A stretch of DNA of 64,000 nucleotides from Folioceros fuciformis. Taxonomy: Eukaryota. Both the position numbers and the translations under genes were made by a program. Every line of letters starts with the position of its first letter. Positions within the stretch are counted from its first letter, which is position 1. Where the stretch lies: assembly GCA_049999805.1 (NCBI GenBank), contig JBNGIO010006162.1, forward strand, positions 103,827-167,826, in the 5' to 3' direction. The notes under the pieces were generated by a model. It searched no databases and was not told the origin of the DNA. It saw nothing but the letters and a program-made list of their open reading frames with translations. Below, in pieces: positions 1-64,000 of the stretch.

Positions 1-871
1 CCTTAAGTACAAACTTGAGGTCATTGGCCAAGAAGGCCGCGCCAACCGTAAGTAACGGACCAGGATTCCGTTACGGGGGTTTCTTGGGTTTACTAATTAC
101 AAAATTATACTGGTAACTATGGACTTACTTCCCTTTTCCTAATTTTGGCAAAAAAAGGAAAATAACTTGACTTTTGCCCCTTTTCCAATAGCGGGAAAAG
201 ACAGCGGTTTGCAAATACCTTGAACTCGTTTCGGACCTGTCGCGTGGCTGTGTGACATATGTTTTATTAATCCCGGGACATTTTTATTTCCTTCAATGGT
301 ACAAATAGACCAATCTTCGGAAAGTATTAGTTACTTCAAGGATACGAGATTGGTGGTTACTTAAATACGGCAATATTTTGTTTTAAGCATTCTACAATTG
401 TGGGCCCTAGGAGGTTGAGCTTGTTGTCCTTTTATCTTAAGTGTGAGGATAATTGATTGATATTATAATAGGCATTAGCAACAAGACTTCCAATGCGAAG
501 GCATGACACTAATTGATATTATAATAGGCATTAGCGACACGGCTTCCAATGCAAAGTCATGTCACTGTGCGGTCCACGATGGAAGCTCGTGGCCCGATGT
601 GTTGGGTTGCCAACGGTAGAGAGACTGTACTGGAAATGGGCGCGAATTGAACCTCTCATGTTGTGGACAGAGGATGCAACAATATGCCTTCACATCGACA
701 ACAACGCTATGTGTAATTAGTGTCATAATTCATATATAATTAACTAATATTATAATAGGTATTAACATTTTTGTTATTCTGTCATTATGGCCCATGAGCT
801 ATCTCTTGGTTTAATGATGCATTTTACACGTAAGAATAAGTGATGGTCACACAACCTGGTTATATGCTGGT

Positions 872-1062
872 ACAAATGCGAGGTAGATGCAACTCGGGGA
901 CTCCAAACCTCCTTCCATGATGGCAATACCGTCTCTTGCAAATGNNNNNNNNNNCCATGATGGCAATACCGTCTCTTGCAAATGCAAGGTAGATGCAACT
1001 CAAGGTAGATGCAACTCGGGGACTCCAAACCTCCTTCCATGATGGGCAGTACCGTCTCTTGC
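872..1062. repeat. Tandem repeat (~65 bp unit) spanning a 10-N assembly gap
   Basis: AGGTAGATGCAACTCGGGGACTCCAAACCTCCTTCCATGATGGCAATACCGTCTCTTGCA occurs on both sides of the N run at 945-954; true copy number unknown. Confidence 0.7.
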
Positions 1063-1497
1063 ACGGCTTCTCATTGCATTCTTTTATCACTCTTCCAACA
1101 TATGTGCAACACATCACCCATTCATGTTGCATAGATGTAGCACTTTCAAACCATGGGTGCAGCATAAGCACTCCAGGTTGTTCTTGGCTAGTTGCAATAT
1201 TACAATTTATGTGCAACACAACAACCCCGAGGCTATTTCCCATGCACTGCTAGTTACACATAATCTCTCTCTTCACCATAACACAAAAATGTAATATGAG
1301 GTGGGCAATTCTAGTAGTGAAGTATCATATTTTTTTTAAGTAGGGAAGAAAATTTCTCACACATTTAAGGGAAACTACAACTAAAATCGAAAGCTATGTC
1401 TAGATATTCATCAATATAGTACTAGTAGAATTAACAAACATGTATAACTATTTAATTATAGCTCTCCTTATGATATATTTATGTGATAGCATACACC

Positions 1498-2970
1498 CTA
1501 TCTCCAACTCGTGCCATTGGCTCTCCTCATTCCTCTTGAGTTGCTACCTCTTGCACGATTGCCTCTTACACTCATGCCCCTCTCTCCTATGTCACTCCCA
1601 CTCCCCACCTCTTGCACAATTGAATCTTGACCCATTGCCTCTCGTAGTTGTGTGAAAAGAGGCAACAGAACCATCCCCATCCCCAAGTCTAGATCACTTA
1701 GCAATGGTACCCATGTCTCTTGTTCAGCTACCAATTGCCCCCTTACCCTTGAGGCTTGCTCGATAGGCAGTGGTACTTGTGTCGCTTGTTGAGCAATTGG
1801 TTGCCCCCATACCCTTGAGGCTCGCTCATTTGGCAATTGTACCCATGGTGGTCGTACTTGTGTTGCTTGTTGAGCAACTGGTTGCCCTCGTACCCTCGAG
1901 GCTCGCTCATTTGGTGGTCGTACTTGTGTCCCTTGTTGAGCAACCGGTTGCCCTCGTACCCTTGAGGCTCGCTCATTTGGTGGTCGTACTTGTGTCGCGT
2001 GTTGAGCAACCAGTTGCCCTCGTACCCTTAAGGCTCGCTCATGTGGTAGTCGTACTTGTGTCGCTTGTTGAGCAACCGGTTGCCCTCGTACCCTTGAGGC
2101 TCGCTCATTTGGTGGTCGTACCTGTGTCGCTTGTTGAGCAACTGGTTGCCCTTGTACCCTTGAGGCTCGCTCATTTGGCGGTCGTACTTGTGTCGCTTGT
2201 TGATCAACTGGTTGCCCTCGTACCCTGGAGGCTCGCTCAATTGGCGGTCGCACCTGTGTTGGTTGCTCAGCTACTAGTTGCCCACGTACCCTTGAGGCTC
2301 GCTCAATTGGGGGTTGTACCCTTCTCACTTGCTCGGCTACCGATGGCCCCTGTACCCTTGAGGCTTGCGCACTTGGCGGTTGTACCCGTGTCAATTGTTG
2401 GGCTTCTGGTTGTCCTTGTACCCCCAAGGCTCGTGCACTTAGTGGTCGTACTTGTGTCACTTGCTCGGCTATCCTATGCCCTTGTACCCTTGAGGCTCTT
2501 GCCCTTGGCGGTTGTACCTGTGTTCCTTGCTCAAATACTAGTTGCTCCAATATGCCATAGGCTTGCTGAGTTTCCGGTGGTAGTTGTGCCGCTAGGTCGG
2601 TTAGTGGTTGCTCCCATACCCCTGAGACCATCACACTTGGTAATTGTACTTCAGCCGCTTGCTCAGCTCCCGGTAGTAGCCGTTCTCTTGCTATTTGTTC
2701 CGTCACAAGTATCGATTGCACCGATTGCATACGTAACATTTTTGCTTCATTTGCATAAAAGGTACCCAAATCACCCCTGCAATTAGGGCAGGTGTAATGA
2801 TTGCTTTGGATCCATGGCATTAAACATTGGTTGTGGAAGATGTGACCACATGCATTCACGGTAATTACTTCCTCCTCTTTTAAAATAGAATCAAAACAAA
2901 CGCAACAATTGTTAGTCTCATCACCCTTGTACTTGCTTGATGTCACATGTGTACCATATAGCCTATGCAT
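1498..2970 (-). CDS. Intronless RING-H2 zinc-finger protein (putative E3 ligase) with a long 22-aa Q/R/P-rich tandem repeat and an RG-rich tail
   Basis: 490-aa ORF. RING-H2 pattern in CVCFDSILKEEEVITVNACGHIFHNQCLMPWIQSNHYTCPNC; about 12 copies of RVRGQPVAQQATQVRPPNERAS. Confidence 0.8.
   Translation of the reverse strand: MHRLYGTHVTSSKYKGDETNNCCVCFDSILKEEEVITVNACGHIFHNQCLMPWIQSNHYTCPNCRGDLGTFYANEAKMLRMQSVQSILVTEQIARERLLPGAEQAAEVQLPSVMVSGVWEQPLTDLAAQLPPETQQAYGILEQLVFEQGTQVQPPRARASRVQGHRIAEQVTQVRPLSARALGVQGQPEAQQLTRVQPPSAQASRVQGPSVAEQVRRVQPPIERASRVRGQLVAEQPTQVRPPIERASRVRGQPVDQQATQVRPPNERASRVQGQPVAQQATQVRPPNERASRVRGQPVAQQATQVRLPHERALRVRGQLVAQHATQVRPPNERASRVRGQPVAQQGTQVRPPNERASRVRGQPVAQQATQVRPPWVQLPNERASRVWGQPIAQQATQVPLPIEQASRVRGQLVAEQETWVPLLSDLDLGMGMVLLPLFTQLREAMGQDSIVQEVGSGSDIGERGMSVRGNRARGSNSRGMRRANGTSWR
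1720..2530. repeat. Coding minisatellite, 66-bp unit, about 12 copies
   Basis: Unit like GTACCCTTGAGGCTCGCTCATTTGGTGGTCGTACTTGTGTCGCTTGTTGAGCAACCGGTTGCCCTC, repeated in frame. Confidence 0.9.
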
Positions 2971-3354
2971 TTTTGCTTCACTTCAAACATAGTTAAGTTG
3001 TCCAAGCATGCTTTGTCTTACGCAATAGACATTAGGTTTCAACAAATGTCTTTGATCTTGGTAGCGTTATACAAAATGATGTTATAGGTGCATGCATATA
3101 TAGTAGTTGGATGCTATGTTTTTGGGCTATGTAGTATGCAAAACTTCGAAAACTCAAAGAATATTTAGAATAATCAGATTTGTTTTGCTAAAATATTTTT
3201 AATCACATATGTATGGTCATTGTTTGTAATATTTTAGTGGGATATCATGTGATTAGAAGAAAATATTATAAATTGAGTAAGATACGAAATAAAAAAAGCT
3301 ATATTGTATAACTCATAAAAACAATATCCAAATATTATATATATGCATGTATGT

Positions 3355-3370
3355 AACCCTAAACCCTAAA
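3355..3370. repeat. Short telomere-type repeat (CCCTAAA x2)
   Basis: AACCCTAAACCCTAAA immediately before the duplicated 3' flank of the second RING copy. Confidence 0.45.
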
Positions 3371-3492
3371 CGCATCTAAAATGGAAGGCTATGTCTAGAT
3401 ATTCACCAATATAGTACTAGTAGACCTATTGAACATATATCACTATTTCATTCGAGCTCCACTTGTGTTTTATTTATGTAACAACATAAATC

Positions 3493-4416
3493 CTATCTTC
3501 CCCTCGTGCCATCTGTTCCGCTTTCTCTCACACTCCTACCTCCAGCATTGCTCTCCCTTGCACTCCTCCCTCTTGCATCATTGCCTCTTCCACGGGTGCC
3601 TCTCGCTCCCATGCCTCTCCCAATCTGGGTCTCTTGCACCCTCATAGATCCCTCTCGCACTGTTGGGTATGGTGCCATTGCCACTTGTCGCCACCAACGC
3701 CTTTCAAAAAGAGGCAATTGTATTATCCTACTCCCAAGAGGCTCGCTCTCTTACAATTTGCGCTCTGGTTTCTTGGTGGGCTGGTGATTGCCTCCATACC
3801 CTCCAAGATTGCTCACTTGGCGATTGTACTCGTGTCGCTTGATCGATTCCCAGTTGCACCCATCCCCCTTGGGTTCGCTCCATTGCTGGTTGTATTGGTC
3901 TTGGTTGCACCCATTCCCCTTGGGTTCACTCCACTGCTGGTTGTATTGGTCTTGGTTACACCCTTTCCCCTTAGGTTCACTCCATTGCTGGTTGTATTGG
4001 TCTTGGTTGCCCCCATTCCCCTTGGGTTCGCTTCATTGCTGTTGCACCGATTCCCCTTGGGTTCGCTCCATTGCTAGTTGTACTCATCTTGGTTGCTCAA
4101 TTACTGGTTGCATTCATTCTCCTAAAGTTCGTTCTATTGCGGGTTGTACTTGTCTTGGTTGTTCAACTATCAATTGCATGTGTAATATTTCCGCTACATT
4201 TGGATAAAAGTGACCTAGATAACCTTTGCAATTGAAGCATGTGGAATGATGCTTTGAATCCATGGCATCAAACATTGGTTGTGGAATGTGACCACATGCA
4301 TTCACTATTATTACTTCCTCCTCTATTAAAATAGAATTAAAACAAATACTACAATTTTTAGTCCGATCGCCATTGTACTTGGTTGATGGCACATGTGTAC
4401 CATGTAACTCAGGCAT
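3493..4416 (-). pseudogene. Pseudogenised tandem paralog of the RING-H2 repeat gene
   Basis: N-terminus MPELHGTHVPSTKYNGDRTKNCSICFNSILIEEEVIIVNACGHI parallels copy 1. Has 2-bp and 1-bp deletions in the RING, in-frame TGA codons at about 3926 and 3977, and a 51-bp repeat. Its 3' flank (3388-3495) matches 1393-1500. Confidence 0.8.
3864..4075. repeat. 51-bp tandem repeat, about 4 copies, inside the RING pseudogene
   Basis: Unit CCCTTGGGTTCGCTCCATTGCTGGTTGTATTGGTCTTGGTTGCACCCATTC. Confidence 0.85.
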
Positions 4417-5212
4417 TTTCGCTTCCAACCTTGTCATGTTGTTCAAGTATTTTTTGTTGGCCTTCTTTTTATAATAAGCCTACTAAGCCTCACATTGTTA
4501 TTTTAGTAACTATTTATCTTAAGTTTGATGTTTTTTATACTAAGGCTCACATTTCTCTTTTAGTAACTATGTTTTGTTAAGCTTAAGCTTTTTATACTAA
4601 GGCCAGTAAACTTGGAGAGTTTATAGAAAAAAAAGAAGATGGAAGTTTTATCTACCTAGTGACAAGGGGAACAACCCCTGAAGGCTGACATTTCTCTTTT
4701 AGTAACTATATATCTTAAGCTCAAAGCGTTTTATATATTTTTATTAATGCTGGGCTAACTAAGCGTAAACAAACGTTAGTTTTTAACTGGAGGCCTAATG
4801 AGGAGCCCTAGTTTTTTCCTGGTGGGCGTGTGAACCCGTCGGTTGTTCAGTGGACCATATGCTGGTGTTTCCTCCCAATTAGTTCATTGGACACAGTTCT
4901 TGTTGCTGCGCTGCTTGGCTTGCTTGCAAATGCCTGCCTTTGTTTGGATGTGGACGCGAATTTTTTGGATTGGGACCTTGATGAATGAGAAACCAGGGGA
5001 AGACTAGACAACGTTCCCCACAGCTGTGTTTACCACCTCTATCCCTCATAGAGGCTGTACCAACACAGCCACACAAATACACCTCTATCCCTCATAGAGA
5101 ATTAGCAATGCAACCACAGTCGTGGAGCACAGTGTATCTATATCAAGCCAGAACAGGTAAGCAGTGTAGTACAGAGCTTTAGACTTAAACCGAGGAGCAA
5201 AGTGCACAACAT

Positions 5213-8200
5213 TCAGATGCCGTTCCGATTAGCTGCCTGTGAGTAATTGGCATCCAAGAAAAAACCTGTTTTGCTGAGGGTAGGGTGAGCTCGAGGAAAC
5301 AAGGACACCGGAAGAGGATACCCAGCATCCCCCGGGTGGCTGCCTTGGTCATCAAATGCCCTTCGGGACATTGAGAGCGGCATTGGGGGAAGGAAGGGGA
5401 AGGGAACAGTAGAGGATGAATAGAGAGAACTGTTTTGGGCCTCTGCCGACGTTCTCTTCACCGGATTTCGTGAGACTCTGACGGGCCTGTTTGCAGCCTG
5501 GTACGCGGGAGCTGCAGACCAGTGCTCCACGAAGCTGCTGCTGTTGTCGTTGACAAGCACGTCCTCAAAAGCTTTCAGCTGCCACTGCACATCCAGTCCT
5601 CCATTTTCAGCCCCTTCAGGAGCGAGCGACCCTGCGGCCCGTGAGGGAGTCTCCTCAAGGTGGTGGAAGCTAGTCTTCGCAACCCCGTCCGATTCCACCT
5701 CACGCCATCCAGCCTCTGCCGGTCTCCCAGCACAAGAAAAGGCGGAGGGATACCCTCCGGCCCTGTTGTCCACCTGCCTGACTGCTGCCACCGGAGGGCG
5801 ACAGCATTCAAGCTGAGTACCCACTTCTGAAGGAGCAAAAGTCTGCGGCTCAAAATGCCCACCATCGCCCAGTGGAGGGTTCACTCCGGTGCTGAATACA
5901 CCAGGAACCTGTTCCTGGTGACGCTGCACTCTGAAGAGTTCATCAGCATGGTCCAGCTCACTCGACGTAGACTTCGAGGGGCCAAGAATGGATGGTCTGG
6001 CATCTGAACAGACTCTGCTATCAGATGTGCGAAAGTTACTGCCCGGCAACCCAGACCGAGCTTCACCCCACCGTCCTTCACGTAGTTCACATCCCGAGCC
6101 CATTCCCTTCCCACCTTGCTGCTGTGACTCCACACAAGCCCTGCTGACACTGTCAGCCGGGCTGACACCCAACTCGGAATACGATGACGCGGCAAAATAC
6201 GGGGTCTGGCCTCCACCGCTACCCGAAGCAGAAACGTCAGGAGCTGGATGCGCTCTCTTCATGTGGCGCCTCAGGTTCTTCTTCGAGGAAAAGGATCCTG
6301 GGCACACGGTGCAAAAATGGCCTTTGTCCGGTTGGTTCGGCTTGAGCAAAGCTCCCTTCTCCTCGAGTCCTGAAAGTCCCATTTACACTTGAGTGTGGAT
6401 GCTACATGGTCCGTGATCATCCAGAATTCAAAAGCACATATACTAAGGAACTGCACGTACCTGGCACACTAGGACGCTCACGGACCTCTGTGGAAATACC
6501 AGACCTGGTGTTTGTACCATTGGCAGTTTCACCTTGCCCATATTTCCTCTCCCTCATCTGTTTGGCTGGGAGGCAGCCTCTGTTCTTAACCACCACTCCA
6601 GTGGCTGACTGTACAAAATCCGCGGCCTCTTTGAATGTTCCAAAGACCTTGCCCTCCGGACTGAGCACGAATACCACACCGTATTTTAGTTAACAAAGGT
6701 GGCTCCTACACAAGAGGTGCACAGGCAGAACTGGCATAACGCGTTACCTCTTCCAGCTCCTGTACTCGAGAGTAGCCCGTCCACCCTTTGTCCTCAAGAA
6801 AACACAGACAGTCCATCCCTCAGGAAAATTGTCAGCTATCACTACTTTCCGCTTTTCAGTGAGCCACTTTCCCTCAATGGCAGCTAAGCGGCGCTCCATC
6901 TCTTCCTTGAGCTTGAGCTTTTTGGGAGACTTAGGGGGAGTTGAAAACTCAACTTTCTCCTTCCCTTGGCTTTTGGGAGCTTGATTTGCAATTGCAGAAA
7001 GACTACAAACTGCACTCGCATGGGGCTCTTCAGGAATCGTACTTGATCCCTCGTTCAGACGTTGGGCTCCAGAATCCATCTCCACAGTTGAGGATCCTGT
7101 GAACTGTGGATTATCCGCCACTCCAAGACCAGACCATACTCCTTGAGAAGAGTTGCACACGATCTCATCAGTGCTTTGTAGCAGCTGTAGGCAAGTTGGC
7201 AGGACATCGTTCCCTGGTGTGACTGATTTTATGCTGCAGTCATCAGGCGATTCCCCCTTCGTCTCTGCTGCGTAACAGTCTTCTGAGCTTTCTCTTGATT
7301 CCTTGCTCAGCCGTTGGGCTTCGTGTTCAATCTCCACAGTCGAGGATCCCGTGAACTGTGAATTATCCGTCACTCCCAGACCTGCCCATGCCCCTTGAGA
7401 AGGGTTGCATATTATCTCATTAGAGTTTTGCAGCTGTATGCAGGGTGAGATATCATTTGCCGGTGTGACCGATCTTATGCTGCAGTCATCAGGCAACTCC
7501 ACCTTCGTTGATGCTACGTAGCACTCTGCTGAGCATTCTCTTGATTCTTTCTTCAGTCGTTGGGCTCCGTGATCAATCTCCACAGTGGAGGAACCCGTGA
7601 ACTGAGGATTATCCGTCACTCCAAGACCTGCCCATACACCTTGAGAAGAATTGCACAAGATCTCATTAGCGTTTTCCAGTTGTATGCAAGGTGAGACATC
7701 GTTCGCTGGTCTGTTGGAGTCATCAGGCAGCCCGCCCTTCCTTCCTGCTGCATTACATTCTGCTGAGCTTTCTCTTACCCATGGTTCTAGCGTACATATA
7801 CCATCGTGGGCAATACCTTTCTCCAGCTTCGACTTCTTTGTGTCTGGGTCTGCGGAGGAGTGCTGGGTATGAGAAAGTTTCCGTTTACCACCTCTGCTCT
7901 CTAACTTCGGTTTTCCGAACGCGGACATATGGCTGGATGTCAACATCTGCATTATCCTCTCCAGCATGCCACCACCCTCGTCCTCACTCTGATATCTTAC
8001 TGCTGACCCATCTTCAAGGTCCTTTGGCACAAAATCCTTCACATCATCCTGTTCCCCATCAATGCTACTACCGCTTGCCGCTGAAACCGGTTGATCGACG
8101 GGGCCACCAGTCTGCCCAGCTTCTGCATCTTCAGCTCCACTTAGTGCGAGAACATCCTGTTTGCTGGCTAAGGTCGAGCTCATGAGGAATGTGTCGGCCC

Positions 8201-9416
8201 TGAGAGAACCGTATTTCTTCATGGGCGTCAAGTTTCCAAGTGCAATATCCTCCCAAGCTCTCCTTGTTGTAACATGTCGCCGATAGTCTCCCACATCTTC
8301 CTCACCCTGACATCTCACTGCTGATCCATCTTCAAGGTCCATGGGCATAAGGTCTTGCGTATCATCCTGTTCCCTCTCAATGCCATTACCACTTGCCACC
8401 AAGACCGGCTGATCAACACTGCCACCAGTCTGCCCAGCTTCTGCAACTTCAGCTCCACCTACTGCCAGGACATCCTCTTCGCTGGCTAAGGCCGAGCTCA
8501 CGAAGAACGTCTCGTCCCTGGGAGAACTGCAGTTCTCAATGGGCGTGAGGCCCCCAGCTGCTGCATCCTGCCAGGCTCTACCGTTCGAAATTTGGGGCCG
8601 GGAGTCACCGCCAGCTTCCTCACTCTGACACCTCACTGCTAACCCATCTTCAGGGTCCATGGGCATAATGTCTCGCTTATCATCCTGGTCCCTCTCGATA
8701 CCGTTACCACTTGCCACCAAGCCCGGTCGATATACACCGCCGCCGGACGGCCCAGCTCCTACAACGTCAGCTCCACTGCCTACCAAGACATCCTGTTTCC
8801 TGACCGAAACCGAGCTCCAATGAGACGCATCGGGCCTGGAAGAAGTGCATTTTTCGATGGGTGTTAAGTCTGCAGGTGCGGTGTCCTGCCGGGCCCTCCT
8901 GTTCGGAACTTGTGGTCGGTACTGAGACGTGCGAATCACACTACCCCTCGACTTCTTCCGTGTCCTCTTGCTCTTACCTACTTCTGGAATCAGAGCCTTC
9001 TTGTTTGGCCTGCCAGCATCCTGGCTCTTCTGCTGCAGATTCACCGCCGGCGTATCCACAGCAGCTGGCTTGGGCAGCAGGTCTTCCCAGTTGCGGTACG
9101 TCTGTTTCCTGCTGCCCTCACTCTCATTGAACAACCTCTTATCTAACCTCGGCACGATGATCTGAGAGTGGTACTGGTGAGCTAACAAGCCTCCGTGACA
9201 CTTGGCGAGGAGAAGAAGCTCATCCTGGGCGAACTGATCCAGACTGATCCCCGGAAGTCTGAGCATGTCCACTCGAATTTCAGCTGAACTATATGCAGCA
9301 GCTCTGCAGGGCCCTTCACTCAGGACCGTCATGTTATGCGGATCAACTGGCACCCTTCTCTTCCGCAATATCCCCTGCTCTCCCGGAATACCATGCACCT
9401 CTGCAGGGCCCTTCAT
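5213..9416 (-). CDS. MBD8: MBD8-like methyl-CpG-binding-domain protein with a C2H2 zinc finger; exons about 9416-6748, 6660-6461, 6369-5213
   Basis: N-terminal IVPRLDKRLFNESEGSRKQTY resembles the plant MBD8 motif PKIDRSVFNESAGSRKQT. Splicing GT-AG introns 6747-6661 and 6460-6370 rebuilds the MBD-like FPEGWTVCVFLRTKGG...WKSPEGKVFGTFKEAADFV, in frame with C2H2 CTVCPGSFSSKKNLRRHMKRAH. Confidence 0.75.
7060..7790. repeat. Coding repeat, 3 copies of 82-84 aa (246-252 bp period)
   Basis: CNSSQGVWAGLGVTDNPQFTGSSTVE-like block three times; TCCACAG anchor at 7081, 7333, 7579. Confidence 0.85.
7975..8900. repeat. Coding repeat, 3 copies of 106 aa (318 bp period)
   Basis: ATCATCCTG anchor at 8043, 8361, 8679; peptide like LVASGNGIEREQDDTQDLMPMDLEDGSAVRCQ three times. 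Confidence 0.85.
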
Positions 9417-12400
9417 TCAGGACCCGTCATGGAATGCGCATCAACTGTACCCAGCTGTTCCGCACTGTCATTCACATGCCAACTACCACACACCAGTCCG
9501 GAAGCGGATACCGCAGACCTCTACGGCCCAGCTAAGTACCATACCACGACGATATCATTTGGAGGGTTGGGCGCAGATCGCTTGCAACCCATTCAACACC
9601 ATGACTGCCCTCCTATTCGGGATCTGACCCACCAGCGTCCCTCGGGACTGTGACCTCGGTCTCCAGGCCCTCTACAAGCAGCTGCTTGCGTAGCATTGTT
9701 TGGCCCATATTTGGCCACTTCTGCAACAACCCATTCTACCACGGTCTCATCATTCCGAAACTCCAGGGGAAAACTTTTTTGCCCACCAGGCTCTCAGCCT
9801 CAGCCTCACAGCCTCCGGGTGCCGTCACGCCGCAGGCCCGATTTTACACGGATATTGTGCCCTACCGGGCCGTCGCTCGGTCGGCAATACCCTTCCACGG
9901 ATCTGAAGCTGTAACGATGAGAGCCGTCAATCCCTCATTTTGGATGTCATAAGTTGAGAACCGAGTGAATGCTGTGTCTGGAAGGTATTAAAAGTCTGGA
10001 GCTCATATCGCAGTACCATGAAATGATGTGTCAAGTAAGTGGTGAGGTGGTGGGGTTGATGCCCGTCTTTTGTGGTGTCCACTGGCGAGAATGCGATGGG
10101 AGGACGTGTATCCTTGTCTGCTCTTGTGTTTGCAGCGAGTTCCAAGAGGTCTAGAAGGAGATTGCTTCCAAATCCTCCCCTCCCTAGTGTTCGCCTTCCT
10201 TACAGTTGGGGGATCTGTCATTGAGGCGGGAATTCCACCGCTCACGATACGTTCGGAGAGGTTCTGAGCTAGGGGACCGTCGGCTCAGAGCTGGCCGTGT
10301 AGATCGTTAATGTGAGACCTTATGTGCATATGATTTCCAAGTGAAGTCCTTGTCTACTGCGCAACCTTCGCATCAGCCACCAAGTGAGCCAGCAACTACA
10401 GCCCGTCAGGTACGCCTTAGCACCGAACCTGTGCACTGTAGGGGAAACTGCGAGGTGGCTATGGTTTATGGGATGCATTCCGCTTTAATGCAGTTATTCG
10501 TATCCCTTGTGCTTGAACGTACTTGTCAAGAAGGAACTAGGCTGGAAGTGGGCTGGTCATCGACTTCAGATTTGTGATCTGTGTTTTGTCTCGTGAACCG
10601 TCACAATATACTCAACCAGCATCCTTGGCCCCGGTAGACGTGCCTCTTGTAAGGTTGGTCCTGTGACAGTTGCTAGCCTACATGCAGCATATGGAAGCAT
10701 CAGGTCACCTGCCTGTAGAGGCTGTGTCCGACCCATGTGCCTGCCAACTGCTGGGAGGCGGTCTTGGGGTGTCCTCACTAGGCCTGGTGTCAATGGAACA
10801 GGCATTTCGATGCCCATGTATTAGCAGGGTTACTACAGGCCTCCTCCTAGTGGACAGACGCAGTTACTACCGAAGCCCCTACCAGTAATGCTTTGCAGGC
10901 TGCTGCACGGTTTTCCATCGTTGGCATCATTGTCTGGAGTACCAAGTGGTACAGTCTCCAGTCAGGTAAGCGTGGCCTTTGCAAATGCTCCTCCACCACC
11001 TATGGTTGCCATCCAACCTTACGTCCATGCGGCAGTCTTTTGAGTCCTTGACAGCGGCATCGTTCCCTGCCTCAAGTGCAGCTTCTACGCCGGTTGCTGC
11101 ATCATGGGACTGATACCACATTTGTCCNNNNNNNNNNNNNNNNNNNNNNNNNNNNNNNNNNNNNNNNNNNNNNNNNNNNNNNNNNNNNNNNNNNNNNNNN
11201 NNNNNNNNNNNNNNNNNNNNNNNNNNNGCAGTAGGCAAGTTTGCATATCCAGAAGGTAAAGTCAGTGCTGTGATAACCCCAGCAGCCAAGAATCCTCGGA
11301 GAAGCAATGCCCATGGTCAATCGTTTTTAGGTCCACTTCAGGGTGTAGGTGGTGGTGGTGGTGGTCCTGGATTTGCTTGTACGGTTTCGGCTGCCCCTCC
11401 ACACTCAACCCCTACAAAAGGGTTGTGGTTCCATGCCAGTGGTCGGAAAAGTGCTGGGGCCTTACAACTTTCAGTTTGTAACAGAATTGCCAGAGTCAGA
11501 ACATTAAATCGCCTCTGGAGCATTGGAGGATCTGCAGCAACCACTCACTTTGCCTCCAACAGGTGGCACTTTGGTCACATCTGGACTTTGGTCACATCTG
11601 GTGCTCATGAGTCTTTCCTGGTGGTGCAGTTGGTGTTTCTTCTCATTATGCGATACAAAATATGACCAAATTCTCTTGCAAGTTCTGTATCTATATGATG
11701 GATTTTGAATTCTAAACTTTCCTCCTAATAGAGAAAGTTTGGTATGTGATGGTAAAACTCTATCTATGGAACACTGCATGCTTAGAAATCCCTCATGAAT
11801 AAAACAAGAATAGGTACTAAGCACACTCCCTCATAGATGAAAATAAATTGATAGCAACTAAACACAAACTCACTCATAGGAACAAAACATGTGCATTTGG
11901 ACAGAAGCATATGTAGAATCCTTCCCATGGAGAAGGAGATGTCATTAACCACCAAGTTCCTCATGCACATGTAATTTTGACTATAACTTTGACTGTAACA
12001 ATGGTATATGAGAGCAGCCTCTCCCAACAAGATAAAATCCTCTTCCTTTGGTCAAATATGAACATGGTTGTACTCATGAATTGATCATGTTTTAAATAGG
12101 GTTGAATCCATGAGTTGCCTTGTTCATGTTGGAGGAATGTATTGTCCCTACAAAGTAGTAAGTAAAGTAAAGTGCATTCTTGAGTTGTTGAGAGGCCATA
12201 GAAGTGCAAATTTGGAGGGTAAGCCAAAGGCTAGACTGGGTAGAGGTATCAGTTACAGGAGATTTTGCAAGTACCATTTCAAATTAAGTTTTATAAGTTC
12301 TTGGCCAACGCATTTTCACAATTACGTGAAGTTTCAAAAGTTCCAAAATTAGTCCACCTAGCGAATTGTAATTTCCGCGTATGGTGAACTCTAGGAACTG

Positions 12401-13015
12401 CATATTTTCCACGGATTCTACCATCTTGTTTAGCCGCAGCCAACTGACCACGTTGGAGGTCGTTTGCAGGTAGTGCATGCTCCTTGATGATAAGTTCAGC
12501 AATAGTTGGAAATGGAAGATCACCGACAAATCAACTTGTCCGTGCCCACGACCGACGCAGGGTGCAATCAGCTATCATCCCTCACCTTCTGTACGAAGAC
12601 TTTCTTCGTGATTCAAGTTGTTGGTGCTACCTAGAGTCCGTGCTGTGGATTTACCGCGTCGATCAGGCTCTGTCGGACGGGGTTCAGACCGCACACGTCT
12701 GAAGGAGCTCCAAGATGTCAAGGAATGCGGGACTATCTGTTTCCTTGGTCATGCGCCGAGTTTGCTTGACACTACTCAGTCCACATCTACAGTTTAGGAG
12801 AAATATCTGAAATAGCACTCGGAAGCTTTAGGTCGATAGGCGGGTCAAAGTTAAACTCGGCTTCCGAGGAGTGCTGCTCGCCCACCACAGCACACTGATG
12901 CCTTCATAGTTTCGCAGCTTCGTTGCCACTTCCGGGGTGGAAGTGAGGGATGTCCACTGCTTCTAGAAATCAAGCACTTTCGAGCAGAGCCAACCCCTTT
13001 GCGTCCAGCCTGTAC

Positions 13016-14434
13016 TCAAGGGAAGGAATCCAACCTTGGTTGAAACAGGCTTGGGCCCCCGTCCCTGAGGCTGTTCATGTGGAAAACCTTCCAGGACTTT
13101 GAAACCATATCGAAGGCCAGAGCATACTTCCAACCCACATTACTCGACTTGTAGTAGTTACACCTGTAGTGCACCTCCACATCGAGGCAGATTAAATCCC
13201 CTATGGCAACACCTCCACCCAGCTGCGCTTTGCAGTGATCGTCATCCCATGGTTCACCCAGTTCCGCAGATGTCTTGGCAACTTCCTCCCAAACCCCCTC
13301 CCTTTTATCAAGCTTCCATATTCCAAACATGAAATATGCACCACCATTCCAAAGGTCCCCTACCAGAAGCACGTCTTCTTTGTACTCCAGTAGCGCTGAC
13401 TGGGTGTGAAGATAGAGAGGAAGCATAACCTCACACTTCCTTGCAAGCTTCCCGTCAAGCAGGTCATACACAACAACTTGCTGGTCATCAGTATCCACGT
13501 AATAGAGCACACCCTCACTGGTGACCATGTACGAACCGCCAAAACAGGGAGCTCGGCTCGGATCACCTAGGAAAGTTTTCCACGAGTCTGCCTCTGAGGA
13601 ATAGACGTTGACAGTCCAATAAATGCAGTCCTCGTCTGTCTCACACACCACGATGACCTGGAAGGAATCCAATCCCGAATTGACGACCAGAGACGACTCC
13701 CAATACTGCTCGTCCTGTAAGGAGAACTCTGGCAATGCTTTCCAAACCCTCAAAATGGGATTACAGACATACAGCGCCACCTTGTTGTGCTTCCTGGGGA
13801 AGGTACAACAGCAAATCAAGCCTTTGTCTGCAGCACCGGCCGAAGATATACTGGTAGGGACGAAGGACAAGTCCAGTTTATAAACTGAGAGCCCTAGAGA
13901 ATCAACAACCTCTTCTTTGTTGGAAACCAGCTGGTACGCAGAGATCTGCGGAGCCGTCGGCACGCACTGCTTCAAAAAGGAGCTGGACGACATCAGAGCA
14001 AGCCAGCTTCTACAGACAGTGCGGAACCTAAAATTGCTGACAATGGGCAATTTTTGAAGCACCCTCTCCAAGATGTCCTCGGGCAGTTGGCTCCACAGCC
14101 CTGGATCCATCTCTTCCACAGTCTCGTTGCGCGTGCTTCCCAGGTCCCCACTCAGCATATTCAACACCAAATGCTTGTAGACTACAGCTTCCTCAACCTC
14201 ACTCTCGTCCTCAGACGCAGCTCCAACGCCTCCCTGCAACACATGGCACATGAGGTGCAGGTCTGAGTAGTCCACGTCACTGCTGTTCTCATCCAGTGCC
14301 GCTTCCATCACTTCGATCTCCTCATCCAGGAGGTGCAGCAGAAGGTGGTTGTGGATGTCATTGTCCTCGAACTCACTCGTCGTCGACTCGGTCTCCCACT
14401 CACTGCTCCCACTCTCACTCTCATCATTCGACAT
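13016..14434 (-). CDS. Intronless F-box protein with acidic N-terminus and FBA/kelch-like beta-propeller C-terminus
   Basis: 472-aa ORF. F-box LWSQLPEDILERVLQKLPIVSNFRFRTVCRSW; GLICC...LYVCNPILRVWKALP; C-terminal FQPRL. Confidence 0.9.
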   Translation of the reverse strand: MSNDESESGSSEWETESTTSEFEDNDIHNHLLLHLLDEEIEVMEAALDENSSDVDYSDLHLMCHVLQGGVGAASEDESEVEEAVVYKHLVLNMLSGDLGSTRNETVEEMDPGLWSQLPEDILERVLQKLPIVSNFRFRTVCRSWLALMSSSSFLKQCVPTAPQISAYQLVSNKEEVVDSLGLSVYKLDLSFVPTSISSAGAADKGLICCCTFPRKHNKVALYVCNPILRVWKALPEFSLQDEQYWESSLVVNSGLDSFQVIVVCETDEDCIYWTVNVYSSEADSWKTFLGDPSRAPCFGGSYMVTSEGVLYYVDTDDQQVVVYDLLDGKLARKCEVMLPLYLHTQSALLEYKEDVLLVGDLWNGGAYFMFGIWKLDKREGVWEEVAKTSAELGEPWDDDHCKAQLGGGVAIGDLICLDVEVHYRCNYYKSSNVGWKYALAFDMVSKSWKVFHMNSLRDGGPSLFQPRLDSFP

Positions 14435-15099
14435 TGTAACACCTTCCTGAAAACACCAGTCCTCACAGCACCTGGGCCGCCCTCACAAAATTAGCCACTG
14501 CGCTAGCGTAGCGCCGCACCAGCTGCACCGCAGAGCAAAAATAAATCAAAAGCCTTCAGAGTAAGCAAAAGGCAGTAAAATCCCTGAAAGGCCACCGCGA
14601 AAACCATTCGAAAGCCCAACCAATCTCCTGTCCAACCCGAACAGATCTAATGCGGACCTCATGCCGTTTGATTGCAAACAAAAGGCAGCAGCGAGACCTT
14701 CAACAACCTCCTCTAAAGCAGACACAAGTTCATTCCCGTCCAGCTACCCGCTCCAAAGCAGCCCGTGTTGCGCACGGCAATCGGGTTCGAGCAACACGAT
14801 ACACATCTCCCCTTCACCGTGAGGCATGCACGCCTGCTGTCAGCCATGCAGAGGACGCTAACCTAGAACGCAATACGGAAGCCCTAGAATCCCAACATCT
14901 ACGTATGCGACAAGCATCTCTCCCGACGTTCCACAAAACAAATACATACGACTCAACTCGTTCGCATCGTTTGATCCACACGTCTACGTTTTGTGTTCTC
15001 TGTTTACCTGCAGTTGAGTTTGCACCTTCCAGGTGAGAAGCTACCGTGAAGCCGAAGAAACAGGACGTGATGTGAAGCTGCAATGGAGATCGCACCACC

Positions 15100-15172
15100 G
15101 GGCTAAGGAAAATGTGTCCCTTAGCTGGAGGGCTAAGGAAAATGTGTCCCTTAGCTGGAGGGCTAAGGAAAA
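15100..15172. repeat. 30-bp tandem repeat, about 2.5 copies
   Basis: GGGCTAAGGAAAATGTGTCCCTTAGCTGGA repeated, between the divergent F-box and OPA3 genes. Confidence 0.8.
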
Positions 15173-15431
15173 GTTGGCTTCTATAGCTTGGAGGGAAGAT
15201 GAAGGAGGAGAAGAAGGGGAGGCAGGGAAGAACAGGGATGCAACAGCCGCAGCTGATGGCAGTGGAAGATTGGCGGCCTACATTTTGATTGGCGTGCAGT
15301 GATGAACGTATTGGTGTGGTAAAGAAGGTGAAGTTGTGAAGGCTTCAGGGATCTCTGTCTCTCCCTGCTCTTGGAGCTTTGGTTGGCCGCCCTGCTCTGT
15401 GGCAGAGAGGCTGGGCTGAGTGTGCGGGATC

Positions 15432-16314
15432 ATGATTTTGCCTGTGGCGAAGCTGGGGACGCTGCTTTTGAGAACTCTGAGCAAGCCCCTGGCAGCGCGG
15501 CTCAAAGCGCAGGCAGCAATGCATCCGAAATTTCGGGATACGATTGTGTCCATGGCGCAGGTGTGGTGGCGTGTTGACGTGCTGTGGGTTAGGCTAGACT
15601 GGTTTGCTTTAGCTTTGGCTTGGCTTGGCTGACATCTTGTGACATAGTGTGTGCTTTTTGGCAGGCGAATCATAGATTCACTGTGAATGTTCAGAGACGA
15701 ATTTATGGTCATGCGACGGATGTGGAGATCCGTCCTCTGAACGAGGAGAAGGCAATTCAAGCTGCCACGGACCTGGTTGGAGAGCTCATCGTTTTCTCGG
15801 TATGCCCTGGGAATGGCTTTGAATGGGAGTATGTGGGAATAAAACCCTAAGGTGTGTGCTTGCTTTGATTGCGGAATTGGACGGTGCCTGCGTCTCAGTT
15901 GTTCTGTTTGATGAAGACCGCAAGTCTTTCATATTCGGTTGATGGATTCCTCTTTTTAGTGACAGGTAGGAGGAGCTGTGGTTGTTTTTGAGGTATCGAG
16001 GAATGCAAGGTCCGAGGCACGGAAGGAGGAAACAAGGAAGAAAGAGCTTGAGGTATTCACATTTGATTTCAAGTGCAGAAGCGGTTGAGGAAGTGTGTGA
16101 ATGTAGGTTGATTCTCCTGCTGCCGAAGCTTCACTTGCCACATTGTGTCTGTTCTGGGCAGGATTTGAAGTCTAGAGATGAAGCTGCGATACAAGAAATT
16201 GAAGCGTTGAAGCAGAGGTTGAGTGATCTTGAACGAGCATCTCGAGGGCGTGGCATCACAAGTTGGCTACCAGGAGGCAGCGGGTCTACCGACACAGCAC
16301 CTGCAGGGGCATGA
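15432..16314 (+). CDS. OPA3: OPA3-like protein; exons about 15432-15560, 15665-15799, 15966-16052, 16162-16314
   Basis: MILPVAKLGTLLLRTLSKPLAARLKAQAAMHPKFR...EIRPLNEEKAIQAATDLVGELIVFSVGGAVVVFEVSRNARSEARKEE is the OPA3 family signature; three GT-AG introns splice in frame. Confidence 0.9.
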
Positions 16315-17207
16315 ACTCATCTTGGAGGTGTACCATTGTCAGGTGCTTGCTCCTTTTAATGCCCCCGACGAACTCACATACGCAATCCTGGCAGTCGGGG
16401 ATAGGTGACAGGAGGGTTTGTGTTGACCTCCGTGGCCGCTCATGGTCCAATTTGAGCCATCGCTCCCCGCCGATGATGTTAGCGAGTCAGGATCCTAGCT
16501 TCCTGGGGGAGAGTTTATTAGCAACAGCTGAAGCTAACTGGCGTTTAAAGAAATTGCTTATTTTTGCGGCTCCTTAACTGGCCCTTCGTATTCGTATACC
16601 ATACTAATGCTTGCGTTTCCATACTCTGATACTTGACCCCTTTGCTCTCGGACTTCGTGGCATGGAGCGTAGTTGCCTGCTCTTTTGTCGAATAGTCGTG
16701 GTACTGATCAAACCAGGTGGGTGCACTTAAGGGGTTCTGAATACGTCCTTTCTGAGGGTGTGATGCTGGATGGTAGTGGACAGGACTGAAGGCAATGCCC
16801 GAGCTGGCTTGATGGCGGAGGCCACCATTGAGGGCAAGTCTTGGCAAGGAGCTTAGTCAACATTTGAGAGGCGCCCACGGATTTGAAGAACACTGGGGTA
16901 CTACAGCACAGCGGAAAGGAGCAGGCAGCGGCCCCTCTTTCCCCTTCTGTCCGTGCTTCCCGGCCAGTGTACTCTGTCGTCGTTACCATGCTTGCGTCGT
17001 AATAAGGAGCAGTACATTGACTCTCCGTTCCTTGTCGTTGTAGGAACCAGCCTTCCGTTTAGTAGGCCACTGTGTCCCACATGCATTCGACTTGTTTTCT
17101 GAGTTATGGAGAGAGGTGGAGCCCTGTTCAGATGGATACTTAGCCATCAAGTTAAGCAAGCGCAGTCAAAGAACATGAAGTACGTTTCTGAGGAATGCAC
17201 TATCTTC

Positions 17208-19916
17208 TCACGGCCGACCCTTGCAACTGCATGACCCAGCTTCGAACCGATGCACACGGTACCCATCCCTTACAACAATGTCTCTTCGTTCAAGCCTTGA
17301 CATGATCTCCGTGGAAGTGTGGCAGTCACTGCACATGCGTAGATTCTTCGTCACCACCAGAGGTGTCCCACTCGGAGTGTTCAGGAGGCCAAACGCCAGA
17401 GCCAACTTCTCAGCATGCCCACAAAGCACATCTTCCTTTTCCTTCTCACACACTGGCTTCAGCACCAACTTTGTGTGAGGTAAGTGGCCTCCTTCTTGCT
17501 TCACACGAGCATTCATGCGCTCCACCTTCAGCGCAATATCCTCTCTTCTCTCTCCCACCAGAAATCGATGCACCTCCCTGTTCACCTCAATGGTTGCCAA
17601 CGCAGCTTTCTTGGTAGCTCCTGCTTCCCTTCTCTGTGTTTCAATCCTGTCTACATCGGTCCACCTACCTGCATCTGCGTAGGCATTGGCCATAAGCACA
17701 TATGCAGGTGCCTGCGTGGGGTCCAGCCTGACAATGCTTTCAAAACACCACTTGGCCCTCTCTATATCCCCATGACTTTTGCAGGAATTCAGCAAAGACA
17801 CCAATCCTACCACATCACTTTGGCCCTCACATGACAGAAGCTTCTCTGCCTCTTGTAAATGGCCTGCACGGCCGAGAAGATCAACCATGCAAGTGTAATG
17901 CTCAACAGTAGGTATGATGCCATGTTTTTCAGCCATGGAATAAAAGTGCTTCCGACCCTCGTGGACAAGTCCCTCGTGACTGCATGCCACTAGAAGGCAA
18001 GTAAAGGTAGCATCATCAGGCTGAATACCAGCAGCTAACATCTCCTCAAAACAAGTCAGTGCCTTGCGGCCCTCATCACAAGTACCATAGCCAGACATGA
18101 GGGCATTCCATGTCACTACATCCTTTGTGGCCATCCTGTCAAATACCTGACGCGCATCTCCCAATTCCCCACACTTGGCATACATGTCCACCAGGCAGGT
18201 GCCCAGCAGTAGGTCATCTAGCAGCCCTCTTTCCACGATCTGCGAGTGCAGCTGCCTGCCCTTCTGTAAGGCACCAGTGCCTCCACAGGCCTTCAGAAGG
18301 CAAGCCAGAGCGACATGGTCAGCCAAAATGAGGCCTCCCTCCTCCATCTGTCCATAGAGAACAAGAGCCTCTTGCCCGAGCCCATGCTGTGCATAGGCAG
18401 CGATCAGCGTCGTCCATGTCACCACATCCCGTGTCTCCATACTGTCAAGAACCTGGCGTGCTTCTTCCAGTTCACCACATTTTGCATACCCAGCGAGCAA
18501 GGCATTCCAAGTCACCAAGTCTTTTGTGTTCAGGCTGTCGAAAACTTTGCGTGCATCTTTCAGGTTGCCACATTTCGCGTACATGTCCACCAGGCAGTTG
18601 CCAACAAACAGGTTAGTAGGGATGCCACTGTCCAAAACATCAGAGTGCACTTTCCTCCCAGACTCCAAGTCGGAGGCCAATGCACAAGCTTGGAGAGCAG
18701 CTACAAAGACGTGAGCATCTGCCTTCACTCCTGCCCTACACATCTCATGGTACAGTTGTATGGCCTCCTTAGGTCGCCCATGCTTAGCATATGCAGAGAT
18801 GATGGAAACCCAAATGAAGGCATTTGGTTTGCGCACCCTGGTGAACACATCCATGGCCTCTTGCAGACTACCTCCAGATGCATACATGCGCAAGACATGG
18901 TTCCCCAGGTATGCATCCGACTCGAACCCGAGTTTCACTACCAGCTCATGAACTCGCCGCCCCACTGCCAGATCCTTCTTTTTCGTACACAGTTTCAGCA
19001 CAGTGTAGAACAGATACTGGGGAATAGCAGAGTCTGCCAGCGCCAGAGATTCGAGGACTCCAACAGCCTCACCAAGCTTCCCCTGCTGACATAACGCGCT
19101 CACGATTTCCAATTGAGGCTTACCCACAGAGCTGGACTGGGACGAAGAGGCGCCACGACCCATCTGCGCATCCAGGGAAACGAGCTGCTCATCAACCCAA
19201 GCTGGCTTGAACGAATTGTTTAACCACAGCACCTCCCCGGACCCCTTACGCCGGAAGTCAGGCCTGCCGGAGCTCTTCTTATCCCGTCTGTTGTCCCACC
19301 ACATGGCAGGATCCAGAAAGAACTGCTGCCACAAGTGCTCCTGCTCCTGCTCCTGCTCCTTGCGACGACCATGGTTGTACAACCCGTCCCCATCTACCCA
19401 ACTCCCACCTTCTGGGCTCCTCTCACTGCTGCACCTGAAACCCATTTCCAACTCTGCACTCCTCCCAGACTCAGAACCACCCCGAGAGCTCGATTCCGAA
19501 GGAGAGGAGCCATGGCCCATCCGCATGTCCCAGGAACCCAGCTGCTCATCAACCCAGGCTGGCTTGAACATATTGTTCAACCACAACACCTCCCCGGAGC
19601 CCTTACGTCGAAAGTCAGGCGAACGAGAGCTCTTCTTATCGAGCCTGTTGTCCCACCACATGGTAGGGTCCAGAAAAAATTGTTGCCACAAGTGCTCCTC
19701 CTCCTGGCGACGAACATCGACGGAACCCCCTCCTCCACCCACACATTTTCTCGGCCAAGGAAGTGCTGGGTTTCTCACACTGCTGCACCTGGCGGCCTTG
19801 GTTTGCAGGTGTTGACATCCTGAACCCTCATGGACTGCAGCAGACCCCACAACAATCCCTCTACACACACCAACCTGTTGGGTCCACAACAGATCCGGTT
19901 GCCAGACCACGGACAT
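17208..19916 (-). CDS. PLS-class PPR protein with E1/E2 and DYW:KP (GRP-type) domain, plus two N-terminal OSB-type PDF motifs
   Basis: 902-aa intronless ORF with about 12 P/L/S/SS motifs. Deaminase region KKAALATIEV...LCGHAEKLA...RMCSDCH...HRFEAGSCSCKGRP. N-terminus has two copies of HLWQQFFLDPxMWWDNRxDKKSSxxPDFRRKGSGEVLWLNNxFKPAWVDEQL. Confidence 0.92.
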   Translation of the reverse strand: MSVVWQPDLLWTQQVGVCRGIVVGSAAVHEGSGCQHLQTKAARCSSVRNPALPWPRKCVGGGGGSVDVRRQEEEHLWQQFFLDPTMWWDNRLDKKSSRSPDFRRKGSGEVLWLNNMFKPAWVDEQLGSWDMRMGHGSSPSESSSRGGSESGRSAELEMGFRCSSERSPEGGSWVDGDGLYNHGRRKEQEQEQEHLWQQFFLDPAMWWDNRRDKKSSGRPDFRRKGSGEVLWLNNSFKPAWVDEQLVSLDAQMGRGASSSQSSSVGKPQLEIVSALCQQGKLGEAVGVLESLALADSAIPQYLFYTVLKLCTKKKDLAVGRRVHELVVKLGFESDAYLGNHVLRMYASGGSLQEAMDVFTRVRKPNAFIWVSIISAYAKHGRPKEAIQLYHEMCRAGVKADAHVFVAALQACALASDLESGRKVHSDVLDSGIPTNLFVGNCLVDMYAKCGNLKDARKVFDSLNTKDLVTWNALLAGYAKCGELEEARQVLDSMETRDVVTWTTLIAAYAQHGLGQEALVLYGQMEEGGLILADHVALACLLKACGGTGALQKGRQLHSQIVERGLLDDLLLGTCLVDMYAKCGELGDARQVFDRMATKDVVTWNALMSGYGTCDEGRKALTCFEEMLAAGIQPDDATFTCLLVACSHEGLVHEGRKHFYSMAEKHGIIPTVEHYTCMVDLLGRAGHLQEAEKLLSCEGQSDVVGLVSLLNSCKSHGDIERAKWCFESIVRLDPTQAPAYVLMANAYADAGRWTDVDRIETQRREAGATKKAALATIEVNREVHRFLVGERREDIALKVERMNARVKQEGGHLPHTKLVLKPVCEKEKEDVLCGHAEKLALAFGLLNTPSGTPLVVTKNLRMCSDCHTSTEIMSRLERRDIVVRDGYRVHRFEAGSCSCKGRP

Positions 19917-20377
19917 GGTTCAGCAACCGCTCCTAAGACATGCGAGTCTAACGAAAAAGACCATGGCAGGTCGCTGCACAGGCACATCCCATGTCCATGT
20001 CACCCTGCAGGATACGAAGACTATTTTCTCCAAGGATGCGCAGGAATGACAGACCCTGATCGATTCCAGGTTTCGGGGATGGATGTTTTTCCAGCTCGTT
20101 TTCGAGCAAGGGGGAGGAGGAGTATGGAGTACCAATCGGACCAGTTGCGATAGCGCGACCTCTGCTACTTCCTATGGGAATACGTCGTTGCATTTCTCCT
20201 CGTATTCTACGTACATATCACCGTACATATATACCATTTTCTTATACTTTCGACCGACCGGTACTGCACAAATCTTGTTTCTTGTCGCAACATCCTATCG
20301 CATCACACAAGGCTGTTGTTTAAGGTTTATGGGTGACGTAGTCATATCTTATCCCCATAGAACACACTTACTTATTG

Positions 20378-20652
20378 GAGGGATTCCTTGCTCTAAGCTT
20401 CAGCCTCACACAAAGGAGGGATTCAGGATTCCTTGCTCTAAGTTTCGGCCTCGAACAAAGGGAGGGATTCAGGATTCCTTGCTCTAAGCTTCGGCCTCGA
20501 ACAAAGGGAGGGATTCAGGAATCCTTGCTCTAAGCTTCGTCCTCACACTAAAGGAGGGATTCAGGATTCCTTCTCCTAAGCTTTCGCCTCACACAAACGG
20601 AGGGATTCAAGATTTCTTGCTCTAAGCTTCAACCTCACACAAAGGATTCAGC
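20378..20652. repeat. 46-bp minisatellite, about 6 copies
   Basis: GGAGGGATTCAGGATTCCTTGCTCTAAG(C/T)TTCGGCCTC(G/A)(A/C)ACAAAG at 20415, 20461, 20507, 20553, 20599, plus flanking partial copies. Confidence 0.9.
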
Positions 20653-21620
20653 CCCTAGGCATAACATCATTGTTTGTACCTCACAGCTACAAATATGGAG
20701 AAGGCATGGTTCAACATCAATCCTTGCAATGCCATTTAACAATGTGCTTGTAGCAAAGCCCTTTGATGTGTCATTCAACATGGTGCTTGCAACAAAACTT
20801 GTGTGCAAAATACCTAACATGCTTTCCAGATCTTCAAACCATAACAACAATGAACTACAAAGAAGTGATCTTCAAGCCACAGCAACAATAAACTACCAAG
20901 AAGATGCAGTAGGTTTTCTAAATCCCCAAACTGTAGCAACAATAATCTAAAGAAACAGAACCACTTTTGCAAATAGCAAAGTAATAGAACCATACTCCAT
21001 ATCATAATTATGCCTGCAAGTACAATTGAAGATTTGAGGTGCTACTACGTCTCTATGCTTGAGGCATCACTCTTGCTCTACATTTCTACCTCCAATGCTT
21101 TCCTAGGCCTAAGCAAAGCTAAAGCAAATGATCAATGGTTGCTCATGGTACGTCCTTTAGATATACAAGGAAGCGAAAAAAAGGCTCGTTACAAATTCGG
21201 CACTAATCGATGCAAGTTGTCCAGTAAGGGACTCTAATCGGGGAGGAAGGACATGCAGATTCCACTTTCTTCCGAAGCCCTAAACCAACGCGTTTCGGAC
21301 ACGGTTGGTGAACGGCAGAGGGTCGACTGGCTGGGAAACGACACTGAATTTGATTTAGATTCGTCTGTCTGGTTCCTGGACTCTTCGCTGTGCACAGACT
21401 GTCGCTGCGCCTCCAGAGTCTTGTTGCTAGAATCGCCCCATGGCACGTTGTGAATTGCTGCGGCAGAGGAGGATGCTGGAAGAGCGTGTGAAGCTGGTGC
21501 TGCGCAGAGATGAGAGTGTGGTTTGAGTGGCAGTGTGTTTTCTCTGGTGTCCATGTGTAAAGGTGAGGTTGAAGTTGTGTGAGGGTGAGCGGAGGCAACG
21601 TCTGGCTGGAAGGAAGCGTG

Positions 21621-22913
21621 ATGGAGTCTCGGTCACCCGTGGCTTGGCCCGGGGAATGCGACTCCGCGGCAAGGGTGGACGAATGGTGCTCGCACAAGCA
21701 TCTCATGCTGCACGACTTAAGCGGAACCTTGGAAGGCAGCACCGGGGACGCTGGGGAGCACATGGATGGTGAGATATGGGGAAAGTTGCCGGAAGATGTG
21801 CTGGAGCGTGTGCTCCTCAAGGTGCCGGTCAGGTGTTTGTGCAGGTTCCGATCAATGTGCAGGCGATGGCTGACGCTACTGTCTTCGCAGAGTTTCCTGC
21901 GCTACTGTTATCCTGTCACTCCGTGCATTGCCGCATTTGAGGTTATCTCGAGCTGGGAAGAGTGGCCACGGGAGTGGAGCAGAGCTTTGGGGAGCTCCTC
22001 GGTGGTCTATAAGGTGTACAGGATAGATCTTAGCTTCTTGCCGATGAAGATCTTTTGCGTGGCTACGTCACACAGGGGGTTGATATGTTTCAGCACTTAT
22101 CCGAAGAACTGCAACACTGTCTCGCTGTGCGTGTGCAATCCCATCACTAGAGTGTGGAAGGCGTTGCCGGAGTTTACCATACCGGTGAGGCATGGATGGG
22201 AGTCGGCCATGGTGGTGGATGACGGCTCTAATGCGTTTAGAGTTACTGTGATCAGCGATGATACTGCGTGGACGCTCCACGAGTATTCGTCGCACCGAGA
22301 TGTGTGGAGGACCATACAAGGGGACAACTCGCAGGATACTGTCGTTGGAGGTGCGTTCTCCCTTGCGGGGGAGCTGATGTACAGCGTGGACAACGTGGAA
22401 CTGCAACTGTTTAGTACTGTGGCGGGGATGGTGGTGAGGAAGCTGGTGGTGGGATTCCCAGGTGGATTTGTTTCCCGGAACGCCCGCCTCATGGAACACT
22501 ATGGGGAGGTCTTGTTGGTTCAGGACATCAGGACTTACAGGGGCTCGACTGTGGTGATCTGGAAGCTTGACCAGACGAAAGTGGGTTGGGATCCCGTCTC
22601 CGTGTTTCCAGAGGTGCAGCTCAGCGAGATGGCGCGAGATTGGGAATTGATAAACAGCCTTACAGTGGGGCATTTCATCTGTGTGGACATAGAAGTGTAC
22701 CAGCTGAACAAAAGAGTAGGCTTGCAGTATGTGCTGGCCTTCAACACCAGAGAAGATAGCTGGCATATCTTTCGAATGAAGAGCGTCACGGAGAGAGCTA
22801 AGAGAACAGCGCGTCACGACGACTGGTGCATTTCATGGCATCCATCCCCATTGCGACGTGTGAGGGACAAAGGGCTTACTGTCATTGAGCCCAGATTGGA
22901 TGTATTTATTTAA
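21621..22913 (+). CDS. Intronless F-box protein, paralog of 13016-14434
   Basis: F-box IWGKLPEDVLERVLLKVPVRCLCRFRSMCRRW; YRIDLSFLP; GLICF...LCVCNPITRVWKALPEF; C-terminal IEPRL. First ATG at 21621. Confidence 0.9.
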   Translation: MESRSPVAWPGECDSAARVDEWCSHKHLMLHDLSGTLEGSTGDAGEHMDGEIWGKLPEDVLERVLLKVPVRCLCRFRSMCRRWLTLLSSQSFLRYCYPVTPCIAAFEVISSWEEWPREWSRALGSSSVVYKVYRIDLSFLPMKIFCVATSHRGLICFSTYPKNCNTVSLCVCNPITRVWKALPEFTIPVRHGWESAMVVDDGSNAFRVTVISDDTAWTLHEYSSHRDVWRTIQGDNSQDTVVGGAFSLAGELMYSVDNVELQLFSTVAGMVVRKLVVGFPGGFVSRNARLMEHYGEVLLVQDIRTYRGSTVVIWKLDQTKVGWDPVSVFPEVQLSEMARDWELINSLTVGHFICVDIEVYQLNKRVGLQYVLAFNTREDSWHIFRMKSVTERAKRTARHDDWCISWHPSPLRRVRDKGLTVIEPRLDVFI

Positions 22914-23225
22914 ATTGTTGGAGGCTTCCTCATCCAAAAAAATCTGTGGGTCACGCCTTGTCAATATTGGAATGCTCCCCTTTGTTGGAGCTGATTGAAA
23001 CATCTGCAGGAGTTAGCATGAGCAAAACTAATCTCCAGATCATCTATCTGGCACGCACTCCCAAGCATCTCTGATCTAACATCCGAGACTCCATCTCGGT
23101 ACGAGAAACCCGTCAAACACGATGGACAGCAAATAAGAGGCCTCACCATCCCAAAGCAGGTGCCATAAATTTCTCAGAATGCTGAACCGAGTAGCAACCA
23201 TTTATGAGGAAGATCACACAGCCAA

Positions 23226-23573
23226 TTGTTAGGAAGATCATGTTACCTTCGGCATAGTGTTGAGGCAAAACCCCGGGCACTGATTGNNNNNNNNNNATGT
23301 TACCTTCGGCATAGTGTTGAGGCAAAACCCCGGGCACTGATTGTTAGGAAGATATGTTACCTTCGGCATAGTGTTGAGGAAAAACCCCGGGCAGTGATTG
23401 TTAGGAAGATCATGTTACCTTCGGCATAGTGTTGAGGCAAAACCCCGGGCACTAATTGTGAGGAAGATCATGTTACCTTCGGCATAGTGTTGAGGCAAAA
23501 CCCCGGGTACTGATTGTTAGGAAGATCATGTTACCTTCGGCATAGTGTTGAGGCAAAACCTCGGGCACTGATT
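23226..23573. repeat. 58-bp minisatellite, at least 6 copies, with internal N gap
   Basis: Unit TTGTTAGGAAGATCATGTTACCTTCGGCATAGTGTTGAGGCAAAACCCCGGGCACTGA. Confidence 0.9.
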
Positions 23574-24656
23574 GCCGACGGGTTCCACTTTTAGTGGCCA
23601 CACTTATCCCACTGTTGTTGAGACATTGGGTTTCGTTCCCACGAAGAAGCGATGAGGTTCCTTGCTGCTGTGGATGGTGGGTCGGACTCAATCGACTCGA
23701 TGATGGATTCGAGGGCTCCCTTCCAGCTCTGATCAGGCGTAGGACAGGTCTCACTGTCCAGCGGTCAGCTGCACCTCTCTCGATGCCCACAAACCCACTC
23801 CACTCACTACAACGACCCTAACCTCTCAGATCTGCGACTTCCCTCACTCACTTCACTCACTCTCTCGCTCCAGCACCAACACTAGCAACCAACAACGACA
23901 CCACTATCGTCTACACTTCCCTACTAACTCCTCCTACCTACCCGGCAAGAGTCACTAGACTAACCCCGAAGAAAAGAAAGAAGGGAACACACTCCCCTCT
24001 TAGATATATCTCCTCCCCACAACCTTACCAGACGCCATGAAACATGGCCAGCCTACAACACTTGTTCAAACAGGGAACAAGAGTGGACAGGTCGAGAGAA
24101 AGACACATCCTATACAATCAAGAGCTAGGGGCAAGCCCCTTCACCCTGGTCATTACACCTTGTGATCCTACCAGACACTATACAACCGGCAACACGCTGC
24201 CCGCGATCCTACCAGACGTTGCACAGCCAGCAACACACTGCAGGTCCTAAACCAAGTAGGGACAGACCACAAGAGCTCATGAAGGGAGTACCTCCAAGAG
24301 CTCACGAAGTGACAGACTGACTCCCAAAGTGAATGACTACCTCCTCCAAGCTCACTTAATCTTATAGGAGCCTCTCTCTCTGACTTCACCTCTCTCTAAC
24401 TCTTATTTTAATAGGACCACTAGCCTAACCGGCCTCTCTCTAACTCTTATTTTAATAGGACCACTAGCCTAACCGGCTATCACTAGCCACTTATTTAGAC
24501 TTCTAGCACATCCTGCCACCAGTGAACTGGCCCTACCACCACAAGGATCTACCACCTCTTAGACTATCCTGAGACTTCGGAGGATGTCTGATCTTCAAAG
24601 ATCTACGAACGCCGCCTCTTCCTTGCTGGATGGCCGCCCGCTAAGTCTTCCCTACA
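23573..24656. mobile_element. Possible solo LTR or non-autonomous insertion
   Basis: About 1.08 kb non-coding segment with TG...CA ends, near-duplicate flanks ACTGAT/ACTGTT and an internal 44-bp tandem duplication (24389-24477). No PBS, PPT or coding domain seen. Confidence 0.25.
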
Positions 24657-25023
24657 ACTGTTCACCCTTGGTGGCCGAGCCAACCTCCAGGGGAGGAATA
24701 TGAGTAGTGGGAAAGATAGAGAGGAGGTGGGAAGCAATGGGATCAGCAGCCGGAACCTGGCCTGAAAACGGTAGCTTATTTAGCAGAATCAGCTTCCAAC
24801 CGAAATGGTTCCTCGGCCATAACCCTATGGTGCTGGAATAGACCCCGAACTAGGAGGAAAGAAAGCAGGTGAAAAAGAGTTGAATTGGAATTTCTGGAAT
24901 TAAATCCAGAAAATAAGGGTGAAAATAGAAAAAAGGAAATTAAGAAAATGAAAAGAAAAAAAATATAGGGATATATATATGGTATATGTATCAATACTAT
25001 TAATACGTATATAAACTTATAGA

Positions 25024-25141
25024 AGCCATTCAGTAGAATGAGTACCCATATTCTAGCCATTCAGTAGAATGAGTGCCCATATTCCAGCCATTCAGTAGAA
25101 TGAGTACCCATATTCCAGCCATTCAGTAGAATGAGTACCCA
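25024..25141. repeat. 31-bp tandem repeat, about 3.8 copies, each with a CATTC-agta-GAATG mini-hairpin
   Basis: AGCCATTCAGTAGAATGAGTACCCATATTC(C/T) at 25024, 25055, 25086, 25117. Confidence 0.9.
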
Positions 25142-25149
25142 AGCTGCCT

Positions 25150-26445
25150 TGGGTTGCAAGCAGGTTTGCTGGCAGGAAAGAAACAATGCTGTTGAGTTCA
25201 AGCCTCCAAATCCCGTAGCTGTCAATTGTCTCCACAGCGGAAGGGCCCAACGTTTAAGACCATTCCCTTGCACTCTACCAGGATGCAATATTTGTGGCCG
25301 TAATCCGCAGGTGGCCACTCATCAGGCACGATGGACTTGTGCAACACAGATGTGACTTCCTCAATGCTGTGCACCAGGAGCACACCCTCCTGGCCCCCGT
25401 CGTAGCGGTACAGTACACCATTGCTTACAACATCCGCAAACCCACTAGAAAATAGCCTGTCCCGGATGTTACAAGGAGGAGCCTCCACTATGATCGTCTT
25501 CCAAGCATGTGTCACAGAGGAGAAGACGAATATGATCCAGGGACTATACATGGGCCACGGATCCACCCTGTCGTAGATGACAACCACCTTGAAACTGGCA
25601 TTGGAGGACTTGCCCACCTCCACCCTCATCATCGCATAAGCATCGGGTACGCTGCATACCTGCGGCAACTGCACACATGTCCTTGTGAAGGGGTTCACAA
25701 CATACAGCTCGCGGCTGCTGGCCTGCATGCATCCTGTTGGAGGACCGCAACAGCTCACACACTCGGCTGAGTATCAACCCATCTTGTGACACCACCCTGC
25801 CCTGCGCTCGTACCCAACCTTCTTCAACGCATGAGTGTCATACAGGGAGCTCTACCCCTCTCTCTGGCTGGACAACACCCTGTGGAACCGGGTTGGGATG
25901 AAATTTAGACTGAGCTTGTAAGTTGCGTGCCGAGACATGCCGGATGCTGGAATCGGACTCCGCCCCTGGGAGGAGAAGAAGCAGAAAGCACAGATCATGA
26001 GTGGAGAAGTTGGCGATTCGGAGGCCTGTAACTGGAAATGGGCAGAGGAGAGGAAAGATCGCCACTGCTTGCACACTGCTCGGAACCGGACCTGGCTTGT
26101 CGGTGGCAATGCCAGTAATGCTCTTCCCACTAGCGCCTCTGGCAGCTTGCTCCACACAGTTTCGTGCATGTCACCAGCCCCTCTCGTCACGGTGCCAGAA
26201 AAGCTTCCTTGCACCACATACAGTTCCAGATTGAGCTCTGAACGCCCCAATTTCCCACAACCCAACTTTCGGATCGCAAACCCCTTCCGGCCGAGGATCT
26301 TTTCGCAGCAGGGCGCCTGATCGGCAGCAACTGGGAGGCGACGGCCCCATCCCCATCCCGTGGATGCCTCTTCCCGACCACTCAACAAAGACGAAAATAC
26401 GTATGTACTGATAGTTTTTACCATTGACTGCCCTTTCCATGCCAA
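25150..26445 (-). pseudogene. F-box pseudogene, same family as the two intact neighbours
   Basis: F-box VWSKLPEALVGRALLALPPTSQVRFRAVCKQW and YKLSLNFIP, then a stop at 25852. ELYVVNPFTRTCVQLP lies in a separate downstream ORF (25222-25758); a further shift leads to SYGIWRLE, then the gene breaks off at the 31-bp array. Confidence 0.75.
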
Positions 26446-26772
26446 ACGGAATCACGTTTCACCTTGAAAAACTTGACAAGAGTGATGGCACCGTGAAATC
26501 AGATGAAAACAAAAAGGTAAAAAATTTAATCTACAGGTACCTTGATGAACATGCGCCCTTCTATGTTGTTGGGCAAGTGTGCATGTATTTATGTTTCCTT
26601 ATAGAAGAAACTTGTTCTTTGAAAAACTTTTAAGAAAGATAGAATTGTACCAACTTCTAGTACTTTGTAAGATGAATTTGTATAAAATTCTTGATGTTTA
26701 GATGTGGAGTATAAAAGACTAAGGTAGAAGCTTTGAGGATATGAACGGAGAGAGTAATTGTTTCATTACTTA

Positions 26773-26840
26773 AGCCCTAAACCCTAAACCCTAAATCCTA
26801 AAACCCTAAACTCTTAAACCCTAAAGCCTAAAACCCTAGA
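26773..26840. repeat. Degenerate interstitial telomeric repeat (CCCTAAA)n, about 9 units
   Basis: AGCCCTAAACCCTAAACCCTAAATCCTAAAACCCTAAACTCTTAAACCCTAAAGCCTAAAACCCTAGA. Confidence 0.85.
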
Positions 26841-27843
26841 ACCGAGATGGATCTCAATTCAGAGCCTACTATGCATATATAGCTTTGGAGGGTTGGAAGA
26901 GAAAGCTTGTCAAATAGAATCAAGGATAGTAGCTAGTTGGCTATATAGATTGCTAGACTCTTGTTGTAAGTATCCTTGAATACCTTAAGATGACCCTGGG
27001 TTATTCAAACCAACAAACCATGGTGGTGAAAATCCCCATCACCTCTACCATCGGAAGAACCCTCAAAATGACCATCTCGCGATTGAATTGAATGGAGATG
27101 AAGGTCTAGCAATGTAAGCACAAAAGCAAATAACACGCAAGGATTCCACAAACTTCAAGCCCCAAACTAAGCCTACTTATAACAAGGGTAACTTTGTTGT
27201 TAGAAGAAAATAATAACTTTTATTATTAAAATATATTCACAAAATATTATCTAACTTTTCTTCTCCCTAGATATTATAAATACCTAGTAACAAAAAGGTC
27301 TATTCTAATCTCTCATTCATAAACATTCCAAACAACTATTAACGAAACATGTCTTTGGTTATCGAAACATGTCTCTTTCATAGGCTATATATGTGAGTGA
27401 ATGTCTTAAGAAAATGTCGACTTTTTTTTCTATGAAGAAGTTTTTTGGAACTCACCCTATGGTAGCGTCCAAGTTTTGACCGGGTATATTTCTTCTTTCC
27501 CTTTTTGTGTGTTCTTTATTTTTGTTGTTTAGGAAGTTTTTTTTTATAGCTTAACCTTAGATTATATGAAACATTGTTCTATTGTTTGCGATGCTTTTCT
27601 GTTTCTTTAATGTAGTAATTGGGCATGTTTTCAATCTAAGTGTAGATGTCCGATACGAGTTATGCTAATTAATTTTCTATGTATTGGATGCAGTGCTTCG
27701 ACAAGGTTCTAAGTAATGTGTGAAAAGTTAGTGACTATTCTTTGGGTTTCTTAGCTTATTGCCCGTGTGATTGGTAAGATGTTTGTGACGAGATGGAGAT
27801 ATCATCCATTCAAAGATAAGCATGTCATATTGTAGATGTGTTT

Positions 27844-28374
27844 ATGAATCCTAACTTCTCTAGAATGTTGTATGAAATATGTGTAGGGATCACACTCATG
27901 GAGATCAACGTGAGCTCCAAATTCGATGAGTCTTCAAGAATCATGGAGATAAGAGTCACTTCTGGAATTTCGAGGACTGCTGTTGTGAAGAGAATATGTT
28001 TGTCTATGGACCATTTGGCCTCGTCTACTGATGCGATCATCCTGATTACTGCATTGGGTGATTCTATTCATGTTGGATTATTGGTGGCAAGTCTTATAGT
28101 AGAGGAAGATGCTTCACTCTTGATGTGTAAGTGTGCATTTGAGAAGATTACCTTGGTGAATCACGAGGGGGCAAGTTGTGAAGTAATGAAACTTGCTTGC
28201 GTTATTGTTTGGAATCATGTGGAGTTGCGATGGTTATGTTCTATGGTGGACCATATGGTGGACTATGAGCCTTCTCTGATAGCAAAGGATAAGCTCTGGG
28301 AAGAGATGGATGAGCAGGAGAGACAGTGCTACCCATTATTGTTTGATAGTGACTTCTTTAAGAGCTTCATCTAG
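27844..28374 (+). CDS. Intronless hypothetical protein, possibly a divergent Alba/Rpp20-Rpp25-like domain
   Basis: 176-aa ORF in an AT-rich island. EIRVTSG...IILITALGDSIHVGLLVASLI resembles the Alba pattern EIRIT...EIVLKAMGRAINKAVxVAELI. Confidence 0.4.
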   Translation: MNPNFSRMLYEICVGITLMEINVSSKFDESSRIMEIRVTSGISRTAVVKRICLSMDHLASSTDAIILITALGDSIHVGLLVASLIVEEDASLLMCKCAFEKITLVNHEGASCEVMKLACVIVWNHVELRWLCSMVDHMVDYEPSLIAKDKLWEEMDEQERQCYPLLFDSDFFKSFI

Positions 28375-29750
28375 GGATTAGTAGCTTGAGAAGGACATGT
28401 GTGCGAGAATGGACTCTGTGATCACTTGGCCTAGGATTGAGTTCTCCTTATTGAATAGGATACATTACACATTCTTTGTTGTTGTGAAGCTCAAGGTGGT
28501 GTGTGTAAGATGAGATGTTTCTTGTTGAAATCCATGAGAAAGTGCTTCACCCAACTTTGCAAGATGAAGTGTTTCTTGTGAAAAGCCCATCAATTCTATG
28601 AGTAAATGCTTCATCCAAGTTCTTGGGAACTCTCAGCAATGGACCTCCTATTCCATCCATGTGAAGAAGAAGAAGACAAACTCCTTTTCCATCCACACGA
28701 ACATGACGACTCCTATTCATCTATCCATGCAAGGACATGGTTAGAGTAAGCAAAGGGACGACTCCTACGTGAATGTATGAAGCGGAAATTATAATGGTTT
28801 TTTTGAGCAGCGAGAGGTATAATTTATCTGGAATTGGGGTGGGTCAGGGTGTCTCGTTTACGGGCCTGAGCGCTTCATGGCGCGGTGAAGATGCTGCCTT
28901 GGCAGGCTAGTTCCCGGGCCGAGATTCAGGACACCCGGCAAAGTCAGTGTGGCGCATTGGCCGTGTAGGAGGCGCCTCCTGGCATTACGGGCCGCGCGTC
29001 ACGGCTCCATCGACCATGCCGGCCTCCGCCCCCGCCCTCTCCTGGCTGCCCTGCCTGCCGGTTGCTCTCCTTTCCTCCCTCCCCCCGTCCTGCTCTGCCC
29101 GGCCCTGCCCTTTCCCGCCGTGCTTGTTTTCCGATTCTGCCTTCCCGTCCCTACCGCGGGTCCCGCTTCGGGACGTCATGCAGCCTGACCGCTGTTTGCC
29201 TGATCGCTGCTTGCCTCTTGAGCATTTGAGTGCTGTGTGATGATTCTGCTGTAGGCACTTTGTGGTTCGTGAAGAGAGGCGAGGCTCTCGGTCGAGGAAT
29301 TCGTGAGCTGAACGTGCCTGGGAAGGAATTGGCTGAGTGTGCACGGTGGTTTGTAAGTTTCTGCTCTGTTGGTGTGCGGCTTGCTGCGAGCTGGGGCCTA
29401 GGTTGGAGGAATTGAGCTGGGATGGGAATGTGGAATCGGGAAGTGGAGTTGTAGTTGGAATCGCGTCCTTTTCTGAGATGGCTTCGGTTGCCACGTTCTT
29501 GTGGGAGTGGTAGCTGGGAGCGGGTTGCATGCGCTGTTTAGTGATAGCATTTGCAAGGTGGAGGGTCTCAGCATTGTACGGGGTTTGAGTAGTGAGTTTG
29601 GTGCTGATTGGGGACTGGTTTAACGGTGGTGCCCAGGCTCTGGGGTTGCGGGACCCTGGTTTAGCTGCAATCACTCCGACGTGCCAACACGTTGCTCTTG
29701 GAAGCTGGAGAGTAGATTGTCCGCGTCAGCGTTGCGCTTTGTGCAAGTCT

Positions 29751-32700
29751 ATGAGGTCTGCTGGCAAGGTATGCTGCCCCTGTTGCCTTTGGGACGATAT
29801 ACGCGCAGCTTGTCATGTAGTCTTTTTGTGTGGTGGGACTGGGAGAGAAGAGTAGGTCATCTCTTTATTCTATGGATCTGTATCTGGGAGAGCGTCCCTC
29901 TGCTTACTCTATGCACGGCCTCGCAGTTTGTATTACACATCAAAAGGAAGGGCTCACTGGTTTCTGTAAATTCATCAACCGTAAAGACTGATGGCAACCT
30001 AAATCTGGACACCCTGGAGCAATCACCAGATAAACTTGGCGTGCTACGGGTGGATCCTGGCCTTGTCCCTTATCGTGACCACCTGAAGTACAGGTATCAT
30101 AAGTACCTGCAGCTGAAGGGGAACATCCAGAAATACGAGGGAGGACTGGACACTTTTTCCAAAGGTTCGGGCTATGATTCTGCACGTTATTCGTCCCCTT
30201 GCTCGCTATGAAGAAAGGGATAATCATAAGTCACTTGTCTTGTGACTCTGCTTTGGAATTTGATCGAAAAATATTTCATTGAGGCAGGGTATGAGAAGTT
30301 CGGTTTCGTAAGAGACGGTGACTCGATAATATACCGAGAATGGGCTCCTGCAGCGCAGTGAGTCATCCCCTCCAGGGCAACACACAGCGAAGTTAGAGAG
30401 TGGCTTTCGCTTGAACGTTGGTCTGTCCTGGGTCTGCCAGGTTGTGGCTTCAGCTTGAATTCATGTTTTACCTGGGATGTTAACTAGATTATGTGGTGGT
30501 GTCCAGGGCTGCTCAGCTGATAGGCGACTTCAATGGTTGGAACGGGTCGGAGTATCACTTAGCCAAAAACCAGTTCGGGGTCTGGACAATTAAGCTAACG
30601 GATAAAGATGGAAAGGCCGCTATTCCACACGGATCTAGGGTCAAAGTGCGTCTCCAGAAAGGGGATGGGACCTGGATTGATCGAATACCTGCCTGGATCA
30701 AGTGGGCTACTGTTGAGCCTGGAAGAATGGGTGCAGCCTATGACGGTATCTATTGGGACCCACCAGCTTCTAAAAGGTTGCTCTATTACATCTTTCAGTG
30801 TCTACCTCTGTTTGAAAGCTGTGCAGCTCTGGTTCCACGGTTGGTTTATGCACTGCAGTGCGCGACCAGCTTGAATGATGAAGTGATGATCAGTGCTGAC
30901 AATCTCTGTCCCTTATGACATTCTGAACAGGTATCAATTCAAGCACGGAAGGCCTCCAAAGCCTGCCGCACCACGAATATACGAAGCTCATGTTGGAATG
31001 AGTTCCAAAGAGCCACGCGTAGCCTCGTATATTGAATTTGCCGACAATGTCCTTCCTCGAATAAAGGCCAATAATTACAATACCGTGCAATTAATGGCAG
31101 TGATGGAGCATGCCTATTATGGATCCTTCGGCTATCATGTGACCAATTTTTTTGCTGTGAGCAGTCGGTCAGGCACTCCAGACGAACTTAAATATCTGAT
31201 TGACAAAGCGCACTCATTGGGTTTACGGGTTCTCATGGACGTTGTGCATAGCCACGCAAGCAGCAATGTAGTTGATGGTCTAAATGGATTTGATCTGGGG
31301 CAGGCAGCCCAGGATTCCTACTTTTATACCGGCCAAAGAGGCTATCACTCGCTATGGGACAGCCGCTTGTTTAACTATGGAAACTGGGAAGTCCAAAGGT
31401 TCTTGCTTTCAAACTTACGCTGGTGGTTCGAAGAATATAATTTTGATGGGTTTAGATTCGACGGAGTCACATCCATGCTATATCACCACCATGGGTTGAA
31501 TATGGCATTTTCAGGAAGTTACAATGAGTATTTCAGTGAGGCAACAGATGTGGATGCAGTAGTATACCTCATGCTTGCCAACGATCTCATTCACAGTGTC
31601 TATCCAGATGCAACTATGATTGCAGAGGATGTGTCTGGAATGCCGACCTTGTGTAGACCGGTTCAAGAAGGTGGTGTCGGTTTTGACTTCAGATTGGCCA
31701 TGGCTATCCCAGACAAGTGGATACAATATCTGAAAGACAGGAAGGACGAAGAATGGTCAGTTGGCGATATTGTCCAAACGTTGGTAAACAGGAGATACAC
31801 CGAGAAGTGTGTTGCCTATGCTGAAAGTCATGATCAAGTACGTCCTGCTTCATCTTTACTGTTTGTGCATCACCAGTGCACCTAAAATCTCAAGGCAACT
31901 TTCTTTTCCATATGGATGTGCAGTCGATGGTGGGGGACAAGGCTTTTGCATTTTTGCTTATGGATAGGGAGATGTATGACAACATGTCGGATTTGAAACC
32001 AGCATCCCCTATTGTTGATCGGGGCATTGCACTCCACAAGGTGAATACACCGGACATTCATGTGCTTGATATCAGTGCTGACTGAGCTTCCGTTCCTCCC
32101 TAACAGATCTGCTGGCAGCTACAGTGTCACTGATCTCTGTTGCCATTGCAGATGATTCACTTTGTGACCATGGCACTTGGAGGAGAAGGATATCTCAACT
32201 TCATGGGTAATGAGGTAAGGTGTTTCAGTCTGCAAGATCTGTGGGTTCTCGTTCGAGGTCTGCCTGTGATCATATAGTTGGCTTGTTTTGCCTGTCGTAT
32301 CCTGCAATACATCTAGGGCTTTGGGCGGTCACCTCTGTGGCTGGATTTTGCAGTTTGGTCATCCAGAGTGGATAGATTTTCCGAGAGAAGGCAATGGCTG
32401 GAGCTATGACAAGTGCCGAAGGCAGTGGAGTTTGGTTGACACTGATCATCTCCGGTACAAGGTATCATTTTTGTGTCGTTTCTACTGGAGAAGCACACTG
32501 GACGTCATAGGTGCCATGCCTTTCAACACTTCTTTCTGGACGTGGATGCAGTACATGAACAACTTTGACAAAGCTATGAATGTACTCGAGGAGAGATTCC
32601 ATTTTCTTTCCTCGTCTAATCAGATCCTATCGTCAGCAAATGAATGGGAGAAGGTTGTGGTGCCAATCCCACCTGTGGTTGTGTGAGTTTGTTGCAACAG

Positions 32701-33356
32701 TTAGCTGTCAAGACGCAATAGAAGAAGCTGAACCCGGGTTCATGTTCCTCATAACTTGTTTCGTTGTGCGGCCCAGGTCATTGTTTTCGAGAGAGGAGAC
32801 CTGGTGTTCGTCTTCAATTTTCATCCTGTGAACACGTATGCTGGGTAGGTGCAGTGTCCAGCTCAATTCACCGTCACATCGTCGAGGCAATAGTGAAGAA
32901 GCTTAACGTAAGTCCTGTCCTGATAGGTACAAGGTAGGTTGCGATGTGCCGGGGAAGTATCGAATAGCATTAGACAGCGATGCCAAAGAGTTTGGCGGTC
33001 ACGGTCGGGTAAGTACCATAACCTTTGTTCTGCTGTCCTCCCATAAGAAGTTCAGTTCGGGTGTTCTTAGTTCTGTATTCTCACACTGTGTCCTCTGTGA
33101 GCAGCTGGATCCGACGGTGGACCATTTCACCTCTCCTGAAGGGGAGCCTGGGAAGCCAGAGACGAATTTCAACAATAGGCCAAGCTCGTTTCAAGTGCTG
33201 TCTCCATCCAGAACTTGTCAGGTGTGCGTCCACACGGAGCCCAGCTCTCGACTGAAGATTCCCAACTTATGCGCCAGGCCCAGTTGTCGTCCTCTCATAC
33301 ATTTTGGTGGGTTGTTGCAGGTATATTACAAGGTACCCGAGCCTCCTGCTCGCTGA
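29751..33356 (+). CDS. SBE1: Starch branching enzyme I (1,4-alpha-glucan branching enzyme, GH13), multi-exon; 5' end and transit peptide uncertain, may start further upstream
   Basis: [74 protein letters not shown] and PETNFNNRP across GT-AG-bounded exons. Confidence 0.95.
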
Positions 33357-33761
33357 CTCATAGACCTGCAACTTTGAGGTGGCTAGATGCGAGAAGTGTT
33401 CCATCCGAAACAGCCAAGTTGCTACCAGTGTACACTATTCTACTACCACGAACATCCCACACAACTTCCGGAACAGAGGTTCCTGGATGTGGCCATTCGC
33501 ACATCGGCTGTGAAAGCCGTACACTCCCGACATACTTACTTTGTATAGTAGACTTATGAATGTCAAAGTACGCATGTACATACTCCATCCCGAAATTTCA
33601 CGTATCGGGTGTAAACGACTTGACGGCCTTGTAACCTTGTAAACCTTACGTGAAATGTCTACGGACAGAAGACTGTTGCGATTCTAACCACGACGGCTGA
33701 GAGGTTTGGCTGCTGGGCTCCAGTGCGGGAGCGGGTACTTGAAATTGGGGGCGCCTCTTGC

Positions 33762-36156
33762 ATGGCTGCATGTTGTGCAGCAGAAATCCCTGCGGTAGGG
33801 GGATGGCTGCGCCCCTCTCATCAGTTAGGTACCTTGTTTCCGGTATTCAGCTCGTTTAGAGGAAGCATGTTTCGAGGAGCTCACTCCCGGTGTCTGAGGC
33901 TGGTGACGGCTCGCCTGCTGGACTCTCCCCATCCAGCTGCCGCACTGCACACGCTCCGTCTACACTCTTCCCTTCTCCATCCTCCTGAAAGGCAGAGCCT
34001 CGTGAGACATTTTGGGGGCTGGGATTCTGCATTCTCGCCACGTCATTATTGCCTGGTCTGCGCCTGGCCCAGAGTGGCTTCCTCGCTACCTTCTCAGCCT
34101 TGTGGTGTGGGCTATCTGAGCTTCTCGGTTGGGGGTGTGGGGGGCAGGATGGCAGAGACCTCAGCAATTCACCATGGCACAGGAGCTTTGCCACCCAGGT
34201 CCGGAAAGGTTAGCCTCCTTGTAAACACATGATGGCGTGCTCAGTTTCTGGAGCAATTTCGTTCTAGTCGGCCCTGAAATCTGCAAGAAAGGTTTCATTG
34301 TTAAACTTGTGAAATGTGAGTTTTCCTGTAGTGTTATACTCTGTTCTGCGTGTGCAGGGTGAGGCCTTTGCACGTGTTTGCATTGCTTTGTTTCAAGATC
34401 TGCTTCTCTTTGATTGGCTACTCATCCAGTGCCGGACTGTTTGGTACCCTGGTATCATCAGGAGGCAAGCGGAGCCCGAAGCAGGTGGATGTTGAAGGTC
34501 AGTCGGATGGAGCTTCTGTGCGGGAGGCCGCACTGCAGGCAGCTATCTCGAAAATAGAGCAAGAGTATGGAAAGGAAACAGTTATTTGGATGGGGAGAAA
34601 TAACCCCCGCCAGGATATCCCAGTTATCTCGACAGGATCGCTATCACTTGATATAGCTTTGGGAATCGGTGGCTTGCCAAGGGTACGCTGTGGGCTGTGT
34701 GCTTGGGGAGTGTGATGAAAGTTGAGGGTGGTTGTTGATGTGATTGCCGCTTACACTGCTTGTGCTCTGCTGAGTGTTTGGAGAGGGCCCATTCTTTCAA
34801 GGTTGAGTTCAGCTAACTTGGCTCCCACTACCAGGGCCGTGTTATAGAAATCTATGGTCCTGAGGCATCCGGAAAAACTACTCTGGCACTCCATGTCATC
34901 GCAGAGGCTCAGAAACTAGGAGGTATTGTCCACAGGCTGATGTACTGCAAATGTGCGTTGTTCTTTTGCAGGTGGGCCAGACATTAATGAATCACAGTTC
35001 TCCGTGCTTTGCAGGTAAATGTCTCTTCGTCGATGCAGAGCATGCCCTTGACCGATCCTTTGCAGAGAAGATTGGTGTTGATGTAAACGACCTGTTGCTA
35101 TCACAGCCTGACGATGGGGAGCAAGCGCTCAATATCACTGACTTAATGATCAGAAGTGGCAGCATTGATGTTGTTGTGGTCGACAGTGTGAGTGCTGTCT
35201 CTGCTTCGATTGCTTAGCTACATTAAAAGTTGTTTTTGTTGTGAGTCGATGGGCTTGCTCGTCGGGTTACTCACATAGTCATGATCAATGTTGTACCTGC
35301 CAGGTGGCAGCTTTGGTGCCCAAAGCAGAGTTGGAAGGAGACATGGGTGATTCGCATATGGCCCTACAGGCTCGCCTCATGAGCCAGGCTCTGAGGAAGC
35401 TCACTCATTCTCTTGCACGCGCTCAAACAACCCTCATCTTTATCAACCAGGTCTGTCCGTACCCAAGGAATCCTTCTCCATGTTTGCCAGGTCCTGGTGG
35501 TTGTTGGTGATGCTTACTGTGATGGTGGAACAGATAAGATCAAAACTAGGAACTTTTGGAGGATTCGGGGGTCCCACAGAGGTGACCTCGGGAGGCAACG
35601 CCTTGAAGTTTTACGCCTCTGTCCGGCTTAACATCCGCCGAACAAATATGCTGAAGACAGGAAACGAGGTGTGCTCAGCTGTCAAGATTTGGGCAGTGTG
35701 CATTTGAGTGTCAGTTTTGTGCAGAGCTGAAAATTTTCTTGCCCGACTTAATTCACCATCGTGTCTTGGGGATGGGTTTCTTTGCAGGTAACAGGAAATC
35801 AAGTGGTGGTGAAGGTGGCAAAGAACAAGCTAGCACCTCCCTTTAGGACGGCAGAATTTGAGATAGAGTTTGGCAGAGGCATCTCTCGAGAAGGCGAGGT
35901 TTTGGAGTTGGGCGTGAAGCATGGCTTGCTCTCCAAATCAGGGTCCTGGTTTGCGTACAACAAAGAGAATTTTGCCAATGGTAGAGACCAGGGCAAGACG
36001 TACCTCCGCGAGAACTCTGACTTCTGTGACAAGTTAATTGGACTTATCAAGGAAGCCAGTCTGGATGGGAGGGGCTCGACATTGGACTCAGATACAGTCG
36101 AGGATATGAACGATGAAGACGTTGAGCCTCAGGACTTCTACGCTAGGGAGGCATAA
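33762..36156 (+). CDS. RECA: Organelle-targeted RecA recombinase (mitochondrial RECA2/3-like), multi-exon; start codon uncertain
   Basis: [38 protein letters not shown] (Walker A), [59 protein letters not shown]. Confidence 0.93.
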
Positions 36157-36502
36157 GGAAAGTTTTAAATTGCGTTTCTAGCAGTCTTTCCGTCCTCCGG
36201 GTCATCCTTAGCATTTGCAGGTTCAAGGCAAGACCTGAGTCGTTGCGAACTCAGTATCTTCTTTTGAACACAGCGGAGGATTTTGTTGCTGAAAATATTT
36301 TTTGTCCGGAGCCTCTTAACTATGTTTCTTGGGGAGACATTGCTCCGTTCCAGCACTCCGAGTATCTTCCATCGTCTCGGACACAATCCAGCGCACTTAG
36401 TACTGGACTTGCTTACGGTGCATGGCAGTATTTGTTTCACTATTGCGTAGGCTTATGTCTGAGCGCAGTTTTCTCCAAACGATCATTTGAAGCGGAGCTG
36501 AT

Positions 36503-37198
36503 ATGGAAGGGTACTCTAGCTTGTTGACTCAGTTGTCTCATTTTAAACGAGAGCTTGACGGAATTAATCGCGAGCTGGAGGAGGAGATAAGGAGGACTGG
36601 AACACTAGACTTCGAGCACAGTCACCTACGTGAAATTGAGAAGGAGGCAACAGCAGACCGAGCAGATTCGATCTGCACTCTCGTCCGCAAAGATGGACCA
36701 TTGAACGATCTCTCAGCGAGGCTGCAAGCTATGAAGGAGCAAAACCAGCTTGCTGAAACAAGAGTCAGTGCGAAAGAGACAAGGAAAGGTGACATTCGCT
36801 CCAAGATTGACCAGGACCGAGATGCATTCGTGGCAGGGTGCAAGACCTTTAACCATGTTCACGAACACCTGGGACAAACGTCGATTCGGCCGCTGAAGCA
36901 GAATCTGCTGGACCACATCTCGAAACTAAAGAAAGATGTAGCCGCTGAGGGGCTTTCGCAACCCCAGTCCAGCGACATTGAGGTTGCACTAGGGCTGCAA
37001 GGTGAAAGTCACATAAATTTGAAGCGTCAAGCTGACGAGCAACAGGATGAGGAGATTCAGAAGCTGCGCAGAGAGCTTCTAATATGCTCGGAGGTCCAGG
37101 AAGAGCTGCAGAATTGCAGCCAAGGCATGCGATTGGAGTTATTCCGTCTTGGTGAAGGAATCTTGAAGCCTACTGCCTTAGGTGGAGTATCAACCTGA
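36503..37198 (+). CDS. Hypothetical coiled-coil protein (231 aa, single exon)
   Basis: Uninterrupted ATG-TGA ORF rich in L/E/Q/R with heptad-like patterning; family not recognised. Confidence 0.6.
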   Translation: MEGYSSLLTQLSHFKRELDGINRELEEEIRRTGTLDFEHSHLREIEKEATADRADSICTLVRKDGPLNDLSARLQAMKEQNQLAETRVSAKETRKGDIRSKIDQDRDAFVAGCKTFNHVHEHLGQTSIRPLKQNLLDHISKLKKDVAAEGLSQPQSSDIEVALGLQGESHINLKRQADEQQDEEIQKLRRELLICSEVQEELQNCSQGMRLELFRLGEGILKPTALGGVST

Positions 37199-37583
37199 GA
37201 TGCATTTCCTGTAAACAATTGTTTTGGAATGAGCCTTGGAGGAAACATCTCTACCTTTGCTCCCTCGCTTCAACTTAGACTTCCAGCGTGCTCCTTCAAT
37301 TAGAAGAGGTGATTCAGACACTACGACAGGAAAACGGTGTCTAGATGATGTATAGTGGTAATAGGGCGCGTTTCTTCACCCTTGCATGCTGTATGCTATT
37401 GGTATTATCAAGGGTAAGAGGAAAATAAACCCCGTTGATATCGGTAAGCTTGGAACGGAATTTGTCAATTGAAGGCCGACGTTTATTTCCTTTGGCAGGT
37501 TATAAGACGCTAAGTATGTAGGTATATGTCTCCGTCCCAGGGTCCATCCGTATTGAGCAAGAAGGTCTGGTAGTGACGCGCAG

Positions 37584-38326
37584 ATGGCAGCTCAGGGGGA
37601 GACAGAGGAGCTGCCCCGAGCGAATGTGAAGAGAGTAGTGAAATCTAAGCTGTCAGATTTGTCCAGTGCTCACTACGATGATGATCGAAGGTACAAGGAG
37701 GTGGTGGTGAACAAGGAGGCTCTCGTTGCTTTTGCTGAGAGTGCGAAGATCTTCATCCACTACATCTCTGCTACGTGAGTCACTCTGGAGGCTTTGTGTT
37801 GGGGTTTTCACTTGTATGTGCAAGGGGCATCCGGTGTGGTGGGAAAAGATACGTGAGTGAATGGTGCGTGCTTGGGGATGTGTCCAATTTTGCCTTCGCC
37901 AATGCTTGGAGCAGGGCCAACGACATTTGTCGCGAGTCTAAGCGCCTCACGATCAACGCGGATGATGTTTTGAAAGCTGTGGAAGAGATTGACTTTGCTG
38001 AATTCTTGGAGCCCCTGAGAGCTACGCTCAAAGGTAATTCTGGTCTCAGCGCCCTCATCTTGTCCGTGTTTTCCACCTCGTAGTTGCTTGGCACACAGTG
38101 GTTGATTAGGTTGCGGTTCTCTACTGGCCTCCTGCCTCTTGCAGGTTATCGACAAGAAAATGAATCGAAGAAGTCGGAGACTAAGAAAAAGGCTCCTTCA
38201 ACAGGCAAGAAGAGGAAAGTGAGTCCCGTGGAGAAAAGCAAACAGGCCGTGGATGTGCGCCTGGACAGCGCGGACAAGGTTGTAGAGGGAAGTCAGAGTG
38301 TCGACGAAGAGATGAGTCCGTCATGA
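37584..38326 (+). CDS. DPB4: Histone-fold protein DPB4/POLE3 (DNA polymerase epsilon subunit; NF-YB11-like), 3 exons
   Basis: EELPRANVKRVVKSKL...VNKEALVAFAESAKIFIHYISAT|ANDICRESKRLTINADDVLKAVEEIDFAEFLEPLR, followed by a K-rich tail. Confidence 0.88.
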
Positions 38327-38589
38327 AGGTACAAACACTATGCGGCAATCAACCACGGGAATCGAATAGAGACTGCGACTGAGAGATCATTGTCACAGTT
38401 GCTTGTACAGTAGGACCAGCTGGCTCCGGGTCTCGTTGTCGTCAAATACAAGCGTTACAGAGTACTGTTTTTTGCGTTTCGAGAGAACGTTTCTGGGATA
38501 TTACTGGGGTTTTCCTTTTAATTCCTTTTGTCCTTCACAACTGTACATAAGTCTCTCGACAAAATTCCTGTACACCAGTGCGTCTCTTC

Positions 38590-41500
38590 AAAACCTACGG
38601 CGAGTCCTCGGAGTCGAAGTCGAAGACCGAAGAATCTGCGACAAGACAATTTTTAGGTCAGCCGTTCCAGTTGCAAAGAAAGGGTACCCGCGGGATATTA
38701 GTACCAGCAACTCCGTTTTGACAACATGCCCCTCCAATCTGCTCTGTATTAAGGAAGACTACCCAGTACTTACCCTGCATTCCGTCACTCATGACCCGAG
38801 GGAACGAACATGAGAACCTGGGTTGGGCAAACTTTTGCAGTTTCGCGGATATTACCCTCTGCTGTCCCCCGGCAACCAAATTGGAAGTCTCCTCGGGAAC
38901 ACCCACTGGCCTGTCAGGACTGCAGACACCTATTCGCTTGCGGCGAATCTGTACATAGGTATCTTGAGTGCGGTAGCCCCGTAACTCTTGCCGCCTGATC
39001 CTGTTTCTGACTGTTCGGGTCTTTAATTTAATCATAATCCACCCTTTCTCATCAAGGATCTGACAAACCTTTTGAAACACAACAGGAAATGGGTCTAGGT
39101 ACCTGCGAATTCAAAAACCAATAGATTAGGCTAGTCCGATGGTGCAATCCAACTTAGAAGCAACAAAGATACATATGAGTACAGCACAAGACCTACCTCT
39201 CGAAGAAAGTTTGCAGGTACGATTTCTTAGTCTTGGGTACCCCCCTACGGGAGCTCAAAAATATCCTCTCCATGAGAGAGGAAATCTCAACCCCCAGATC
39301 ATGAATTTCTCGGTCACTAAAGAGGCCTTGAGAAACTACAGAGTGCAGCTGCCTCTGTATCTCCAACTCATGCCTGAACCAATGAATTGAAGTCCAAGGA
39401 TCAATATGTGGTGCAAGCATCAAATGTCCTCCGACAATGAAAACTTAATTGAGGTAAGTCTTTCGTTTTGCGACACCAGAGCCACCGTTACGCCTCACTC
39501 CTATCTAAATGTTCGACACAAAAGCGAGAAAAATGAAGACCTGCTAAGACTTTCGTCGGGTTTACACTCGGAATGGCACTCCATGCGTTGAGAAGACCTC
39601 CAAGAAGCTGCAGGTGCAACAGTTGAACTGTTGAGGCCCAAAGTCGATTAAAAGTTAAATGCCTTCGCACCCCCGGTTAGAAGATTAACACTGGTAATCA
39701 GCAACAGTACTTACAAGCTCTATTGCATATTGGCTTCACACCCGAGTTAGAAAGTTGAATACTACTCACAAACAACGTCCACAGTGGTTGTGGGACAGTC
39801 TTGTTGTTGCTTGACCAGATCAGGTTCCTGAGTGCCAGGTACCACGATATCAGCTTCCAAGCGCCATTCGCTGTCTTCTGGATGTGCTTGCTGAGGTGTA
39901 CCACTTTCGATTGACTTCCCGTGATTACCAGGGTTCGAGTAAGCATCAGGGGGAAATCTAGGTCCTTCTGAGCTCAGTCCAATCGAGTGACTTCCACCAT
40001 GCCAGGGAACATGATTTTTTGAGAGGAGGTCCACACTCTCATGCTCCAAACTTGCTAATAAGTCCTGGGCATCCCGTGCAGTCGATCCAACAGATTTCGA
40101 CATATTCAGCTCCGGTGTACCTCGAGCATATGAGATTTTCTTTTCAGCTTTTTCTGAGTTCACTGACTCTAGTACAAAGTCGCTTGTTTCTGGTCCTACC
40201 CCAAATGCAAGAGCAGCCAACACCCCATCAAGAACCTGGGAACTCAACTCCAAAGACTGCGCCTCTTCCAGATCACCCTGGCCATCCTGCAAATCGCTGG
40301 TCAGCACGCCATCCAATGGCACATCCACATGTTTGCAACCATTTTCAAGAGGATCTGTCGTCAAGTTGACGAGCTTCACCTCTGTAGTTGACCGGATATC
40401 TGGCTTCATGTTTCGGTCCTCCTTGATGCCGAAGCAGGATGTCACTGGTTTCAAGTTGGGTGAATTCAATACGGTGTCCAGCAAGGCACCTTGATCACTT
40501 GTGATGATCGACAAAGTAGCGCAGTGAACTGTTAACGGCTCCATCAGTGCCGCATACGTTGATCCATACTGGGAAAATTGCACCACAGCCACGGCACGCG
40601 CGCGAGCCAAGTGCAGAAGAAACATCTGCCAAGATGGTTTGCTGGCTTCAAACTCACAGCGATCTTGCTGCAGCAGCTGGAAACATGCAATTTCGGGCAA
40701 TTCACGGTCTTTTTCAACCATAACTGCTTCAGTTTTGGAGCATGCCCACATCAAAAAGGTGTCGCAGTCCCTAAGCCAGTTAGCCAGGGCTTCATGCTTC
40801 GGCAGCAATTTGGTTACCAAGACTGTAGATGCCCCTTCCCCAGGTATTCTCTCAGGGGCATCATGAAATGAACAACACTTTTTGCTGCTCAGTCGCTTAG
40901 ATACCGGCCGTAAAAATGTCAGATCATAGAGCTCGACATGACTAACAGCCTGAGCTTCTGTTTTACCACAGGTGTCAACCTCAACCACGATATCCGCTGA
41001 TGTAAACGTCTCTCTGCAGGGAAGTCGGAGGGCAGGAAATGCTACACAGGGCCACAAAAGGCAGAAAGGAAGTGCGGTGGACCCGGCTATAAGGAGCTCT
41101 AGATCCCAGAAACTCCACTTCAGCTTCGAAAACCTGGTTCGTAAGCTGAGTTGCTGAGGGGAGTGTTCCAAAATCCTGGACCTGTCCACATCCCTAGTGG
41201 CTGGAACATCTCTGCAGTCATCATTATAAGGTTCGGGTACATGGATCCAGCAAAGATGTATGCCTTTCTTTACTAGAGTGCTGGAAACCACCTTGAGTTT
41301 TGGTGAAAGAAATGCTGCCACAGACAACTCTTGGCATCCATTGTGCAATCGAAGCCACGGCGTAAAGAGAACGAGTAAATTAGGTTGCGTCTCCCACGTT
41401 TTCTGTTCCAAACCTGCAACACTAGCCTTCACATACCATGGAAGCTCACTAACAATGCACACAAGAGCTTCCTGGAGGGCATCAGAGGTGGAATCAACCA

Positions 41501-41915
41501 AATGATGCTCCGCTGACATAACCCCGGACTCATCCATCTTGTCCTCCAAGTCAACCTTGCACTCTTCTATTCTGTCCGCTGTGTTAACCTCGGACTCCTC
41601 CATTCTGTCCTCCAGGTCCTCCTCCAGTTCATCCAGCGCAAAGGCAAAAGGATCGTAAAATTGGTCTGGAGTGGAAAACGCCGCATACGCTCCCGGACTC
41701 CCACAAGCTCTTTCCGCCTTCAGCTTGGATTCCTTGGGAGACAAGCTGGAATCAAAAAAATAGAAAGCACAAGTCGGAGGATCCGCCGCGTACTTCTTGC
41801 AGAGCTGCAAAACTTTGTGCATGCAGGTGTGGATATTCGTTGTTTGCCCCGGTGCCAGCCCGTTCATATCCACTGCCGCAACCACGTTGCGGACGTGGTG
41901 CATTGCCCTTGCCAT
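38590..41915 (-). CDS. TICRR: Treslin/TICRR (Sld3)-like replication initiation factor; large first exon 41915 to about 39768, 3' exons and stop uncertain
   Basis: N-terminus RNVVAAVDMN...CAFYFFDSSLSP resembles the Treslin N-terminal AFKFFDS motif; later NLLVLF and GIHLCWIHV. A downstream exon RHELEIQRQL...EISSLMERIF...YLQTFFERY resembles the Sld3/Treslin domain. Confidence 0.6.
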
Positions 41916-42653
41916 ATGTGCGGAATTGTCGATGCGAAACTGTCACCGATTCTGCCTACACAGTTCCGCAGACGCGAACGATGGACCTGTGGCCAGCACC
42001 ATGGTGCGGGCCTGTGCTTCAATCCGCAGTTTTGGCAAGGCACTTCAACTCCTCGCAGCAAACTTAGCAGAAGCACCACTGGCCGAGAGCAACGCCAGGA
42101 GCGGCGAGGAGTAACACATTGCAATCGAACGTTCGCCTCTGACAGATCCACGACTAGCCTGAAGCGGGAACAATACCATTTCATAAAGCTCAGAGAGTTA
42201 CACCGCGTCCAGATGCCATAGTTGGCAGGGAGCTGTCTCGAGAGGAGAGTCGAGGGACAAAAACACTTTCCGCCATGAGGCTTAGGCGTACCCGGCGAAA
42301 CTGGCGAACTTGGCACCACAAGAACAGACGTGACCAAAGTCGTATCCCCTCTTACTGTAGGAAGTGGTTAAAGGACTTTCATACTGTAATAAAGTCTCCG
42401 TACAGTTCCTATTAGAGGGGTGTGGAGCGATTCAAATCTAAAAACAATGTGTAAGTAGTTTTGTGAGTACGTTGGACCAAAATCTCATTCCAAAATCTCA
42501 GGCCCTGCAAGATATCATTGGCATTGCAGGGAGACAACTACACGACAGACCTCTGTGTCGTCGACAAGCTCTGGCGACCAAAAAGTTCTCGCACTGCCGA
42601 GTCATCTGCATTTGCAATGGACATGCGTGGAGCAGGGCCCTTGGCATCACCAT

Positions 42654-45017
42654 CTAGACACCAGCACCAGCAGCTTGCCGACTGGCAAAGCCAATACCCT
42701 TTTCAATGCTGCTCTGCAGCTCAGGCTTCAACGCCTCAAGCGCCTTTTGCTCATAGTCTGTCAGCCCTTGCAAATCGCCGGAGACGAATGCCTCAATTCC
42801 TTTCTTCCCGAGCTTCACTCGAGAAGCGAAGAAAGGAAGCTCGGTAACCTGCATTCACGTTGCGTGCTAGATTCAGCAAACCATATGCCCTTCACCCGCA
42901 GGAAGAAGCGAGCCACAGGGAACAGAAAAATGGCTTACCTCGGACTGGACATATGTGCACTCATAGACATCCTCATCTCCATCAAGAGCTCGGATGCAAG
43001 ATTCCGCGAATCTTGCGGCGGCGTAGGCCTGAATATTGAACCGGATCAACCATCAGAGTCACGACTTCCAAAAAAAAAAGAGCGTTGCTCAAGCTGTGTC
43101 AACGTCTCGTAGAGACGTAAGCTGCAGACATGAGAGCTGCATTTACCATGGATAAAGTTGCAGAGCCTGCCCCAGCCTTTGCCTGCAACAGAAGTGAATT
43201 CATAAGCATCTGTCGAAGGGAAACAAATCTAGCTGGGGTTTAACAATGTCACTAGTCAGCACATCAGAAACAAGCTCACCTCCACAACTTCTGTTCCAGC
43301 GTTCTGGATCTTTACTGTCAACTCTTCAGTCTCTTCTGGGGTGAACTCAACCCTAGGTCTCGTCTTCGATAATAAAGGAAGAATTGTAATGCCGGCATGG
43401 CCGCCAATGACCGGAACGTCAACATCTAGAAGTCTCAGGTTCTTCCTCTGTGCAACAAAAGTGTTGGCTCGCACCACATCAAGAGTTGTGACACCAAAAA
43501 GCTTTCTTGGATCATACGTTCCCTTTGCCTTCAGGACTTCAGCAGCGATGGGGACAGTGGAGTTCACAGGATTGCTGATGATGTTAATCCATGCCTACAA
43601 ACCAAACACCCAAACAATAAATTGTTCAAGAGCACATTAAAATCACCAGAACGATTCAGTTCTCACACAACAAGGTGCCTTACATCGGGGGCATTGTCAG
43701 ATACAGCTTCCACAAGGGTCTTCACAATTCCAGCGTTGATGTTAAAAAGATCGTCTCTTGTCATGCCAGGTTTTCGTGGAACTCCAGCTGGAATCACCAC
43801 AAGATCGACCCCCTTCAATGCATTTCCAAGCTCACTAGGTCCTGTGAATGCAGCAACCTGTGTCCCAGATAGTTACACCACACCGGTAAGACCAAGTTGT
43901 AAAATAAAGAAGCGTAGGTCAACTGCTATATAGTGCAATCAAGAACCTTTCCAGTATACCTGCGCAGGAGTATTACAGTGGCTCAGATCAGCTACCACTC
44001 CGTTCACATTGGCAATATCATACAGGTGGAGGTGAGACACAAGAGGAGACATCTTGATCAGCAGGGAAAGCGGCTGCCCAATGCCTCCGGCTGCTCCAAG
44101 GACTGCTACTTTATAAGCGGCTGCCCTGGCCTGGCCAATGTTCAAGTTCTTCACCACCTTCACCTTCCTCGTACTTTCAACACACGCTTGCAGGGAGAAG
44201 AGGGAATCACCCCCAAAGTGAGAAGCAACGGAAGCCGACAATGGCATGGCCTTGAGACCCGAGAAGGACTGCATCGCAGGCTTCCTTGTAGACTTCAACG
44301 GTCCCACCGACCTGTAAAAAATACAAAACGATCAGACAAGGCCAGAAGTCATATCAAACATCTGTCAGATCCAAGCCCTAAGAAAGAGGAGTCAGACCTC
44401 AGACCACCAAAAAAACCAAAAAAGGGAAGGCGACAGTACAGCTGCTGCCTCTGCTAAACCTAAGCCGCCAAATTGCACAAAAATCTCACGAACCTCCACC
44501 CGCTCAGCTCAACGACCACATCTGTCACCATCACCCAGCAGTACCATCTCCAAGACGTCACATTGCTCTAACCCAAACGCTGATCCACGGTATCCACACA
44601 CAGTTCAGGCCAAATGAGAACACTGCTCAGTCACCCCAAACATTCCAGCTCAAGAACGCTGCTCGCTCGGGAGCAGTACTCGGACATGAACCCCGAAGCT
44701 CATCTCGCCTGTGCAAAACAAACAATTTGATACAGCAATGCGCTTCCCAATTACACAAACCTCGAACGCAGTCAAACTCACGCACAAAAACCTCAGCACA
44801 AAAACAGCTCCGAGATCTGGACCCGCAGGCAGGAAATGTCAAAATTCGCATTCCATGCACACAAGATCGGCCAGCTTAGCTCCTGCCCTCTGCCCTCCAC
44901 CTCTCCCTCCCAACCCCGCTCCTACCTGATGCCAACCGAGTGCGCCATACTGCAGTCCGTGTGGCCTGCCAGCCCGGCAGCTGCTCCCTGAATCGACATG
45001 CTCACGGCCACAGCCAT
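42654..45017 (-). CDS. MDH: Plastid NAD-dependent malate dehydrogenase, 7 exons
   Basis: [106 protein letters not shown]; long S/A-rich transit-like N-terminus from ATG 45017. Confidence 0.93.
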
Positions 45018-45920
45018 CGCTGGATCACTTGCTAGCACACGACACGTTCCGAAGGCGCAGCCTCAAGCTCCTTCAAGCTCTCGCTGAGCAGACGTGAACA
45101 AGCTCGTGCGTGCAGGATCGTACCGATGCTCAGGAAGATGCTAGACTTTCAAGCTGAGAGCACGGAGCCTGTGTCCGAGAGGGAAGGCGGGCGGTAAAAT
45201 CACTGCCTGGCTCGATGATACCTGATTGCAATGCATGATTCCAGAACTTACGATTGGGCGCATGGAATATCTACCAATATTTTACGTTGGTAACTTGCCG
45301 TGGCGGTTGGGAGAGTGCAACCTGAACAGGGAGACGACGGTTCGAAGCTGACAGCCGACCAAAAAGAAAGGTTTCCTCGGGATCGAGGACAGTTGGAGCA
45401 TCTTTGGCGGGCCTGGCTAGGGCCTTGCTGACGTCGCCGGTGGAAACGAAGTATATGCATGTACTGTGCTTCAAGCTTGCTCATTTCCACCTTATGCAGT
45501 TTGCAGTGCTGTGATCAGGTCTGGATTTGTGTGCAGACAGTCTCATTCAGTTTTCTATCAAAGCTGTGTCCAGGGGCTCCAGTCCTTTTGCCTGCACAGC
45601 AACAGACCTTGCCTGTCTACAGGTTCAAGGAGATGCGGACACTGCTCAGACTGCATTTCAGGTTCGGTGCATCAGTTGTTTTTTTTTGTCGTTGCAACAA
45701 CACTATGCAGGTTCTGGGAGCTGGAATGGGAGGATGCGCATGAGAGAGTTCATCTTGCAGTTTCGAATCAGATAAGGGAAGGGAGGACAGGTGTTCACTG
45801 ACCTTCAGTCTATGCTGACATTCAAGGTCCAGGGTTCCTGCTGGTCAGAGTTCGAGGTTGTTGAGCAAGGGCTTGAGTTGCTCGGTCGAGTGCTGTGAGG
45901 TGGATACTTCTGTCAGGAGA

Positions 45921-48389
45921 CTACCAGTAGTCTCCGCAAGAGCACTTCCCGTCCTTGAAGTGGTGGAAACGGTTTGCGTCTCGTGCAATGATTTGCCGTT
46001 TGACAGCCTTTGAGATGAACTTGGTGGCAGTATGGCAGTCCTCACACACACGTAAGTTCTTCATGATGCGGAGTGTTGTTCCTGGAGGGGTGTTGATGAG
46101 CCCGAAAGCAATGGCCAGCTTCTCGCTGTGATGAAAGATGGACTGCTGCTTTTGCTCTTCTTCTATGTCATGCAGCACTAGGCTTGTGTTAGGAACATAT
46201 CCTGCTGACTTGATGTCTGTAATGAGGCTGTCCAGTCTCGCATATATTTGATTGGTTTGCGGGTGTCGTTTATCCTCTGCAATGAACACGTGCACCTGGC
46301 CTTTGAGTTCAATAGAGCTTTGTCCAATTTCCTTCTTCACACCCCGCTCCTTCATCAAGCTCCTGACTCGTGCTTCGTCCTCCCGTCTGCCAGCTGCAGC
46401 GTATACGCTCGCAAGCAGCACAAAAGCTGCACTGTCACCCGGCTCCAGCTCCAGGATGCGCTCGGCTGCATGCGTTGCCAGTTCGACATTTCCATGGATT
46501 CTGCAGGCCCCGAGCAATGCTTTGAACACTACAGCATTGGGTTCACACTGCATCTTAGCTACCAGTTCTTCACTTTCATCCAAACGCCCAGCACGGCCAA
46601 GAACATCCACCAGACAAGCATAGTGCTTTGCTGTTGGGCTGATGTTATGTATCCTCTTCATGTAGTCGAAATAATAGCGAGCTTCATTCACCAAACCCAC
46701 ATGGCTGCAGGCCGTCAGTATGCTCACAAAGGTAACATGATTGATCTCCGCGCCTTTGCGCTGCATCTTTTCGAAGAGCTGGAGAGCATCCCAGCCCAAT
46801 CCATGCTTGGCATATCCGGTGATCATGCTGGTCCAGGAGATCACATTGGGTTTCCTCATACCTTCGAACACTGTTCTGGCATCCTCTATGCTGCCGCTTT
46901 TGGCATACATGTCGATCAGAGAATTAGCAACGAAGACGTCCGATTGAAACCCGAGCTCGATGATGAGCTGGTGAACCTGCTTACCATGCGTCAAGGCAGC
47001 AAGGCTGGCACAGGCATTCAAGACGGATGTAAGAGTATGCTTTCCGGGCTTCACCCCTTCCTGCAGCATTCGCTTGTACAGCATCAGCGCTTCCTGAGGT
47101 TGGTCTTGCTGATTGTATCCAGTTATGATGGAAGTCCAGGCAACCATATCCCGTCGTTGAAGCTCGTTGAACAACCCCCGAGCCTCTTCCATGCTGCCGC
47201 ATTTGGCATACATATGAATCAGTGAGCTGTTGACAAAAGCATCTGCCCCAAAGCCACGCTTGACGAGATCCGCATGGACTTGTCTGCCCTTATCCAGTGC
47301 CTCAAGGCTGGCGCACACACTGATGATACTGGCAAAGGTGACCTCATTCGGCTCCACACCTACCTCTTGCATTTTACGGAACAGCCTAAAAGCCTCCTCT
47401 CCAGGTCCATTTTGTGCATAGCCGGCAATCAGGGCAGACCATGCCACCACATTACGCTCTGACATGTGTGCAAAAACCTGTCGTGCCTCTTCCATCCTCT
47501 TGCACTTGGCATACATCGAGACGAGTGCAGTGCCGACAAACAGGTCAGAGTTGTAACCAGCCCGAACAGCAAGTTCATGCACCCGCTTGCCCCCATCCAG
47601 GTCTGCTAAGCTCCCGTACACGTTCAGAACGGTGACAAGAGTAACCTTGTTCGTCTGCACATTTTCCCTCTCCATCCTACTGAATAGCTTCAGAGCTTCA
47701 ATGTTGTGCCCATGTTGAGCATAGCCGGCAATCATAACTGTCCACGAAACCACATTCCGCATAGCCATCTGGTCAAAAACCTGGCGCGCATCCACCATGC
47801 TCCCACACTTGGCGTACATATGCACAAGAGTATTTGACAAGAACATATCAGGCTTAAACCCGATTTTCGTCATGTGTGCATGAACACGTCTTCCCTCCGC
47901 CAGTGCTTTCCTCTTGATGCAACAATTCAACAGAGAAGCATAGACTGCAGTGTACCGCCTGGCCCCAGTCTCCTTCAAGGTCAGGAGGACGACCATGGCC
48001 TCTTTCAACCGCCCTTCATTGCACAGTCTTGCAACATCCACAGGGAGACGACCAGCTTGCCTAAGTCCCTCCGTGACTTCCCCTTCCTCCTCTTTTGTCC
48101 TCACCACCCTCCTCCTTGGCTTGCCCCGTTGGACACTTCTCCTACCATCTTCCAAGCCACTCCGCCTCGACTCCAGGTCATCCCAAGGCATAGGCATCAT
48201 CACCCCCCTGTAAGACCAAGCATGCTCATCTGTAAGCTTCGGCAGAAATGTCAACATCCCTGCACATCCCCTGGCTGCCAAAGTCACACACCTCTGGGCA
48301 CTACCTCTTTTCCTCCTTCCCCGAACTCCCAGCATCCATATCACCAGGCATAGGAGGTAGCCAGGGCCTCCATCGACCACGTGCTTCAT
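45921..48389 (-). CDS. PLS-class PPR-E-DYW protein, canonical C-to-U RNA editing factor type
   Basis: Regular P-L-S triplets, E1/E2, KKEIGQSSIE (PG-box position), HHSEKLA, RVCEDCH, HHFKDGKCSCGDYW. First ATG of the long ORF is at 48389. Confidence 0.93.
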   Translation of the reverse strand: MKHVVDGGPGYLLCLVIWMLGVRGRRKRGSAQRCVTLAARGCAGMLTFLPKLTDEHAWSYRGVMMPMPWDDLESRRSGLEDGRRSVQRGKPRRRVVRTKEEEGEVTEGLRQAGRLPVDVARLCNEGRLKEAMVVLLTLKETGARRYTAVYASLLNCCIKRKALAEGRRVHAHMTKIGFKPDMFLSNTLVHMYAKCGSMVDARQVFDQMAMRNVVSWTVMIAGYAQHGHNIEALKLFSRMERENVQTNKVTLVTVLNVYGSLADLDGGKRVHELAVRAGYNSDLFVGTALVSMYAKCKRMEEARQVFAHMSERNVVAWSALIAGYAQNGPGEEAFRLFRKMQEVGVEPNEVTFASIISVCASLEALDKGRQVHADLVKRGFGADAFVNSSLIHMYAKCGSMEEARGLFNELQRRDMVAWTSIITGYNQQDQPQEALMLYKRMLQEGVKPGKHTLTSVLNACASLAALTHGKQVHQLIIELGFQSDVFVANSLIDMYAKSGSIEDARTVFEGMRKPNVISWTSMITGYAKHGLGWDALQLFEKMQRKGAEINHVTFVSILTACSHVGLVNEARYYFDYMKRIHNISPTAKHYACLVDVLGRAGRLDESEELVAKMQCEPNAVVFKALLGACRIHGNVELATHAAERILELEPGDSAAFVLLASVYAAAGRREDEARVRSLMKERGVKKEIGQSSIELKGQVHVFIAEDKRHPQTNQIYARLDSLITDIKSAGYVPNTSLVLHDIEEEQKQQSIFHHSEKLAIAFGLINTPPGTTLRIMKNLRVCEDCHTATKFISKAVKRQIIARDANRFHHFKDGKCSCGDYW

Positions 48390-48767
48390 GTTGCTCAATG
48401 GCCACTGCCATCATCCTCATCCTCGACCCACTCCCCCTGCCTGCATTCTGGACAACCCGAATCTCCTTGCATGGACATACCTGCTGCAAGACACCAAACA
48501 AGTAAGCCTTCGTCCACTATCAATCAAGAGGAGCTCACCAACATCTCCAAAACCATCCTGCTTGTTACCATTTGCGGAAAGAGGAGCCCATCCCACTCAA
48601 CTGCTGGGCTTCTGCATTTATCCATGGACGCCACGCAACCAGGCTCCACAACACAACTTCACCCACGCTCACGCAAACACGCAAACAGATCGATGTATGT
48701 ATTTATCTCCTCAGCTCTAAATATGTATGGCATGTGGCACATCGCGCCAACATCCCGATGTAAAAAT

Positions 48768-48922
48768 TCTCTTCTATAGGAAACCACCCTATATTCATCT
48801 GTGGGAAACCACCCTATCTTCTTCTATAGGAAACCAACCTGTCTTCTTCTATAGGAAACCACCCTATCTTCTTCTATAGGAAACCACCCTATCTTCTTTA
48901 GGAAACCACCCTATCTTCTTCA
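48768..48922. repeat. 25-bp minisatellite, about 6 copies
   Basis: CTTCTTCTATAGGAAACCACCCTAT repeated between the divergent PPR-DYW and IMP3 genes. Confidence 0.88.
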
Positions 48923-49100
48923 ATATATGTATGTCGTGCCTACAAATATGTTTCATTAGTTTCAACTACGGGATTCCTCTTCGGGCCTAGGCTGTTGGTT
49001 TTTTACACAGTTTGTCTAGCCAGATTTTCGGTCGTGAGAACATGAGGACTGCGTCGTGATCCTCGCGGGCTGTAGCTCGTAGACTGCTTATTGCGACAAC

Positions 49101-50164
49101 ATGCGGAAGCTCAAATTTCACGAGAAGAAGTTGCTCAAGAAGGTTAACTTTCTGGAATGGAAACACGAGCGGGTTGGCCATGAGCTCCGTGTCATGCGAA
49201 AGTACCATATCACTGGCCGAGATGACTACCTGAAGTGAGGTTCTCCACCGCTGTTGAATAGCCCTGAGCTTGCAGCCTAGCTAGGGTAGAGAATTTGTTG
49301 CTTCGGGTTCTTACAATACTGGATTTTGGTGCTGTCAGGTATAGTCGCCTGTGTGGAGCTGTGACCAAGCTTGTAAACTTCCTTAAGAAGCTGGATGCGG
49401 AGGATCCTTTCAGAGCTGAGCTGAGCCAGACCCTGCTGGAGAAGCTGTAGGTGCTTTGTGTTTCTTTCGTTGTTTTTCTTTGAAAAACCTGATGGAGTCC
49501 GGTTACTGGGATGGTGCATCTGGCAATCGCTGTTTTGGATGACGATTTGGTACTGGACTCTGCAGACATGCGATGGGCGTGATCAAAGATGCGAGCTCAC
49601 TGGAAAGCGTGGAGAAGCTTGCAGTTTCTGCTTTCTGCAGGTTAGCCGATGCGGTTCTGGCAGCTGTTAGCGTGACGTGCGTTTGGAATTTATGAGAACT
49701 CGTTTTTGGTGTTCCTGTGGCTCTTATCGTGTGTTGAATTTACAGGAGGAGATTGGCTGTTGTCCTCGTCCAGAAACACTTCGCTGAGACGATGAAGGAG
49801 GCTGTGACGTTCATCGAACAAGGCCGTATGTTTCTAGCCCTAATTCTTCACCTTCAGCTTCCCCACTCCATTGCAGTGCACAGGTTTTAGAGTGCTCATG
49901 TTTTGTGGTGGAGGCCGTTTTACTCCACGGATGTATAATGTTTTTAACTGCCGTAGAGGTTGTCTGGAGACCTTCCTAGTGTTCAGCACACTGAACCAAA
50001 CTTGCTGTGCAGATATTCGTGTCGCGACAGAAACTATCACGGACCCTGCATTTCTGGTGACCAGGAAAATGGAAGACTATGTGACCTGGGTGGATACGTC
50101 ATCCATTAGAAGGAAGGTTCTTGCTTATAATGAACGGCTCGACGACTACGACATTTTGCAGTGA
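49101..50164 (+). CDS. IMP3: U3 snoRNP protein IMP3 (S4 domain), 5 exons
   Basis: [21 protein letters not shown]...[13 protein letters not shown]...[45 protein letters not shown]...DDYD; this gene is mostly missed by the ORF track. Confidence 0.95.
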
Positions 50165-50521
50165 TGCTATTGCTGAAGGATGTGTTAGGCGATAATACTA
50201 GGCGGTAGTTGTCTTCGTCTTGAAGAAACATGTGTACATTATTGAGATAGGATTATTTCATCAGTGACCCACCCTTTGTTCTTTCATCAAATGAAACATC
50301 CTGCAAGGCAGGCTTTAAGGCCAGATGGAAGTGTTGTTCTGATCAGCAGTCACACACAAGTCATAATCAACAGTCCAGCAGTCCGGCTTTGGCAGATGTA
50401 TCCCGCTTCTAATTCAGCAACAGATATATGTGCTGAAACAACACAAACATTTCCGCCCCCTTGTTATCTTCGTGAAGAACAGCCCTAGGCTTTCGTCTGT
50501 AATTGCCTGAACAGGCTCAAC

Positions 50522-52278
50522 ATGTATAACATTCCACCGACCTGCAGCATCCCATCCATCACCGTCAGGGACTGCACGCCGTACGATTTGGGATTTGAGA
50601 TAGGGAAGAAGTTCTCGGATATGATCAAAAGCAGGTTAGCGAGAGATCCACACTTGCACTCGAAGTTGGTACCATTTGCAGGCACGCAGGAAGGACAAGA
50701 GCTTGTCAAGGCCCTTTCCACAACAAACAGGTTCTTCCCCCTACCAACTAAAGCCTGTCCAAGTGTCCACAGGTTCTGGTTGCTTTTCCTTCTTGGAGTT
50801 ACATATCAATCCATGAGGAAAAGGGGCAGCTAAGCAAGCCCGCTTGCTCCCTCTCGTTGCAGATCTGAATATCCCCGCTACTGGGATGAGCTGCAAGGCA
50901 CAGCACATGGATCTGGAGTTCCTTTTCTGGAGGTGAGGGCACGAAAATAAACCGTACTTCATCCTTCACTGGCACGTTTTTTACTGTTTGAATCATTGGT
51001 CACTGCAGCTCCTCCTGTTGAATCTTCGTAAGGAGATTGCCCCATTTCTTCCAGAGGCTCGTGTAAAGCTGGATGTTGCTGAAGCTGACCAGTGCTCTGA
51101 TGTCCTCGTGTGCGCCGACGATGGTGAAGTTGGCCAAGCCTTCATCGCTCACAACGAAGATGCCGACGCTTCTGTCAAAGATCATGCGTACAGTCATGCT
51201 CCTAAGCTTACATACTTGTTGGGCTCATCGAGGACATATCCTGCCTTAAACAGGTTTGATATTCTGTCAGGTATCTCGTCCAACATACTTATCGAGATGA
51301 CCTGACCTTCGTGGCTTACACCTACGCTGGGGAGCTTCCTAGTTGTGCTTTCGGCTTCAACACTACGGGTTTCGTATGCTTCCTACCAGTGTCCAGTGCT
51401 TGGAACATGCTCTCTATGATCGGATAGGGCAACTTCATCCAATACTGAATACCTCTTGCTGTAGGGATTCACTCTGAATGCCGTCCCTCTGGCTCCAGAA
51501 GAGGCCGTGGCAGGCGGCATCGGGCGCAATTTCATCTCCCGCGATTTGCTTGAAAGCCTTGACTTGGAAGATGCCCTCAGTGTAAGATAGTCTCTCGAAG
51601 GTCCGAAATTACTTATATATCTGTTTTCTATCTCACCATCTACCTCTTGTGCAAGTCATGTGTCCAGAGAATCAAGCACAAGGGCCTAGCCTCTGGCCAC
51701 AACTACAATTTGCTGCATCTTGGCCTGAGGAAGATCGTCACTGTGGAAACTGCATCGAAATCACGATTCTCGCAAAAAATAATTGGAGCAGAACCTTTCT
51801 TCCATGCCAACATGTACCTACACTTGCAGGTTCCACAGGTTTGTAATTTGAAACGAATTTAAGCACTTGCGAACGGGCTCCAAGAGTTTAACGTTCTGTC
51901 AAACGATGGAGTTTCCAGGTTGTTCATGAGAGCTCGGTTCATCGAGAGAAGCGGGCGCACCATCTGCAAAAGTCCCAGAAATGGGAGGCTTTAGACCTCT
52001 TGGGGGATGCATCTGACACCGACTTCCCGATATACATGCAAGGTCCAGCTCAACTTGTGTTCTTTTCATATCCATTTTCGTTGGCTCACATTGGGCTTAC
52101 GTTGTGACGAGTTGTTTCGACTCAAGTTTTCAAACCGCTTCTATCAGGGCCTCACTTGTGCACCCTGTGCACTGTTTTGTTCGACATCGACAATTTCACG
52201 ATGACAGTATACCGAGGGAATCCACGGGACAAGCAGCAGGACTTGGTCATCAGCATGCTCCCGTCAGAACATTCCTAG
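50522..52278 (+). CDS. Peptidase C45 / acyl-CoA:6-aminopenicillanate acyltransferase-like Ntn-hydrolase, multi-exon
   Basis: PYDLGFEIGKKF, YPRYWDELQGTAHGSGVP, DQCSDVLV (putative autocleavage Cys), IAHNEDA, YAGELPSCAFGFN, TLCTVLFDI...VYRGNP. Confidence 0.85.
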
Positions 52279-52931
52279 TCTCCTGCAGGCAGACCGAAAC
52301 GCAAGTTGTTGCATGGACAAGTGATTACATCTCCATTCTGTTACACAGATCCATTGCACAGATTCTAATAGAGCTAATGCACAGACGGGTGGATGGCAAC
52401 TCGATCTTGAACCACTCCGTAACAAGCGCCGCAATCTAAGCTTGCGCCTCCCTTGATGCCTGGATTTCAGCTTTCAAGATATCCGCCAGCCCATCAAACT
52501 CCGCACTCCAGGCCTCCGTCAGGTTGGTGCCGCTTAGTAGCCATCTGAATTGTGCAGATCAGTACTGATTTCAGCTGTACCCTGCGGAAATCTGCACAAT
52601 TCGCGTAGCGTATGTGTTCCTGATCGGACCGGACAAACCAGACGAGCCAAGGCCCAATAAGGTAACTCCCATCCTTGGCCTTCGGTGTGCTACGTTACTT
52701 CCCGCATTTCCTTTTCATTTTCCTTGGCCTTCGGTGATTTTAGCCTACAGCAAAGGCTATATAAGCTAGTCATTGATATCGATAATATTTAGAAGTGACT
52801 ATAAGTGCGAATTGTTCTGATCTAACATCCTTGAATTCCAGTGACTTTCCGCATTGTCAAGCTCGAGTTCTAGTCTTTGTACCCCAACTTCTGTGGAGGC
52901 TTGGTTCTAAGTTGTGAAGGTTTGAATCAGA

Positions 52932-53669
52932 ATGGAGGACGAGACAAAGGGTACACCAAACATAACAGTCATCAATGACTACGATGGCACTGAAACAATT
53001 GATTGTTCCATTTGCCTCAATGGCATCTTGAAACAATCAGATATCATCAAGATCAACAAATGTGGTCACATCTTTCACACATCATGTCTGGTGCCATGGA
53101 TATGTACAAATTGCACATGCCCCAACTGCAGGGGCAACGTGTTCAACTTCATCGAGGGATACCTGGAACTAGACCCCGACATGGGAATGGGTGAAATACT
53201 ATTGCAGCCACACCACATTTCATTTTACGACGGAGGTATTATCATCTCATTACAAAATGGCATGTTGATTGATGTTGATGGATTTCAACACATAACCAAT
53301 TTTGAAAATTCTCGAATACTATTTTTAAAAAATAAAACCATAGCTATGATAGTCGGAAATGAGATAGGTTATCTCAGAGATAATGTGGAGTTTGGAATCT
53401 ATGATGTTCCCATAAAATTTCATCAAGTAACACTTGAAGATGGTTCTAGGGTTATGCATGTCACAAGACAAGAAGATGGAAAGGTTTTGGGCTTCTTGGA
53501 GCATGGAAATCTTTACATAGAAGAGGAAGAAATTGGTGACTATGTACGGATTAGCAGATTGGAGCTGGTGAATCCTTTCCAAAATTGCCGACTGTTGATA
53601 GTACACGGTAAAATTAAAGGTCTATTGTTCCAGGACAAGGTACTTTACGTCAAAACTTTGGATAATTAA
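52932..53669 (+). CDS. Intronless AT-rich RING-H2 protein with a beta-rich C-terminal domain
   Basis: CSICLNGILKQSDIIKINKCGHIFHTSCLVPWICTNCTCPNCRG; closely parallels the RING of 1498-2970. Confidence 0.8.
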   Translation: MEDETKGTPNITVINDYDGTETIDCSICLNGILKQSDIIKINKCGHIFHTSCLVPWICTNCTCPNCRGNVFNFIEGYLELDPDMGMGEILLQPHHISFYDGGIIISLQNGMLIDVDGFQHITNFENSRILFLKNKTIAMIVGNEIGYLRDNVEFGIYDVPIKFHQVTLEDGSRVMHVTRQEDGKVLGFLEHGNLYIEEEEIGDYVRISRLELVNPFQNCRLLIVHGKIKGLLFQDKVLYVKTLDN

Positions 53670-53780
53670 TCATTAAATATATTTAATTGTAAACCAACTT
53701 TTTGAAGATGTGTGTCAAGGTCAAATTGGTACAGCCAGGATTGTCCATGGATGTGTTCGCTGGGTAGGAGTCTCTCGAGC

Positions 53781-54838
<1,058 letters not shown>

Positions 54839-55465
54839 CCACCAATCACCCACGTACTGCCGAGTCCCCTGATTTGAAGCGCATCCTGACTCGATTGAAA
54901 TCGAAACTCCCGTAGATCAGCTTGACAGGCTGGAGCTGGACATCGGCAAGCGGCAAACAATCTCTGTGCTAAGTGCAGCACCTACTGCATTTCCATACCG
55001 GTTCCACCTACGCTGTTGGGCAGCCTCGCTGCTGCGCTTGACAGTCGCTCCGCAGTGATTGCCATGCTTCCAATCTGCATACTCCCCACAAAATCGGTCC
55101 CAAAAGGTCCAAGCAGGCCGAAATATTCTCGAATCGCCTGAGAACGGCCAGCATCAGGTTTGGTGACCTTCTGACGAGATGAATTTCCTTGAATACTTCG
55201 AGCTTGGCCCTCGCCTCCTCCATAGGTCGCCGATAATGCTGTCTTCGGCATCTAGCTTTCGTCACCTTAAACTGTTCCAGCCGCGCTTATGAGTGAACGA
55301 TAGCAAAAGATCTAACGGCCGTCAGACTGCTGCTGATAAGATGTGCCTAGTTTGGCGACATCCCTCTGCAGCCTCCGCCACTGACGCTCTGTAGTCCGGA
55401 GCATAAAACACAGGAAGGAATCTGTGCGGAAAGCACTGGCATGCCGACAGACGATGAATTGTAAA

Positions 55466-55660
55466 CAATGGTGCCCTCCGGAGTCCACATCAGACAAACA
55501 CACAATGGTGCCTCCCGGGTCCACACCAGGAAGAGACACAATAGTGCCCTCCCGAGTCCACATCAGACAAACACACAATGGTGCCCTCCCGAGTTCACAC
55601 CAGGAAGAGACACAGTAGTGTCCTCCCGAGTCCACATCACACATCAGGCAAACACACAAA
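55466..55660. repeat. ~37-bp tandem repeat, about 5 copies, alternating two tail variants
   Basis: CAATGGTGCCCTCCCGAGTCCACA followed alternately by TCAGACAAACACA or CCAGGAAGAGACA; starts at 55466, 55503, 55539, 55576, 55613. Confidence 0.85.
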
Positions 55661-56251
55661 TGTTGCCGACCGGAGTCCCCATCCGTTTCCAAGACAGCCG
55701 CTTGTCCTCGTCTCACACCGAATAGGGGAGAGCGCCACGTTTATTTCCGGGGTACTTGTTCCGATCACTTCTCGCAGCGTCTGATGGACAAGGAGCACAT
55801 GCGACGTCAGAGAGAGCTTGCAAGCAACACTGCAGCTGAGAATTACACAGGCAAGGCACAGGCTGCAGGCCGCAGCTGTGGTGATGAACAGTGATGACAC
55901 ACAGATATTGCAGTTGGTGAGGTGGCTCTTGGGTCTTGCGTGCTGACAAGGGAAGGAGAACATACAAAACTTGCAGTTTGAATATGGCAACCTTTCGAGG
56001 TTGCTAATACGTCTGACGAGAGGAGTACACAGTATCCCGACACGGGGGCACATGTTAGCAATAATACGCAGAACAACATTGTCTTGTCCAGGACCAAAAC
56101 AAGGCCAACGTTCTTCCCTCCCCGAGAAGAAGAATGGCACTGCATTGATCCTCACAAGATCTCTAACCTACGCAAGAATAAAAGGTGAATGGTACAGAAA
56201 GACAGAACAGACAAGACACACAGCAGCAGCAGGAACGAATGTCACCACGGC

Positions 56252-57576
56252 CTACGCTTGCAAAACTTGGCAGTGCACAATGTGGCTCTTCAACCGGTTT
56301 CTTCCAGCAATGTTGGACCACAAGTTGGTAACAAACGTCTTGAAATGTCCCTTCCCCGCAATGGTCTCCCACAAGTGAGCCTTTTTGTTGGGATCCCCGG
56401 CGTTGGCCACGTCCACCAAAGTAATGCTCATGTTGTTGCGAATCACGCACAACTTTCCCCCAAGCGGCAACAATGCAGCAGCCTCCAATGCCCTAGAATT
56501 CCCCAAATGGATCTTACTGTCCACCGACTTGCTCCACGAGTCGCTCAGCCTGTCGTAAACCCTAAGCTTGCACCCGTCCCGGCAGTCCAGCGCATACAGC
56601 TGTCCGTTGAGTGACGCGCTCGGATTCCTCCACCCCGACACCATCCCGTCGATAATAGGCGACCAGTGGTTAGTGGCCGGCACATAAACCTCGCTCATCA
56701 CCTGCCGCTGCGACCCCAAACCCTTGAGAAACCATCTTCCACCATACACCACTCCAATAAACGGCACCATCGCCGTGCTCATGTCCGAGATAAAGCTCCA
56801 CTTGTACTTGTTCGGATCATACATCTCAGCCGAGCGGAGCGAGCGCTGGATCCCCTCGCACTCCCCGCCCGCCACATACAAGCAGTTGTTAATCACACAG
56901 CAGCCGAAGAAATGCCGCCGCCGCAACATGTCCGGAGCCCGATGCCATTTGTTCGTCGTAGCGCTGTAGTACACCACCTTCTTCATCGAGCCCTTAGACG
57001 GATCCTTCCCTCCAAAGAGATACAAATGGCACCCGCTCAGCACAGCGCACCCGAATCCCAGCGCCTCCTTGAAATCTTCCGGCACCTGCGGCAGCGGCTG
57101 CCACTGCTTGAAGATCGGGTCGTACGCATGCCACGAGATGCGGTTGTCTCGGTCCCGCTTGATAACATACACCCACTCCTCCGCCATCCCCAGGCTCCTC
57201 CGCAGCGCGAAGAAGAAATGCCCCGCAAGCAGCCGCTTCCATCGCTTGCACACCACCCGGAGCTTATTGTGGTAAACCCGGGGCACCCGGATGAGGCAGG
57301 CGATGGCNNNNNNNNNNNNNNNNNNNNNNNNNNNNNNNNNNNNNNNNNNNNNNNNNNNNNNNNNNNNNNNNNNNNNNNNNNNNNNNNNNNNNNNNNNNNN
57401 NNNNNNNTCCTTGGCTTGATCTCCGGCCTCACGCATCGGTTCCCTCCCGGCACGAACTTCCTCGCTCCCGCCACCGACAACCCCGCATCCACTCCCCCGC
57501 AGTAGCACGCTGCCGTCTCGACCTGCAGAGAGGACATGCACGCCATGCGGGTGGGGGATCTGGAAGCCGCGCGCAT
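56252..57576 (-). CDS. SAGL1: F-box/kelch-repeat protein (At1g55270/SAGL1-like), interrupted by a 100-N gap
   Basis: CYCGGVDAGLSVAGARKFVPGG before the gap; AIACLIRVPR...GCHLYLFGGKDP...NRLKSHIVHCQVLQA after it. The apparent frame change falls in the gap. Confidence 0.85.
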
Positions 57577-57996
57577 GAGCGTTACATCGGTCGAATGCCC
57601 GGCCCTCGCCTGCCGTCGCCGGCGTCCCCTTTCTGCCAGCCGCCGGGCTCCGGCTGACGCCCTACCGCATCAGCCAGGACAGCCCATCCCGCTCCCAGTG
57701 CGGTCGGTCGGTCATGTGACGAGACCCGCAGCTCCCGTCGTCTCTCTCGCCGCCTCTCTCTCTCTTGTTACCTCCCGCCTCCTTATCCTGTTTGTCTCGC
57801 ATTTTAGTAATCTACCTAGACTAGGCTGCGGAAGCGCAGCCTCAAGCGAACTGAAGTCCAAACAAGGGTCTCGCGCGTAAACACTGGGCTCGGACCCTCA
57901 CCCGAGTTCCCAGCGCCAAACGGGAGAGGAGACGCGAATTCCGATGCTCGAATCGGGAGCTGCGAATTCTTCGTGAGTCCGGAATTGCGATTCGCG

Positions 57997-59858
57997 ATGG
58001 AGCTCCTGCCTCCCAAGACTCGAGCTAATCACGTGCCGCTCACACCGATCTCCTTCCTGGAGAGGACGGCGCTTGTGCATCCGGATCGGCTTGCCGTTGT
58101 CTATGGAGGTCGGAGATTTACCTGGCTCGAGACGGCTCGGAGGTGCCGGCTTTTGGCTTCGGCGCTGCTGGGGCACTCCGTGCAAACGGGAGACACTGTG
58201 AGCATGTGTTGTCGCGATTTTTTTGTTTTTGCGGTAGGAGGGGATGGACTGAGTTGTTTGATGCAACGGCTTCGATGATGGTGATGGCTAGGTTGCCGTG
58301 GTGGCACCGAATGTGCCAGCGGCGTATGAGGCTCAGTTTGGGGTTCCCATGGCGGGGGCCGTGCTGAATGCGATAAACATTCGGCTGGATGCACGGACGA
58401 TCGGGTTTTTTCTGGTGCATGCGGATGTGAGGGTTGTGGTGGTGGATGTGGAGTTCTTTCCTTTGGTGGAGGAGGCGTTAGGGTTTTCCAGGGAGACGGG
58501 GAAGTACCGGGCGCCGTTGCTGGTTGTGGTGGAGGATGAGGAGGGCTATAGGGATAACGATGGAAGGCTGAGGCGAGCGTTGGGAGCCGGAGCTGTGGAG
58601 TATGAGGAGTTTCTTAGGAGAGGGGACGCAGGGTTTTGGTGGCAAGGGGTGGAAGATGAGTGGGAGAGTATATCGTTGTGCTATACTTCTGGCACTACGT
58701 CCAGTCCCAAGGGAGTAGTGACCAGCCACAGAGGCGGGTACTTGGCGTCCTTGAGCAACATTCTGGACTGGGGGGTGCATCAACATGCTGTTTACCTCTG
58801 GACTCTGCCGCTATTCCACTGCAATGGCTGGTGCTATGCCTGGGTTGTTGCAGCAGTTGTAGGGACGAACGTCTGTCTGCGACAGGTACGAGGGTGTCTT
58901 GGGTTTCGTTCTCTGAGACATGGTTGGACGAGGTGGTTGAATTTTTTGTCTGCCTCAGGTCACAGCCAAGGGAATCTTCTCTGCCATAGCCGAGCACGGG
59001 GTGACACATTTTTGTGCAGCGCCAGTGGTGCTCAACACGATCATCAATTCGGCTCCTCATGAGAGGCAGAGGATCAGGCCAGGGGTGGAGGTCATGACTG
59101 CAGGTGCAGCACCACCGGCACATGTTCTTGCCAAGATGGAGGAGGAGGGATTCAAGGTTACCCACACCTACGGGCTCAGCGAGACCTACGGACCCTGCAC
59201 CGTGTGTGCCTGGAAGTCCGAGTGGGACTCCTTTTCTCTGGAAGACCGAGCTCGGCTCAAAGCCCGGCAGGGTGTGCGGTACACCCTACAGGAGGGTCTG
59301 GACGTGGTGAATCCAGACACCATGAACCCAGTTCCTGCGGATGGGAATGCTGTGGGCGAGATCGTGATAAGAGGAAACCTTGTTATGAAGGGGTACTTGA
59401 AGAACCCAGCAGCTAACGAGAAATCCTTCAGAGGCGGGTGGTACCATACTGGAGACTTGGCTGTAAAGCATCCAGATGGCTACGTTGAGATAAAGGATCG
59501 GTCCAAGGATATCATCATCTCTGGAGGAGAGAACATCAGTAGCTTGGAGGTGGAGAGTGCGCTCTACAGACACCCAGCGGTGCTAGAAGCTTCTGTCGTC
59601 GCCAGGCCCGACGATCAATGGGGTGAGTCCCCTTGCGCATTTATCACGCCCAAGGAAGGCTTTCAAGGTGGAGACAAGCTTGCCAACGACATCATAGCAT
59701 TCGCACGGACCCAGCTCCCACGATACACGGTCCCGCGAACTGTCGTGTTCGGCCAACTTCCGAAGACTGCTACAGGAAAGATACAAAAACACGTTCTCCG
59801 AGACAAGGCGAAGGCCCTAGGTCCAGTGCCTAGACAGGTGTTGGACAGCAAACTCTAA
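57997..59858 (+). CDS. AAE7: Peroxisomal acyl-activating enzyme (acetate/butyrate-CoA ligase, AAE7/ACN1-like), 3 exons
   Basis: ANHVPLTPISFLER, AMP-binding YTSGTTSSPKGV, YLWTLPLFHCNGW, TYGLSETYGP, HTGDLAV, PKTATGKIQK; C-terminal PTS1 SKL. Confidence 0.92.
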
Positions 59859-60129
59859 GACTCTGGCTGTTCTTGGGGGCTGTATTTATACGGTCTCGCA
59901 AGTCCATTGTGGGTGACACGGCCACTTGGATCTGGCGTTAACCGAACTTTCTCTCATGCTATTTATTTTGTGTATATGTACGTCTAGTCTGGTAAAACTG
60001 AAACAGATATTTAGGAATAGGAGGCTGTATTGAGGAGGAAAGAGATAGAAAAACATCAACCCAGCCACGGGCCAGCGACAATGGAACATGCCAACGATCA
60101 CACAAATCAAAAACTATCAGCTGTATAGA

Positions 60130-63100
60130 GAACGGTTGTGAAACCTAAGTTTAAAGAATCTCCAAGGACCTACCATGTCACTACTATCAAAGAATCTACA
60201 TGGCCCTACCTTCTTTTGTTGTCCAAGAACTTTTGTAGTCCAAGAATCTATATGTGTCTACCTATCGTTGTTGGAGTAGAAGAATTTGCATTGCATGGGC
60301 GCATCTATTGCATGTGTGGTGTCCAAGAATCTACATGGGTCTATCTATCACTAAAGTAGAAGAATTTGTATTGCATGGGAGTATCTATTGTAAGTATGGT
60401 GTTGAAGAATCTACATGGTCTTTCTTTCTATTACTATTGTCGAAGGGCCTACCTATTATTAATGTTGAAGAAGGTGCAACAACTCCAGTGCTTGTTGTCA
60501 TCTTATGTATTGCCTTGGTATAGCTTCAACACTTGACATAGTGTACATTGCCTTGGTAGAATCCTTCTTAAAAGGATGGAACCCCTCTAGTACAATAATG
60601 TAAGAAAGGGGAAGGCCAAACCTTTTCTTAGGTCTATGATCTACTTTAGCAGAGGCCTTAACAAATATGGAGGAATCCTTCCCATGGCTACAAAAGTTTG
60701 ATTGATAAGAGGGATGAGGTTGTGCTTGTGTTACATAGGAGAGCATTTATGGACAATAGTCAATGCACACCCCTTTACCACCCAACTTGGAATGTTTGTG
60801 ACTCCTTAATAAGCCTTGAAAAGCCATTGCTCATGGGCGCATAGGTCTCAAGAGCTTGAAGATGGATGAAAACATGGTCATCTTCTTGGATGAAAACATG
60901 GTCGTCTCAGGAGAGTACTTATGGATCTTGCTTGTTGTACATACCTCCTAGCCCAATTTAAAGGGTTGCATTATCGCCCAACTAAGAGGGTTGATGATAA
61001 TGTGTTTGCAAATGCAATTCTTGGTGGGATCTTGATGATGTCAAGCATGACTATGTGCTGTCTTTTGGATGCATGCAAATATTGAGTGATACTAATATAG
61101 CATTAGAGGTAATTAATAATTATTTAGTAGATTATTAGAAAACATAATATAATATAAAGTCAACTAGATAAACACACAACTAGATGTTCTAGTTGTGTGG
61201 ATGTGGCTGCAACAGGTTTGAGGTAGCAGGCATAAAAGCCTAGCTCAACGGTGTTTGCTGCAGCTATAAGCTTGTATTCTCTTGCATTTGGGGAATAAGC
61301 TTTCTCTTGAGGGAGCATTCTCTTGTTGGAAATCCAGTGTGCGTGTGCGTAGTGTGCAACATCATGTGACCCGATCAAGGATTTGAGAAGCCAAGTTACA
61401 GCTCTGAGAAGTGTGGATGTAAGTGAAAGATATTTTTTGGTGTCTGAAGGAAACAAACGCTTCACTCTTATAGAGCTGCAGCACCATCATACAATGTTTA
61501 ATTTGTGTGTAATGTGGTGTGGTGTGAGTATTGTTGACTAGTGAACCATGCATGAGTGCGATGTTTAGTAGCACAACACAACAATGACCATATCATCAAC
61601 ACAAATATAATTTCCCTTAGTGATGGTAACACCTTATTGTGCAACGAACATGAGTTTCAAGCCATTGAGAACATTACATCACAAACAAAGTCGAAAGTCA
61701 TCAATGGTAACCCCAGAACTATATATATAGAGAGAGAAAAGCCAAGGGATGGATCAATCCATAACCAAATCTTTTGCAAGTAAAAAAGTTCTTATGCAAT
61801 TCAATATGCTTGAATGCATGGCCAAGCTAGAAAGCCAAAGGGTGACCTTTTCTAATAAGATTAAATGTGAGCCCAAGACGACTTGTGGATGGATGAGTCT
61901 AAGAGAAGAGACCTTTGCGCTTGCGTGTTCTACTTTTTTTGAAAAGAGGCTTCAAGATCTTGCATCCCTTCCCCATAGCAAGAGAAAGAAAAGGGGCATG
62001 GCTTCTCGAGCCTCCATAAGTAAGAAGTCCCTAGTAGCTTATCTCATAGACAATTACAAAAGGATATGTCCCCTCCTCAACACATAAGATGAAAGCATTA
62101 AGAAAAGGGGCAGGAGATCCTACAGTAAATTTTGAGGAGCATAAACAGTGTATCATCCGATTGTTGAAATTCATCAAACTTGTGAAGAAGGCTGGAGAAG
62201 GAGCAACTGTCGTAGTGAAGTAATTGGTTAATGTGTAAAGTGTGAAGAACGAAGACTAAATGCCATTTAAAGACCTCCACTTTATATGAGGTCCTTTATG
62301 TGAGCCTAGTCTTCTTCCAATGCTGCACTCACAAACCTTTTCATAACATTAGGAGGTCTAATTAGAACTCTCTAGACCCATAATCCTTGTCAGGAAGTGA
62401 TGTCATCCCTCCTCGCCTCCCCCCATAAATATTGAAGAGAGGGCATGAGAGGGACCAAACTTTGCACTTAACAAACTTGATCAAAGATTGAAGGCTGCCT
62501 TCACCTTATCCCCCTGCTTGAGAATATGAGTATCATTGGCTACAAATGGCAAAAGACACTCCTAAAGTGAAATATAGAGGTAGTGTAGTAGAAAGTTAGA
62601 TTTACTTTATTACCTATTAACTAGGGTTATTTCTCCTTGTCACAAGTACATAATTTCCCTAAACCAAGATATCATGGTCCAAAAGGACGAAGAGTTTGCC
62701 GCCTATAAGTTGCAATTACATCCAATTGATGTTACACTAAACACAAGCAGCCCCTCCCTACAAGCTTAGAACAATTGCTCGGTATGAATCTCACTTAGAC
62801 TCAAATTGCAATCCGGTCCAAAAATTCACATAATGGTTCACAAAATACAAGTGACTCCTTCATATGACAAAAATAATTGCTTAAATTGAACCTCATGTTG
62901 TGAAATGCCAACATGTGTACAAATGAATGGTCAATGTTATCACTTACCTACCCTTATGTCCAAAAGATGGAGATGGAACGTAGCGTCTTGGGTAACAGTT
63001 GAAGGTGGGTGATGTTGTATCTCCGGTAAGCTATAATAAGGCTCTATAGTATTATGGACTATGACATTCTATGTGCAATAGGAAGCCCTAATTAATGGGG

Positions 63101-63150
63101 AGTCTTAGAGGAGGTAGGTTTTCTATTTCCTTTCCAAAATAAAGACTAAA
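60130..63150. mobile_element. AT-rich, CpG-poor block of probable degenerate transposon-derived DNA
   Basis: Abrupt compositional shift, recurrent AAGAATCTACATGG-like direct repeats (60155-60420) and a decayed ORF at 61749-62250. No intact transposase recognised. Confidence 0.35.
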
Positions 63151-64000
63151 TTACAATCTACAAAGAGACAATTCTGAGCATTATACAAACCTGCACAGGC
63201 GCACATAAGGGAGTGTGATCAATCAGAAAACAACATGGTGGAGCATCCATGCCTTTGTGGGAAGAGCTGCTGACCGCATGCAGAAGACTTTTGCCAAAGG
63301 AAATCACCAGGCAGACAGTTCTTTCATTGCCAGCCGGATTCACTTGTTCAAGTCTGTAATTGGTTCACACGATACACCAACCGTTTAGACAAACTGTGGG
63401 TTGCTGAATTTAGTGGCTGTGGCAGACAGAGATAAGCTGAAACATGACACCCGCCCTTCTTGAGGACTATTGAGGTGGTGTTAAAATTATGTTTGCCTGA
63501 TCTACCGATGCAAGGAAATGTTCCTTCAGTCACATCGGAAATGGGGAGGAGCTTGTGGAAGGCTTTACAATCGAGTGCTGTCTATGACGTGCCTATGTTC
63601 GGGGCCTCTCCATGTGCACAGACCTTGATGACTGCGAGAAAATCATCCTGACGTGCTTGAACACATTCACGCCCAACAAAATTCTACATCCTACAGCCCT
63701 GATGGCCGGTACTTCGCCGACAGCGAACTGGGCGGCTTTGATTGTGAAGTCGGCCCCATGAGCAGCTCCTGTGCCTTTCTTTGCAGTGATTATGTCCACA
63801 TCTATTAAGGCCCCGGAGAAGGGCATTGTTCCCACTTGTCCGATGCCTCCACCGCCGAGAGTGGGTCGCGTGCTAGTCTGATCCAATTGTTGACACGTTT
63901 TCAGTTAAGACAGTGCTATGCTTCAGGACAACAACAGCAGCAGCATGCAGATGTCAGTTACTTACGAGAATATGTTCTGGTACACCAGCTAGTCTGGCGA

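Follow-up and report, generated by a model that had tools for sequence, protein, structure and literature searches.

Tandem OSB-type PDF domains at the N-terminus of a PPR-DYW protein of Folioceros fuciformis and the recurrence of the PDF-PPR architecture in seedless land plants

The gene, its parts and its transcript

The gene described here lies in a window of 64,000 nucleotides (the whole stretch of Folioceros fuciformis DNA that was analysed) and consists of one uninterrupted open reading frame (ORF) on the reverse strand, 17208-19916(-), that encodes 902 amino acids (aa). It starts with an ATG at 19916, with an in-frame stop two codons upstream, and ends with the stop codon at 17208-17210; the gene is free of N runs, as all four N runs of the window are located elsewhere. 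The encoded protein is composed, from the N-terminus, of a disordered leader, a PDF domain, a disordered linker, a second PDF domain, a PLS-type PPR array, the E motifs and a DYW domain:

17208..19916, reverse strand: whole coding sequence, 902 aa and stop (single ORF)
19917..20121, reverse strand: likely 5′ untranslated region (452-nt contig of RNA run X1)
19722..19916, reverse strand: N-terminal leader, aa 1-65, predicted to be disordered (pLDDT about 40 over aa 1-61)
19527..19706, reverse strand: PDF domain copy 1, aa 71-130 (PDF profile match, library search, structural model)
19350..19526, reverse strand: S/G/E-rich linker, aa 131-189 (sequence; pLDDT below 50 for aa 136-173)
19173..19349, reverse strand: PDF domain copy 2, aa 190-248 (PDF profile match; 86.7% identity to copy 1)
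17775..19112, reverse strand: PLS-type PPR array, aa 269-714 (Pfam PPR, PPR_1, PPR_2 and PPR_3 matches)
17586..17774, reverse strand: E1/E2 motifs, aa 715-777 (PF20431 E_motif, E 1.1e-12)
17211..17609, reverse strand: DYW deaminase-like domain, aa 770-902, 133 aa (PF14432, E 6.2e-33; alignment)

The first-pass annotation had placed W-rich repeats and a complete PPR-E-DYW protein in one ORF, which the reading of the frame and the Pfam matches bear out, and its S/G/E-rich linker between the repeats was found again at aa 131-189, where disorder is also predicted. The leader is presumed, from its position and composition, to be an organelle-targeting peptide.

As for transcription of the gene, a hint is given by a 452-nt contig of RNA run X1, which covers 19670-20121, is identical to the window and spans the ATG into the first PDF domain; the same run also includes a spliced contig of a neighbouring gene. 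No contig bridging the PDF domains to the PPR array was present among the contigs listed for the four RNA runs of this species. These runs were compared at 85% likeness, which is too loose, so that thousands of paralogous PPR contigs matched and swamped the tables, and depth is therefore unusable. At the same likeness the interval 20321-21200 was uncovered in all four runs, and nothing was read from this gap. In one contig of run X3 a joint from 19304 to 19663 omits one repeat unit, but because its shorter side has only 28 letters the joint is too weak to argue for a one-PDF allele or orthologue.

The PDF domains: homology, selection and predicted fold

At the DNA level the repeat extends over 228 nt (19122-19349 against 19479-19706, 82% identity) with a spacing of 357 nt, that is 119 codons. 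The two protein copies share 86.7% identity over 60 aa (window search with copy 1, E 2e-33), and in the 56-aa cores, aa 71-126 and 190-245, 50 of the 56 positions are identical. The PDF profile puts the domains at aa 71-130 and 190-248, thus at nt 19527-19706 and 19173-19349, in agreement with the two repeat copies first noticed at 19540-19700 and 19183-19345. The PDF motif was reported to be responsible for ssDNA binding in OSB proteins and to be sufficient for it in OSB1 (PMC6963530, PMC6451138, PMC4166229), and OSB1 and OSB2 are described as preferring ssDNA over dsDNA or RNA (PMC4166229).

A search with copy 1 of a library of 1.84 billion representatives returned 619 proteins at E≤1e-3 (150 of which make up the matches listed) and 145 at E≤1e-10, the best of them at E 2.6e-65. 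'Protein OSB3' of Cajanus was matched by the N-terminal region at E 3.9e-25 and by copy 1 at E 6.2e-27, and proteins combining an OB/SSB domain with PDF domains were matched by the N-terminal fragment at E 4e-12 to 7e-7. The residues W, P, WWDNR, K, PDF, K, LW and PxW are kept in both copies; each of these positions is invariant, or conserved to at least 90%, both in alignment A1 (42 sequences) and in the 60-column profile. The suggestion that the W-rich repeats are genuine OSB-kind PDF motifs is thus upheld by the profile, the OSB3 match and the 619 library matches, and sequence comparison confirms both copies as true homologues of the OSB motifs. In the trees the two copies of the window are sisters (support 95-99); in the preferred reading the domain was duplicated inside the gene in this lineage.

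Selection on the PDF part, which the first-pass annotation had asked about, can be judged from the differences between the copies. Over the 56-codon core dS is 0.76, dN 0.061 and omega 0.08, values drawn from a comparison within one gene (15 synonymous and 8 non-synonymous differences) that gene conversion could distort; in the repeated tail omega is 0.54. Judged by this estimate, the PDF cores are under strong purifying selection.

Each PDF domain is predicted to be an independently folding compact unit. A model of a single domain (pLDDT 93, pTM 0.78) consists of a helix, three short strands and a second helix, and in a model of aa 1-330 both domains reach pLDDT 90-98 (copy 2, 93-98) whereas leader and linker stay below 50; the PPR helices begin at aa 266. 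Searches for relatives of this fold gave little: aa 66-265, searched by sequence against solved structures, yielded only chance-level matches (E≥0.18), Foldseek with the PDF model against the PDB returned nothing at E≤0.001, a usable match to the PDF was not found in the ESM Atlas, and VIA-align over 48,161 chains reached a best Z of 4.3, with none at or above 5, a result that shows neither a new fold nor unrelatedness to known folds.

The editing module and the recurrence of PDF-PPR proteins

PPR-DYW proteins serve as specificity and catalytic factors in plant organelle RNA editing, and U-to-C editing can, to our knowledge, be programmed only by way of DYW:KP domains. The protein of the window has the tandem PPR array (PF01535, 3e-63; PF13041, 4e-57; PF12854, 4e-44), the E motifs (PF20431, 1.1e-12, aa 715-777) and the HxE...CxxC zinc signature (HAE, CSDCH) of a PLS-class PPR-DYW protein, with PF14432 DYW_deaminase matched at aa 810-900 (E 6.2e-33). 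A parse by hand, which is not a tool result, counts about 13 repeats in the array, including an SS-like repeat and a P2-L2-S2 set.

To place the DYW domain, it was aligned with GRP, DRH and PG domains. It reads HAEKLALAFG, with Ala for Ser in HxE, and lacks the xHP triplet, a 4-residue gap standing opposite HPQT, HPQS or HPHI of the PG domains. The stretch VVTKNLRMC provides K88 and M92, counted from the C-terminus of the 133-aa domain; STEIM stands where PG domains have ATKFI or ATKII, so that Glu occupies the equivalent of K103, and the protein ends in SCSCKGRP. HAE, the absence of xHP, K88, M92 and the GRP end are features given in PMC9478123 and PMC11845758, and the GRP end together with Glu at the PG-type K103 position is described in PMC9478123. 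The box that gives the clade its name reads KKAALA, while KKPAxA or RKPAxA is found in the relatives P0015, P0179 and P0185: K is kept, P is replaced by A, and PG is also absent. The box of P0186 is likewise devoid of P (KKAAKA). Because of HAE, the missing xHP, K88, M92, the Glu and the GRP end, together with 64-71% identity to GRP-ending, KP-bearing relatives (71% to P0015), the domain is assigned by alignment to the GRP subgroup of the DYW:KP clade, with a variant KA box. The earlier proposal of a U-to-C-type deaminase thus stands as regards HAE, the lack of xHP, the length of 133 aa, K88, M92 and GRP, but not as regards the KP dipeptide, which reads KA. A U-to-C direction of editing would follow from this placement. 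U-to-C editing of RNA was obtained with designer GRP-based proteins, in which editing hits the base 4 nt 3′ of the last PLS triplet; such editors are inefficient, at 22-50% in E. coli (PMC9478123). According to PMC11845758, U-to-C catalysis was demonstrated only with designer consensus proteins, natural KP proteins being uncharacterised.

Is the protein of the window a single curiosity? The first-pass annotation had proposed a chimeric editor and allowed for a single-copy accident; a unique chimera is ruled out, since the same order, PDF and then PPR, occurs in at least 23 other proteins of seedless land plants. With the window's own protein the combination is thus found in at least 24 non-redundant proteins, and in all 24 the PPR span is preceded by one to three PDF domains; the PDF has a median relative position of 0.11 in these proteins vs 0.66 in PDF proteins without PPRs. 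The named sources are Sphagnum, Selaginella, Diphasiastrum, Adiantum, Ceratopteris and Pteridium, and P0133, named as a Pteridium transcript ORF, holds PDF and PPR within one frame.

The PPR-linked PDF domains have the common sequence LWQxFFSDPSQWWDNR and a signature in the 60-column profile (F11, 72% vs 14%; D14, 69% vs 13%) that is weighted by Diphasiastrum paralogues, which contribute more than half of the 39 domains. On the PDF tree the PPR label requires 3 changes vs 31 when shuffled, and a forced single clade of PPR-linked PDFs is not rejected (p-AU 0.88). The best explanation of these data would include a distinct subfamily of PPR-linked PDF domains that arose early in land plants.

The expectation that the PDF might be enriched in DYW:KP proteins failed: it was present in 2 of 27 HAE-type relatives, or in 2 of 12 when only those with a sufficiently long N-terminus are counted, as 15 of the 27 have at most 48 aa before the first PPR match, many beginning inside the array and looking N-terminally truncated. 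Among the three GRP-ending relatives one PDF is found in P0015 and none in P0179 and P0185, and P0184 keeps only a degenerate remnant, DPSQWWYNR. The low share among the judgeable relatives suggests that the PDF is dispensable for the U-to-C reaction itself. None of 88 HSE/HGE-type matches of the DYW-domain search had a PDF; canonical DYW:PG proteins with a PDF are Diphasiastrum P0014 and Sphagnum P0146, and PDF-bearing PPRs that lack a deaminase are P0157, P0104, P0150, P0155 and P0019. A fusion specific to U-to-C editors was accordingly rejected, since canonical DYW and deaminase-less PPR proteins also carry PDFs.

Possible roles of the PDF domains and comparison with known systems

PPR tracts lie parallel on RNA, with the N-terminus towards the 5′ end, and the PDF domains, ahead of the tract, would thus be oriented towards the 5′ side of the target. 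The reading that we prefer, tentatively and with a probability of about 0.45, is that of an intact nuclear gene for an organelle-targeted PLS PPR protein with a DYW:KP-clade domain, whose two PDFs would be single-strand nucleic-acid clamps. Set on flexible linkers, they would grip single-stranded nucleic acid irrespective of its sequence, raise the affinity or the on-rate and hold the target strand unfolded, while specificity would come from the PPR array and the DYW:KP domain would act on a nucleotide 3′ of the footprint. More generally, we favour an auxiliary role for the PDF, as a clamp or tether for single-stranded nucleic acid, and RNA may be its ligand. Against this reading stand the fold searches, which found no relative among solved nucleic-acid-binding domains, the KA in place of KP and the low share of PDF carriers among the judgeable DYW:KP relatives.

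A possible, though on the whole unlikely, alternative is that the PDF domains bind ssDNA, such as the non-template strand, R-loops or replication intermediates, and hold the PPR protein at the nucleoid for co-transcriptional editing or processing. The PDF is the ssDNA-binding element of the OSB proteins, and the reported preference of OSB1 and OSB2 for ssDNA (PMC6963530, PMC6451138, PMC4166229) favours such a tether over RNA binding; all invariant residues of the motif are kept and the flexible linkers of the model suit tethering. However, the PDFs of PPR proteins have diverged into a subfamily with its own signature, so that their ligand preference may have changed, and PPR proteins act on RNA; the PDFs are joined directly to the RNA-binding tract, some 20 aa ahead of its first helix. 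The ssDNA affinity of OSB PDFs, known from the same literature (PMC6963530, PMC6451138, PMC4166229), could be carried further to an enzyme whose DYW:KP domain is brought to single-stranded organellar DNA and modifies it. This is very improbable, as PDFs are also borne by the five deaminase-less PPRs named above, specificity is supplied by a PPR tract, which reads RNA, and the substrate of designer DYW:KP proteins is RNA (PMC9478123).

The PDF might instead be a protein-interaction module that oligomerises or recruits a partner, e.g., OSB or PDF proteins, loosely like the helper factors of editing complexes. AtOSB2 was reported as a tetramer (PMC6963530) and the domain is small, aromatic-rich and without a match to a nucleic-acid-binding fold, but the oligomerisation of OSB2 was not ascribed to the PDF in that source, and reviews ascribe DNA binding to it; such a role seems quite improbable. 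That the PDF part is mis-assembled, belongs to a mis-joined gene model or is a non-functional remnant can hardly be believed: the missing bridging contig among those listed for this species and the degenerate motif of P0184 would fit it, but the ORF is continuous and without N runs, the copies have diverged by 18% in DNA and yet show an omega of 0.08, both domains are confidently predicted to fold, and the same order recurs in at least 23 proteins of independent genomes and a transcript ORF.

The clamp or tether may also be seen in a wider frame. A single fusion before the split of bryophytes and vascular plants could have coupled PPR factors through the PDF to organellar ssDNA or nascent RNA, to be kept in seedless lineages and missing from seed plants; we regard this history as doubtful. 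If it were true, editing or processing would proceed co-transcriptionally through PDF-PPR coupling, its retention would cover seedless lineages with hyper-editing and U-to-C-editing plants among them, and the PDF would have to be seen as a module for single-stranded nucleic acid in general, not as a mark of OSB proteins, and as a natural add-on that could improve the weak designer U-to-C editors.

Irrespective of its role, the PDF module recurs on PPR proteins from moss to ferns and thus exists outside the OSB proteins as well. In Selaginella, for which a 2014 review records no detected OSB (PMC4166229), the PPR protein P0157 nevertheless has a PDF. This conserved N-terminal module, predicted to be folded, is not known to figure in any model for the way in which PPR proteins find or hold their targets. 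The first-pass annotation knew of no description of a PDF-PPR-DYW architecture, and none was found in a full-text literature search that included 2026 surveys; in the available text of the PPR survey PMC13386178 the terms OSB, PDF and ssDNA have 0 occurrences, and the supplements of the OSB survey PMC13393729 and of PMC13386178 may list such proteins. Without a Pfam model of the PDF, domain-based surveys are blind to PDF-PPR proteins, which probably explains the oversight, and a PDF profile would permit a full census.

With the OSB proteins the protein of the window shares the PDF of about 55 aa, in which the conserved W, P, D, R, K, PDF and LW positions are all present, the tandem arrangement with linkers and, presumably, the organellar location. 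It differs in that the central domain of OSBs is OB/SSB-like and their PDFs lie on its C-terminal side (median relative position 0.66), whereas here the PDFs are N-terminal and PPR, E and DYW follow, and in that PPR-linked PDFs are marked by an FF and a D of their own (profile columns 11, 12 and 14). With Pfam, neither the full 902 aa nor the first 265 aa gave an SSB/OB match. Membership in the OSB family was rejected for these reasons, no SSB/OB domain and N-terminal PDFs that precede the PPRs, and only the PDF domain is common to both. The DYW:KP proteins of the GRP subgroup from hornworts, on which the designer KP2 and KP3 are based (PMC9478123), have the same PLS array, E motifs, 133-aa DYW domain and hallmarks, but the window protein has two N-terminal PDFs in addition and KA in place of KP.

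The closest counterparts are the other PDF-PPR proteins, e.g., Diphasiastrum complanatum O6H91_16G069500, Selaginella XP_024517303, Ceratopteris KAH7429238, Adiantum KAI5076972 and Sphagnum CAM6033764, annotated at source as hypothetical or generic PPR proteins. They have a short leader, one to three PDFs with the same sub-signature, a spacer of 20-50 aa and a PPR array, and are 31-59% identical to the window's N-terminal region; unlike the window protein, those of Selaginella and the ferns have C-termini without an E or DYW match, and many Diphasiastrum models have the E motif alone. PPR proteins with other accessory domains are PPR-SMR and PRORP. RRM-PPR, MORF-PPR and Znf-PPR fusions are surveyed in PMC13386178. 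In all of these types a helical-repeat RNA reader is joined to an extra functional module, as in the protein described here, where that module is the PDF.

PDF domains in the window ORF

The minus-strand ORF in which the first-pass annotation had reported two repeats is indeed uninterrupted, encodes 902 aa and is preceded by an in-frame stop two codons 5′ of its ATG. The features considered here are as follows.

17208-19916, minus strand: PDF-PPR ORF (leader, PDF 1, linker, PDF 2, PPR array, E, DYW)
19527-19706, minus strand: PDF copy 1 (aa 71-130)
19173-19349, minus strand: PDF copy 2 (aa 190-248)
aa 715-777 of the ORF: E motif (Pfam, 1.1e-12)
aa 810-900 of the ORF: DYW deaminase domain (Pfam, 6.2e-33)
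15143-17274, plus strand: OPA3-like gene (PF07047, 1e-13 on two exons)
45921-48389, minus strand: second PPR gene, intronless, 822 aa, canonical DYW:PG type (HSE...CSCGDYW)
945-954, 11128-11227, 23287-23296 and 57308-57407: the four N runs of the window (assembly gaps or masked stretches), none in or adjoining the PDF-PPR gene

The N-terminal part of the gene contains a 228-nt direct repeat (19122-19349 and 19479-19706) with a DNA identity of 82% and a spacing of 357 nt, i.e., exactly 119 codons; the PDF cores, 56 aa each, are identical at 50 positions. Pfam gave no match within the first 265 aa and many PPR matches after them. A (GAG/CAG)n stretch at 19329-19366 encodes EQEQEQE just before PDF copy 2, and contigs assembled from the sequencing run X1 tend to end there.

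The PDF motif is a 50-aa element that occurs in one to several copies per OSB, as stated in reviews (PMC6963530, PMC6451138, PMC4166229). The claim that the W-rich repeats are of this OSB type was confirmed by library matches. Among 815 candidate proteins of similar length, aa 66-265 matched four (E 3.8e-12 to 7e-7), all of which have an OB/SSB-like N-terminal half (with a Pfam SSB match in one of them) followed by one or two motifs of the same W-rich pattern. A full HMMER search of 1.84 billion representatives with a single copy (aa 70-130) returned 619 proteins at E<=1e-3, of which 145 reach E<=1e-10 and 15 reach E<=1e-30; the top match lies at 2.6e-65, and one annotated as 'Protein OSB3' at 6.2e-27.

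Comparison of the two cores gave dS 0.76, dN 0.061 and omega 0.08, although the underlying differences are few (15 synonymous, 8 non-synonymous) and gene conversion may have affected them; for the repeated linker tail omega was 0.54. The low core omega therefore indicates purifying selection on both PDF copies since the internal duplication. In AlphaFold2 one PDF, modeled with a 42-sequence alignment, reached pLDDT 93 and pTM 0.78 and was predicted to consist of three short strands between two helices, so that each PDF is predicted to fold independently. Modeling of aa 1-330 gave 90-98 for both PDFs and less than 50 for the leader (aa 1-61) and for the linker (aa 136-173), with the first PPR helices starting from aa 266; the N-terminus would therefore resemble two beads on a string joined to the PPR solenoid. 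Among solved structures no relative of the PDF domain was found by sequence search, nor by Foldseek at E<=0.001, and the top Z in VIA-align was 4.3.

Among the recorded runs that were checked, none recorded as RNA contains the PDF-PPR gene, and X1 contains 71% of the sampled words. Contigs of X1 identical to the window splice out three GT..AG introns of the OPA3-like gene (15556/15661, 15798/15965 and 16050/16160), thus at least part of this run is cDNA-derived. The 3′ end of the OPA3-like contig, at 17274, reaches 67 nt into the end of the convergent PDF-PPR ORF. A 452-nt X1 contig, identical to the window at 19670-20121, extends from the 5′ flank across the ATG into the first codons of PDF 1; this hints weakly at transcription of the PDF-coding end and is no proof of a single mRNA.

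Recurrence of the PDF-PPR architecture

The suspicion that the fusion might be a single-copy accident did not hold, as at least 23 other PDF+PPR proteins are present among the matches listed. Ten longer proteins matched the PDF region. Eight are PPR proteins of Diphasiastrum complanatum (E 2.5e-39 to 3.1e-19), each carrying two or three PDFs at its N-terminus; the others are the OSB3 protein and P0015, a 950-aa database protein that combines a single PDF with a PPR array and a GGRP-ending DYW domain. The PPR part of the window protein was also matched by 13 of the best 150 of the 619 PDF representatives; for ten of these the source is named (Adiantum, Ceratopteris and Diphasiastrum, two each; Selaginella and Sphagnum, one each; two Pteridium transcript ORFs). 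With a PDF profile built from the matches, at least 24 non-redundant PDF+PPR proteins were counted, the window's own included (at least 32 with isoforms). In every one among the matches listed the PDFs come before the PPR span, on its N-terminal side, the median relative PDF position being 0.11 versus 0.66 in 141 PDF proteins without PPR.

The PPR repeats were verified by Pfam in the eight PDF+PPR proteins checked, and the C-termini vary. The Sphagnum protein P0146 has a canonical DYW domain, and P0186 has an E motif and a DYW domain with a DRH end; outside these eight, Diphasiastrum P0014 ends in the canonical ...CSCGDYW. No E or DYW match was obtained by Pfam at 1e-5 in Selaginella P0157, the fern proteins P0104, P0150 and P0155, P0019, or P0133, the ORF of which is incomplete and ends within the repeat array. 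In Pteridium P0133, the record of which is named like a transcript ORF, a single ORF encodes a PDF (aa 22-81) as well as PPRs (aa 110-405), which places both parts on one transcript in a fern. P0157 (Selaginella moellendorffii XP_024517303) has a clear PDF at aa 4-62; in the table of a 2014 review, OSB is listed as not detected in Selaginella (PMC4166229). On these sequence comparisons, the PDF-PPR fusion is a recurrent and old architecture. Other unusual PDF contexts were seen in P0051 (Coptis chinensis KAF9616283), P0016 (Kingdonia uniflora KAF6142360) and P0025: in one, a 1526-aa model that is possibly the product of merged genes, PDFs are combined with the motor domain of a kinesin, and the remaining two have 13 and 11 PDF stretches.

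The PPR-linked PDFs have the consensus LWQxFFSDPSQWWDNR, versus LWxxLxxxPxxWxDxR in OSB-like PDFs. Phe at profile column 11 (72% versus 14%), Phe at column 12 (92% versus 44%) and Asp at column 14 (69% versus 13%) are all present in the window PDFs, the percentages being weighted by Diphasiastrum paralogues, which supply over half of the 39 domains linked to PPRs. On a FastTree phylogeny of 421 domains the PPR label required 11 changes versus 37.7 after shuffling, and none of 500 shuffles came down to 11; with IQ-TREE (37 PPR-linked and 70 randomly drawn OSB-like domains, two rows, P0156_d1 and P0014_d1, being excluded as long or gapped) it required 3 versus 31. The tree uniting all PPR-linked PDFs had a likelihood above that of the free search and was not rejected (p-AU 0.88). 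A single origin is plausible on this alignment, which with 57 columns is too short to prove a clade. The two window copies are mutual closest relatives (support 95-99), hence their duplication is lineage-specific.

No description of the PDF/OSB and PPR/DYW combination was found by full-text search, although supplements or the two 2020 papers presumed to define DYW:KP may mention it. PPR or pentatricopeptide occurs 0 times in a 2026 paper on OSB evolution (PMC13393729), as do OSB, PDF and ssDNA in a 2026 survey of domain fusions in editing factors across the kingdom (PMC13386178). PDF-PPR proteins are already in public databases, annotated as hypothetical or generic PPR.

The DYW domain and editing type

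The window DYW domain was aligned with GRP-, DRH- and DYW-ending domains. It has HAE, not HSE, a gap opposite the xHP triplet of PG domains, a length of exactly 133 residues, Lys 88 and Met 92 (VVTKNLRMC), Glu at the conserved Lys of PG domains (STEIM versus ATKFI) and a C-terminal GRP. These are features of DYW:KP and of the hornwort GRP subgroup, as described in two papers, according to which the designer proteins KP2 and KP3, both GRP-based, perform U-to-C editing in human cells as well as in E. coli, Lys88 is essential and natural KP proteins are uncharacterised (PMC9478123, PMC11845758). The proposed U-to-C-associated domain type is supported by HAE, K88, M92, the lack of xHP and the GRP end, but not by the name-giving Lys-Pro, which reads Lys-Ala (KKAALA). 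The nearest relatives by this domain (58-71% identity, ends mostly DRH or GRP) have KKPAxA in the closest cases, and KA is also found in P0186. Relatives of this kind make a hornwort source of the window probable.

An enrichment of PDFs in DYW:KP proteins was not observed. The DYW-domain search gave 115 matches, 27 HAE-type and 88 HSE/HGE-type; a PDF was found in none of the 88 and in two of the 27 (P0015 and P0186). In 15 of these 27 the first PPR match is preceded by at most 48 aa, and many of the 15 start inside the array and look N-terminally truncated. Where at least 57 aa precede the first PPR, the count is 2 of 12. Another of them, P0184, a 791-aa protein with a DAH end, carries an N-terminal ...LVDPSQWWYNR... 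below the profile threshold, which resembles the degenerate remains of a PDF and points to loss of the domain inside the DYW:KP clade. The PDF is not tied to U-to-C chemistry as such. As a within-window contrast, no PDF motif was found in the second PPR gene, which shares 35.6% identity with the PPR-DYW portion of the PDF-PPR protein.

Possible role of the PDF domains

Beyond architecture, homology, selection, predicted independent folding and recurrence, the mechanism is what we infer from the layout. On RNA, PPR tracts run parallel to the strand, and their N-terminal repeats face its 5′ side. Since the PDFs lie about 20 aa before the first PPR helix, they would contact nucleic acid just 5′ of the PPR footprint; the edited base is reported to follow the last PLS triplet at a distance of 4 nt on the 3′ side (PMC9478123). 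We favor, at a probability of about 0.45, that the PDFs would serve as a sequence-unspecific single-strand clamp, which may add affinity or keep the target unfolded.

That the PDF part is an artefact or relic is very improbable, and equally so is DNA editing by the PDF-PPR-DYW protein; a protein-interaction role of the PDFs is unlikely, if less so. A stronger competitor of the clamp, still doubtful, is a tether to nucleoid ssDNA that would enable co-transcriptional action. It draws on what reviews report for OSBs, where ssDNA binding is ascribed to the PDF motif, which is sufficient in OSB1, and where OSB1 and OSB2 bind ssDNA in preference to dsDNA or RNA (PMC6963530, PMC6451138, PMC4166229). 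Compared with those proteins, the PDFs described here have a diverged sub-signature and are attached directly to an RNA reader, and both differences argue for RNA.
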